A DNA stretch of 64,000 nt from assembly GCA_030704615.1 (NCBI GenBank), contig CM060732.1, positions 10,788,001 through 10,852,000 of the forward strand, written 5' to 3'. A program made the position numbers and the translations under genes. Under the pieces are notes generated by a model, which saw only the letters and a program-made list of their open reading frames with translations, did not search any database and was not told the DNA's origin. The stretch is from Takakia lepidozioides (lineage: Eukaryota > Plantae > Bryophyta). Of the stretch, positions 1 through 64,000 are shown piece after piece. Numbering within the stretch: the first letter of the stretch is position 1; the number at the start of each line of letters is the position of its first letter.

Positions 1-1102
1 CCAGTGGTTCACGATTTTCAGTCTAAATGGAAATGCGGTACCGCATTTCCGTTCTAGAGAGTATGAAGGTCCCCCCCGGACGGAAATGCAGTGCCGCATT
101 TCCGTCCCATTCCTCAACGCCTCAGATACAAAACGGAAATGCGGCGCTACATTTCCGTTCTGGAATGTGGGAAGGCGACTGGGACGGAAATGCGGTGCCG
201 CATTCCTGTTCCGGTGCTTCACGATTTTCAGTCGAAATGGAAATGTGTAACCGCATTTCCGTTCTGGAGAGTATGAAGGTCTCCCCCGGACGGAAATGCG
301 GAGCCGCATTTCCGTCCCACAGCTCCATGCCTAAGATAGAAAATGGAAATGCGGCACCGCATTTCCGTTCTGGAATGTCGGAAGGTGCGACTCGGACGGA
401 AATGTGGTGCCGCATTTCAGTTCTGGTGGTTCACGATTTTCGCTGTGGGACGGAAATGCGGTACCGCATTTCCGTTCTGGAGAGTATGAAGGTCATCCCC
501 AGACGGAAATGCGGTGCCGCATTTCTGTCCCACAGCTCCATGCCTGTGATATAAAACGGAAATGCGGCGCCGCATTTCCGTTCTGGAATGTCGGAAGGTG
601 CAACTCGGACGGAAATGCAGTGCCGCATTTCAGTTCCGATGGTTCGCGATTTTCGCTGTAGGACCGAAATGCGGTACCGTATTTCCGTTCTGGAGAGTAT
701 GAAGGTCTCCCCCGGACGGAAATGCGGCACCGCATTTCCCTCTGACGGCTCCATGCCACAGATACAAAACGGAAATGCGGTGCCGCATTTCAGTTCCAGT
801 GGTTCATGATTTTCAATCAGAACGGAAAAGCGGTACAACATTTCCATTCCACCTTCACATACCTTAGTTGTTGAATAGAAATGTTGTGCCGCATTTCCGT
901 TCTGGAGAGTATGAAGGTCTCAGCCGGACGGAAATGCGGCGCCGCATTTCGGTTGTGGAATGTCGGAAGGTGCGACTCGGATGGAAATGCGGTGCCGCAT
1001 TTCAGTTCCGGTGGTTCACGATTTTCAGTCAAAATGGAAATGGGGTACCGCATTTCCGTTCTGGAGAATATGAAGATATCCCCCGGACGGAAATGCAGTG
1101 CC
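1..1102. repeat. Tandem array, ~210-213 bp unit made of four ~53-bp subunits, each centred on the palindrome GGAAATGCGG-NN-CCGCATTTCC; open at window start
   Basis: GTATGAAGG recurs at ~61, 271, 484, 697, 909; perfect 22-bp palindrome GGAAATGCGGTACCGCATTTCC at 29-50. ORFs here are repeat artefacts. Confidence 0.9.
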
Positions 1103-1590
1103 TTCCATCCCTTGTGCACATCCGTTATGTTCCCACATTTGGCATACATGCTAGCAAGGGCAGTTTCCAGGACGATATTTGGCTCAATTCTGGCTTTGAT
1201 AATATTAGCATGGATCTTTTTGCCCTTTTCCAGGTCTGCTAGGCTGGCACATGCATCGAGAACGGAAGTGAATGTGACTTTGTCCGGTACCCACCCTTCC
1301 CATATCATTTGCTCATAGGTCTCCAAGGTGACCACACCCTTGCTGAGCATATCCTGCAATCATCGCACAATGAAACCATATCTCGTACAGCCATATTGTC
1401 GAAAACTCGATGGGCTTCCTTCATGCTCCCGCACTTGGCATATATGGCAGCAAGGGCAGTCTCTAGAATGATATCTGGTACAGTTCCAGCTTTCATAATG
1501 TCAGCTTGGACCTGTTTTCCCTTTTCCAGGGCACCTATGCTGGCACACGCCTTGAGAGCAGATACGGACGTGACCCTGATAGGCACGGCC
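1103..1590 (-). pseudogene. PLS-class PPR gene fragment, frameshifted and cut off by the array
   Basis: [51 protein letters not shown] motifs in different frames. Confidence 0.9.
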
Positions 1591-1734
1591 TGCTAAGACC
1601 AAGCTGACTCTCCCAAGAACCTTGTAAACATCAAGAACAATACCAAATGATGGTCCTAACAGTAGCCAAGAGCCCACAGAACAATCACAGGAAGCATAAA
1701 AAGAGTTCATTGGATGCATAGAGAGCTGAATACA

Positions 1735-1984
1735 ACCGTCCAACATACCAACAATATAAGACAGAGGGACAAGGTCTCCTGAAGTAGTGACAGTTCCTCT
1801 TAGCGGCAATTTCGGAGTGACATGAGAGTTTAGAAGTTTTTGCATGGCTACCAGAATTTCCCAACGAATGCCTGAGTAACCTTGCATCAATGTGTTGGTG
1901 TGCACCAGCATGGCCGCTCGCGTGGTGCATGCTGGCAGGGTGTTACCGTCGCCCTTGGCACCAATGACTCCGGCATTGAGAAAC
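1735..1984 (-). pseudogene. PAL: Phenylalanine ammonia-lyase exon-2 fragment with its upstream splice acceptor
   Basis: ttcag|GTTTCTCAATGCC (R|FLNAG, the usual PAL intron position); [15 protein letters not shown]...[19 protein letters not shown], with MIO motif ASG reading TSG. Confidence 0.9.
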
Positions 1985-2221
1985 CTGAACTCATAAATTG
2001 TGCACGTGCGATATACATAACATGAGCAGCTTATAAGTAGTTTTTCTCAAGACATTAGTCTATCCAGCCATGGTTCACTTACCAAAACAGTCGGCAGTTA
2101 CTTGTAGAGCACATTGAATTACATGCCCCCCCCACCTCTCTTCCACAGCTTATCAATTTCACTTTGTTTCGATCATCAGGCTTGACACTCTCAAGACCCA
2201 CATGGAGGCAAACACAGACCT

Positions 2222-2431
2222 TAAGACCAAGCTGACTCTCCCAAGAACCTTGTAAACAGCAGGAAACGGTGTGTGAAACCTCTCCACGCTCGAGCACGCG
2301 ATGCCCCCCGCGCTGCAAGACAATTTGGGTAGTCCGGGTAGGTATAAAACATTTGATGACGACGATGATGTGGCTGCGATGACGTGGCTATGAAACGTGG
2401 CGACGAAACGTGGCGATGATGATGTGGCACT
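2222..2431. repeat. Duplicated upstream segment of the two PPR copies (paralogue at ~7394-7570)
   Basis: ~165 bp shared between 2270-2431 and 7448-7570; TAAGACCAAGCTG...AACCTTGTAAACA also at ~1595, 2222, 6046, 7396. Confidence 0.75.
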
Positions 2432-3168
2432 AGGGCTTCGCATTGCTCCGCACTACTAGCGACGAATTCTGAGAACTACATTCAATTTTTCACAAAAAAG
2501 GGGTGGGTCATCCCCGCGGTGTTACATGCAGAGATCCCGTGTTTTGTTTTTTTCTGGAAGAAAAATGGCGGATCTGCATTTCAATGTTCAATTTTCACAA
2601 GCCACATCAATCAATAACCAAATACCCTTACAATCACTATAAGAACATTCAAGCAGCCACCATGGGATTGGATCTTGGTGGGTTAAGACTAGCTTTTGAC
2701 AATATTCATGCAAGTTCGTCAAGGGCTCCATTCAAAGCCACACCACGAGAAACAAACAAACATGTCCAAATTTAAGATGCTGAACAAACTTGTGCACAGG
2801 GCTGCCCCTCTCATCAAGCTCATTTAAATTCGTATTCACTTCCATCTTCAAGCTTTGGAGAAGCTCCACCACCCAAACGACAGCACTCTGATTTCCATCC
2901 ACTGTCACCAGAATTAGTCAAAAATCACCCCTTCAGTCAAGTGCAATTGTGGGCTGACTTCCCACCTATGCCGGGTAGACCCCACTATCAGGAAATGGTG
3001 GATGGTCTGAGTAGCTACACAGATCAATGAATGAAGCAAGACACTTGCATCTTGCACACTCAACAGTACATGATGGTCAGTACTCTCAGGAAATGGTGGA
3101 TGATCTGAGTAGCTACACAGATCAATGAATGAAGCAAGACACTAGCATCTTTCCAAGAAAACATCCTT

Positions 3169-5460
3169 TCACCAGTAATCACCACAAGAACCCATCTTCA
3201 AAGTGCTGGAAAGTAGTTAGCGTCCCATACAACAATTGCTCGGCCAACAATCTCTGAGATGAATTTGGTGGAGGTGTGGCAGTCTCCACACACTCGAAGA
3301 TTCTTGATAAGTCGTGCTGATCAGCCCAAAACCAATGGCCAGCTTCTCACTGTGGTGGCAAAGAGAAAATTCCTTTCCTCCATATCATGCAATAAAGAGC
3401 GTGTGTCAGGCACATACCCCGCCTCCTTCATCTGCCCAGACAATCTTCTCAGCTCCGCATGGATTTCCTTAATTCTGGGATGCAACTTGTCCCTGTGACC
3501 TTCATCATTCTTCTCACCTTTGCAGTATCCCCACCTGCCAGCTGCAGCATAGAGTTTGATATAGCAACACATAAGTCGCGACATCCTGTAAATCCCACTT
3601 GAGGATAGATGTTGCCACAGCCATCTCCACATTGCCATGGATTCTGCAGGCACCAAGCAAGGCCTTCCACACCACAACATCTGGATTGATTGGCATTTTA
3701 TTAATCAGGTCCACTGCCTCATGTAGTTGGCCCGCGCGTCCAGAAGGTCCACCATGAAGCCAAAGTGTTTTACTGGCGGGGTGACACCATGATCTTGACT
3801 CAGGGAATCGAAGTAGCGTCTTCCTTCATTCAGTAGGTCAGTGTGGCTGCATGCAGAGAGAACACATATAAAGGTGATACTGATGTGGTTGCACTTCACC
3901 CCTTCCCCCATCATATGCTCATAGGTCTCCAAGGCCTCCATTGTGCATATCCTGCAAGCATGGCGTTCCATGACACCAAATCTCGTTCAGCCATACTGTT
4001 GAACACTCCTTCCGCATCCTCAATGCTCCCACATTTGGCATACATGTCCACGAGTGTATTGTTCAGGATCACATCTGCTACAATTCCAGCTTTGGCGATG
4101 CAACCATGCACCTCTTTGCCCTTTTCCAGGGCTGCCAGGCTTGTACACGCACTGTAAACGCACACAAATGTGATGTGGTTGGGCTTCACCCCTTCCCCCA
4201 TCATTTGCTCATAGGTCTCCAAAGCCTCCATCCCACACCCTGCAAGCATTGCGTTCCACGACACCACATCTCATTCAGCCATAGTGTTGAAATTAACTCC
4301 CTTCGCATCCTTAATGCACCCACATTTGGCATACATGTCCACCGGGGTAGTGTTCAGGATGACATCTAGTACAATTCCAGCTTTGATGATGTCACCATGG
4401 ACCTCTTTCCCCTTTTCCAGAGCTCCCAGGCTTGCACACGCATTGCAAACACAAACAAATGTGACGTGGTTGGTTTTCACCCCTTCGCACATCATTTGCT
4501 CATAGGTCTCCCAAGCCTCCATCCTGCGCCCTTGGTGTGCATATCCTGCAATCATCGCACTCCACGACACCACATCTCGTTCAGCCATACTGTCGAACAC
4601 TCCCTTCATACATGTCCACAAGGGTATTGTTCAGAATGACATTTGGTACAACTGCAGCTCTGACCATGTCGCCATGGACCTCTTTGCCCTTTTCCAGAGC
4701 TGCCAGGATTGCACACGCATTGCAAATGCACAGAAACGTGATGTGGTCGGGCTTCACCCCTTCCCCCATCATTTGATCATAGGTCTCCAAAGCCTCCATA
4801 CCACGTCCCTGCTGTGGATACCCTGCAAGCATCGTGTTCCATGACACCACATCTCGTTCAGCCATAGAGTTGAAAACTCCCTTCGCATCCTTAATGCACC
4901 CACATTTGGCATACATGTCCACCAGGGTAGTGTTCACAATGACATCTGGTACAATTCCAGCTTTGACGATGTCATCATGGACCTCTTTCCCCTTTTCCAG
5001 GGCTCCCAGGCTTGCACACGCATTGCAAACACAAATGAACGTGATGTTAGGTCGAAGAAGAAGGTGCCCTCACCAAATTGGCCTTGACCTTGTGGCATGA
5101 CCCATGGAGGATTTGACCACCCATGCTTGGTAAATCCTGCCAACATTATATTCCACGTGATCAAAGATCGTTGAGGCATTCTGTTGAACACTTGGTGAGC
5201 ATCCATGATGCTCATGCACTTAACATACATGTTGACAAGGGTGTTGAGTAGAAAAACATTTGGCGTCCACTTTGGATAATGTGAGTGTGCATCTGCTTTC
5301 CAGCTTCAAGGCCTTCCATCTTGATGCACTTATGCAAGAGACAGACATAAAATTTGCTGAAATGCCTCCTTGCAGGTTTAAAGTCTGTAGAGCCTCTTTC
5401 ATTCTGCCTGCCTCACAAAGCATCTTCACATGCCCAGAAGGCATTGTGGACTCCCTCTCT
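3169..5460 (-). pseudogene. PLS-E-DYW pentatricopeptide RNA-editing factor with many frameshifts
   Basis: Repeated DMYAKCG/VVSWN motifs; E domain VVWKALLGACRIHGN; [23 protein letters not shown] and terminal DYW-stop at 3169-3180. Confidence 0.93.
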
Positions 5461-7724
5461 TGATCCTCTTCCAGAAGCTGTGGTCATGGTTGAGGTGCCT
5501 GATTTTATCAACTGTGCCGCTGCTGCCTTTAGTTGACCATCTACACATGCAGGTTTCTTGTAGCTATTGATCCACAGGGAATCATACGTAATCTTAGTGC
5601 TTTGGCCCTCTTGGATGAATCTGGACCCACACTCTATCCCTTCTCCTCAGCTATCCATGCCTCTGCACAAATCATGCATTCATCTTTGCCCTTGTTGCAT
5701 CTAACATGCATTCACCTTTTTGCCTCGGTTGTCCCACCATTGACTGGGGTCAGAAAAGTATTCATTCCACAGCTTCTCCTCATCTTTGTTACCTGTTTTT
5801 GGATACTTTCATGTTGTCACATTGGCAGTATCATGACAAAGTCACTCCAAACTAGATTCACTCAACCAGGTAACTTGCAGAATTCAACATGGAAATTTAG
5901 GGCAGATTCTGATAAGAGGGGAAAACAGGGTGAAATGTGTTGAAGAAAGCAGTGCCTAATTTTATCAATTGTGCCGCTGCTGTTGCGGCTTCCAGTTGAC
6001 CATCTACCCATGCAGGTTTCTTGTCTGGGATGGAACTTGCTTGCTAAGACCAAGCTGAATCTCCCAAGAACCTTGTAAACATCAGGAAGAATTGACCTTG
6101 TGTCTTGACCCATGGAGGATTTGACCGACCATCAACCCAAAAGGACCTCTCGTGTGTGCTGCTTGTGTCTCAAATGGAGACCTAAGCTTGATGGGTTGTA
6201 GCTTGATCGAAGCAGCATTTGCAGAATGTTTGATTTGGCTTTCGATCCCTACCACCATGAAAGATTAATGATCTACAAACAATTCAAGAGCTTGCCCCAA
6301 GTGTGGAGAAAATCTGAAGGAACGTGACTACTTCCCAAATCGGAGATAACTCCTTGCTAAAATACAAACCTTGCCAGAAATATTTGCTCTCTGGCTGCAC
6401 AACCATCTATGAGACATACAGCTGAAGTATCACATTATGGTCCCATGCAGTTCTTCATCCGATGGACGTTAAAGAAGGGTGTCATGACTATAACAGTATT
6501 ACCCAATTCTCGTCGGAAAGTGAAGGAGGACCACATTTGTACTGCTTACTGATTTCACCATACTGATGTCTTTCAAGCATGATCATACTTAAATGAGGGC
6601 AACTAAAGTAAAGAAGGACTTTTGCAAAGAGAAAAGAGGGAACAAAGGGGATCCGCAGATGCCACAACCAGCACTTGTGCCATCTCACGACAATGAAGCT
6701 GAAACGTAGATGCATTTATTGACACAATTTTTAATGAGAATCGGTCAGCCTTGCATGTAACATAACGTACCCATAGATGCCTCCTCCCAAACTGCCCTCT
6801 TCTCTCTCACACAATAAGGTTACAGGCTTATTACCATGCTCTAGCTGGACAATGCGGCACATCAATGCTGCATTTCTGCTTGCTACGTCTGCCATGACTG
6901 CCGCTCTGTGCTTCCCACCAAGAAATCATCCTTGAGTCACCAAGTGTATTCCTTGTATTCCCACCAAGGAATACAAATCTTCCAACCCCTGCGCAAACCC
7001 TGACATGGATACTATCCTTAAACAACAAGGGGACAAATTTCATATCTCTGTCAAGAGCTGAAAGCAGGCCTAAGTTGTGGCTCAACACATTATCCACGGT
7101 GTACTACTGAACTGGGCTAACCACTAAACAACAGTTGGTTGCTTGAAGGAGAGACAGATTTGAACCAAATTCCTCCCCATCTTGCCGAAATCCCTGAAAT
7201 TGGTCACTTATCTTGCCTTGAAACCAATGAACTGATTTGAACTCCGACAATCCACCGACGCGGAACGCAGATCATTGAGTATATGTATTATTCATCAGGC
7301 AGAACAGGACGTTGCTGTAGTCAGGTAATGTCAGATTGGTCTGTGAGAACAACCACGGTGCAGCTGAGCAGGCAAAGATTGAAACAAAGCCTGCTAAGAC
7401 CAAGCTGAACCTTGTAAACATCACCACGAATACCACCTGCGATCGTGTGTGTGAAACCCCTCCGTGTTCGAGCACGCGATGCCCCCCGCGCTGCAAGACA
7501 GTTTGGGCAGTCCGGGCAGATATAAAACATTTGACGATGACAATGACGTGGCGACGATGACGTGGCACTATGGCACCCTACTATTCCTGCTCTACGCTAA
7601 ACTAGCTTCCAACCTTCCGTCGTCGCTAGAATTACTGTCGGAATGGCAGAAATTCCCAAAAAGCCTGCCGGACCCCTTCTTCAAAAAATATTAATTAGTC
7701 CGGCGGGGTCCTGATGAATAGCGT

Positions 7725-8460
7725 AGGCAAGTACGGTATTGACATTGTTTGTGATATGCTCACTAGGTCTGCATGTATTAGCATACCATCAGGAGAACAA
7801 TTGATATAAATTATTGATACTTTCAAGCAGATAACATAATTGCCCAACATTGTGAATGCAATTGATGGAAGCCACATCTTTTTTCAGAGAAACGAACAAG
7901 AGGGTGACCTTGGCTGCTACGGACTTTTACAACCGAAAAAACTCAACAACATTGTTCTACAAGCTGTATCTGATGCAAATAAGGTATTTTAGAATGTCTG
8001 TGCCAGCCAACTAGGGGATGTGCAGATGGAGATCAGTTCAAGGTGTCGCGGTTGTATAGAGAGCTAAAAGATCGTATAGTTTTGTAAGAACCAGTGGTTA
8101 CAGGTCGTCAAATGAGGATTATACCATATGTGATTGGTGATTCTGCTTACCCGATCCACACATATCTGAAGAAGAACTTCAAGCCACGCAACCCTGAAGA
8201 CATTGACAAGAGGCGTCTTGATTATAACATGAACAGTACTTGTAGAGTAACTTGTTATTGAAAGTGTTTTGGTTCTTTGAAAAACCGTTGGCGCATTCTG
8301 AGAAGCTTTAACTTTAGGGTTGATAGGGCAACAAAATCATAATTGCTTGTTGTGTGCTGCATAATTATTGTCAGTTCTAGGGCATACCTGAGCCTAGATA
8401 TGGCAATGTTAGAGACAATTTGGCAGGTTTCGGTGCAGCAATATTGCCTACTTTTATTAT
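7725..8460 (+). mobile_element. PIF/Harbinger DDE nuclease remnant
   Basis: LPNIVNAIDGSHI, DFYNRKK, IVLQAVSDA, YVIGDSAYP, FGSLKNRWRIL, with stops and frameshifts; homologous to the remnant at 57.9-58.3 kb. Confidence 0.88.
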
Positions 8461-8489
8461 GGTGAAGTTGCAAAAGCAAAAAATGAAAG

Positions 8490-9395
8490 GAAGGGAAAGA
8501 GAGAAAGAGAAGACTTTGGCCGAAGCCAGCGTAACTAAGAGCCACTTCGCCTTGCGGATACTGCCCCCTTTCGGGGGTGGGCCCTATAGAAAGAAAGGTG
8601 TCATGTGGGACACCAGGTGACCGTACAAAATAGAGGGGTCTGTGGTACCCTTGGGTACCCAGGGGTACCCAGGGAGACCTAGGGTGCATTTGGAGTGCCG
8701 GATTCCAATTGGCATTTGTTGGTGATAATAGCTGTGAGGGAACAGAGCGCCATGGATTGCTTTAAAACATTTGTGGATGGGGATCTTGAAGTTATCATGT
8801 ATGTCATTGATACTGGCGTTATGAATGTCGCCTCGAGTACCGGCGGTGATGATGGTTAATGGGCCGGTTTTCCAACCATGGCGTCGGATTGTGAGGATAA
8901 GCGGGGCGTATTTTTGCCATTTTTCTATAATCGAGTTGTTGGGGTATCGATCATGGCAGAATGTAAATTCAATGAAGTGTATAGTGAATTGTGGGGATGG
9001 TGAGGTGGGTGGCAGGGTGTTAATGGGTAGGCCCTGGACAAGGAGTATGTCCAGGCAAAGCCTAGCAGGGCAGGAGCATGGTGATCGGGTGCATATGCAT
9101 GATAACAGCCATTGTGTGTGGTCTGGTGGCCGACCTTGGTAGGTGCTAGCGTTAATAAGTGAGAACCATCGGGTTTCAGTACGGTTTTGAAAGAGTTTAC
9201 GGAGATGCCAGACTGCGTGGTTACAACGTGTGATCTGAAGGCCATGTATAATTGGGTGCGTACATTGGCTAAGGAGGTGCGATCAAGTGTCACGCGCTTG
9301 GTGAGTAGTTGAGCATAATGGGTAGTAGGGGGATGAGAATAGATGCGGCCAAAGGAAGGGAAAAAAATTGTACGAGCAATGGTTGATTGAAAATC
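8490..9395 (-). mobile_element. 5'-truncated non-LTR retrotransposon fragment with a restriction-like endonuclease (RLE) domain
   Basis: Minus-strand reading RLCLDILLVQG...IHFIEFTFCHD...KWQKYAPL...GWKTGPLTIITAGTRG fits the PD..E..K..KY RLE pattern; boundaries approximate. Confidence 0.65.
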
Positions 9396-9475
9396 CACGA
9401 TAATAAATTAAAATACACACTTTGTATGATTTGTGCATAGTATCGACTGTGTAGAACCAAAACATATTAGCAAAA

Positions 9476-10161
9476 TCAATTGCTTCCACCTGCAGAAGAG
9501 GCACCAGAGCCAATGCCTGATTTTAGGGCATCTGCAAAAAGAGTTCCCATTTGCAGCTGGCCTTGCAAGACCACATCACGTCTTGCTTGCTCATTCTGAA
9601 CAATTTGAGATGTGATCCTCTCTGTCATTTCCATCTTCAACTTCTGAATCTCCTTGATCCCATCAGAGGATTCTTTGATAGTGCCAGCAATGGCTAAAGA
9701 TCCAACAGATAAACGCCGTTTCTTTGAATTGGGACGACCATGCCCACCTGGCAGCCTACAAGCTTGGTTCATGGAGTGCTTTGCACCGAGGTAGCTTCAT
9801 CAGGAGTAGTCTTTGGTGTCACACCTGATCCTGTTCCAGAAACATAGCTTTGACCAAATACATGAGTTTGTCCGATAGAGCTTAGAGGGACACCATCAAA
9901 TTGTGTCTCTTGCACATCATCAAGCTCAATGACTTGGGGAGGGCTGTAATATACTCCTTGATCAATACCTCCCGGAATTCCTGTAAGCTTTGCTGTGCCT
10001 CCCATAATCATGTCAATTTTCTCATACCATGGCCAATCAGATGGAGGAGCACTAGTTACTGAACATTTTCTCTTTTCCTCTCGATATATGTCCTTGAGCT
10101 TATCTACCTTGTCGTGACAAATGGTTCCACAAACGGAGTGGTGCATTGGGCAACCTTGCAC
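9476..10161 (-). mobile_element. Harbinger Myb/SANT (trihelix-like) DNA-binding ORF remnant
   Basis: CHDKVDKLKDIYREEK...PSDWPWYEKIDMIMG plus C-terminal coiled coil; convergent with the nuclease remnant. Confidence 0.75.
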
Positions 10162-10199
10162 TTAGTTTCTCTGCAATGTAAACTCAGTATTTTCCCCTC

Positions 10200-10475
10200 A
10201 TAGGTCCCGCCCATGATCCCAATATTTCGACCATAAGGTTTCATGTAAGGGGCACATTGTCGCATCTGTGACCAGTGGAACTGTGAGTAGTATGGGCCAA
10301 AGTAGGGGAATAAGTCCACTGTCTGCCCTCTCCCTGGAAGAACCACAATATCCTCCATTGCAAATAGCCCACGACCCATGGAAGGGTGGGTCGCGGCTTT
10401 CACACAATATCGCCAACCCCAAAACTCAAATGGTTGGCCATGAGGAATGGGACCGGAGGCACTAGTGCACGCCAA
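10200..10475 (-). pseudogene. SET-domain N-terminal fragment
   Basis: MGRGLFAMEDI...LFPYFG resembles SET motif GxGLFAxxDI..Y.G; catalytic NHS part absent. Confidence 0.5.
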
Positions 10476-12118
10476 AGGCTAGGCCTGAATGGTGTCTGCA
10501 TCATCGTCTTGGTCTCTAACCCCATGATCATCGGGCTGTCGTACCTCAAGTACCGGTGGCGGCCTACACCTCCTAGAGGTCCTAGGGGTCCGGGTGGCAC
10601 GTGCACGTGACACCGGACAAAACTACATTGGTTTTTTTTATGGCCAAACGTCATTTTAGTTTACCAAGTGGATGCGCTCCATGGCTAAGCGATGGTATGA
10701 AGTGAACCGCCACGGTCTCTGCGCTGACAAGCAAAGCATGGCGGATCATCGACGTTTTTTGGCTGATCCGCCATTTTTTGCCTCCATGTGCGTAGGAGTG
10801 CATTACCCAGCAGAGCTTCTAGCAACAGGTCAATTTTTGTTTTCAGAAAAAGGTGACCGAGGCCTTTTGAAGACAAGGAAGTAATCCTCTTCACAAATAA
10901 AAAGAAAAAACAGAACAAAAAATGAATTATTTGAATGAATGATTTCGTAAAAATATGAATAATATATTTTTATTTTATCTATATATGTTTTTTTTTAAAG
11001 TAAAAGGGACGGAGGCCTTTAACTCATATTAAATAAAAACGGCCAAACATAGAGGAAAAAATAACCTCTGATGAGTGCCATAAGGCTGAAGCCAGAAGAC
11101 TTTGCTTCAGGACCTGCAAAGAAGGAGGGGAAGAAGAGGGAGCAGAGACCTGCACAATAGTACTTTTTAATGGATGATTGTGTGGTATGAACCAAGCATA
11201 ATCACACATAATCAACCAAGAAAAAGTGGAGAGTAACACTTTTCATCTATATTTCATCCAATCCTCCTTTTTCATTTACTTGGAATTTATTCATACTGAC
11301 ACAATTCAATCTAGTAAGCCGATGGTAATGATGGGATTACATCACAGATTAATTATTATAAATAAGTGCATTACCAATTTGTAACCCGGCTAGATAATGC
11401 ATTGAAGGACTTCCACTTCATGCGGAAGCAACCCTAACTTCTCTGCCAGAGACATGTACATAGTTTTGTCTGGTCACCTAGAAGGATCTAGCATATAACT
11501 ATAGACAAGATGAGAAGATAAACATACAGTATGTCAAGTCCAGGGGTAAGAATTACACCTCATACATGTGGCTTGTGTGTGCAACAACCTCGAGGCAGTC
11601 TTGGACTTCCATACAACCCAAGCGACAACAGGTTTTGGCTCTGTTACTCGGAGGTTCTAATCCTTTCATTGACCAATTGTACCCGCTAGGAAGTTAAATA
11701 AGGAAGAAATATTCTCTATACAGGGGAAGGCCAACATAGAAGGTGATTATCAAGGGCCGAGAAGACATGGGGTGGCAATTAATGTGGTGCATTGAGATGT
11801 GGTTTAGCTGCCACCCTTTGAATCTGAAATATATCCAAGTCAGAGCAGTAAACTCGCAACTTGCAATTTGAGAGGTAACTATCGAAATAATGAGACATCC
11901 ATATCCAAGGTAAAGAAGAGCTTTCAAAGATGAATACAGGGACTGGGCAAAACACCAAGGAAAGTCACAAACAAGAAGACACATTAGAAATAGGAAGCAA
12001 ACCAGCATTACTGCTGTCTCATGACTTGGAGAATCAATCTAAAAAATTGAGACAAATCAACTATGCCTGTATAACAGCGACCAGCTGTCATCCAATCATA
12101 CATTTTGACTTAATACAA

Positions 12119-12149
<31 letters not shown>

Positions 12150-12316
12150 AGTGGTCTGAAGACAGCTCGCCACTTAAGACTTAAGAATCTGAAATAGCAC
12201 ACCCATAAATCCTGGGGCCAGAACCACAGCTATAACTCCTTAGATCAATCTCCACAGGGGCTGGGACAGTTACATCTAAAAGCTTCCAACATACATACCT
12301 TCTATCACTAGCTTGT

Positions 12317-15300
12317 TCACATCTTACTATATCGTGCAACATTAGAAAGATGCCCCTCCCTTGATCTTTTCTCAACGGCCCTCCCAAACGCACGTAATTG
12401 TTCCTTTGACACTCGGTGTGGTTTGAAAAGCCATTCGCCTCCATCCACAGGAATTGTAGCTCCATTCACAAACTTACCTGCATCACACAATGACACTTCA
12501 TTCCACTGGATTTCCAGTATACTACCCAAAGTGTGGCATTCATGAATGATTCAGGACTCTCTGGTGGTAGGTCTTCTCTGTCACTCTCGAGTTTCATATG
12601 TTATGGTCTTATGCTGAGAAACTACAACAGTGACACCCCCAGAATAAACCCTAACACCTTTTGCGCGTTCCCTCTCCGCTCAATCTCTTATGCTTGCCCT
12701 TTCTGCCTGACATAAATGGGCCAAAGAAAGCTCCCACTTAAAACTCAAGAATCTGAAATACCAGATTCCCATGTTTCGGCCAGAACCCCAGCTTTAACCC
12801 TCTGAGATTGACCTCAAAAGGGGGTGGGACAGGTACATCTAAAAGCTTCCAACATACATACCTTGTATCACTAGCTCGTTCACATCTTACTCCGTTCAAC
12901 ATTAGAATCTCTTGATCTTCTCTCAACAGGCCTCCCAAACCCACGTAATTCTTCCTTTGACACTAGGCGAGGTTTGAAAAGATATTTCCCTCCGTCCACA
13001 GGAATTGTAGTGCCATTCACATACTTGCCTGCAGCACGCAATGGCATTCATTCAACTATTTTTCCAGTACACTACCCAAAGTTGGCATTCATGAATGATT
13101 CACGACAGGGTTTTCATCGTCACTCCTTGAGTTTCCTATCTTATGTCGAGAAAACAGCCAATGTGGCTGTTCGGGGTGAGTTTGGCATTCCGTCCCTAAG
13201 CTCCCGACGAGATGAATTCAAGGTCAGATGGTGGGGTCAGCTGCAACATATGCCCAACACCAGATATCCTAAGTTAATCGACTCTATATCTTGGAAACAG
13301 GACCGCCCTGTCAAACAGGCTAAGTCCTGGCAGAAGAGAGTAGAAGAGATTCTCAAGGACCTGGACCTGGATCCGCAAGTCTTGACCCTGCTGGATAAAT
13401 CTTACTTAGAGGCTGTAGTGTCCTCAGCCATGTCTGTTGCCATGAGATTGTCTGATGAAAATGAAGTTAGGCAGAAAACTTCCCTGAACTTGTTTCCAGT
13501 CTGTGACATGGGGGAGGACATCTTGGATGACCTCAAGGGTCTACCCACTCTCGGCACTAGACTGAAATTAAACTCAGGGCAGGAAGCCTACCTTTGAACA
13601 GCAAACAGAAGCAGAGAGGAAAGGGAGAGTGCAATTGCCCGTTGTGTGGGCAATCTGAAGACAGTATTCATTTTCTGATACACTGTCCGGGGTTCTCTCA
13701 CCAAAGAGACGCTCCCTTCAAATCTATTAAGGGAATTGTGCCTGTACCCCTGTTTACCAACTTTGAAAGTCTCGAGGCTGAGCCAAAAGCCCAGGCCCTC
13801 CTGAGGCCTAGTTTTTGGGCAAATCACACACAGCAGATTGATGCTTGTGTGAAGGGATTTCTAGAGGATATCTGGAAAACCCGGATTAATTCTTTATATG
13901 GAGGTAAGTCTTACTACCAACGTCAGCCCCTGACAGAGGTAGGTTCTGTCCCTTTTGTTCCCGCTCAAACTGGGCGCGGGGTCAATGGCCACAAGGCTAC
14001 GGCAAACAACGTCTTATGAGTACAATCTTATGTCGAGAAACTACGACAATGACGCCTCAGAACAAACCCTCCCAAATTTTGCGCTCTCCCTCTGTGCTCC
14101 ATCTCTCACAAACACTACTACATCTTGCCCTTTCTGAACAACCACAGTCCAGTCTTACCTAGGTAAAATAGGAGTAGGTAGTACTGATGCTTTCACTATC
14201 AGGCTATCTAGTTTAATGTCAATGCCAGTCCTGAGCATCACAACTCAAGTCTATACAATCTGATTGTCAAGCTATATATATCTATATCAGTTTCAGGCTG
14301 GGTTCCAGCCATTTCAGGATGCAATGCCGTGACCAGCTCAGATGTTAGTACCCCCACAGAGGCTATGCCATGAAGTTTAGAGGACCATCAATGAGCACAT
14401 CATCTATGCTCCCTCTAGGCTCAGTGCAGATTCAAAGGCCAGAAGGCTACAGAAAGGCACATAGAACTTAGCCACATTCAAGGAAAGAGGGAGGGAGAGA
14501 GAATGTACTCATACGTTGTTTGCCGCAGCCTTGTGGCCATTGACCCCACGCCCAGCTTGAGCGGAACACAAAGGGACAGAACCTACCTTTGTCAGGGGCT
14601 GACGCCGGTAGTAAGACTTACCTCGGAATAAACAATTGATCCGGGTTTCCCAGATATCCTCTAGAAATCCCTTTACACAAGCATCAACCTGCTGTGTGTG
14701 GTTTGCCCAATAACTAGGCCCCAAAAGGGCCTGGGCTTTTGGCTCAGCCTCGAGACTTTTGACGTTGGTAAACAGAGGTACAGGCACAATTCCCTTAATA
14801 GATTTGAAGAGAGGGTCTCTCTGGTGAGAGACCCCGGACAATGAATCAGAAAATGAATAGTCTTCAGGTTGCCCACACAACCGGCAATTGCACTCTCCCT
14901 TTCCTCTCACTTCTGTTTGATGTTCAAAGGTAGGCTTCCCGCCCTGAGTTTAAATTTCAGTCTAGTGCCAAGAGTGGGTAGACCCTTGAGGTCATCCATG
15001 GTGTCCTCCCCCATGTCACAGACTGGAAACAAGTTCAGGGAAGTTTTCTGCCTAACTTCATTTTCATCAGACAATTTCCTGGCAACAGACATTCCTTTGG
15101 ACACTACAGCCTCTAAGTCGGATTTATCCAGCAGGGTCAAGACTTGCGGGCCAAGATTCAGATCCTTCAAAATCTCTTCTATTCTCTTCTGCCAGGACTT
15201 AGCCGTCGAGGTATGTGTAGGAAGGGAGGACCGGAATCTCTTGGCTTCCCCACTGCCACTTGAGATCACCTCCTCCCTCTCGGTCGTTGAATGCCACCAC

Positions 15301-18300
15301 TGCACATTTACTGACGTTAGCGTCTAGCCCCCAAAGGTCAAAGTATCTCTTCGCACAATCAATCAACTCCTGGAGATTGGAAGGAGTCTCCCCTATGCCT
15401 GCGAAGTCATCCGCAAACATAAGGGCTGGTATGGTGGCATCACCCACCCTTAACCCAAATCCCTCACTTTCCACATCCTCGAGGAGTTGATTGATGAAAA
15501 CATTGAAGAGCAGAGGGGAGAAGGTACATCCTTGAGCTACACCTTGGTCTATGTCAAAGAAGTTAGACCTCTGTCCATTAACAGTGACACAACTTTTGGT
15601 GGGAGCATACAAGTTATGGACAACTCTCCACATCTTTCCCTTGATCCCACATGACCAGAGTCGGAGCCATCGAATGTCTCTCCACACAGCGTCATAAGCC
15701 TTTTTGACATCCAAGAAAAATCCAAAAGTGAGTTTCCCTTCTTTTTTCCTTCCCTGGATAATCTGGCTTAGAGTAAAAAAATGATCCACACAGCCCCTGT
15801 TTCGCCAAAAGCCAGGTTGGCCTTCATGGAAACAACCTCTAGATTCCAGAGGAACCTTGAGACGAGTACTTATAACGCTGCAAAATATCTTGCCAACTGC
15901 ATTGAGGAGCGTGATGCCTCCGTGGCTCCCCGGTTCTTCTCTGTCACCCTTCTTCTATAGATTGACAATGACCCCCTGTCGCCAGTGAAAGGGGATCATT
16001 TCAGTCTTCCAGATAAGGTTAAGGAGAAGTACAAGGGCCTCTATCATTGGATTGCCGCCGTGCTTGATAGCTCGTTGCCTGTGCCATCAGGTCCACCAGC
16101 TTTATATCCGTTTAAATGCTCAATTGCTTCCACAATCTCAGAAGAACTAATTACTTCCCTTAAATGGACACCTACTTTTGTATCTAAGAGTGGCAGTCCT
16201 TGACCTTGAGATGGGAGCGTTGTAACCCTTTGAAATATACTCCAGTTCATCACGCTGTCTTGAATCATAGGAACAGTTTTTCCAACTGTGTCCTTTCATT
16301 CTTCAGAGGACCCCTCACTGTTAGACCCAGAAATTCTGCCAAGCATACTGTAGTGGGTTTCAAAGGTTTTGACAATGTCAACCGTAGAAGTCACCACTGC
16401 ACCCTTAGTAGTCCCCAGCGCTTGTACTTGCTGACAGTTTTTCGGCTTGTACAAACGTTGAAGGGCCAACCAGAATCTCTTGTCATTACCACCATGGTGG
16501 TTTGAGTTTATTTCCCTGTATAGCTTGTCCCAGTATAATATCTTCTGAGAACTTACAAGCTGATTGATATCTTTGCGGATCTATAGTACTTAGCCCACAA
16601 TTCTTTGTTAGTATTCAAATTGCAGCACTCTTTATAGAGGACTCGTCTCTCAGCTATCTTGAGTTTAATCTCGTTGGTCCACCAATTAACAGCTCTACCG
16701 CAGTTTCCTCCCAATGATCTTGTCAGCCACAGAGGAGACGAAACTCTCCCAAGAATCCACTGCTCTTTCGACTGCTCTTTCGACTTCATTTCTTGCATTG
16801 CCGGAGCGAGACTGAAGGTCTTTGAGCGAGTGGACAAAATGAGGGAGAGCCTCTTGCAAGGCCTGGACATACTCAACCTTGACCTCTTCATTTTGGAATT
16901 TTTCTATGCGCCACTTCTGAATCGAACATTTCACAGATCTCTTGGTGTTGGGAAAACACCTTTTGATCTCAGTCCAGGAAGTGGTCAGAAGGGAGAGAGA
17001 GAGAGAGAGACATACGACTGTTGTTTTGCTCTGCCTTTAATGAGACATTCCTACTTCAATTGTTGCTTCCCAAGGGAGGCAGATCTGTTTGTGAGAAGGC
17101 CCTACACAGTGTGCATGCATCTAATTGCCACTTAGAACACTGATCTTCCAGTAAGGATTTTAGTGGGAGGTCTGGGGGCAGATCTGGGTTGAGACAAAGA
17201 GGAAGACTGCTGCTGAAGCAGACTAAACTCAAGTGTCACTTAACTTCAAAGGGCTACTGCCATAATGGGTAACATGCAATATACACCTATGTGGCTTTGA
17301 AGCCACGACCACTTGTAAGGCCGCCTGTGCCCTAACCACTGGACCATCTGTTGGATGCTTTGGGTTGAGACAGTTTGGGTGTTTGTTAGTTATGGAGTCA
17401 CTAAGCTCACCCTCCCATCCTTGTGGTTAGGATGAGGTTACTATGTCAATGGTTGCCAAGTAGGCACCAACAGTTCCAATGGGGTGAGTATACATATAAT
17501 CCCCACCCACCCTCCCTCCCTCCCTCCCTCCCTCCTCTAGTTAGAGTTGTATGTCTTATAAATCTGCTTTTTTGACTACGTTTTCACAAAGTGAGGAATC
17601 TCTCAGCAACCGTAATGGAGTTTATATGATGGGGGTATAAGCTTTGTGTCTTCATACTCCCATGATGGGGACTGAAAAACAATGAAGGTCTGCAATGGCG
17701 CCTGAAAATACTGTATGTTGATGTGCCATGACTATCCATGTGTTTCTATGTGAGATCATTTTCAGTTTGATCACGAGCTGTCTGTTCTCTCTCTCTCTCA
17801 CCCTGCACACACAACCCAAAGTGACAGGTGGAAGCCTCCTGTGCCCTGCACATCCCCATGCATGTCATTTCTGTGGTAAACACAGGGGCTACAGAGCTAA
17901 AATCAATAACTATGCAACCGGGCTGTGGAGTTTGCATGCGGATAAGTGCCTCAATGGCAGTTGCGGGAAAATAAGTTTTTATCTGCAGCTGAACTGCAGG
18001 GATAAGCTAACCCCACAAAAGGCTCCAGGAAGGTTAGTTTCCCTCAGGGTCAATGGCCCATTAGGTATGACCCATGCTTAGTAATGGGTGTACCTTTTAC
18101 AAGTGGCAACGGCTGTAGTGACCTATGGTGTGCTCATTAAGGCAGATATGGCACCATTTCTGCTCATTAACCATATCTGGTTTCTCTCCTTCCGTAGAGC
18201 AGGTGAGAAGAAGGGAGGTGAGAGGGCTTACACTTATATTCACAATGCTGCTCAAGACATGTAGTCCTTCGTTGACAAGAAGCATTGGTCAGACATGATA

Positions 18301-20997
18301 CACCCCCCCCACCACCACCACTCACTTGCTACTTTAAGGTGCTTTCAGATATGATTTCTATCTAGTGATGACATATATAACAGTTGTTAAGCCGTTTCAG
18401 CCTGGTATTCCATAGCTTGACACTAACTATGATCGTGTGTGCATAACTATGATGAAACTAGGTGAGGCGGCTTCACTTTCTTTAGATGGTAAATATACAA
18501 GAAAGACTAAGTGGGCAAGGAAGAACTGAGGGCTGGCTTGGCTGCTTGGTAGGATATGGACCTACAGCATTGCTGGTCCACGGTTAAGTTTTTGAACGTT
18601 CTCAGACAACCATATGACCTTGTTCAAAAGGAAATCATGCATGAGCTGAATTCTATGCTATGACTTGACTGGATCTTGGACTAGATAATAGTTCAAAATC
18701 TGGTTTCTATGATCCTGTGGTTTAGGAATTACTCATAAGACTTTGTTTGCCATAGCCTTGTGGCCATAGATCCTGCGCCCAGTTTGGACAGAAACATAGG
18801 GAATAGGCACTACCTTTGTGAGGGGCTCACTCCAGGAGTGTGACTTACCTTGATATCACCTAAACAAATAGAAAAGTTAGACCCCCACAGGGTCAGGGCT
18901 TTAGGCTCAGCCTCGAGATTCTGTGGTTTAGGGAATGACATATAGAGATCTAATGTTGAAATGGCTGAACATGGGTCAGGTGTACGACATCTCCAAACTG
19001 TTCAGGAACTAGATCTAAATGATCTAGAACCTTACTAGTCTTGACATGACTAAACAACACTCCTCTATTTTGGGTCTAGGGCCACACGGCTACAGAAAAC
19101 AACCTCACATGAGTACATTCTCTCTCTTGTCTTCATTGCTGATACTAGATGAACGAGGTAAAATCAAGAGAAAGACAAAAAGTAAGAAACTTGAGCAACT
19201 TACAGAGCATACAGCTCTACAGACAGCCCTCAAGCTGCAGATGATTAAGAGAGACACATGAAGAAGGTGGGGAGGGGAGGAGTGACCTGCGTCAGACGCA
19301 AGGTACAAACAGGCCATAGCAATATCCCACTTGTCACCCAAGTTGCCCAAGGGCACCGACTCATATCCCTTGACCCCAGCTTCTTCTGGTGCCAGCTTGT
19401 TCATGCCCGGGGTGTCAGCAATAGGGCCAGGTGCAATCCCATTAGTTCGAATGCCATAGTCTGTTCCCCACTCCAGAGCCAAACTTCTAGTGATGCTGTC
19501 TATGGCTGCCTGCACAGTTGCAACCAGCTGGTTCTGTTCAGATACAAATAACGTACCCTGCTAAAAAAGAACATCAATTCAAAAAAATGTGCTACTGAAT
19601 ATGAAGACTGAGAGGCATTGTCAATAGTCAACCAGCCCAGTTTTAAGTAGCTGTGTGTATGTGTGTGTGTGTGAGAGAGAGAGAATGTACTCATAAGACG
19701 TTGCTTACCGTAGCCTTCTGGCCGTAAACCCTGCGCACAGTTTGGGCTGAACGAAAGGGAGCAGAAACTACCTTTGTGAGGGGCTCACTCCGGTAGTGTG
19801 ACTTACCTTGATAAAGACAATTAGATTGGGTTTTCCAGATATCCTCTAGAAAGCCCTTCACACAAGCATCAACTTGCTGTGTGTGAGCCACCCAGCAATT
19901 ACACCCCAAGAGGGCCAGGGCTTTAGGCTCAGCCTCAAGTGTGTGTGAGAGAGAGAGAGAGTCAAAATTGTCATGTGGATGATGGAAATCAGAATGTGGC
20001 CACTGTCATCCCTGGAGGTAATGGGTAGACATTCCCATGTGAAGAAAATTGACTTCTTCATAATCTTAATTTGTGCGAGGTTCAGATGATATTGGAAAGA
20101 GGGGCAGTGACAGTTATCTGATGCTCTTGGTCAGCTCTTAAAAATACCCACTGCACTCCATCAGAGCAAAAGAAATCTGAGACAGGCAAAGAGAGAGACA
20201 GAGAGAGACCTTAGCTGCCGATACGTGAATCTGGTACCACTGCGCTGAGTATTGAAAAGTCGTGCTTATGTTTATGATAATCCCACTCTCCGAGGAACCC
20301 TTCCCTTTTCCTCCCCTCTTCAGATAATGCACGGCCGCATGGCACATGGTGAATGTGCCCAACGTATCGATATCCATAACTGTCAAACGAAACGTTAGAT
20401 ACAGAAAAATCAGTACCTAGAACAGGGCAGAAGCGAAAACTCATGATGACATGGACGGATAGCCACGCTAAGAAAAGAAAGAAAACAGAAAAACCAAGTC
20501 TCACTTATGAACTCTACCTGAATTTGTCTGCTTTTGCTTGGTGGTCGATAGGCACCTAGAGAGTCTTGCCTGTTTTGAAACCATTAGGAGAGAGATCTTC
20601 AGGTGCAGTCAAAAAGTTGCCAGCAGCGCCATTGACGAGAATATCAAGTCTTCCGAGCTGCTCAATCACTGTGTCTACTACTCGGGCGGCGTCCTCCTTC
20701 TTCCGAACGTCTCCTTCCACCCCTAGGGCCTGCTCGACACCCATCCTCAACCACTAAGGAATTTTCCCTCACTCCGACTCCTGCTACATCAAAATCGTTA
20801 GAATTCACCTCAATACCGAGGGCTCCAAGCTTGATAACGGCCGCATCCAACACTTGCTTCCTCCGTCCCATGATAGCAACCTTGGCTCCATGAAGGCCAA
20901 ATTGCGTAGCAATTTCAAGTCCAATACCTGACCCTCCACCTGTATGCAGCGCCACTTTTCCTATCAAAACTGTTGATCGGAATGGTGATACCTCCAT
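12317..20997 (-). CDS. DECR2: Peroxisomal 2,4-dienoyl-CoA reductase (SDR). Exons 20997-20809, 20729-20570, 20379-20210, 19509-19287, then last exon 13028-12880 or 12477-12317
   Basis: TGGGSGIG, NGAAGNF, WYQIHVSAAK, LALEWG motifs; exon phases add up; both last exons end SKM-stop (PTS1); intron 2 needs a GC donor. Confidence 0.92.
13154..14024 (+). mobile_element. 5'-truncated LINE (RTE/RTEX-like) with 16-bp TSD
   Basis: TSD ATCTTATGTCGAGAAA at 13138-13153 and 14025-14040; CCHC motif CPLCGQSEDSIHFLIHC; ends TGAGTACA. Confidence 0.88.
14503..16989 (-). mobile_element. Longer decayed copy of the same LINE (APE end, RT, CCHC)
   Basis: SDHF at the 5' break; FLDVKKAYD, GVAQGCTFSPLLFN, MFADD; TSD AGGGAGAGAGA at 14492-14502 and 16990-17000. 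Confidence 0.92.
18730..19130. mobile_element. Two short 3'-end relics of the same LINE (18730-18920 minus; ~19070-19125 plus)
   Basis: Match the family 3' end; the plus copy ends ATGAGTACATTCTCTCTC. Confidence 0.65.
19685..19938 (-). mobile_element. LINE 3' fragment in a (GT)n(GA)n microsatellite
   Basis: VDACVKGFLEDIWKT; flanking direct repeat GTGTGTGTGAGAGAGAGAGA at 19665-19684 and 19939-19958. Confidence 0.85.
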
Positions 20998-21049
20998 GTT
21001 ACCTCTCTCTCTCTCTCCGATTGATGCAGACCCGATTAGTTTGTCTATA

Positions 21050-21150
21050 TCACGGTAAGTCCCACTACTGGAGTGAGAGCCCCTCACAAAGGTAGTGTCT
21101 GTTCCCTTGTGTTGCCACAAGCTACAGCAAACAATGTCTTATGAGTACAT
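21050..21150 (+). mobile_element. LINE 3' relic just upstream of the reductase start codon
   Basis: GAGTGAGAGCCCCTCACAAAGGTAG...AAACAATGTCTTATGAGTACATTTTCTCTC. Confidence 0.7.
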
Positions 21151-22337
21151 TTTCTCTCCCTCTGCCAGTTGCTCTCTTTCCTTTACAATCAATCAAGAGA
21201 AGCAACTCATACTCTCTCCCAATGCCAATCCGAAGGTTTCTCTGACGACCCACCAAAGAGGACAGAGGAAAGAACAACAAAAACTTAGCGTGGTGGAGTG
21301 AGCCATCGCCCAACTAGAACGGGGCTAGGCACTCGGCTAGCGCCTGGTGCCGGGCCCCTCATTTCAGGAATGCCCCCGTCCTGGGGCCTCACCCTACACA
21401 ACACTCGTGGGCCCGCCTTTCCCTTTCCCTCTCCGTTGCCGTGCCTGTTTTGTTGCTGACTTGCTTTTTGTCACTTTCTAAGAGGGGCCACTTTATGGAA
21501 GCAGCTGTCCACATCATTTTTGGCCGCTCCTTTCGGTCATCCTACATCCTACCTCTTACAGCTTTTTTACATATTCCATTTATAAAAATACGGATGGAAT
21601 CATTCATCTGCACCTGTCTTAGATTAATACGTTCTGTTAGAAATTGGTCATGAGAAAATCATCACACATATTTGCAAGTGGGGCCCTAATTCCTATTTGT
21701 TAGTTAAAAAATTCCGAACTAAGGCATGGACTCGTTGCAAGTGGATTACCTGTTTCTTGTGTTGATCTGGAAAGGTTTACATGTGCAAGTCACTGGGTGC
21801 GGTATTCATTGGGTATTCATCATTTATCAAAAACTGTGTTGCCCCGTGGACACGATCCAAATGCTACATAGAATTCCAGCGCCTCTCCATCTTATCCCCT
21901 GGCCTTCCCTTGGTCCTCAAGGGGAAAGCACCCTAATCTGTGCTGGCAATGCTTGAGCTGTCTCAAAGGAGGGAGATGCAACCTCCAACATGGGTACTTG
22001 ATCCTCAACCTGTGCAATTCAAGCGCATCTTTTACAGTTCATGCATTGAAGCCCAGAAATGGATTGGATAGTATTTTCAAATAGCTAGAGATATCACTGT
22101 CTCACTTGAGGGAGTTGAGTTTGTGTGCATTACATGAAAATAGCCTTGAAGCAGCATCTCTCAACTGCGGCCAGGTATCTCTGGTGGTCACAGCCATTCT
22201 ACAAGCCAATGCTTCCCCCTTCTTGGGCCCCCTCATAAGCCTTGTGAGGACAATCTGATCTTACCTCGGTCTGGGCACTACCGTCTGTGTCTATGTTACT
22301 TTTTCCAGATGGTCTCGTCTCAGCCTGTGCAGACAAA

Positions 22338-25300
22338 CTAGGGGATCTCCATCTGTCGCCTCACAAGGTCTTCTACTCGTTCTAGTGTAACACGCTGTCG
22401 GCCGCCCCGTGGTTTCAACTGGAACTCAATGTCTGCAGCTTCAAAGTCCCCCTACATCAACCAGTGAAACACATCACTATGAGGATCACAACTGAAGATA
22501 TGTTGAGAAATATGGGTCCATGATATCAGTATAAGAACTTTTGAGGACAACTGCAATGGACAGGCCACCAGAAACACAATTTGAAAACCACCACCATAAC
22601 TTGTAGGCTTTATCATTTCAACAAATATGAATCTACCATAGTCTCCAGCTTTGATAGAAGCTAGAGTTTGACCATGTTCAATAGAACTTCACCTGTTTGA
22701 AGAAGCCTAGACTCAATATGAATTGGGATGATGTCTTAGGGTCAATTGCCAGGCATTTCGTTTCTCATGCAATTTAGCTGAGCAGTTATGGAATATATCA
22801 CTAATTGACTTTGGATAACTGTACATATACAGGTTTCATATGATACCAACTTCAGGACTTTTCATGTTTATCACGCACGGCTTTATAGGCAAAGCGCTTG
22901 CCACAGTCTGTGTGAGAGCAGACATATGGCTTCAGTTCCAGATGCACGGCCCTTATGTGCTGGTCCAGGTTGGATTTCTGATAAGCACCACCAACAAATC
23001 CCTATGCACTTTACATAAGAATCTCAGTCACCCTTTTGGGGATGCCTGCAGCAAAGATGACCTATACAGTAGGTCCCAGAAAGACCGAAAACAGTGTGAT
23101 TTAACGACATGTTAACCACAATAATCCAGTCCAAACTTAAGTGAGGTCATCTAAAAAACCTTTGAAAATGTGAGCAAGTAGCATTCCAAATGAATATTTG
23201 CTTACACACACTTTGGTGAAATCATTTACACATTCTTCTGCAAGTTCGGGTGATGCATGTCCTGCTGCTCAGGCTTGGTCTATGTTGTTTCCATTGGCTA
23301 TATCCAAAAAGAAGGTTCCATTGGCCAGGGATTCCAGTTGATGCTACTTTATCCACTTTCAAAGTCTTATTGTTGAGCCTGCATTCACTCTAAGGATCAG
23401 CCCTGCTCTGAATGCAAGGAACATCCATCTAGATGTACTTGCTCATGCACACAAGAGGCTCGTGCTGGTGCCACAGATTGGATAAGTCTTGCCCTTGAAC
23501 ATTTACAGAATGTTCTGAGAGCTTCTGGCAGGTGTTGGCACATTTCTACCTTCTTCATTAAAATCTTTTAATATTTTAATATTTAACCTAAAGATTCTCT
23601 TCAAAAGATCGCAAACCACCTATACATCACAATAAACAAGGGAGCACCATAAAACATACCATGGAGTAACTGAATATGCAGCCAGAGTAGGTGCATTGGA
23701 ACAAGGGCGGTTTCTCATCATGCTTAAAAAGGTGCTGCTTTAACTGGTTCTTCGACATGGATGCCCCACAGATGTCACATACTACACAGCTATGTGAAAC
23801 TCTTGTGTGAGCTCTCAATGTAGTGAGGCATTGAAATATCTCTCCACATCCAGGCTCCATACATGCTACTGCTTTGTACTCAATGGGCACCACTCCTGGT
23901 CACAATACAACCTGCACACTTAGCATAGTAACAAAGGCTATTCTGAAGTGATCACAATCCCTACAACGAACCTGCACAATTAGCAACATAACTAAGGCTA
24001 CTGTGCAGGGCAAACGGGTGAGTTCTGTAATAATAGCCTGTTCCTATCCAACAACAACTAAAAGGCCCTACAGTCCATTCGAACCATTTACTATTGGTAA
24101 GAGCTAAAAAGATTCCAATTTCAAGATCTTGAATCAGAGGCTCTCTCATTGTATGAGAGTTGTTCTGCAATCCCCTATGCCCCATAAGAAATAAGAGACT
24201 TTCAAAACCTTCAGTGGAGTTCCTCCTCTTGGTTCAGAAAAGCAATGTGTTTTAAAAACTGTAGTTGCAGGCCATGGTTGCATGCCCAATGTGTGTCAAA
24301 ATCTTGAAGACATCTGTTGCATTCATCTGTGACTATCACTAGTGTCAGAAGCATCACTTGTAACCCCATCTCCAATTGTACAGAGGTATTGCTCTAAAAT
24401 GGATACAAGTTAGCTGCAGATGATGTTCCAATCAGTTCTACAAAAACCATCATTGAAACAGTGTCAAAAACTACTGCACATTTGAGTAAGTGTACCTGTA
24501 TATTCCATCTAGAGACAGAACGTTGGCTGTAGATTTTTCAGTGGATGCAGCACCGGGACTTCCCAGGAGGTCACCCACCCCAGTACTATTCCGGCCCAAA
24601 GACGCTAAACTTCAGAGTTCTGATGGGATCTGGTGTAGTAGCCTTGGTATGACCGCATCACTCCCATCTACAAAGTGATCATTGAATGCAAACCTGAATA
24701 GTGATAGATGTACTTTGCATTGCAGAGGACTAAATGAAACCAAGTTTCAGTAATCCACTCCAATACAAAAGAAAGACTGGTCAGCTTTGGTCAAGAGAAC
24801 ATTTTCATTGCCTTATGGATGTTTGGGAATCAGAAGTACAAATAAGGCAAGCTGTCTGGTCTACCCACCCACAAAGAAAAAGAAAAGCAGATAAGAAGTA
24901 CCCTGATCTTGGACTGACTTAGCGAGGGAGACACTCCAAAGCTACTGCACCGATCTATATCTACAACTAGACGTGATCCAGCATGCGATTGAAAGATGGC
25001 GTCCTGCATGTAAATATCCATATCATGGCAAACGACTAATTGAGAAGGGTGAAACATTGTGATAAGGTCAAGAGTGAGCATCCACAGTACGATAAGGCAG
25101 GAGCCAGACTTAAAGTAAATGACTAGCAAAATGACTGACAGCTTACTATGGACATTCTCTTTGTGAGTCCGCAAGAGGGACGGATAGCGAAAGGTTTTGC
25201 CGCAGCCGGGCTCGCAACACTCTAGATTTCCGTCTGATGCTCGCCTTTTACGACCACCCCCTAGTCTCCATTTCTTGTGCGCCTTGAGGTGTCTCTGCAG

Positions 25301-25440
25301 GTTTGCCTTAATTGTGAATGAAATCTTGCAACCCTCTACTGGGCACAAGAAGATTTTCCCCTGATGGGTAAATAGGTGGCGGTTGAGGTGATCTTGCCGT
25401 TTGTATGCTCTGCACCGGCCATGGAGCATTCAAAGGGTCC
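22338..25440 (-). pseudogene. TFIIIA: TFIIIA homologue, damaged or N-truncated. Exons 25440-25147, 23895-23660, 22977-~22820, 22451-22338
   Basis: YKRQDHLNRHLFTHQGKIFLCP, FRYPSLL, SNLDQHIRAVH, FAYKAVRDKHE and GDF...PRGG follow plant TFIIIA. Frameshift in the first visible finger; TGA at 22852-22854; fingers 1-2 not found. Confidence 0.85.
24542..24660 (-). ncRNA. Full-length (119 nt) 5S rRNA copy in a TFIIIA intron; candidate 5S-mimic cassette exon (24496 to 24667 or 24693)
   Basis: Minus strand TGATGCGGTCATACCAAGGCTACTACACCAGATCCCATCAGAACTCTG...GGGTGACCTCCTGGGAAGTCCCGGTGCTGCATCCA; no oligo-T terminator; flanked by AG and GT sites. Confidence 0.93.
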
Positions 25441-25719
25441 CTGCATCTGAAATACTAAGTATAAACATTATATTTTCAAGGTTGCTGATGGAGCACTACA
25501 CCAAACAGCTGTCTGCACTTGAAAGACATAATATGAGAAATCACCACAACTCAGTACCTTCACAGCTTGCTCAATCCAAATCGGCGTCTGAAGGAGAATG
25601 CCAGTCGACTTGAAAAGAGATCTCTGGTGTCGGGAATATACATTTACGCCCTAAACCCTTGAAGGGGGAAGCGCCTCCCTACTTTAGATACGTAACAAAA
25701 AGGGTGGGGCGGCGCCTGT

Positions 25720-25728
25720 AAACCCTAA
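25720..25728 (+). promoter_or_regulatory. Telo-box AAACCCTAA upstream of the TFIIIA-like gene
   Basis: Exact motif ~280 bp upstream of the first recognisable exon; typical of ribosome-biogenesis promoters but short. Confidence 0.35.
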
Positions 25729-26311
25729 TATCTGTCCAATGCGCTTCAACTTTTATATCCTTGTCGTTGAGCTCCGGAGGAGCATTTGGGTTCTGTATGA
25801 ACACTTTGGTCTTTACCATTTCACTGTTAAACGATGGGTGCTGGAGAGAACTTAGTACGCAGATCTATTAAGTTGGAAACCTCCAGCAGCAAACTCTTGG
25901 ACAATGCCAAACTTGTGGGTTTTTTCATGTCTCAAAGAATTCACAGCTGAATTGTTGAAGAGATGAAGGGAGTGAGAGGTTAGAACTGATCCTCATCGAT
26001 CACAATGCCGCCAGCTGCTCGACTTCACACGAGTGAACACAAAGACCATCAAATTGCAGCCTGCACTCAACCCCTGTTATTGGCCATTGTGGTCCATGTT
26101 CAAAGATCACACAGAGCCAGATGAAAATAACCTGCGATGAGTTCACCTCCCCAATGTGTGTCTCAATTTAGGGCTCAAACCCTCTCATGTGCTGCAGAAA
26201 TATTCAGAGCGGCAGACCCCAGAGATGGTGTCTGTGCCTTATGATATGCACTGTAAATGCGTGACTTCGACACTACTGTACACTAAGCAAACATACTGAG
26301 GTTGAAATACT

Positions 26312-28074
26312 AGGCCCGCGCACATGCACTTTTGCAAACTCCCGTTCGCCTGGCGAATTCGCCACTGGCGGGCCCCACGTCAAGGGAGCGGGGCGAAGGG
26401 CCGTACCCGGCACATGCAGCAAACGGTTGGTGGCCCTGTCGTTTTTTTCCCTTTTGGAGTTGGTTTTTACCAGTGTTGGCCGGGCATGGCATCTAGACAT
26501 GCATATCCGGCGGTTATTTGCCGGTTATACACATATCCATAACCGGAGCCCCCCAGGAACCGGTTATGGAAAAGAACTGGCAAAAGCCAGTGAGCTTCCT
26601 AACCGGTTCCATAACCGGCAAAGCTAGTGAGCTTCCTAACCGGCGAGTTTGGGTAGCGTGTGAGCATGCTCATGTGAGCACAAGGGCATATTCCTCGAAT
26701 TTCCACGAAATTTCCACAGCGAAACGAACTTGGCAAAATTAAACATTATGCGAAACTAACACATGAAGAACAAGTAGCCCTTATACCTAATGAACATATT
26801 ACCCTATAGGCGTGGTTTTCTCCATAACAGGCGCGAGAGTGTGCATTGAGATTTCACCTCAAATTGTAGGTCCTCGCCCATAGCTAATTTCTCACAGGAA
26901 CAATCTGTACCAAATAGCCTGAGAAGAAATCACACTGAAGGATAACTTCGCACAGCGAAAGTTTGTACCAACCAGCCTGAATTGGATGTGGGATTGTTGG
27001 GTGATGGGATTTCGTATAGAAAGTTTCGACTCAAGCTATATCAGTAAGGGTTTCTCAATGCGAAACCCACCGTTGCATAGGTTTGTGCCCATATCACCAA
27101 GTCTTTCTCAAATACTAGTTAAGGGTTTCTCTATGCGAAACCCACCGTTGCATAGGTTTGTGCCCATATCACAAAATACCAGTAAGGGTTTCTCAATGCG
27201 AAACCCACCGTTGCATAGGTTTGTGGTCATATCACCAAGTAGCAGTAAGGGTTTCTCAATGTGAAACCCACTGCTGTATAGGTTTGTGTCCATATCACCA
27301 AGTACTAATAAGGGTTTCCCAATGCGAAACCCACTGCTGTATAGGTTTGTGTCCATATCACCAAGTACTAATAAGGGTTTCCCAATGCGAAACCCACTGC
27401 TGTATAGGTTTGTGCCCATGTCACCAAGTATTTCTCAAATATCAGTAAGGGTTTCTCAATGCGAAACCCACCGCTGCATAGGTTTGTGCCCATATCACCA
27501 AGTCTTTCTCAATGCGAAACTCATCGCTGCCATAAGTTTAAGTTAGGGTTTCTTGCTACACTACTAAAGTTTCCGCCTCGCTGAATTGGTGCAGATGTAC
27601 CATATATATGCACCGATCATCTATACCCGCTTATGATTTTTTCCGTTTTGGAAACTATAACTCCAATGACCGAGGTTAAAAAAATATAAAACTCCCATGA
27701 CCGTGGGTTGTGCTCACGCGATACCAACCCCCCTAACCGGCTAGAGAACCGACATCATGATTGTAAGGGTGTTATACCCGGAGCAAGATCCGGAGCAAAT
27801 GTGGATGGCGTAGAGGCGGTTCTAGATAATACGGTGTAAGGGTTGGTGATGGTAGCTAAGAACATGACAATGGAGAGATCATGAGTGGAATGTTATGTCT
27901 TACTACTAACAATACGCTTACAATGGTTGGGGAGATTAGGTGTACAACATTGAGAATGTCGAAGTAGAGAGGAAATTAATTAGTTGGACATTTGGCTAAA
28001 ACAATAGTTGTAAGTTGTAAGCGTATTACATGGGCAGAGCTCCCAGCCTGAAGGCAGAGAGATAGATGACAGGT
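26312..28074. mobile_element. Probable DNA-transposon end segment, possibly the left part of the Harbinger that continues after 57018
   Basis: Abrupt start GGCCCGCGCACATGCAC after CTA; ACCGG-rich repeats also present at 57.1-57.35 kb; other end not seen. Confidence 0.35.
27043..27520. repeat. Minisatellite, ~7 copies of a 63-75 bp unit
   Basis: AAGGGTTTCTCAATGCGAAACCCAC...ATAGGTTTGTG.CCATATCACCA repeated. Confidence 0.9.
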
Positions 28075-28269
28075 GTTGAAATCCCGGTTATCAGCGTCAC
28101 GTCCATCCGTCAGCGTCAGGTCACGTCAGACCTGACGCTGACGGGACCTCCGTCACGTCAGGTTCGGGGAATATTCTGATAAAAATAGTATCAGGTAAAA
28201 TACTGCCACTTAAGCAGCCACGTCGCCGACACAGTGGCAGTGACAAATACATTTTGAAAATTAACAAAA

Positions 28270-29390
28270 TGAACACGACCGCCAATTCGCTTTGTTTTTT
28301 CGAAATTAAAAAAGAAATAGCGACCGCCGTATTGACGGTCGCTTCAATTTTTATTTTTTTTAAAGCAAGATTGGCGGTCGCACTAGCGGTCGCCTTATTT
28401 TTCGAAATAGAAAAAGAAATAGCGACCGTCATATTGGCGGTCGCTTCAAATGTTTTTTTTTTCAAAGCAAGATCGGCGGTCGCACTGGCAGTCGCCTTAT
28501 TTTTTGAATTAAAAAAACAAATAGCGCCGCTTTGTTGGCGGTCGCTTCAATTTATTTTTAAAAAAAACAAGATTGGCAGTCGTATTGGCGGTCACCTAAT
28601 TTAGAAAAGAAAACAAGTGACTGCCGTATTGGCGGTCGCACTGTGGCAAATACATTTTTGAAAATTAACAAAATGAACACGACTGCCAATTATGGCGGTC
28701 ACTTTGTTTTTCGAAATTAAAAAAGAAATAGCGACCGTCGTATTGGCGGTCGCTTCAATTTTTATTTTTTTAAAAGCAAGATTGGCGGTCGCCTTATTTT
28801 TCGAAATAGAAAAATAGCGACCGCCATATTGGCGGTCGCTTCAAATGTTTTTTTTTAAAAGCAAGATTGGCGATCGCACTGGCGGTCGCCTTATTTTTCG
28901 AATTAAAAAAACAAATAGCGACCGCTATGCTGGCGGTCGCTTTCAATTTATTGTTTTAAAAAAACAAGATTGGCGATCGTATTGGCGGTCGCCTAATTTT
29001 AAAAAGAAAACAAGCGATTGCCGTATTGGCGGTCGTACGGTGGCAAATATATTTTTGAAAATTAACAAAATGAACACGACCGCCAATTATGGCGGTCGCT
29101 TTGTTTTTCGAAATTAAAAAAGAAATAGCGACCGCCGTATTGGCGGTCGCTTCAATTGTTTTTTTTAAAAGCAAGATTGGCGGTCGCACTGGCGGTCGCT
29201 TTATTTTTCGAATTAAAAAAAGAAATAGCGACCGCTATCTTGGCGGTCGCTTAAATTTAAAAATATACAAAATAGAAATGATCGCAATATTGCACAAAAT
29301 GAAAGGAAATAAAAGCGACCGCAGTAGTGGCGGTCGATTGTTTTTCATTAAAAAAAAAATACGGACCGTAGTATTAGTGGTCGCTTAATT
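28270..29390. repeat. Left subterminal array of GCGACCGCC-N6-GGCGGTCGC palindromes in A/T tracts
   Basis: Directly visible; includes a higher-order repeat starting TTTTGAAAATTAACAAAATGAACACG at ~28252, 28656, 29052. Confidence 0.9.
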
Positions 29391-29818
29391 TCAAAATTAC
29401 AACAAATATGGTTGTACAGTCTTTTTTGGGTGGGCGCTATAGGTTCGTCATTTATTCATTTCACTTTCATTTCACTTTCATCCCTCTTGGATCATATATA
29501 AAGGAGGAGGGTCACCAAGCTCCTCACTTCTTTTGGCGCAAACACTTGAGGTAGCTTTAGATGTTCTCTTCCATTGAACGAGAGTGTAGCCAAGAGGAGG
29601 GTGCGCACCTTTTGTCGTTGTGGCTTCCACCAAAGCCACTTCAGCAGATTGTGTATAAGCTCAACACTACAACTCACATCGACCCACTTGGGTTGCTGAC
29701 ATGTGTAGAAGTGTTGGGCTATCGCATTGCACTCTACATTCACAACACGTTCATTTATAGGTGACTGTTTTTTGTTGCTTGCGTCGCTAGGTCACAGGGG
29801 AGTGGATATTGGGTGAAG

Positions 29819-32800
29819 ATGATGGAGGAATGGAGCCCTTGGTATACGGCAATCCCGAACACTATCAGTGCCACTAGTAGTGTTGAGTACAACCTATGTG
29901 GATTAAAGCTTTCTTATCGTAAGGATCGGTTGCTCGCTCACCTCAGTTATAAAGGTGTGAAGAGCGCTGGGGTAAAAAACCATTTTGCCCAGTGTGGAGG
30001 CAATATTCCAATGTCTTTGGATCTGGACATGACCTCTGAGCAGAACACTCCATCTTCCCGTCAAGATGCCCTGATTAGTACCCATGGCGACTCTTGTGAG
30101 GCTTCGGGTGTCCTTGGATAAGTGGGTTGTGCCGGAGCAACACCTGCTTCAACACCTCTTTGTACCCCTACACTTCAATGGAGTAGAGGATTATGGCAGC
30201 AATCCATGCAAGAAAATCTTAACTTGTCTGCAAAAAGACAGTTGGATAAAAAATAGGAGCAGTTTTTCTTCAAGGCCAACATACCATTTAATGTGGCAAG
30301 ACTTCCGGCATTTGTTTCTGCTGTTAGAGCAACCTTGGAGTCCAGATCCACGTACGTGCCTCCGACTTATCACAATCTCCACACAGGATTGCTAGAAGAC
30401 GCCATGACCGAGCTTACCCAAAGGGTCAACGATAGGACGGGCGAGTGCATCAGAAAATATGGAAGCACTATATGTGCCGATGGTTGGAGTTCTGTCACAA
30501 ACATACCGTTATTCAATGTCATGCTCATATGTCCAGCTGGGGAACAATTCTTGGGATCGGTCGACACTAGCGGCGAGAAGAAATATGGACGTTATCAATG
30601 CCAACTATTGACGGACTTCATCGAACAGGTCGGAAGTATAGAATCGTGCAAATATGCACAGACAATGCCGCTAACATGATAAACACTGCAGACATGTTGT
30701 TGGCACATTATCCCCATATGTACTATCAAGGTTGTGCTGCTCATATCTTTGACCTCCTTTTGGAAGATTGGGGAAAAGAACAGTGGGTGAAACAACTTGT
30801 CAAGCGAGCGAAGATTGTTGTGTCGTTCATCTACACACACCACATCCCTTTGGCAATATATAGGAGACTTCAACCCAAATACAGCTTCCGCAATCCAGAC
30901 GAAACTCGTTTTGCCACTAACTTCTTGATGGTGGATCGATTGGTGACGGTGAAAAGCAGTCTGGAGCACACCATCATCGATCCTCAATAGGATGCGTACA
31001 CACGGACATTGCGGGACTCCAGAAAAACCAAGTCATTGGGCAAAAGTCGAAAAGTTTGAAATAGCATTCGCAGCGATGATTTCTGGAAGAAATGTGAAAA
31101 CTTTGTTTATATGGTTGAGCCGGTGTTAATCGTCTTGTGGGAGTTTGATGGAAAGTAACTAGTAATGGGCAAGGCATGGTTACTAATGCAAAATCTTGAT
31201 AAGCACGTCCAATCCTTGAGGCATCCTCCCTTCCCTTCTTTTTGGAACCTGAACTTGCGACAGTGCTGAGGATGCATTTTACGACCGTCGGTCGATGGTT
31301 TCAACGGACTTGCATTATGCGGGGGTTTTGCTCAATCCATTCTTGCTCAACAATACCATGCTCCGAGACGACGCTGATGCCAAGGCCGGCCGAGTGCGAG
31401 TGCTCATACGACTGGCTCCGCCGAACCATGCAGAGAGAGCTATATCCGAGTACCAATGCTTCTCAAATCGCTGCGACCATTTTGAGGACATGTCGGATCC
31501 AAAAGAGCTCAATATGCTGCCACATGAATGGTGGGGTCTGATTGGAGCTGGAGCAGGAACATTGGCTCCCATTGCGAAGCGTATTCTTGCTCAAGTGTGC
31601 TCTGCCTCATCTTGCGAACGCAATTGGAGCAGTTACTCATTTGTTCACAACAAGATTCGCAAACAGGTTTGAATCCCGCGAGGGCTGACAAATTGGTGTA
31701 TGTGTATACCAATTGCCGACTGCTACGTGAGATGTCAGCGAATGATACTGCAACATGGTATGAGAGGAATTTGCATTCCGAAGACTCTGCTTCTGAGGCT
31801 AATTCGATGAGTGACGATACAGAGCCTCAGAGAGAATCATTTCAGAGGGAATCATCTGCCTCCGATAGTGAAGATGGATCCGATGATGCTCCCTCCCGAA
31901 AATGCGTATGACCCGTTTACATTCACAGATGATGATGTTTATATCCAGCCGACCTTTGATGACCTTCTTGAAGAAGTGCGTATCGCAGATGAAGGTGAAG
32001 CTGCAATTGTGTCATCCCCAGAACATGGTCCTCAAAATGAAGTTGGGATCGACCCTCGCCCCCCACTACACGCTAAAGCCACCGGTAGTGCCCCAATGAA
32101 GCTTAGGGGTGATGTACTGCCAGGACCGATCGACGTACGCAACCCTATTCATACAAATGATGGTGTCAAACCCATTGTACAGTCGACGGGACGAGATCAT
32201 GCCTCACCGATACGACCAGCTCCACCACAATGCCAAAACCGATCCAGCTCCCCATCAACACAGCGGGCATTAAGGAGCAACAAGGTTGATCTGTTTTCCA
32301 CACGCATGCATCATTCTGCTGCATTGAACCGGGCGGAAGTTGAAGCCTTGGATGATGACAACTTGCTACTACAATTCCACCTTAACCAACGTGTTGCGCA
32401 GCAGACCCGTGGTTCCTCACAGGCCGGACCATCTAATGTCGGTCCATCTCGGGCAGTCCCCCCTCCGGTACCTCCTTCGAGACCACCTTCGATTGCGTCC
32501 CAAGTCCATAAACGACAGAGAACAGTCCAACATTTTGTAAGCGATCGGCCCACAAACAGACCAGATACCGTGGATGATATTCAAGACCGGAGCGGGAGTC
32601 GACCTCAGATAGAACTAAATGTGGTTCGAGGTCGCTTGCAGATTCAAGGCCTGGACATATGAGGTCGGATAGGGAGGATGATTCCAGCACTGATCATGGC
32701 AACGGTGGTGAAGTTGAGGGTGACCCGGATTTTCAACCCATCGGAGCATTAGGATTAGGATCTTCTTCATCCCGCCGTCGAAGCAGTAGAAGGAATTGAA
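29819..32800 (+). pseudogene. hAT transposase (degenerate BED finger, DUF659-type region, dimerisation domain) with low-complexity C-terminal extension
   Basis: ANIPFNVA, STICADGW, QICTDNAANM, CAAHIFDLLLED, TRFATNF, SASSCERNWS, ADKLVYVYTN; stops and frameshifts. Confidence 0.92.
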
Positions 32801-33072
32801 GCAAAACAGCTGTAGGCATGCATCAGCACTTTTTAGTGGACATGTTTATATTTCTATACTGAAGTAATACCAATGTGATCATTGTCACTATGAGTATTTG
32901 TATTGTTGTTGTGTATGTGTTGGAAAATAAAAGATGTTGCTCATGTGTATACCAGCCAAAATGTCGGCCAAAGGCACCGTCACTTGCTCATGTTTGTGTT
33001 CGGTGATTTGCTTGTGGAATTGAGAACAATTGTGCTATGCTACCAACTGTGCATTCATTTTTATTTAAATTG

Positions 33073-34545
33073 AGCGACCGCCAAGGTGGCGGTCGCTTCT
33101 ACGAAGTGTGACCTACGCATGGAGCGAGGAATGAGGCGGGGGGAGGGGGGCATATAAGCACCGGGACATTCTCCCCTCACTTCGCTTGAAGTTTTTTTTT
33201 TTTTTTAATAAATGCAGTGACCGCCATTTGTGGCAGTCCTTTTTTTTTTTCTTAAACGGAACGACCGCCATGGTGGCGGTCGCTTCTACGAGGTCGGCCT
33301 GCGCGTGGAGCGAGGAATGAGGGGGGGGAGGGGGGGGGGGGGCATATAAGCCCCCAATCATTCTCCCCTCATTTCCATTACGGCGAGTTTTATTTTTACA
33401 GAATGCAGCAACCGCCATTTCTGGCGGTCGCTGTGATGGTTATTTTTTAAGATGCAGCAACCGCCACTACTGGCGGTCGTTTTTATTTTTTTATTTTTGG
33501 AAATGGGACGACCGCCATTACTGGTGGTCGTTTTTTATTTAAATTATTTTGGAAATGAAGCGACCGCCTATGTTGGCGGTCGCTTATTTATTTTAAATGT
33601 TTTGAAAATGAAGCGACCGCCTATGCTGGCGGTCGCTTTTTTATTTTAAATGTTTTGAAAATGAAGCGAACGCCTATGCTGGCGGTCGCTTATTTATTTT
33701 AAATGTTTTGCTTATTTATTTTATTTATTTATTAAATGAAACGTTGGCGGTCGCTTATTTTTTTTAAAGTTTTTGAAAATGAAGCGACCGCCTATGTTGG
33801 CGGTCGCTTATTTATTTAAAATGTTTTGAAAATGAAGCGACCGCCTATGCTGGCGGTCGCTTGTTTTTTTTTATTTTTTTTAAATGAAGCGACCGCCTAT
33901 GTTGGCGGTCGCTTATTTTTTATTTTTTTTAAATGAAGCGACCGCCTACGTTGGCGGTCGCTTATTTTTTTTAAGTTTTTGAAAATGAAGCGATCGCCTA
34001 TGTTGGCGGTCGCTTATTTATTTTAAATGTTTTGAAAATGAAGCGACCGCCTATGCTGGCGGTCGTTTTTTTTTTTTTTTTTAAAAGTTTTTGAAAATGA
34101 AGCGACCACCTATGTTGGCGGTCGCTTTATATTTTTAAATGTTTTGAAAATGAAGCGATCGCCTATGCTGGCGATCGCTTATTTTTTATTTATTTTTTAA
34201 ATGAAGTGACCGCCTATGCTGGCGGTCGCTTATTTTTTTTAATTTTTTTAAAATGATGCGACCGCCTATGTTGGCGGTCGCTTATTTATTCTAAATGTTT
34301 TGAAAATAAAGCGACCGCCAATGCTGGCGGTCGCTTATTTTTTTATTTATTTTTAAATGAAGCGACCGCCTATGTTGGCGGTCGTTTTTTTTGTTTTTTT
34401 TCCCGGGAAATGGAGCGACCGCCTGTTCTGGTTTTTTTTTTTTTTTTTTTTTTCCCGGAAAATGGAGCGACCGCCAGTTCTGGCGGTCGCTTATTTTTTT
34501 ATTTTCCGGAAAATCGAGCGACCGCCAAGTTGGTGGTCGCTTCTA
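33073..34545. repeat. Internal array of ~20-25 AAGCGACCGCC-N6-GGCGGTCGCTT hairpins at ~50-55 bp period
   Basis: Directly visible; same motif as at 28.3-29.4 kb and 56.4-56.8 kb. Confidence 0.92.
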
Positions 34546-34883
34546 GAAATGAGGGCGGGGGGGATATAAGCCAAGGGAGGCTTATTCTCCCCTCACTTTC
34601 TCTCTACACAACTTCTGTGTGCGTGTCATTTCATTATTCCACGACACGTAATCACGTGGAGAAGGAGGCCATTGGTTGGGTGGGGGATTTTTTTGCCGCG
34701 ATTTCTGTGAGGTCGTTGCAAAATGCTCTCATAGGCCCTCCTCTGGCTTCCAGGATCATTTTATTCTACAAAATTAGCTTTTAGAAAGTATTTTGACACC
34801 TACTCAAACCTACTTAACAGGGGAAGGGTTTAGAGTTACGTCTTTTAGAAAACCTCGTTTAGTGTTGCTCCGATTGTTGTAGA

Positions 34884-35774
34884 ATGGCAGAGGGTCAGGC
34901 CGATGACCGTCATGGAAGAGATGACCCCAATGAACATGGACCGCCCCCTAAGAAAATCAAAGGGTCAAGGCAAGATTTGAATTGGGAAGTATTTGGTGAC
35001 CCTAGCATACTAGCAGAAGAGGGTTGGGTGGTTGTTCCGGAAGAGTTCCGGTGGCCGATGGCGAGATGCAAAAAATTCGTGAAATGGTACCACATCAATC
35101 GATTGTGGCCTTTGGATAGGCATGACGTGCAAACCCGAAACAATTACGCAGAGTCCAGGTCTTGCAGGAACTTGCATTTCCAGCATAGGGCGAATGAGGT
35201 GCATTGCACATTGTGGGGTCAAACTCCCTGAAAGGGTCAAATCTCGTACACCTTGGCAGCCATGTTGTACGTAGAGGTCATACTCTTGCGTCCAGTGAAT
35301 TGGCAAACTGCTAGTAGGAGGAACGCAAGGTTGCTATACGATTTGGAGTACATCCCGGACACGTTCGGAATACAACCGGCTGCAACGTTAGAGGAACAAC
35401 TGGCGGAAAGAGACCAGCGAATCAGGACCCTGGAGGACCGACTAGACTGGCAAACACTGCGCATAGTCGAGTTGGAAGCTATATTGCAAGACATGCCTCT
35501 AAACAATGAAGGCACTTTTGTCCACAATGAGGATCGAACAAACGTCGTTGACATGGACGCGGAGTTTGCGATGCCCGATCGCAGTATTGACCTTATCATT
35601 CAGGAAGTTACGGACGTCCTTGACCCTGTGGCCACTGAAACCATGGTTGAGGAACAACGAATTGCGGATGAGAGAAGGAGGAAAGGAAAAGAACCAGTAC
35701 TGGAAACCGGGGAATGCTCGAGGGTTATCTTCGCTCACTATTGCAGAACTCTTTATGAAGAGTGCATGAAGTAG
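34884..35774 (+). pseudogene. Unknown hAT cargo ORF (~296 codons, one internal TGA) with coiled coil
   Basis: ORFs 34884-35231 and 35253-35774 are in the same frame; NLS-like PPPKKIK; LEEQLAERDQRIRTLEDRL. Confidence 0.6.
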
Positions 35775-36302
35775 AACACAAATCAAGTTTGGAGTGCAAA
35801 ACAGGGAAGAAACTGTGGTTTTGGATCCAAATGAATTTTGATCGCTCCCAAATTTGGCACACACGTTGCATATGGCTACATTACACGCCTCATTCAAAAA
35901 CGGAATGAAAAACAAATCGTGAGCACGCGACACACAGTCGAACAGCTCCCAAAGCAATAGCAGCTCCAACAGAATACATTCAACGGGTGAACGGATGGTT
36001 CAATGGGCCAACGGATGGTTGCCCATCCAAATGATTTTCGTTCGCTTTGAAACTTTGCCAGTGTGTTCAATGTACCCTCTGATACGTCCTAGTGTAATAT
36101 GAGATCAATCGAAAATCATTCGATTGTCCAATGAGGCGTTCACTTGTCATCTGGTTTTGTTCAATGCGAAAAAGAAATCCTGCAATGCGTGCACGGCTAT
36201 TGCACCCATTGAACGGATGTGGTTGAAGCCCCTCCGCAAGTGCCTGAACATGTGTGCAACACATTTGCGGAGACACAATAGACGAATAAATCATTTGTCT
36301 CA

Positions 36303-37319
36303 TGTCGAGCGGCTTTTACTCACCCATCCCTTCGCTATCCGAGGTGGGAACTCCAAGATAGAAGAGTTGGAAATCTCTAAGCACTCAGCCCGCTCAGAAC
36401 AATCAGTCATGACCTACAACTAGTGTATCAATGGGGGTGTTTCCTATTTGTACTCCTTCCCGCATTCATGTTAGCGAGTTACCTTACTATCTGCAATTAA
36501 GTATCAGTTTGCTTCATAAATCTATCAAGTTCCATCCATTCATTCCACAGCTTCACTCAGGTCTCTCTACACAGTATGAGTATGAATTATGTATCAGATT
36601 AATATCTATCAAGTATCAGACTGAAGTCATGGTGTCTCTCATCTACCTACTTACAATTCTCTTCTACGCTTGCATTCATCAAGTAACAACAGATCGTCTC
36701 TTCTTCTACTCCGTGCTCTCCCTCTTTCTACTCAGAGATGCTCTCTCCATTCATTTTCCCCCGTGATCCAGAAGTCCTCCCCCCAAGTAGTGATGTCTCA
36801 ACGTCCCGCTCTTCGCTTTTTCTACCTACAAGCTGTTCTAACCGCTTTCCTAACTAACCGTCATCCCTGTAGTAACACACGTTCTTTTTTCAAGATGTCG
36901 TTCCCCCCCTCCACTGTCATTATTCCCTGCCAATGTAACTGTCCCTCCCTCCCTCCCCACTGTGCCCGAGCTGTGATTGGCTGTTGTTGGGCTGTGTCGA
37001 CTGTGCGAAGCTGTGACGGCTTTGTCGTGACTGTGTCGGCTGTGTCGGCTGTGATGGACTGTGTTGGGCCTGTTTTATCTGGGCGAAGCTGTGACGGGCT
37101 GTGTTGGCTGTGACTTGCTGTGTTGGACTGTGACGGGCTTGTGACGCATGTGTCCCGGGTTGTAATGGACTGTGTTGGGCTGTGTATCTCCCCCCCTAAA
37201 GCTTGTTGCTGTCACCCATAAGCTCCTGGCTTCCTGTGGTCTCAGTCTGTGTAAAAATTAAGGGTACCCCCCACAGATCCCGTAAAAGCGCCTAAGTCCC
37301 AAGCAGCCCCTCTATAACA
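36303..37319 (-). repeat. 3' LTR with GCTGTG-type minisatellite
   Basis: Direct repeat of 48063-49088. Confidence 0.92.
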
Positions 37320-37899
37320 TTTACCCATCCCCCTCTCAAAAAAGCCGTGTCCTCACGGTGTTTTACTATTTAGGATTGGAAACCTTTGTGAGCGAGCACT
37401 CTTCTTGCTGACGATTAGAGTCTCTTGAAGGATTCCTTCCTTGTGCGAGCTCGAGTCGAGTCCTTTTCACTGGTTGACGGAGATGAGTGAACACTACCTG
37501 GAAATGTCAGTCCCTCCTTTGGCTGATATCGAGGTAATCGCTCAGGCATAGGAGACCCCCCGTCGCTTCTTTCTTCTGCTGCCATCTGAATTGCATAGTC
37601 CTCTGCCATGTCAAAAGAGTCCGCTGAAGAAACAGTCGTACTAGATCCTCACTCGTCCCCCCTGAGGTGTTTTAATTAACGGGTCCGAACTCTAACTAAC
37701 TAAAATTCACTGGGGCATACAATGTTGTCTCCACCATGTCTGGAAGTTTTTAAACTGCACAAAACTTGATGTAAGTAAGCGGCTGAATGCAAAATTGGTG
37801 AAGAACCCTGTGAGACCCTGAACTCCTTGTTTGTAAGGTGAGTGGTGTTCCAATGACTTGTGAATTGGTGCAAATATTTTCCATGCCTCATGTCCTTTA

Positions 37900-40800
37900 A
37901 AAAAAATCATCAGGTCCGAATTATGTGTTGACAAATTGTTCCAGGCCGCATGAAAACCATGAACGAAGTTGGGAATCCTTTTGCATCATCACCTTTGCAT
38001 CATAGAGGTAACATATGAGGTGGCACTGAAGGTAAGACCCAATGATCCCACTGGAATAACTCAGAAATCGCAATTGCATTTTCTGCTGCTCAATGAATAC
38101 GTGCCAGAAAACAAGCAGCATAGTATAACTCGCAGCCCTGACAATACTTGCTACCTCCTTGGTCTTGGTATAAATGAATCCATGTACAACTTGGAAGGCA
38201 ATTAATTCCTTCAACATGGTACTTGCCTCATGCCAGTACCTCGCAAAGTGATGATCCTCAATGGGTCGATTGTTCGAAAGAACCAGTCTAGTTGCCATTG
38301 GCACTGGCAGCCAAATGCGCATGATTTGGTAGTAATGTGCCAACGACTGCGGATGACTAAATCCCTTCCAAGCCAAATCCAACACAATTGGAATTTGGTT
38401 GAAGGGCATATCATAGCCCGACTGTACTCCGTGCAGCAGGGTTTTAGGTGGGTTAAAGAAAGCAGTTCCCCTATCCCCCTAGTAGGTTGGTGTTGTGGCT
38501 ATGGTTGTAGTGGTGGGCTGTAGTAACAATGGGTCAGCTACTAGCACAGTCACTTGTTGTGGTCTTGGTAGCATTGGCTTTTGTACCACTGGCATCTCCT
38601 GCAACCCCTGCGAAGAAGACTGAAAAGCCAAAGTTCTGGCTTATAAATAAGAAGCCATCAGCTGCTCCTCAAGTACAAAGACTCTCTTGTCAATATTTGA
38701 TGTCAGGTCCTCCACCTGAGTCTGCAGGCTGTCTACATCCTCTTGTAGCTCCGCTATTCTACTATAGACATTGTCTATAAGTTGTGTGGCAATGTTGCAC
38801 TTGCAGTCTGAGCTCATTCATCTCGCTTTGGGTGAGCTTTCGTGGTGCTTTGTCTCCCAGGCCCTTGTGCTAACCAGACCTGCATAAGGTGGTTATCCAC
38901 CAAGTTGCTTGTGGCACCCCTGAGAGTCTGCTCCTCTGTGAGCCTGTACACATCTATCTGCTGCTGTAAAGCCTCCATGCGCTTCGCATGAGGTTCAACC
39001 AAATTTGCATATGCAGAGCGCCAGATTATTGGCTTCCTTCCAAGCCTTGTTAGCCACAGAGAGTTCATTTCTATTTACCATTAGCGTTTGTTGCAACTCC
39101 AGGATGTACCTCTGTTGGTCAGCTTCAACCTGCCTGTATTGCTTGAAAGTATTCTCATTGCGACAGATTGTATTCTTCATATCAATAATGAGTTTGGTTG
39201 CTCGACATATCTGCCTGTGCCTTTATACATCTTTCCGCTTGGCTGTTAACTTCTAATGTAGTTTGCTCAAGCGTAGTTGTGAGTGTAGCACATTGTATGG
39301 CCATCTTGTCATGCACTGTCTGCAACTCCGTATGTAGTGCATTCACTTCTTGCAAATTGGTTTCATGCTTCACCTGCATTTGGTATAGCTGTTGCTTATG
39401 TGCTTCGTGCAACTGGTCTTGCGCGAGCCTCCTGCCTCAATCAATTGTTCCTTGGGCAATTGCAAAGCAGCTTCTGTACTCTCTAAGTCTTGCTGTATCT
39501 TGAAAGTGACATCCTCATCGACCTTGTTTGCACACTCAGTGGCAAGGTGAGCCTCAAACTCCTTCCTGAGTTCCTCCCTTAAAGCTGCCAATTGGGTAGT
39601 TGGAACAGGGATTTGACATAAGTGCCCAACAAATTAAGTGTCATGCTTATGGAACTCATAAGCATGGCCTGTTGAGGGTCATCATGGTGAGCTTGCTGCT
39701 GTTCTCCCTGATCCTCAACAGTGTGATGCCTCACGAACCATTCAGGCCATTGCCCCACTAGATTTTCTTCCTGAACCACTTCATCCGTCACAGGTGCTAC
39801 AGTGTCTTGACATTCTACCTGTGGTACCTCCGTCACAGGTGTGGGTATTATATGCACAGCAGGGTTTCCCCTGGACAACCGCTGCACCTCTGGAATCATT
39901 GTTTCCCTGACCAAGCCAGAATTTTCATAGAGAAGGTCCCCCTTCTCAATTTCTGCCACCACCTGTTCTGTAGTGGGGATATCTAACCCTTCTTTCTCCA
40001 AATCAATTATTTGTGTGGAACTGCATGGACAACTTGTGGTAACTCTGTGACAAGCTGATCATCTGGCTGTGATGGCTGTGTGATACTGAAGTAAACCTCA
40101 TGTTCTCTCTCCACAGGTTGCGTTGTTTGTACCCACATCTCTCTGTGTTGCTGTGCCCCCTCTTGCACAAGAGTATGAGTAACTTCTTCCTCTCTCTGTC
40201 TCGTAGCCAATGGTTCTGCTTCTAATGTGATCCATTTCCTCTGCCTCTTAGGCTGTTGATGCTCTGCCAATCCCCCTTCACCTTGTCAAGAACCTTGCTC
40301 TTCTATGGCAGTGGTTGCTGTCTCAAACACTCCCATCTCCTTCATTTCTCTCGCATCAAGTATGCACGAGTCTAGATAATTTGTGCAATGATGGCCCAGA
40401 CACTATGATAGGAGACTTTGCGGCAGTGCCTTGTAATCTCTTCATCTCCTCTACCAGTCCGTTGTACATTATGTCCACCCATGCTACCTCTTCTCCTCTC
40501 AGGGCTTTGAGTATTTCCTCTATGAAGGATCTGCTCAAATACTATTGGTTCTATTTCATGGCAAACAGAACGTTCAATACCTGGCCTACCTCCCTTAGCC
40601 CTGGGTACACGGCCTTGGTACAAGCATAACCCTGAGTTTTAAAGAAACTCCCCTTCTTGGAATAAGTCCCCTATTTGCAGTCTTGCCCTGTGCTCCTCCA
40701 CATGCACCTGACCTGATGGCAATTCAAACAATTGTTGTAGGTATATAGGGAGTAATTCTAATTCAACTCCCTTCACCGTTGTTGGTCGTGTCCTAGGCTC

Positions 40801-41250
40801 AAAGTTCTGCAAAATTGTAACATGTACTGCCTATGGTGCAATGTCCAATCTTTGCTTTGCATCCTTCTAATCGCAGCTCCTTCAGTAACTGTACCGCCTG
40901 TGGAGTAGCAATCGTTGTTTCTGCAGGATTGTGGTGCTCTTCACCCTGATTCTTCCATTCCTCTCACTCTCTTCATTCTAGACCCAGAGAAAGGTTTTGG
41001 CTGTAACAATTGAAGAAATGCTTGCAGGCACAAAGCATAAACGTATGGTTGCCACAAAATGCTATGGGTAATTTCTTGTAAGCCTGCGGGGCTTGCAAGC
41101 ATCGATAAGAGAAAAGATACTTTATGTTCTTCTATCCCCGTGCCACTGCGTAAGTAGTATCGCGAGCGTATAGTCTGTTAGTTCCTCCATAGCTTCAAAG
41201 CTATAGCATTGATGGTCTGTCCCGTCTAGACGCGTTACTTGGAACGACGC
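37900..41250 (-). pseudogene. Extra sense-strand coding region 3' of pol (coiled-coil rich, fragmented)
   Basis: Chain of minus-strand ORFs from 40538 to 37921, E/Q-rich with heptad character. Confidence 0.5.
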
Positions 41251-42059
41251 CGATCTTGCGCTTAAAATCCCTCCAATTTTGATCTTGCTTCTGGCTTATG
41301 ATGGCCTGTAACTGCTATGACTGGATTTTAGATTAATTTCCTTCCATGGATTTTCCACTTGGACTGTCCACTAGGATAACACATGTGACATGGATTTCGC
41401 TTTTCGGTACTTTTAAAGGGTTCCGTTACCCTTTCCCTGTATGCATTAAGGGTCCATAATAAGTTAATGTGCCGGTAGGTACTTTGACGGCCAATTTGTC
41501 TTCTTCCTTGATGACACTTGGCTTTGCACTCCATGCCACTGTGTGTCTTGCCCTGGCGTCCACGTGTTCTATTTTTAAAACGTGCCTCCGTCCACTTTCC
41601 GCCGGCACTCTCGGATGTTAACCCACGTCAAACTGTCACTGATCCTATGGATTGTGTAACCCCAGTAGGCTGGTTGTAGTTTGTGTGAGGGAGGTGTCAT
41701 ACTGTGGTACGGCTGTGATAGCTGTTGTGTCGACTGTGGTAAACTGTGATAGGCTGTGACACGCTGCGGTAGGTTTGTGAGTGTGATAGGCTGTGTGCGC
41801 CGTGATGGGCTGTGTGTGAGGCCTGCTGTGCGCGCCTTGATGGGCTGTGTGATAGGTTGTGTCGCGCCGTGAGCGGCTGTGATGGGCTGTGTGATAGGCG
41901 GTGGTCGCGCTTGTACTGTCCGCCCTGGTCATATACGCTCGTCCTAGCGGACAACAAGTGCTCCATACCCTTGGTTATCACTGGCGCAGCCCGTGACTGC
42001 TTCTGCGTTTCAACATGCAAATCATGCTGCAATGGTTTGTCATGGATACCACTGTACCC

Positions 42060-45000
42060 CTTCAACTTATTTAGTATTTTGTTGGTAGCCTCTGCCTGCC
42101 CATTACCCTGTGGGTAATATGTTGTACTCTTCCTATGCACAATCATGAACTCTTTAGTCAATAGTTCAATGGTCTCATTAATGAAGTGACTTCCCTGATC
42201 ACTGAAAATTCCAAGGACAGCCAAATCGTGTAAGTATGTTCTTATACAGGAACCGTGTGGACTTGGCTGTGTGTTGTCCCCAAAGCTTTAGCTTCCACCT
42301 ACTTCGTAGTTAATCATCAGTGGCTTGTAATTATGTACCTCATCTGTGTATTCTTGGCTGGTGGGTTAATTGGTCCAACAAGTCTAGTCCCCATTTCTGA
42401 AATGGTTCCGTAGGCATTGTAGGATGCAAAGCCATTTCCCAGATCTCTGCAAAGGTCCTAGCCTCTGACATTCATCACAACTCTGACAATACTTGTGTAC
42501 ATCTTTGAACAAAGTAGGCCACCAGTAACCTGCCTAGTAGTATCTTCCTATTGGTAGTTTCTCCAAAATGACCTCCAGCCACTCCTTTATGAACTTCTTC
42601 CAAAACTTTATTTACTTCATGGTGGTACAAGCATCGTTTAAGTACTCCATCAGTCCTAGCTTATACATTCTGCCTCCTACCATAGTATAAGGTAGAGCCT
42701 TGATAGCGATTCTCTCCTCTGCTCCTTACATAACTAGGTGGGCATCATTGACCATGAGTAAGGTAGTATCTGATTGGCCACTGCCAATCTAACCATTCAT
42801 CTGCACTTCCTTGCACCTCCATTACAATAAACTCGCATCAGGTAACTGATCGTCTACTCCTGTGACGGCCTCTCTCCCGTGTTAGTCGTGACAAATGATT
42901 GCCACAAGATGCAAACGGCCAGGCTTGAAACAACTTCGAACTCAAACCATGCAAGATTATTAACACCTCGCTATCCTTCCACTATCAAAGGTTTGTTCAC
43001 CAGATTAATCAGAGCCCGGTGATCCACATAAAACAAACTTTCTTCCCAATAGGAATGCCTGAATTTCTTGACTGCATAATCAGTGTCTGTGCTGCTTTTT
43101 AGTGGGGCTATAATTCCTTTCGGCATGTTCATCAACCTGCTAGCATAGTACACAGGTGAATCTATATTCCTGTAACATTATGGGCTAACACCGCTCCCAA
43201 CACTTCTCCTGAGGCATCACAGTGACACATGAAATACCATAGCCAGTGAGGGTTAATTAGCACAGGTGTAGTTGTTAACTGACAATGTAAGTTTCTCAAA
43301 AGCCTGTTGACATTCAGCTGTCCAGTGCAAAACTGCATCTTTCTTCAGAAGCTTGCTCAATGGTGCTACTATCTGTGCATACATTTGGACAAATCTTCTG
43401 TAATAACTGGTTGCCAAGGAATCTCCTTAGACTCTTAACATTACTGGTGGTGGAGAGGCTTTAATGGCCTCTGTCTTCTTGGGATCCACAAGAAGTCCCC
43501 TCTTACACACATGTGTCCCAGAAGTACCCTGAGTTCACACAGAAAGTACATTTCTCTGGATTCAGGCCCGACCTCTCATTCTGCATCTGGCCAGACATAA
43601 CTCCAACTTATACAAGTGCTCATTCTTAGAGCTGTAACATGAAATCATCCAAGAATACCTGCATGAAATCATCCAGATACTCATGAAAAGATTCACTTAT
43701 CACTCTCTGAAAGGTTGCTGGTGCATGACAAAGTCCAAAGGCATGACTTTGTATGCATAAGCACCCCAGTCTGTGATGAAAGTTGTCTTTCCCTGGTCTT
43801 CTTCTACCACTTGCACTTGATTATAACCACTGAAGCCATCCATGAATAAGTACATCTCATGGTCTGCCACAATGTCCAATACTGCTTCTGTGAATGGCAG
43901 GGGGAATGGATCCTTCTTCGTGCAAGCATTCAACTTCTTATAATTCACACAAACTCTTAGTTTACCATTCTTCTTGGGAACTATCACAATGGGTGACAAC
44001 CAAGTTGTATACTCTATTGGGTATATAAACTTAGCCTCAGCCAACTTCTTGATCTCTTCTCCAATCTTCTGTGCATAGTTGGGATTCATTCTGTACCTCG
44101 TCTGCTTGATTGGTACTGACCCTGGTTCGAGTTCAATCTTATGCTGACAGATCTCAGGTGGTATCCCTTTTAGATCCTCGTAGCTCCAAGCAAATACATC
44201 TCTGTATTTGATGAACAAACTCTTAGCTTCTTCAAAGAATTCTGGCTCCAAATCAGCTCCTACCTTCACCATCCTCGGTCCTCTTTAGTTCCACATTCAC
44301 TTCCCTCACCTGCTCATCAGCTGTGATTGTCCAACCAGTCACTACTTCATCCTGTAAACTCACAGTGGCTGGTTCCTCTAGGATTTTCATTTCTCCTTCT
44401 CTTTCTTCATAGAAATGTGATGGGTAACTGCTGGTTTCCTCTTCAATTGGTGTTGCTGACACTACACCACAACAGATACCTCTTAAACAACTTAGGCCTT
44501 CCAGCCGCATCTCTGCAACCTGTTCCTACTCTGGGTGTGCAGCGAACAGGGTAGCTTCCTGCTCCTCCAGTCCTCCTCTCCAGTCATACTCTCTGACCCC
44601 TCGAGGTCTTCTCGTATCAGGTAATCTACTAGATTTCTTAGTGGTAATCCGTGCATCCCATTATGCACAGTTAGTAACTGAGAATTCAGTCATGGAATAC
44701 CCTGGCCTGTTTCATCCCATAAAAGGAGTAAGCATGACTTCTGTATCTGTATCTTAACTCCTCTTATCAATCCCAATGGCTGTACACTTCTTTGATCTGC
44801 CATTGTTACTGTAAATGGGGCTGGTTTCATGTTACTTAGACCAAGCTTCTTCCTTAATTGGTCTGTCATGATATTTACTCCAGAGCCTCCATCTATCAGT
44901 ACATCAGTTAGTTCTGTGCTTCCAATTCTCAATTGGATTACTCGCATAGAATCATCAAAGTCCATGACTGTTTCTCGCCCTTCCGGCTTCACATTATAAC

Positions 45001-47373
45001 TGGTCACCTTGCTGTTCAGGTCTGTGTTTCCTGTCTCCTAGGCAATTCGATTGATTACTTGATACAGCCTGTATCTACAATAAGGTGCCACAGCCAATAG
45101 CTGTCCAATGGTAATCTCTGCTTTAGTCTGGCATATTACTTCAGCCAAAGTCCCTTCATTAGTTTGCATGTCTGCAACTTCTTTCTTCCTTTCATCCTCA
45201 CTCACTTCTTCTTCTCCATCAGAATCAGAGGAATCTGCCACAGGAATATCAGTACTCTTCTGCATTTCCCTTATGGTATCTGCCACTTCCTTGTGCAGTT
45301 CCTTCTCATCTCTCCAAGCCTCATCATCTTTAGGCATATCACTGTCATCTTCATTATTATCATCTTCCTCAACTACTGGAGGTATTAGTTTGGCTTTGCT
45401 TCTTGTTACTATCATTGTACTTACTTCTGGTACAACACATGGCCTGACCATGTGAGCTGCCACCATTGGGCCCTCATTCACAGGAGCTCTCATCTCATTT
45501 TGGTGTCTAATCCAAAATGAACAGGCTGCCTTGCGATGTCCTGGTTGATTACAATAGTAACACAGTTCTTCACCATGGGGTCCTCGCCCTTGGTCTGCTC
45601 TTGGATTATTTCTGTAATCCTGATTCCCTGCTGGTAATTCCCCCTTGGATTACCCTGATAGTTGCCTCTGGAATTTCCTTGGTAATTCCCTCTTGAATTA
45701 CCTCCCCCTTCCATGCCATTGTTATAACCACCAGGTCTACCATAGTGGTCCTGATCACTGTTTCTTCTTGGCTGGGGCTGCACTTGATGCACTCTTACTT
45801 GCCTAGGTTCTCTTGCAGCTGTCCTTCTGTTGTAGTAACAATTCTCAGTAGAATGGTTATCCATCTTACAGATAGTATAGTGTTTCTCCTTCATGTGGCA
45901 TTCAGTGGTGGTATGGCCTTCATTCTGGCACTTTGCACACCAAACACCCTTCCTCCAATGTGTTGCAGCCTCTGTGGCATACTTCTTCAAGATTTCTTCT
46001 AATTTTTTCTCATAGTTATCCCTCTTCAACTTCTCATTTCTCTTACTCTTCCTTTTCAGTTCTTGCTCTTCTTCTTCATCTGACTCATCCTCAGAGTCCT
46101 CATCATCCTTTTCTCTCTCCTGAGCATTCCCAATTGCTCAATTCTGTTTGCAGTTTCAAATGCCTCCTCCACTGTATTATGGGGTAACATATCCACTTTC
46201 TTCTGCAACTCTAGTCTTAGTCCACTCACAAACCAAGTCGTCTGTAAACCTGGTGCTGGTACAGCAGCCAGCTTTTTCATCATCAATTCCATCTTTTCCA
46301 TATACTCCTCAACAGTTTCATGCTTCTTTTGCTTTAACTGTTGTAAACTTCCATACACTTCATCCTCAGTTTTACTTGTCCTGAACCTATTTTGGAATGC
46401 TGTATTCAAGCCATTCCAAGTTAGGAAATGATTATCAGGGAATCTTGCATACCATTCACTTGCTTTCTTGATAAGTGATAAGGAAACAATCTCATCTTGG
46501 CATCATCGCCATTCTCATTGTTCACTATACACATGTGCTCAAATTGGCTAATGTGTACATCGGGATCCCCTTTCCTGAATATATTGGAAAAGGTGGTTTT
46601 GCCCGTGTTGGTTGTAACGCCATCTGTGGCCCTACCTTCTGCCCACTGACAGGTGCTGCCACCCTTGCTGGTGCTGGTCCTAGAGGACCTGTTGTAGTTG
46701 TGGTGGATCTTGCACCAAATGGTGGCCCCTGAGCACTCCCTACTACTGGCCCCACGATATTCACAGTATTCCCAGCTCAAGTTGCACTACTTCCCACACT
46801 CCCTGTCCCCCCAGAGCCAGATCCAGGCAGCCCGCCTGATCCCCCTGAGCCGACACCTTCGTTGGCCTGTGATCCAAGTGTTCCACTTGATCCAGGTCCA
46901 ACGGGTTGGGATGTCCTGGTTGTAGTCTCAACCTTAGCTGTTGGGTCTACTTCTTCATACTTTTCCTCTTCCAATTTCTTCTCTCTATTTTCATCCTCCA
47001 AGTTCTGCCCTTGGGTTTCTTCTTCACTCATGTAACTCAACTGCAATGGTGTTGGAGAGTCTGAACTCTCCATTGGCTCTGCCACATCCTCTCCTCCTTC
47101 TTCACCCTCCGCTTCAGAAACAAGAGTTCCTGCTTTTGGTGTTCCATGCCAACTCTTGTCAAAGATTTCTGTCAAATCTTTTATCCAGGGATGTACCTCA
47201 GATCTTTCACCTCGTGATTGATCTTCTTCCCGTACCAATTCCCTTAATCTTTCTTGCAAAGAAAAAGAAGGAGTGGCATCCAACTCTAGTTCTTCCGGTA
47301 TGGGTGATGTACTCTCTGATCTTAATGGTGTGAGAGGTCCAGATGATTCCCTATGTTTATTCCTCTCTCCCAA
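42060..47373 (-). pseudogene. Gypsy gag-pol, heavily frameshifted, integrase C-terminus deleted
   Basis: CAKCQNEGH knuckle; LIDGGSGVNI protease; SPIVIVPKKNGKLRVC and DGFSGYNQ (RT); YYASR, VDHRAL (RNase H); SDQGSHF, YPQGNGQAE (integrase). Confidence 0.93.
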
Positions 47374-48042
47374 AGATATGGATAATTAGCTTTCAGATAG
47401 CTTTCTCTTTTTGCTGAATATCTCTGGAGTCTAGCTTCTCTTTCATCACTCATGTCCCATGTCTTTCATTTCTTTTAATGTGGCAATAACCAAAACTCTC
47501 TTCTGTAATATCTCTCGTATATGCCTGGGTTTCTTTCAAGCTTCAATGCACCCTTGGCTATACTAGAAGTCTCCGTTACTATATAACCATATGGCAAACA
47601 AGTCTGGAAAGCTGTTCTTGGTGTGAGTTTGATCCACAAAATATCCCTTGGAATCCAATTCTTTATCAGTACAAGCTCTTCATGCATATGAGTATAAACA
47701 TTCACCTTTCTTTCCTCCCAGCTTTAAACTCTACTCGCTTAATGGATAGCAATGATATCACATAAACCAGTGTTCGTAACCAACGTGCTCTTCCTCTACA
47801 GGCCACCTGATAAATCTTTATCACTCCTTTCTCCAGACCCCATTCAGGGTCAGCATCATGCACTCTTTTAAGAATGTTTTATTTACAACCGTCTGGCAAT
47901 TCCAAGAACCTCTGAAAGAATCGTTTGGACAATCTTTCCTTCTCAGTTTCACAGGGAATTTGATTTACATCAAATTCTTTAATTCTCCATCCACCATGAT
48001 CCCACCAGATACCTGTCACAATCTGGTTGTTCATGACCCAGT

Positions 48043-48060
48043 TCCCCAGTATGGTCGCCA
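48043..48060 (-). other. Primer-binding site TGGCGACCATACTGGGGA (tRNA-Arg-like)
   Basis: 2 nt from the 5' LTR end, begins TGG; tRNA identity is inferred. Confidence 0.7.
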
Positions 48061-48062
48061 AA

Positions 48063-49088
48063 TGTCGAGCGGCTTTTACTCACCCATCCCTTCGCTATCC
48101 GAGGTGGGAACTCCAAGATAGAAGAGTTGGAAATCTCTAAGCACTCAGCCCGCTCAGAACAATCAGTCATGACCTACAACTAGTGTATCATGGGGGTGTT
48201 TCCTATTTGTACTCCTTCCCGCATTCATGTTAGCGAGTTACCTTACTATCTGCAATTAAGTATCAGTTTGCTTCAGAAATCTATCAGTTCCATCCATTCA
48301 TTCCACAGCTTCACTCAGGTCTCTCTACACAGTGTGAGTATGAAGTATGTATCAGATTAATATCTATCTAGTATCAGGCTGAAGTCATGGTGTCTCTCAT
48401 CTACTCTACATTACAATTCTACAGCTAGCATTCATCAAGTAACAACAGATCGTCTCTTCTTCTACTCCGTGTTCTCCCTCTTTCTACTCAGAGATACGCT
48501 CTCCGCTTCATTTTCCCCCGTGATCCAGAAGTCCTCCCCCCCAAGTAGTGATGTCTCGACGTCCCCGCTCTTCGCTTTTTCTACCTACAAGCTGTTCTAA
48601 CCGCTTTCCTAACTAACCGTCATCCCTGTAGTACACGTTCCTTTTTCAGATGTCGTTCCCCCACCGTCGTTCCCTACCAATGATAACTGTTCCCCAGCTG
48701 TGCCGAGCTATGACTGGCTGTGTCGGGCTATGTAGAGCTGTGCGAAGCTGTGGCGGTTGTATCGGGCTGTGACTGGCTGTGTTGGGCTGTGCTGACTGTG
48801 CGAAGCTGTGACGGCTGTGTCTGACTGTGTCGGCTGTGTCGACTGTGATGGACTGTGTTGGGCTGTGTATCTGTGCAAAGCTGTGACGGGCTGTGTTGGC
48901 TGTGACTGGCTGTGTTGGACTGTGACGGCTGTGTCGGGCTGTGATGGACTGTGTTGGGCTGTGTATCTCCCCCCCCTAAAGCCTGTTGCTGTCACCCCTA
49001 AGGCTCATGTTGGTCTTGGTCTGTGTAAAAATTAAGGGTACCTCACAGATCCCGTAAAAGCGTTTAAGTCCCAAGCAGCCCTCTAACA
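48063..49088 (-). repeat. 5' LTR
   Basis: Direct repeat of 36303-37319, adjacent to the PBS. Confidence 0.92.
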
Positions 49089-49900
49089 CCTCCCCATCGA
49101 CGCGCTCCCCCCTCAAGCCATTCCACAATTTAATTGAATTTAAATTTATTTTAAGCCAATAAATAGGTTTACACTGCCTTTCAGTGGGGGTTTCTGGCAC
49201 GTATCGATTTTGTTTTTTGCTCAATTTTGTTCTGCAGCTTCCAACATCCCAGGGCTACTCCCCCGCCAAAATTTGGACCAATCAAAAATGCCCCAAAAAA
49301 AAAGTGTTCTCTTTGCTCACAATTGCAGAACTTTCTATCAAGAGTGCACGAAGTAGAACATAAATCAAGTTTGGAGTGCAAAATAGGGAAGAAACTGTGG
49401 TTTGGGTCCAAATGAATTTTGATCGCTCCCAAATTTGGAACGCACGTTGCATATGGCTACATTACACGCCCCATTCAAAAACGGAATGAAAAACAAATTG
49501 TGAGCACGCGAAACACAGTCGAACAGGTCCCAAAGCAATAGCAGCTCCAACAGAATACATTCAACGGGTGAACGGATGGTTGCCCATCCAAATCATTTTT
49601 GTTAGCTTCCAAACTTTGTCAGCACGTTCCAAACACCCTCTCACAGGTCCTGGACTAATATCAGATCAATCGAAATTCATTCGATGGCTCAACGGATGGT
49701 TGGCCATCGAAATGATTTTGGTTCGCTTTGAGACTTGGCCACTATGTTCAATGTGCCATGTAAGAGGCCCCAGAGTAATATGAGATCAATCGAAATTCGT
49801 TCAATGGGCCAACGGATGGTTGCCCATCCAAATGAAACTTGGCCAGTGTGTTCAATGTACCCTCTGATACGTCCCACTGTAAAATGAGATCAATCGAAAT
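49089..49900. repeat. Internal hAT repeat: continuation of the unit begun at ~35730 plus a second tandem copy from ~49310
   Basis: 35730-36000 matches 49310-49580; inverted copy at 51835-52460. Confidence 0.85.
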
Positions 49901-50348
49901 TATTTTGTGCTTTGAGAACTTTGTAGGTGTATTCGTAGAAAGATCATAGATTTTGCGAAATGATTATGAAATACGCAGGGACCGGGCGAAATTTGTTTGG
50001 AAGGGACCGTTCGTAACTCGTTGTAACTTATTTGTTAACATCAATTTTCCTTGTTCTTCAGCTTTCGGAGTTCATTGCAAATACCCATATACACGTCATG
50101 ACCAAATATGACACCATTATAAATTTGTTTACAGGGTGAACTACTTCTTCCCCATCACACGAGTGTAAATGTGAAGAAAACGCTGCTCATGCCATTGAAA
50201 TTGGCAGGTGCCGCACATGTGCATTGTGTATTAACAAAATTGGTGATATACAAACTTGGCGGAATGCCATCACTGTGTTTTCCAACAATATTCAAGGTAC
50301 AACAAAAATGCATATTGTATATGTACTATGCTGCCAGTCATTCAAAGC

Positions 50349-51801
50349 CTAGTCGTCACCGTCCGAGGATGTGGAATTTGATGCTGTGGCCTGCTTTGCA
50401 CTGCCAATTGCCAAAGCTTGCGACCGTGATCTCGTGGTCAATGAGGGGCCCAATGACATGTGATCAATTCTGGCCTGCATCCGCCTACTTCGCGGCGAAA
50501 GTTGACTTTCTTCTTCACTTTCACGACGTGGCGGAGGTGGATCGAGAACAAGTGCTCGGGCTGCTGCAAATTGGCAACGAGGCCGTCCACATCCGGCAAT
50601 ACAGCCCCCGAAACACGATGATAACGGTCTGTCCATAATCGCCTCCATTTCTCTACAACTGCCTTGATGGTACTTTTGAAACTTTTTAACTGCCTCTCGC
50701 GGGCCCTGTCCCTAATCATTGTGTCGTTTCGACGATAAGTCGCCTCGTACGCATCATTCATTCGGCGTTGACATATTATAGCATCTTCCAGTTCGGACAG
50801 CAACAAATGTCTTCCAATCGGTTGTCGGTCATACAATTCGTTCTCCTCCGGCACCCATGGAACCTATGGGATAAACCTGGACCTTCTTTGACTCCAATGC
50901 CCTCGGCAAAACTGCTCTCTCTCCCACCAATCTCGAATACCTCCCGCATGTATGGTTATCTCCCAATCAAATGTGACCCAGAAATACTGGGGATCTTTAA
51001 TGTATGCCGGGTTTCCGGCATGTATGCCATGCATCTCTCTGTCTGTATCCATACCAAGTTCTTGCCCCAATGCACACAATTCAAAAATGTGTATGGTAGC
51101 CCATCCAATGGGAGGTTGTGTCGATTGTATTCAAAACCTATGGGCATCCGATCCTCCAAGCCCACCAGCTCATAGAAACGGCGATGGATTGGTGTACGGC
51201 ATTCTGGGCAAGCGCTCGTCCGCAAGGCTTGCGGGATAAGACATGTGATATGGAACATATGTTTACATGATCCAAGCACATGACATCCCTCTGGGCCGTA
51301 TGGATTCCTACACATCGAACAAACTGTGTCATCTGATATCCATGACGGCAAAACGCCTCGTGGTATCTCCTCCCTCTGGGCCGGTTTGATGTGGCTGGTC
51401 ATCCTTCTTGTGGTGTCCTACTCTTCATCTATCTCCAATTCCTAGTTTATGCTTCTGTTCGACCCCGAAATTCTGTGCTCACATCGATCGAACATAGAAT
51501 CCACATCTGTCCAATTGGTATACCCGGCGAACACGCTTGATGCGATGCGGAGATCGTTATACCTTTGCATGTTGGCATAAATGCTATCCACGCTACTGTT
51601 CGACATGCGTGCGACACGTTGCAAGCCTGACAGTGCCCGCTCTACCCGTGCTTCTCTGGAGGCCAAATGGATCGCCCATTGTATCCAATTCTCCCAATCG
51701 CCATTCAATGGGACCCATGCCTGAATCTCCAGCGTTTTGGACAAGCGCCATGCAGTTGCCATGACAATGTCCCGCTCCTTTGTAATTAACGCGGTCGACA
51801 T
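50349..51801 (-). pseudogene. RING-H2 finger protein gene (hAT cargo), fragmented
   Basis: CSMC-x15-CKHMFHITC-x10-CPEC gives a C3H2C3 RING; adjacent minus-strand ORFs abut it. Confidence 0.8.
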
Positions 51802-51834
51802 CTAATATCGGGTTCATCTCCGATTGAATGAGGC

Positions 51835-52460
51835 ATTTTTTATTGGTTCAAATTTTGGCAGGGGAGTAGTCGTGGGATGCTGGAAGCTGTAGAACAAAAT
51901 TGAGCCAAAAATAAAATCAATACGTGCCAGAAACCCCCACTGAAAGGCAGTGCAAACCTATTTATTGGCTTAGAATGAATTTAAATTCAATTAAATTGTG
52001 GAATGGCTTGATGGGTGAACGCGTCGATGGGGAGACAAATGATTTTTTCGTCTAATGTGTCTCCACACATGTTCCAGCACATGGGGGCAAAAGAGGGGCT
52101 TCAACCACATCCATTCAATGGGTGTAATAGCCGTGTACACATTGCAAGATTTTTTTTTTTCCGCATTGAACAAAAACCAGATGACAAGTGAACGCCTCAT
52201 TGGACAATCGAACGAATTTCGATTGATCTCGTATTACAATGGGACGTATCAGAGGGTACATTGAACACACTGGTCAAGTTTCAAAACGAACGAAAATCAT
52301 TTGGATGGGCAACCATCCGTTGGCCCATTGAACGAATTTCGATTGATCTCATATTACTCTGGGGCCTCTTACATGGCACATTGAACATAGTGGCCAAGTC
52401 TCAAAGCAAACCAAAATCATTTCGATGGCCAACCATTCAATCGCCCATTGAATGAATGGG
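51835..52460. repeat. Inverted copy of the internal hAT repeat, containing the empty Gypsy target site
   Basis: Reverse complement reads TCATTTGTCTCCCCATCGACGCG, joining the flank at 36291-36302 to that at 49089 onward. Confidence 0.88.
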
Positions 52461-52499
52461 GTTTCGTCTTCGATTATACTGGGACCTGTTACATGGTAT

Positions 52500-54090
52500 G
52501 CCCTTTGAAGCTCTTTTTGTAGTGTCTCCTACCTCGTAATGCGGTGCTTCTCCATGTCCACTTTATCCAATATGTTAATATTCTCCACCTGGAACAGATC
52601 CACATATGTGTGTAGAAATCCTTAAAAAAACAAATGACCATCTCAACTTTTATAAGCCTCATCCCCAGCTTCCAGTTTTGATGGTCATTTGTTTTTTTAA
52701 GTTATATACGCATGTGTGGATATGTTCTAGATGGAAGATATTAGCATTGGAAAAATGAGAGGTGGAGAAGCACCTCATTACGAAGCAAGAGACATTACAG
52801 AAGACCTCAGCATGTTGAACATCTGGATAAAGAACCTTGCCCATCGTCGCAAAGTTCTAGCGCTTTCGAAATGATCACATGTTTGTTGGTGGAAGCAGAT
52901 CTTGTAGGCCACATTGATCTCGTACCCATCGAAGACTCCCGTAGGCCACATGAAACGGTTCATGTGATACATTTTCACAAATGCGATGTGATACATTTGT
53001 GAAATGGTATCACATCAACCGGTTAATGTAGCCAATGCACGTCTTCCGCACCATGGCGGAAATGTTCGCCACTTGAAAGCACAAACACAAATAATCCGTG
53101 CAAACAATATCAAGAATCATATGTACTGCAAGGTGTTTCATACTGCCGATGTTCATGTAGCAGAATTATTTAGGAATCGTTTTGCTACTCCCATGCCAAC
53201 AACATCAGGTCCACTGCGACTGCCATATTCCGAATTCCGTATCAGCCACCACGGACATGAAACCAGGAACTGCGCACAAAATCTCCAATTCATTCAATTT
53301 ATGGTGGGCCATGGCTGCAGCCTGCAAGCTGGCCTGGGTGGCTGATATGTCCGTTTGAACATGACAGTCTCAGAGGACGTTGGCATGGGAATAGCAAAAA
53401 GAGTACTACAGAATTCAGCTAGAGGAACAACAATAACATGAAACACCTTACCGTAAATATGATTGTTGACATTGGTTGTGACAACTGCAATCAATAGAGA
53501 ACTCGCACCATCAGTTGCGCTCCAACAGCACTACCGGTCCCCCGAATAAATAAAATTCCGTTGTAAATAATAAATTGCATACGCTCGAACCTCACAAATG
53601 TCATTTCAACAAAACCGGCCGTGTATTGTGGCACTATTTGTAACTGCGAACGTTTCAATGTTTCTGACAGGGTACTGAGAAAATGATATATTGGATCCAT
53701 AGGAGTTGGATAACAAACGTTCCATATCTCATTCAACTGTGTAATACTACCATGAGTGACATGGATAAAAAAGTAATAGGTGTACTTGCGACCTCCGCAC
53801 GTTTAAGTAGAGACCTAGTATCAAACGTTCGGAGGTCGCATGTGCACCTATTACTTTCCGATCCATGCCTCTCATGGTAGTGTCGCACAGTTGAATGAGA
53901 GGAAACGTTTGTTGTCTAACTCCTACGGAACTAATACATCGTTTTCTCATAACCCTATCCAAAACCTTATAACATTACAAATATAAACAGTGAGCCAGTA
54001 CACAAACCATTTATGTTGCGATGACAAGTGCCAGGGTCGAGCATATGCAATGTAATATTTACAATGGGACTTTATTTATTACATGCACGA
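52500..54090. repeat. Chain of diverged long fold-back palindromes, centres ~52660, 52985, 53290, 53815
   Basis: CGTAATG.GGTGCTTCTCCA on opposite strands at ~52535 and ~52780; mirror peptides in ORF pairs 53004+/53494- and 53683+/53962-. Confidence 0.8.
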
Positions 54091-54161
54091 TCAAAATTGA
54101 GTTATGTCTTCATAAAAGAACCATTGTACCGCCAGAAATGTCATATCTACGAGACTATGGT

Positions 54162-55869
54162 TTATTCCGTCCTATATACGTCTTTCGGCTCAGGCCAATT
54201 GAATGGCTTGCCCATGAACCGAAGTACTACATAGGCTAATGTGACTCTCTCATTCTTGTTGTTTTCGTACAACCTTTGTAGCATTGAATGCCAACAACCT
54301 CCCGTAAATTGGTCCTGGAACATACTTTGATCATAATGAACGCCGCCATTTATTCGTACCGCTATCTTCCCAACGGCAAAGGCCTCCGACGTCATGTCCT
54401 AGGGGGGGGGCGTAGCATAACCGATGCAATATCTTTTTCCACCCACCATCTTTTTGCGAGTTCCCGGTCCAGCTTGTCTTGGTTTTCAAATTGGTACGGC
54501 GAGGCTTTGCGTATGCCCAATGGGGTGGCTAAGCCCCAATCACACACCCCAATCTTGATCTCCTCGGTGCCATCTGGAAAATGCAACAAGATGTTGTCGG
54601 GGAACAAGTCGTTGTGCAGGACACCGTTCTTGTTGACAACATCCATGATGTACACCAGTGCCCATGCAAGTTTACTGCGCACTTTCCGGAACGAAGCAAG
54701 CGATCGCATTCCTGGAACTCTGCTTCCGTTCCTCTTTGTTCCAAAATCACCCTGTTGTCCGAATCGTTGCCCCATTTTCTATCAAGGTTCATCATGTCGG
54801 GTATTGTCCCCCCATTCCACTAGTGAGTGTAACCCTCTATCTCACGTGCATTCACAGCAAAATACGAGATAACACCCGGATGCTAGAACTTCACTGCCAA
54901 ACGCTCGTCGTTATGTTGTCTCAACGTCTTTTCTGGATTTTTGGACTTGGGTTTTTTTCCCGCTAGCTCCCAACGTTCCGATATTCTAGAATCGCCAACA
55001 ATCCTACAGTGACGGACCTTAGCATCCCCTCCTTCTTTGTAAGGGCCAATCTCTACCACCTTCGCACTAGAGTTCAGGTAATAAAGACCAGTTGTGCTTC
55101 CCCCGCCCGATGACCCTGCCTTCCAAGGGACAACCCTAGTCCGGCGATGCGATAAAAACTTATGGATACACCTAGTTTTGTTCAACAACTCACAGGTAAC
55201 TTCGCGAAGGAAAACCCAGTCCTCTCGTACTATGGTTGACTTCTCGCAATTCTCTCTTAAACACCAACGGTAGATAGGAACCCATTTGGTAGAAACAGAA
55301 TATTTACTATCTCCACTCCGCACTTGGCTACCCAGCGTCTACCGTGGGCACGATAACTGGTACACTAGAGGTATGTTTTTCCCGGTCCTCTCGTACTAGG
55401 GAAAGGTCCTCTCAATGCTCTAATTTTGACTTGCCGAGCAAGCCCAATACTCAACACGCCGCATTAACTCGGCTTCGGCGGAGGGCACTCGACCCTCGGT
55501 TGTTCTACCCTTCCATGTCTTCATTAGCTGCCTCAAATTCCACGTGACGTCTTTCGCCCTGCTTTGGATCCACTGATTGAACTTCGGCTTGTCCTTGTCC
55601 GCCGTCCACTTAGCCCCCGCCAGTGCGTTTGTCATTTCCCTCTCCATATTTTGCTGGAAAATCTGAAACCCCTCCTATCCATGCCTAATATAAGCACTCT
55701 CCAGCCTCATCATGTCCCTACCCTTGAAATAATCCGCTACCACTTCTTTCACCCTATCCAAGGCATCCGGTCCCGGGTAGTCTGGCTTGTTGACCTGACT
55801 ATCCCGCTCGTGGGCACGTTTTCTCTTCCTCGATCCCGCCCCAGAACTTGAATTCACAACCCCCGACAT
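54162..55869 (-). pseudogene. Protein kinase gene (hAT cargo) with premature stops and frameshifts
   Basis: EGGDAKV G-loop, LAGKKPK, HPGVI, WNGGT, LHNDLFPDNILLHF catalytic loop, GVCDWG. Confidence 0.85.
55312..55423 (-). pseudogene. rrn23: Plastid-type 23S rRNA fragment spanning the sarcin-ricin loop
   Basis: TTAGAGCATTGAGAGGACCTTTCCCTAGTACGAGAGGACCGGG...GTGTACCAGTTATCGTGCCCACGGTAGACGCTGGGTAGCCAAGTGCGGAG matches recalled chloroplast 23S domain VI. Confidence 0.88.
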
Positions 55870-56416
55870 TGTATAAACCTTTGCCCACTACAGGGTCCAA
55901 AACCTCAGAAAAATGACAATGAACGCGTGTGGATGGTGTCTTCGTAGTTTTCTGCAAAAAAACAGGCCGCCGGAGATCCGGAAATGGCAAAATGGTGATA
56001 CGATGATTGTACCGTGAACAAGTTTGTGGGACGGACCAATAGAAAACCGACAAATAATCACCTTTGCACCTCCCGTTGGCAGTGCCAAGCAACAAAGTCC
56101 GAAAGGACTACAGGATGCCAAGGAACCACACCACAAGAGGGGCAAAAGTGATCAAAAAAGGAGGGGGGAATGGTTTATATAGGCGCCCACCCCCAAAAAA
56201 AAAATGGCATTATGCTTGAAAAGGCGCGATTGGCCAGTCGCACCTCGCCACACGCACCCACATGGGAAAGGTCAAGGGTTCAAAACCACCTCCCCCCATC
56301 CCATTTGTTTCGTTTTTCCTGACCCGTGGCTGGCCGAGGCGCTGCTTCATGATTAAAAATAAAAAACAAAACGCCACACGGCGGGTCCCTGGATTTCTAA
56401 GGGAAAAAAAAACACG

Positions 56417-56812
56417 CGACCGCTTATTTTAAAATGTAATAAAATACAAGCGACCGCCAATATGGGTGGTCGCTTCATTTATAAATAAATAAATTACGGG
56501 CGACTGCCAATTTCGGCGGTCGTTTTTTTTTTTAAAAAAAAAATTGCGGGCGACCACCAATATGGGAGGTTGCTTCATTTAAAAATAAGGGCGACCGCCA
56601 ATTTTGGCGGTCGCTTCATTTAAAAATAAATAAATTACGGGCGACCGCCAATTTCGGCGATCGTTTTATTTAAAAATAAATAAATTATGGACGACCGCCA
56701 ATATGGGCGGTCGTTTCATTTATAAATAAATAAATTACCGGCGATCGCCAATACTGGCGGTCGCTTAATTTAACAAAATCTTAAATTACAAGCGACCGCC
56801 AATATAGGCGAA
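56417..56812. repeat. Right subterminal GCGACCGCC-N6-GGCGGTCGC array
   Basis: ~8 copies at ~55 bp spacing in A-rich DNA. Confidence 0.9.
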
Positions 56813-57479
56813 CTGATTTTTTAAAAACAATTAAGAAATATTTATAATTGGCCACGTCTGTTTTACACCGTGGCTGCCATGTCATTAGAAATGGTAGAAG
56901 TAAATCGTAAAAATCAAATATAAAAAAAATTACGTGGGTAAACGTCCGGATTCGACGTGACATGACGGCCGACGTGTCAGCGCCACGTCACGTCAGGAAT
57001 GATAACTAGGGTTGAAATACCCACACCCAGACCCAACCTATAGGCCACATTGGCTTACCACCAGTCCACAGCCCTCTTGTGTAGTTTTACACACATACAC
57101 AAAAATGCTAGAAAAAATAAAAACATACAAATGAATGAATCCCATAACACCATGGAACCGACAATTTTTAAGATGGCATGACCGGTAGATTGAGAACCGG
57201 ACAAAAAAATTTAGGTGTTTAATGAGAACCTACAATCGAGATGTTTTTCAAACCTATTGATATACCCTGCCCCGGCCATCCATTTTTTCAAAGAGTGGGG
57301 CATAACCGGGACCGGAAGAGGGCTCAAAACACGGTACCCGACCAACACTGGTTTTTACTGAAGCTCGGTGCTTGCCCTTATATGCTCAGGTGCCAGCCAT
57401 TGCACGTTGAGGTGCTTGCCATTACACGCTCAGGGCTTGTTTATCAAAACCAAGACTAGAAGAAAAATTGACCGAGCTC

Positions 57480-58320
57480 TCATGGGAAATGTTTTCCTCA
57501 TTTGGATGCTTCTTTCTGTTACCTTAGGAAATTGTGCAATGTTCAAGTCCAGAGTGAGGCATTTGTTTGCAGATAATGAACCGCCAAAAGGGTTTAGTTT
57601 CCTTCCAATTTGTGTGTCATTGCAAAGAGAAAGAGACATCTACCTCGGCTGTGGTGGAAAGAACCTAGACAATACACGCATTGGGATCATGTAGAAAGAA
57701 ACGTATGACTACACCTGAGATGAGAGACAAGAAATGTTTAATGTTTTATAGAATGAGCTATGAAGCTTTCAACAACTTAGTGGTAGAATTGACACCTTTC
57801 TTGCAATCTCGATGTCTTTAATCCTGTAAGGCCACAATTAGAGATCAGAAAAAATGTGGCCATTATTCTATGTAGGTTTGCTCATGGGTATAGTGCAACA
57901 TATATGGCAGATCGTTTCAATGTGGGTGCATTAACCATACGAAAGTATGTTGATATAATTGTTTGTGACATTCTAACTGATGCCAATAAATTATTCAGCA
58001 AGTATATTAGTATCCCTTCAGGTGACCGTTTCAACGAGATTATAAACCGTTTCCAGGAGCTAACAGGACTACCGAATATTTGTGGAGCAATTGATGGCAG
58101 TCACATTCCACTAGCTGAGCTTCCCAATAAAAGAGTCACACTTGCAGTCAGTGATTTTTACAATAGGAAAAAATTCCACAGTATTGTGCTGTAAGGCGTT
58201 TGTGATGCAGACAAGAGATTTTGGAATGTGTGTGTGGGCCAACTAGGAGGGGTTCATGATGGAGGACAGTTCAAGATGTCGAGCCTGTATAGACAATTGA
58301 GGGCTTGTGAGATTCTTACC
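57480..58320 (+). mobile_element. Second PIF/Harbinger nuclease remnant (N-terminal part)
   Basis: RMSYEAFNNLVVELTPFL, LPNICGAIDGSHIP, DFYNRKKFHSIVL, GGVHDGGQF. Confidence 0.88.
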
Positions 58321-58759
58321 CTAAATACCTCGTGTAGTACTTACAATAACTCTGCAACTTTTGTGCCGCATCCTGTTCCTTCTTCAAATTTGTAGGTGCG
58401 TGCTTTGGCCCAGAACAGAAGTGAGGGTGGCAGACATGAGAGTATGGCTTTGCGGCCCAGTGGATATGGCGATATTGCTTCAACAATGGACAAAGACATG
58501 TTTATACTGGTAGTTGTCAAATGGCAAAGATTTGCAGTCTGCCAAAGAGACCTGTGATTCGTTTCTATCAACAACCAGTGGGTTCCTACTGAGAGAAATG
58601 GTGAGCTTGGCAATAACTCTCAGCTGAAACAAAGTAGATTGTAACTGTGTGTTAGTCTTGGAGGCATGAAATGCACTCCGTACTTGATTGGAGGACAACT
58701 TAATGCATGTTTCCCTACGTACATGCTGGTCGGTAAGGATAAATGTTGTAGCAGTCATC

Positions 58760-61700
58760 TGTCATGGTTTAGGTCATGGTTATCTAGAATTACCTACTTC
58801 TAGTTAACTATGATATTTTAGATATTTATATTTATATTTTGTGTGTTGGGACTTCATTTGGTCTCACATGCCAAGTGAGGTGTTGAGCCTCACTTGGGAC
58901 ATGCGGATAGGTTTTCCCCTTGTGAGGATGGAGAAGGCTCATCTTCTTGTACTTGAGCCTCCATGAGCCTCTCTCACCTCCATAGCTCTAGGTATTGAGA
59001 GGGAGTGTGGTGAGTGCTTTGTAGGGTGGATTCCCTTAGCAAGGGTGCCCTTGGCTTGACTTAGTTAATGTGATTGAGTAGATTCATGAGTGGAGGGTTT
59101 CCATTATGTTCACTTTCATTATCACTACAAGAAGATGACCTTATGCTTCTGAGTGCGGAGTGTAAGGATTAGTTTAGCACTTGTGTTGGTATACACCAAG
59201 GAGTGAGAGAGCTAGGAAAAGCTCAGGTATCTCACAAGGCTTGTAAGGTGTTGCAAGAGAGAGTGTGTTTGCATTGCATCAAGGAGGTGGAGAGCTCAAG
59301 GAGAGAACTCTTGAGTTACAAGACTTTGCAAGTATTGCAGGGAGAAAGTCTTGTGTGTGTGGAAGCAAAAGGTTTGAAAGTTTGAGAAGAAGGAGCGTCA
59401 TCTTTTGTATCTCAAGTGTTGTGACAACCATTTGCCAAGGAAGTGGCTTCTATGGTGAAAAGAATGCATTGAGGGTTTGTAGAAGCATTATTGTGCACCA
59501 AGGGTTTGAGAGCTTGGAAAAGAGCTATTGCATCACAAGAGAAGCGTCTTGTGTGTGGAGAAGATAGACACTAGGGTTTCAAGAGCAAGCTCTAGTTGTT
59601 CATAGTGTGAAAGAGAAGCCAAAGAGCGGCACATGCTTGGGTTAGAAACACCATAGAAGGAGTACAACAAGGATAGTTTGAGGAACATTGAGTAGTTCAA
59701 GAGAAGCTAAGAAATGATTGTTTTATCCATGGTGAAATGAAGCCAAGTGGGGTTTCATTTGGTTGACAAACAAGCAAGCTAAGGCGCTAGAAGGGAGTGC
59801 TTTTGCTAGTTCTATGAGTTCTTGGATTGCTCTTGGAAAAGCAAGTGGTTGACCAAGCAAGTGGCGCATGTGTGGAGCATGCTTTCCAAGTGCGGCTTCC
59901 AACTTCAAGCTTGAGGAGAGCTAGAAGGTGAAGGGAACGAGTTCATTCCTTTGTGTATGAGGTGATGCTTATGTGAAGCATGTTTTCAGCCCATTGAGGC
60001 TTCTATTTTCAAGCCTTGGAGAGCAAGAAGAAAGGAAAAGAGCTGGTTTCCACTTAGGTGAAAGAAAAGCACTTGTAGAGCACATGTTTGAGTTGGGGTT
60101 TCAACCTTAAGCTTGAGGAGAGCACGACTCTTGAGCTAGCAAGTGAAGGGGACTTAAATCTTTCTCTTTGCATGAGATGGAGATGTATTGATGCTTGGAG
60201 AAGCAACACATAGAAGCCAAGAATGGAGCATGTGTGTGGATGGCCAAAGAAGAGCACATGAATGAGTGCAAGACTTAGTTGCTTGTCAAATGAGGTAAAC
60301 AGCTTGATTCTTGAGCTCCAAAGAGAAGTGAAGCTTGTTGTGTGGCAAATGCATTGCTAGGTGAAATGGAATCAAGCTTGGTTGTGGCTTGAGGTGAAGA
60401 AGATCAAGGTAGTTTGCCTTGGTATCTCATAGAAGTCATGGATGCTTGAGGAGAGCAAGCATGAAGCTCAAGGAAGCCCAAACCCTAGCTTGGAATGCAC
60501 AAACCTTAGCATGGGATGCACAAACCCTAGCATGAGATGCACATGAAACCCTAGGTTCATGGGAACAGTCACCAAAGTGTGGGAACGGTCACCAAGGTGT
60601 GGGAACGGTCACTATAGGCTGGGAACATAGTGACATATAAAGACAATATAGGGCTTTTGGAGGATTTTCAAGGGCCTTTTGAAGAATTGTTTGGGGGATC
60701 TTTGGGGTCATTTGAGGAGCTTTTGGAAGACACGCTGAGGAGCTTTTGTAAGGCACTTTGAAGAGCTCTTGAAGAGGTATTTGGATGACTGTTTGGAGGA
60801 CTATTTGCGGTCCTTGAAGGCCAAATTTTGGCAAGTTTTTGGAGCCTTTGGAAGGCTATGTGGAGGACCATTCGGGGTCTTTGAAGGCCAATATTTGGCA
60901 AGTTTTTGGAGCCTTTGGAGGGCTGTTTGGGGTCCTTGGAGGCCGATATTTGGCGAGCTTGAGGAGTCTTTGGCGACTTGTTGAAGGACTATTTGGGGTC
61001 CTTGAGGGCCAAGATTTGGCAGGCTCTTGGGGCCTTGGTGTACTGTTTGGAGTACCATTGTCCAAGCTTTGGGAGTCTTAGTGAGATTGTTTGAGAGACA
61101 TCTTGAGGGCTCTTAGAGAGTTATTTGAGAGATCCTTGAAGGGTCTTGTCTATTGCTTAAGCAAGAGAGTGTGGAGATAGGGTAGTGGGATGAGAGCATG
61201 TTGTGATAGGAATTGCATTAGTCTCTCTTCCTTGTAGTCTTCCACCCTCTCTGTAGGCCAAAACCTTTTTGTAGGTGGAGGCAAGAGTCGGTCCGGGTTT
61301 GGACTGGGGTGTCTTGCAAGAGCGACACTGTGGAGTGTTTTTGGTGTGGGGGAGTTACTATTTTGATTTTCTTGTGCTTGGATTCCCTCCACACCTGCAT
61401 GCTTGACTGTGCGCCATGTTAGTTTTGTGTGGGCGCTTGTTTTCATATTAGGAGGTTGGTCCGGATTTGATCACCGGTCAATCCTAGAGCGTGCTGTCGG
61501 TGGTGAGGCTGGGGTGATGACTAGTCAGACCATCATTGTTTTCTTATGGTGAGGCTGGGTTGATGACCAGCAGACCATAGGAGTGCTTGCGGTGGATGCA
61601 GGTGCAGGTGCAGGTTTATGTTATGAACTTAATAAGCTACAACAGGTTCTCTACCCGGTTACCTTGTGGAAAGAGGGATTAGAGACAAGTTTACAACAGG

Positions 61701-64000
61701 TGTGGTTGTGAATTTTCATCACGGAGGTGCCACCAGTTGCTGAGGGGAGTGCCGGTACAAGCACCAGCAATACTAGTGGGTACACAAGACGAGGTGTGCG
61801 GTTTAGGCCATCTTCACCTTAAGTGTTTTCTGAGGAAGGTTCAGACTCGGAGTCAGGAGGATTCTTGCCGAGGGTGCAAGTCATTTCCGTGCCATTGTTG
61901 TGGGACATGATGGAGGAGATGTATGGAGCTACCAAGGGGCCACATAGGTACTCTAGAGCTGTGGGCACCATCGAGCTTGATGACTTCATACAAGAGTTTG
62001 ACAGTTGGTGTGATTTGCAGCAAATGCGCAATCCATAACTTTATAGCGTGGAAGGGGCTATTCCAGCACCTTGAGGGGCCGCCCATGGATGATTACCATG
62101 AATTTAGGCGGGGACATGCGGTGGAGATTAAGAGATGGCGAGAGTATTGGTCACCTAACTATGTCTCCATCACTAGAGGCACAAGGGCAACGGCGACACC
62201 AACATCTACATAAAATCTCCAACTACAAGCACTAGTAGTGGGATGAGTGGTACATGAGCTAGGAATTCCACTCAAGCTCCTACTGCAGCACCAGCACCCG
62301 TGCCTGCCTTTAACCCAGTTGTGGAGTTCTTCGAGGAGTTGAGGAGAAACTACCAAGGGATAAGGACAGAAAAGTTGCGGAGCTTGCAAGAGTTCCAACG
62401 AAGGTCTACTGAGAGTTTGAGGGAGGCTTACACCCGCATGAGGCGCTTGATAAACGTAACTCAAGGGGTTACAGAAGCTCAGGCAGTCCAGTTCTGGTAT
62501 GGGATCCTGGACAAGGAGCTGAGGAGAAGGGTGCGGGATGCAACTCTCCTACAAGTGGACCCACCCACCTTAGCAAATGTGTTTTTGCTGGCAGAGCGGA
62601 TAGAGCTCAATATGGTGGAGGATCGAGTGGTTATGGTGGGATTTGGACAGGAGACACAACGAAGTGGGGCTCCTAGCCAACAACAACCACTATCCCAACG
62701 TGTTCAAGGCAACAAGGGGGCTCAGGTGAAGCCGAGGGAAGGATAGAGAGGATCTCAGATGCAGAGGTCTCTTCCTTCATTCTCAGGCCAACAACAGTCA
62801 GGTGTGACTTGTTGGGATTGTGGAGGACCCCGTCAAAAAGGATTGTCCGGAGAGAGGCAAAGGGCCGGCACAGACACAGCTAACATAACTACAGTGTGGG
62901 CATTGTGGATGGGCATGAGGAGGCCCATTGTTATGGCTTGCATCCTGAGCTACAGCCAAGCCAGTTCCAAGGGAACAATGGTGGCCGAGGACGAGGCAAT
63001 GTAGTCCAGAGAGGTAGAGGAGGTAGAGGGCGGTGTCGCGGCCCTTTGCCTTGAGGGAAGGGGGTCGGGACACAAGAGGGGCTGCCCCTGTGGTGGGGGC
63101 AGTGGCGACAATAGATGCGGGGGCTGAAGCACCCTTGAGTGCCCAAGGCACTCAAGGAGGCAGAGGCGCTCACTAGGTGGAGCCCCGCACACCGGGTTGC
63201 GGTGGGGGTGGTTCCACGAGGAGTGGTGGTAGCTTAGTGGGTCTTAGTGGGGGTGGCATAGGACTCACCATGGGGCGGAAAACTTGTGGTGGGAGTCGTG
63301 GGGAGTCTTGGGACTCATCATGGCCCAATGGGGCCGTGGTGGGTGGGCCAAGACTCACCGCGACTCGTCACCGGGAGTCGAGGGTTTTCGTGGTGGTTCG
63401 CCATAAAATGGCAAGGTTGTTTGTAAAACCCCCGCGGACAGTCACAGAAGTATATATAGGGAGTAGTAACCCCGAGAATGGTGCAAGCCCGTTGGTGACC
63501 AAAAGCTAGTGAGTAAGCGTGCGAATCGGAGAGCGACCAAGGTGTGGGGAGCTGTTCCGGACTGCCATCGACCAAAGGGAATTTCCACTTGGCCCAAAAT
63601 TGAGAGAGGGTTCGGATGGAGGATAAAGGGGGACCGTTATGTCCAGTGAGCGCCGACGGAAACTCCGAGTGAAACCGGGCGGCCAGTTTGGGAGTTAGGC
63701 ACGACCGCATCAAAGCGAGTAACATGACTTGAAGGGGAGCTTACAAAATGACGGTGAGCGACAGTCGGGGTGGAGGTCGTAACCAAAACCAGGAGACCAG
63801 GTCAGGATCAAGGTTGTCATGGTTTTAGTCATGGTTATCTAGAATTACCTACTTCTAGTTAACTAGGACATTTTAGATATTTATATTTATATTTTGTGTG
63901 TTGGGACTTCATTTGGTCTCACATGCCAAGTGAGGTGTCGAGCCTCACTTGAGACATGGAGATAGGGTTTCCCCTTGTGAGTGTTGAGGAGGCTCATCTT
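58760..64000 (+). mobile_element. LTR retroelement with ~2.9-kb LTR (58760 to ~61644), gag-only interior, second LTR from 63815 running off the window
   Basis: TGTCATGGTTT...ATCTAGAATTACCTACTTC at 58760 and 63815; first LTR end (CTACAACA) tentative; internal tandem repeats at 60480-61140. Confidence 0.8.
61900..63050 (+). pseudogene. Retrotransposon gag remnant
   Basis: LDDFIQEFDSWC, LQEFQRRSTESLREAYTRMRRL, and CWDCGG / CGHCG zinc-knuckle starts. Confidence 0.75.

What the first reader, a model, noticed from the sequence alone, without database searches (positions are those of the whole stretch)
24496..24693. Near-intact 5S rRNA copy in a candidate poison exon of TFIIIA, apparently in a non-canonical intron
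Seen: a full 119-nt sense 5S copy between AG acceptors (24693 or 24667) and a GT donor (24496); inclusion by either acceptor gives a premature stop; there is no oligo-T terminator. Known: land-plant TFIIIA is autoregulated by an exonised 5S mimic (P5SM) bound by ribosomal protein L5; in angiosperms it is diverged and lies after finger 2. Here it is almost unmodified and follows the finger equivalent to ZF5. Inference: an ancestral-state or independently evolved 5S-sensing splicing switch.
Basis: partly seen in the sequence, partly recalled or inferred. Interest (0 to 1): 0.85.

Follow-up and report, generated by a model that had tools for sequence, protein, structure and literature searches.

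The report
5S rRNA poison exon in TFIIIA
A nearly unchanged copy of 5S ribosomal RNA is spliced into the messenger RNA of the plant's own 5S transcription factor (TFIIIA) as a stop-carrying exon; this is the known plant 5S feedback switch, but it sits in a different intron from the one used in other mosses, liverworts and flowering plants, and in a partly broken copy of the gene.

Summary
A full-length sense 5S copy lies at 24542-24660 (minus strand; Rfam 103 bits) in the intron after the fifth zinc finger of a moss-like TFIIIA gene.

- **Splicing:** Contigs from two RNA-like runs (two studies) show GT..AG splicing 25147>24667 and 24496>23895. It is therefore a real 172-nt cassette exon, with an in-frame TGA at 24614-24612. 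Only the 24667 acceptor is seen, not 24693.
- **Near-intact:** High-depth 5S rDNA contigs of the same organism differ from the copy at three listed places, none of which breaks a consensus pair.
- **Position:** Physcomitrium, Ceratodon, Marchantia, Riccia, Calypogeia and carrot carry their 5S mimic in the ZF2|ZF3 intron. Selaginella carries it in the ZF5|ZF6 intron, as here.
This copy is damaged. It lacks the first half of ZF2, has a 1-nt frameshift in ZF3, and has lost its ZF9 exon donor, so that exon is skipped. At least one other copy exists. Its junction contigs show the same 5S exon both included and skipped.
The scan flagged the same feature on another piece of this genome (s1-488628).

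Verdict: a positional variant of the known P5SM/L5 switch. L5 response and NMD are untested.

The parts
24542..24660 (-). Full-length sense copy of 5S rRNA (119 nt).
   Evidence: Rfam RF00001 scores 103.3 bits over model positions 1-120. Own model R1 scores 122.9 bits. The copy differs from the organism's high-depth 5S rDNA contigs at 24578, 24602 and 24607 only, among the listed places. None of these three changes breaks a consensus pair.
24496..24667 (-). The 172-nt cassette (poison) exon as spliced in RNA contigs. It consists of 7 nt of flank, the 5S copy, and 46 nt of 3' flank.
   Evidence: GT..AG joints 25147>24667 and 24496>23895 appear in runs X5 and X6 and are absent from DNA runs X1 and X4.
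24612..24614 (-). Premature TGA stop in the included form. It lies in the loop C / helix III part of the 5S.
   Evidence: Local translation of the contig-supported exons gives an ORF that ends ...ENVHNGSDAVIPRLLHQIPSEL*.
24668..24693 (-). Extension of the exon if the upstream AG (24695-24694) were used. It would stop at the TAG at 24670-24668.
   Evidence: Read from the sequence. No RNA joint at this acceptor was listed.
24506..24508 (-). ATG in the exon's 3' flank, in frame with the ZF6 exon. It could serve as a re-initiation start for a C-terminal protein.
   Evidence: Local ORF MEYTGVVPIEYKAVACMEPGCG.... This is inference only.
25147..25446 (-). Exon encoding ZF3, ZF4, a spacer and ZF5. One base is missing in ZF3 near 25414-25416.
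   Evidence: tblastn to the Physcomitrium protein gives 58% identity. Exon ends come from the RNA joints. The frameshift is present in DNA contig 25283-26192 and in RNA contig 25277-25448, both with 0 differences.
23660..23895 (-). Exon encoding ZF6, ZF7 and the first half of ZF8.
   Evidence: tblastn. RNA joints lie at 23895 and 23660.
22855..22990 (-). Exon for the second half of ZF8 and for ZF9. It lacks its last ~22-24 nt and its donor, and a TGA follows HEKS. Transcripts of this copy skip it.
   Evidence: tblastn. The joint 23660>22451 skips it in X5 and X6. An mRNA contig from another copy carries 22 extra letters that read ...HEKSGLHRPPSQGDFEAAD.
22123..22451 (-). Last exon: the conserved C-terminal tail (GDFEAADIEFQLKPRGGRQR...) and the 3' UTR.
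   Evidence: tblastn. RNA contig 22123-22450 and its joint.
25558..26289 (-). 5' exon as seen in RNA contigs. It holds only a remnant of the second half of ZF2 (25949-25895, ...SAVNSLRHEKTHK) and no first half.
   Evidence: RNA contig 25558-26289 and the joint 25558>25446. Frame translation. No ZF1 or ZF2 hit by tblastn.
24505..24525 (-). Downstream copy of a possible target-site duplication. The upstream copy lies at 24664-24684.
   Evidence: A direct repeat with 15 of 21 positions matching; its core is TAGATGG on the minus strand. It could be chance.

Best explanation
The element is a 5S-rRNA-derived cassette exon of TFIIIA. It is the same kind of device as the known plant 5S rRNA mimic (P5SM), but it lies in the intron between the ZF5 and ZF6 exons and is built from an almost unaltered 5S sequence.

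Shown here:
- The 172-nt exon (24667-24496) is spliced into mRNA.
- It brings an in-frame TGA more than 110 nt upstream of the next exon junction.
- Skipping it restores the reading frame.
- At least one other TFIIIA copy in the same organism carries the same exon start, and its junctions occur both with and without the exon.

Inferred by analogy with P5SM:
- The folded 5S mimic in the pre-mRNA binds ribosomal protein L5 (uL18). The helix III / loop C site is intact. Because loop E and helices IV-V are also intact, TFIIIA itself may bind as well.
- The acceptor lies only 7 nt upstream of helix I. A bound protein would therefore favour exon skipping and the productive mRNA.
- When free 5S rRNA soaks up L5, the exon is included and the message is truncated or decays.

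The copy in this window is a 5'-truncated, partly degenerate paralogue. It has no first half of ZF2, a frameshift in ZF3, and it skips the ZF8b-ZF9 exon. It still keeps a 210-codon ORF covering ZF4-ZF7 and the C-terminal tail.

The insert most likely arose by retroposition of mature 5S RNA.
For: - **Identity of the copy:** Rfam 5S at 103.3 bits, full length, sense strand.
- **Host gene:** TFIIIA, closest to moss proteins. Identity to Physcomitrium is 60, 50 and 69% per exon, against 28-57% for liverworts and Selaginella. Xenopus TFIIIA is the best solved-structure match.
- **Splicing:** GT..AG joints 25147>24667, 24496>23895, 25558>25446 and 23660>22451 appear in X5 and X6, which come from two studies, and in neither DNA run.
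- **Expression of this copy:** RNA depth carries the copy-specific letters at 24578, 24602 and 24607. It is about 15 in X5 and about 5 in X6, matching the joint depths.
- **Other copy:** Variant junctions that carry G instead of A at the exon end (24668/25148 and 23896/25148) show another copy with the exon both included and skipped.
- **Reading frame:** The premature stop and the restored frame come from local translation.
- **Structure:** The three differences from the genuine 5S leave every consensus pair intact.
- **Literature:** Land-plant TFIIIA retains a 5S-mimic exon that gives a premature stop after two fingers, and RPL5 binding promotes its removal (PMC6164485).
- **Other lineages:** 5S-like elements lie inside TFIIIA introns of eight other plants.
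Against: - **No functional tests:** No binding, NMD or dosage experiment exists for this exon.
- **Data limits:** The RNA evidence consists of assembled contigs, which cannot give isoform ratios.
- **Skipped form:** No skipped junction with the window copy's own letter was listed.
- **Gene state:** The window copy is damaged, so its exon could simply be a relic.
- **Age:** With three differences in 119 nt, conservation of the 5S part cannot be told apart from youth. About six differences would be expected at half the ~10% divergence between copies, which is not a significant shortfall.
- **Selaginella:** The Selaginella match is weak by Rfam (21 bits, E 0.04).
Confidence: 0.62

Rival explanations
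1. Neutral exonisation. A retroposed 5S pseudogene landed by chance in an intron of a decaying TFIIIA duplicate, and nearby cryptic splice sites pick it up. The exon has no regulatory role.
For: - The window copy has at least three disabling lesions.
- The genome is reported to hold 5S-headed SINEs, so 5S retroposition occurs there. RNA contigs with 5S nt 1-47 fused to unrelated sequence fit this.
- The copy is only about 2.5% diverged from the genuine 5S, which fits a young insert.
- A possible target-site duplication flanks it.
Against: - The same exon start, including 7 nt of non-5S flank, is spliced in another copy that also gives the skipped, productive form. The insert therefore predates the duplication, while the flanking intron has diverged by about 10% plus indels.
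- A sense 5S copy becoming a stop-carrying cassette exon in exactly the gene known to be regulated this way is very unlikely by chance.
- Selaginella has a 5S-like exon in the same intron.
Confidence: 0.2
2. Ancestral second site. Early land plants had 5S mimics in both the ZF2|ZF3 and the ZF5|ZF6 introns. Lineages kept one or the other. The near-identity to 5S seen here is maintained by gene conversion from 5S rDNA or by strong selection.
For: - Selaginella and this moss-like organism share the intron and the sense orientation.
- The ZF5|ZF6 intron has the same phase-1 position across land plants, as shown by the H|G read-through in many fragments.
Against: - Five other bryophytes have no trace of an element in that intron, which is 110-300 nt long in them.
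- The window copy is 57% identical to the Selaginella element but about 97% identical to its own 5S.
- The acceptor sits differently relative to the 5S in the two species.
Confidence: 0.13
3. The copy is an active Pol III 5S gene, or part of a Cassandra-type element, that merely lies within an intron.
For: The internal control region is intact, by its near-identity to the genuine 5S.
Against: - No oligo-T follows the 3' end, and the upstream flank is unlike the rDNA spacers. The loose ends at 24661 show that homology stops exactly at the 5S ends.
- There is only one 5S in the 64 kb, so no LTR pair exists.
- RNA contigs join it to TFIIIA exons.
Confidence: 0.05

Closest known systems
P5SM, the plant 5S rRNA mimic or '5S-derived suicide exon' of TFIIIA (Hammond, Wachter and Breaker 2009; Fu et al. 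2009). Neither primary paper could be read here; both are cited from memory and through PMC6164485 and PMC3378873.
   Same: - It is a sense 5S-derived structured element inside the TFIIIA pre-mRNA.
- It is a cassette exon whose inclusion gives a premature stop and whose skipping gives the full reading frame.
- The L5-binding helix III / loop C region is conserved.
   Different: - It lies in the ZF5|ZF6 intron, not the ZF2|ZF3 intron.
- It is about 97% identical to the organism's own 5S and scores 103 bits. The moss mimics at the usual site score 40 bits, and the carrot one is not detected by the Rfam 5S model.
- The stop would come after four or five fingers rather than two.
- L5 dependence has not been tested.
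Selaginella moellendorffii TFIIIA 5S-like exon (L009:3100-3279).
   Same: It occupies the same intron (after ZF5) in the same orientation. It has a stop codon in frame. No 5S mimic lies in the ZF2|ZF3 intron, which is only 50 nt long there.
   Different: - It is strongly diverged from 5S: Rfam 21 bits, and 57% identity to the window copy.
- Its 5S-like part begins at the acceptor itself.
- It has a partly duplicated helix IV segment.
Bryophyte mimics at the usual site (Physcomitrium L001:3906-4022, Ceratodon L008:2965-3084, Marchantia L010:3548-3671, Riccia L002:3708-3831, Calypogeia L003:3951-4069 and 4103-4221).
   Same: They lie in the same gene, in sense orientation, with the same conserved loop C core. 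The Calypogeia copies are also close to intact 5S (86 and 88 bits).
   Different: All lie between the ZF2 and ZF3 exons. The two moss mimics are 88% identical to each other but only 64-65% identical to the window copy.
5S-headed SINEs (SINE3 type) and LINE-mediated 5S retrocopies.
   Same: The source RNA is the same, the genome is reported to hold such elements, and a possible target-site duplication is present.
   Different: The copy is a complete 5S rather than a truncated head. No LINE tail was recognised. It is used as an exon.

Membership tests
P5SM / 5S-derived suicide exon of plant TFIIIA | Lies within the TFIIIA pre-mRNA in sense orientation. | tested here: met
   The minus-strand 5S lies between minus-strand TFIIIA exons.
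P5SM / 5S-derived suicide exon of plant TFIIIA | Has a 5S-like fold with a conserved helix III / loop C (the L5 site). | tested here: met
   Full-length Rfam 5S alignment at 103 bits. The loop C core is invariant across eight plant elements.
P5SM / 5S-derived suicide exon of plant TFIIIA | Is a cassette exon: inclusion gives a premature stop and skipping gives the productive frame. | tested here: met
   Inclusion joints appear in two RNA-like runs, and the stop is at 24614-24612. A skipped junction was seen only with the other copy's letter.
P5SM / 5S-derived suicide exon of plant TFIIIA | Is positioned between the exons for ZF2 and ZF3. | tested here: not met
   It lies between the ZF5 and ZF6 exons. 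No 5S-like remnant was found upstream of ZF3.
P5SM / 5S-derived suicide exon of plant TFIIIA | L5 (uL18) binding promotes exon skipping, and the included form is NMD-sensitive. | not testable with these tools
   This needs binding assays, minigenes and RNA-seq under an NMD block.
TFIIIA | Has a tandem C2H2 finger array in the conserved order, with the plant C-terminal GDF...RGGRKR tail. | tested here: inconclusive
   ZF3-ZF9 and the tail are recognisable, and named TFIIIA proteins are the best relatives. This copy, however, lacks the first half of ZF2, is frameshifted in ZF3, and skips the ZF8b-ZF9 exon.
Pol III 5S rRNA gene | Has an oligo-T terminator right after the gene and sits in rDNA spacer context. 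| tested here: not met
   No T-run follows the 3' end. Homology with the rDNA contigs ends at the 5S borders.
Cassandra TRIM | Has two LTRs, each with a 5S-like segment. | tested here: not met
   There is a single 5S-like element in the 64 kb.
5S-headed SINE (SINE3 type) | Has a truncated 5S head, a LINE-derived tail and a target-site duplication. | tested here: inconclusive
   The copy is a full 5S and no LINE tail was recognised. A 15/21 direct repeat flanks the insert.

The most novel reading that the evidence does not exclude
The 5S-sensing exon of TFIIIA is not one ancient invention. It has been re-seeded. In this moss lineage a fresh retrocopy of mature 5S RNA was exonised in the ZF5|ZF6 intron and replaced the old ZF2|ZF3 mimic, converging on the intron that Selaginella uses. 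Because the new mimic keeps loop E and helices IV-V, TFIIIA itself could bind its own pre-mRNA alongside L5, giving a direct second feedback arm.
Probability: 0.3. Interest if true: 0.8.

Novelty: new variant of a known kind. Interest (0 to 1): 0.6.

Why it matters
P5SM is the textbook case of a structured RNA that controls splicing in plants, and it is usually described as a single ancient exonisation at one site.

Here, a spliced, almost unmodified 5S copy sits in another intron of a moss TFIIIA. The usual site lacks a mimic in this gene copy, and a lycophyte has its mimic in the same alternative intron. Together these make it testable whether this feedback device turns over and re-evolves.

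It also offers a natural 'young' mimic for asking two questions. Which 5S features are needed for L5-dependent exon skipping? And can TFIIIA bind its own message?

Tried and rejected
- **Primary papers:** Fu et al. 2009 and Hammond et al. 2009 are not held. I could not check whether they already recorded the Selaginella intron position.
- **Assembly error:** I considered this as the cause of the ZF3 frameshift and the missing ZF9 donor. It is rejected, because DNA and RNA contigs match the window exactly at those places.
- **Remnant of the usual ZF2|ZF3 mimic in this copy:** None was found by Rfam at E<=10, nhmmer, blastn against moss introns, or model R1 with filters off.
- **Close relatives:** A third protein search with the 94-aa exon found no candidates. 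The metagenome scans by protein and by a 23-nt exon-flank pattern found nothing.
- **ENA contigs L005-L007 and JGI contig L011:** These hold TFIIIA-like exons but no 5S-like element.
- **Cassandra TRIM and an active Pol III gene:** Both rejected (see rivals).
- **MFE folding of the whole exon:** The z-score was unremarkable at -0.36. Thermodynamic folding does not recover the 5S fold; the covariance model does.
- **Spliced model:** It was only translated locally.

Full report
**1. The observation**

Rfam's 5S model matches window 24542-24660 on the minus strand end to end, at 103.3 bits and E 1.6e-21. It is the only 5S-like element in the window by four searches: Rfam at the gathering score, Rfam at E<=10, an nhmmer profile, and my own covariance model with filters off.

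Read on the minus strand, an AG at 24669-24668 lies 7 nt upstream of the 5S 5' end. A second AG lies at 24695-24694. A GT at 24495-24494 lies 46 nt downstream of the 5S 3' end. No T-run follows the 5S.

**2. The host gene**

Minus-strand exons encode C2H2 fingers. tblastn with plant TFIIIA proteins maps four exons:
- ZF3-spacer-ZF5 to 25446-25147
- ZF6-ZF8a to 23895-23660
- ZF8b-ZF9 to about 22990-22855
- the GDF...RGGR tail to 22451 and downstream

The best relatives are named TFIIIA, and the closest is Physcomitrium patens. Per-exon identity to the two mosses is 49-72%. It is 28-57% for liverworts and Selaginella. Xenopus TFIIIA is the best solved-structure match.

The organism's name is coded. 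On this evidence it is a moss or close to one. In the nine-finger numbering of angiosperms, the finger before the 5S intron is ZF5. Bryophyte proteins lack angiosperm ZF1, so it is their fourth finger.

**3. RNA evidence**

I laid four runs on 21900-26880. Two are RNA-like contig sets from two studies (X5, X6). The other two are DNA contig sets from the likely source sample (X1, X4).

X5 and X6 show joints with GT..AG ends on the minus strand that the DNA runs do not show:
- 25147>24667
- 24496>23895
- 25558>25446
- 23660>22451

The 5S copy is therefore part of a 172-nt exon, 24667-24496, which is spliced between the ZF5 and ZF6 exons. Only the 24667 acceptor is seen.

RNA contigs also carry the letters specific to this copy at 24578, 24602 and 24607. 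Their depths are close to the joint depths.

Local translation of the contig-supported exons gives ...ENVHNGSDAVIPRLLHQIPSEL and then TGA at 24614-24612 in the included form. The skipped form gives an open frame. The stop lies more than 110 nt upstream of the next junction, which is the usual condition for nonsense-mediated decay (established knowledge, not tested here).

**4. How intact is the copy?**

In the DNA runs the 5S stretch is covered at depths of thousands to tens of thousands, which is the rDNA. Nearly all of that depth differs from the window at three listed places: 24578, 24602 and 24607. On the RNA strand these are U54 for A, U59 for C, and G83 for A. Two are unpaired positions. 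The third turns a G-C pair into G-U. No consensus pair is lost.

Differences near the ends could be hidden by the tool's listing rules, so three is a minimum. Homology with the rDNA contigs stops at the 5S borders. This fits the insertion of a mature 5S RNA copy rather than a piece of the rDNA array.

A 15/21 direct repeat (24664-24684 and 24505-24525) may be a target-site duplication. Earlier notes report 5S-headed SINEs in this genome, and RNA contigs with 5S nt 1-47 joined to unrelated sequence fit them. Retroposition is thus a plausible origin, but it is not shown.

**5. This gene copy is damaged, and it is not the only copy**

Four points show the damage:
- No exon for the first half of ZF2 was found. 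Only ...SAVNSLRHEKTHK remains (25949-25895), inside a long 5' exon that RNA contigs cover continuously from 26289 to 25558.
- One base is missing in ZF3 near 25414-25416. PFECSMAG and CRAYKRQDHLNRH therefore lie in different frames.
- The ZF9 exon ends ...HEKS followed by TGA, with no donor.
- RNA from this copy skips that exon, which happens to keep the frame.

DNA and RNA contigs match the window exactly at these places, so they are not assembly errors. What remains is a 210-codon ORF from the ATG at 25429, covering ZF4-ZF7 and the tail.

Variant contigs at roughly equal DNA depth point to two further copies. One mRNA contig from another copy reads HEKSGLHRPPSQGDFEAAD across the place where the window copy is broken. 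Another is net four letters longer across the ZF3 region, which would restore the frame.

Junction contigs with G instead of A at the end of the ZF5 exon join to the same 5S exon start (24668/25148). In X6 they also join directly to the ZF6 exon (23896/25148). So another copy has the same exon, both included and skipped. The earlier first-stage note s1-488628 reports the same feature on another piece of this genome. I could not read that locus.

**6. Comparison with other plants**

I fetched TFIIIA loci and mapped both exons and 5S-like elements.

| Species | Locus and position of the 5S-like element | Score | Intron |
|---|---|---|---|
| Physcomitrium | L001:3906-4022 | Rfam 40.5 bits | ZF2\|ZF3 |
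| Ceratodon | L008:2965-3084 | Rfam 39.7 bits | ZF2\|ZF3 |
| Marchantia | L010:3548-3671 | Rfam 59.9 bits | ZF2\|ZF3 |
| Riccia | L002:3708-3831 | Rfam 62 bits | ZF2\|ZF3 |
| Calypogeia (two tandem copies) | L003:3951-4069 and 4103-4221 | Rfam 86 and 88 bits | ZF2\|ZF3 |
| Carrot (partial match) | L004:4035-4074 | own model R1, 31 bits | ZF2\|ZF3 |
| Selaginella | L009:3100-3279 | Rfam 21 bits, E 0.04 on 281 nt | ZF5\|ZF6 |

The ZF2|ZF3 position agrees with the literature: the mimic gives a stop after the first two fingers, and RPL5 binding promotes its removal (PMC6164485). None of these species has a second element in the ZF5|ZF6 intron.

Selaginella differs. Its ZF2|ZF3 intron is only 50 nt. 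A clearly 5S-like cassette with an in-frame stop lies in the ZF5|ZF6 intron. The best Rfam family for that stretch is 5S, over the full model. The alternative intron is therefore not unique to this window. I could not check whether the 2009 papers already said so.

**7. Reading**

The device works like P5SM, and I file it as a positional, near-intact variant of that kind. One defining feature of the family as usually described, the ZF2|ZF3 position, is not met.

The window copy is 64-65% identical to the two moss mimics at the usual site and 57% identical to the Selaginella element. It is about 97% identical to its own 5S. Together with the absence of any remnant at the usual site in this copy, this favours a later insertion, or a refreshed copy, over simple retention of an ancient element.

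The insert predates the duplication of the gene copies, whose introns differ by about 10% plus indels. Three changes in 119 nt is too few to prove selection.

The steps 'L5 binds', 'binding causes skipping' and 'included form decays' are inference from the known system.

**8. Limits**

- All read evidence comes from assembled contigs. No isoform ratios can be given, and absence of a joint proves nothing.
- The organism's name is coded.
- The other gene copies were seen only as variants.
- The spliced model was translated locally only and was never sent to a search tool.

Noticed in passing
L009:3100-3279 (Selaginella moellendorffii TFIIIA locus): A 5S-like cassette exon candidate lies in the ZF5|ZF6 intron. 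The ZF2|ZF3 intron is only 50 nt and holds no mimic. A partly duplicated helix IV segment follows the element.
   Followed up: partly
L003:3951-4069 and 4103-4221 (Calypogeia fissa TFIIIA locus): Two tandem 5S-like copies (86 and 88 bits) lie in the ZF2|ZF3 intron. They are only 75% identical to each other.
   Followed up: partly
window 24614 and 24654 (loose ends in runs X5 and X6): Some RNA contigs hold 5S nt 1-47 joined to unrelated sequence. Another has a different upstream flank joined to 5S nt 7 onward. These are probably 5S-headed SINE transcripts or further 5S-like loci.
   Followed up: no
window 55283-55417 (-): A fragment matches bacterial-type large-subunit rRNA (65.5 bits, model positions 2660-2810). 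It is probably an organelle-derived insert.
   Followed up: no
window 26400-26880, 27000-27500, 28100-29400, 33100-34550: These are high-copy repeats (DNA contig depth in the thousands) and tandem arrays upstream of the TFIIIA copy. The transcript's 5' exon ends next to them.
   Followed up: no
window 30293-30990 (+): ORFs with motifs resembling a hAT-type transposase (…CADGWSS…).
   Followed up: no
window 19105-21120 (-): Neighbouring intron-containing gene for a short-chain dehydrogenase/reductase-like protein. Its exons look intact.
   Followed up: no
L006:2254-2556 and L007:280-582 (ENA metagenome contigs): Copies of the TFIIIA ZF3-ZF5 exon with an in-frame stop. No other TFIIIA exon lies within 4 kb, so these are likely pseudogene fragments of an unidentified plant.
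   Followed up: no
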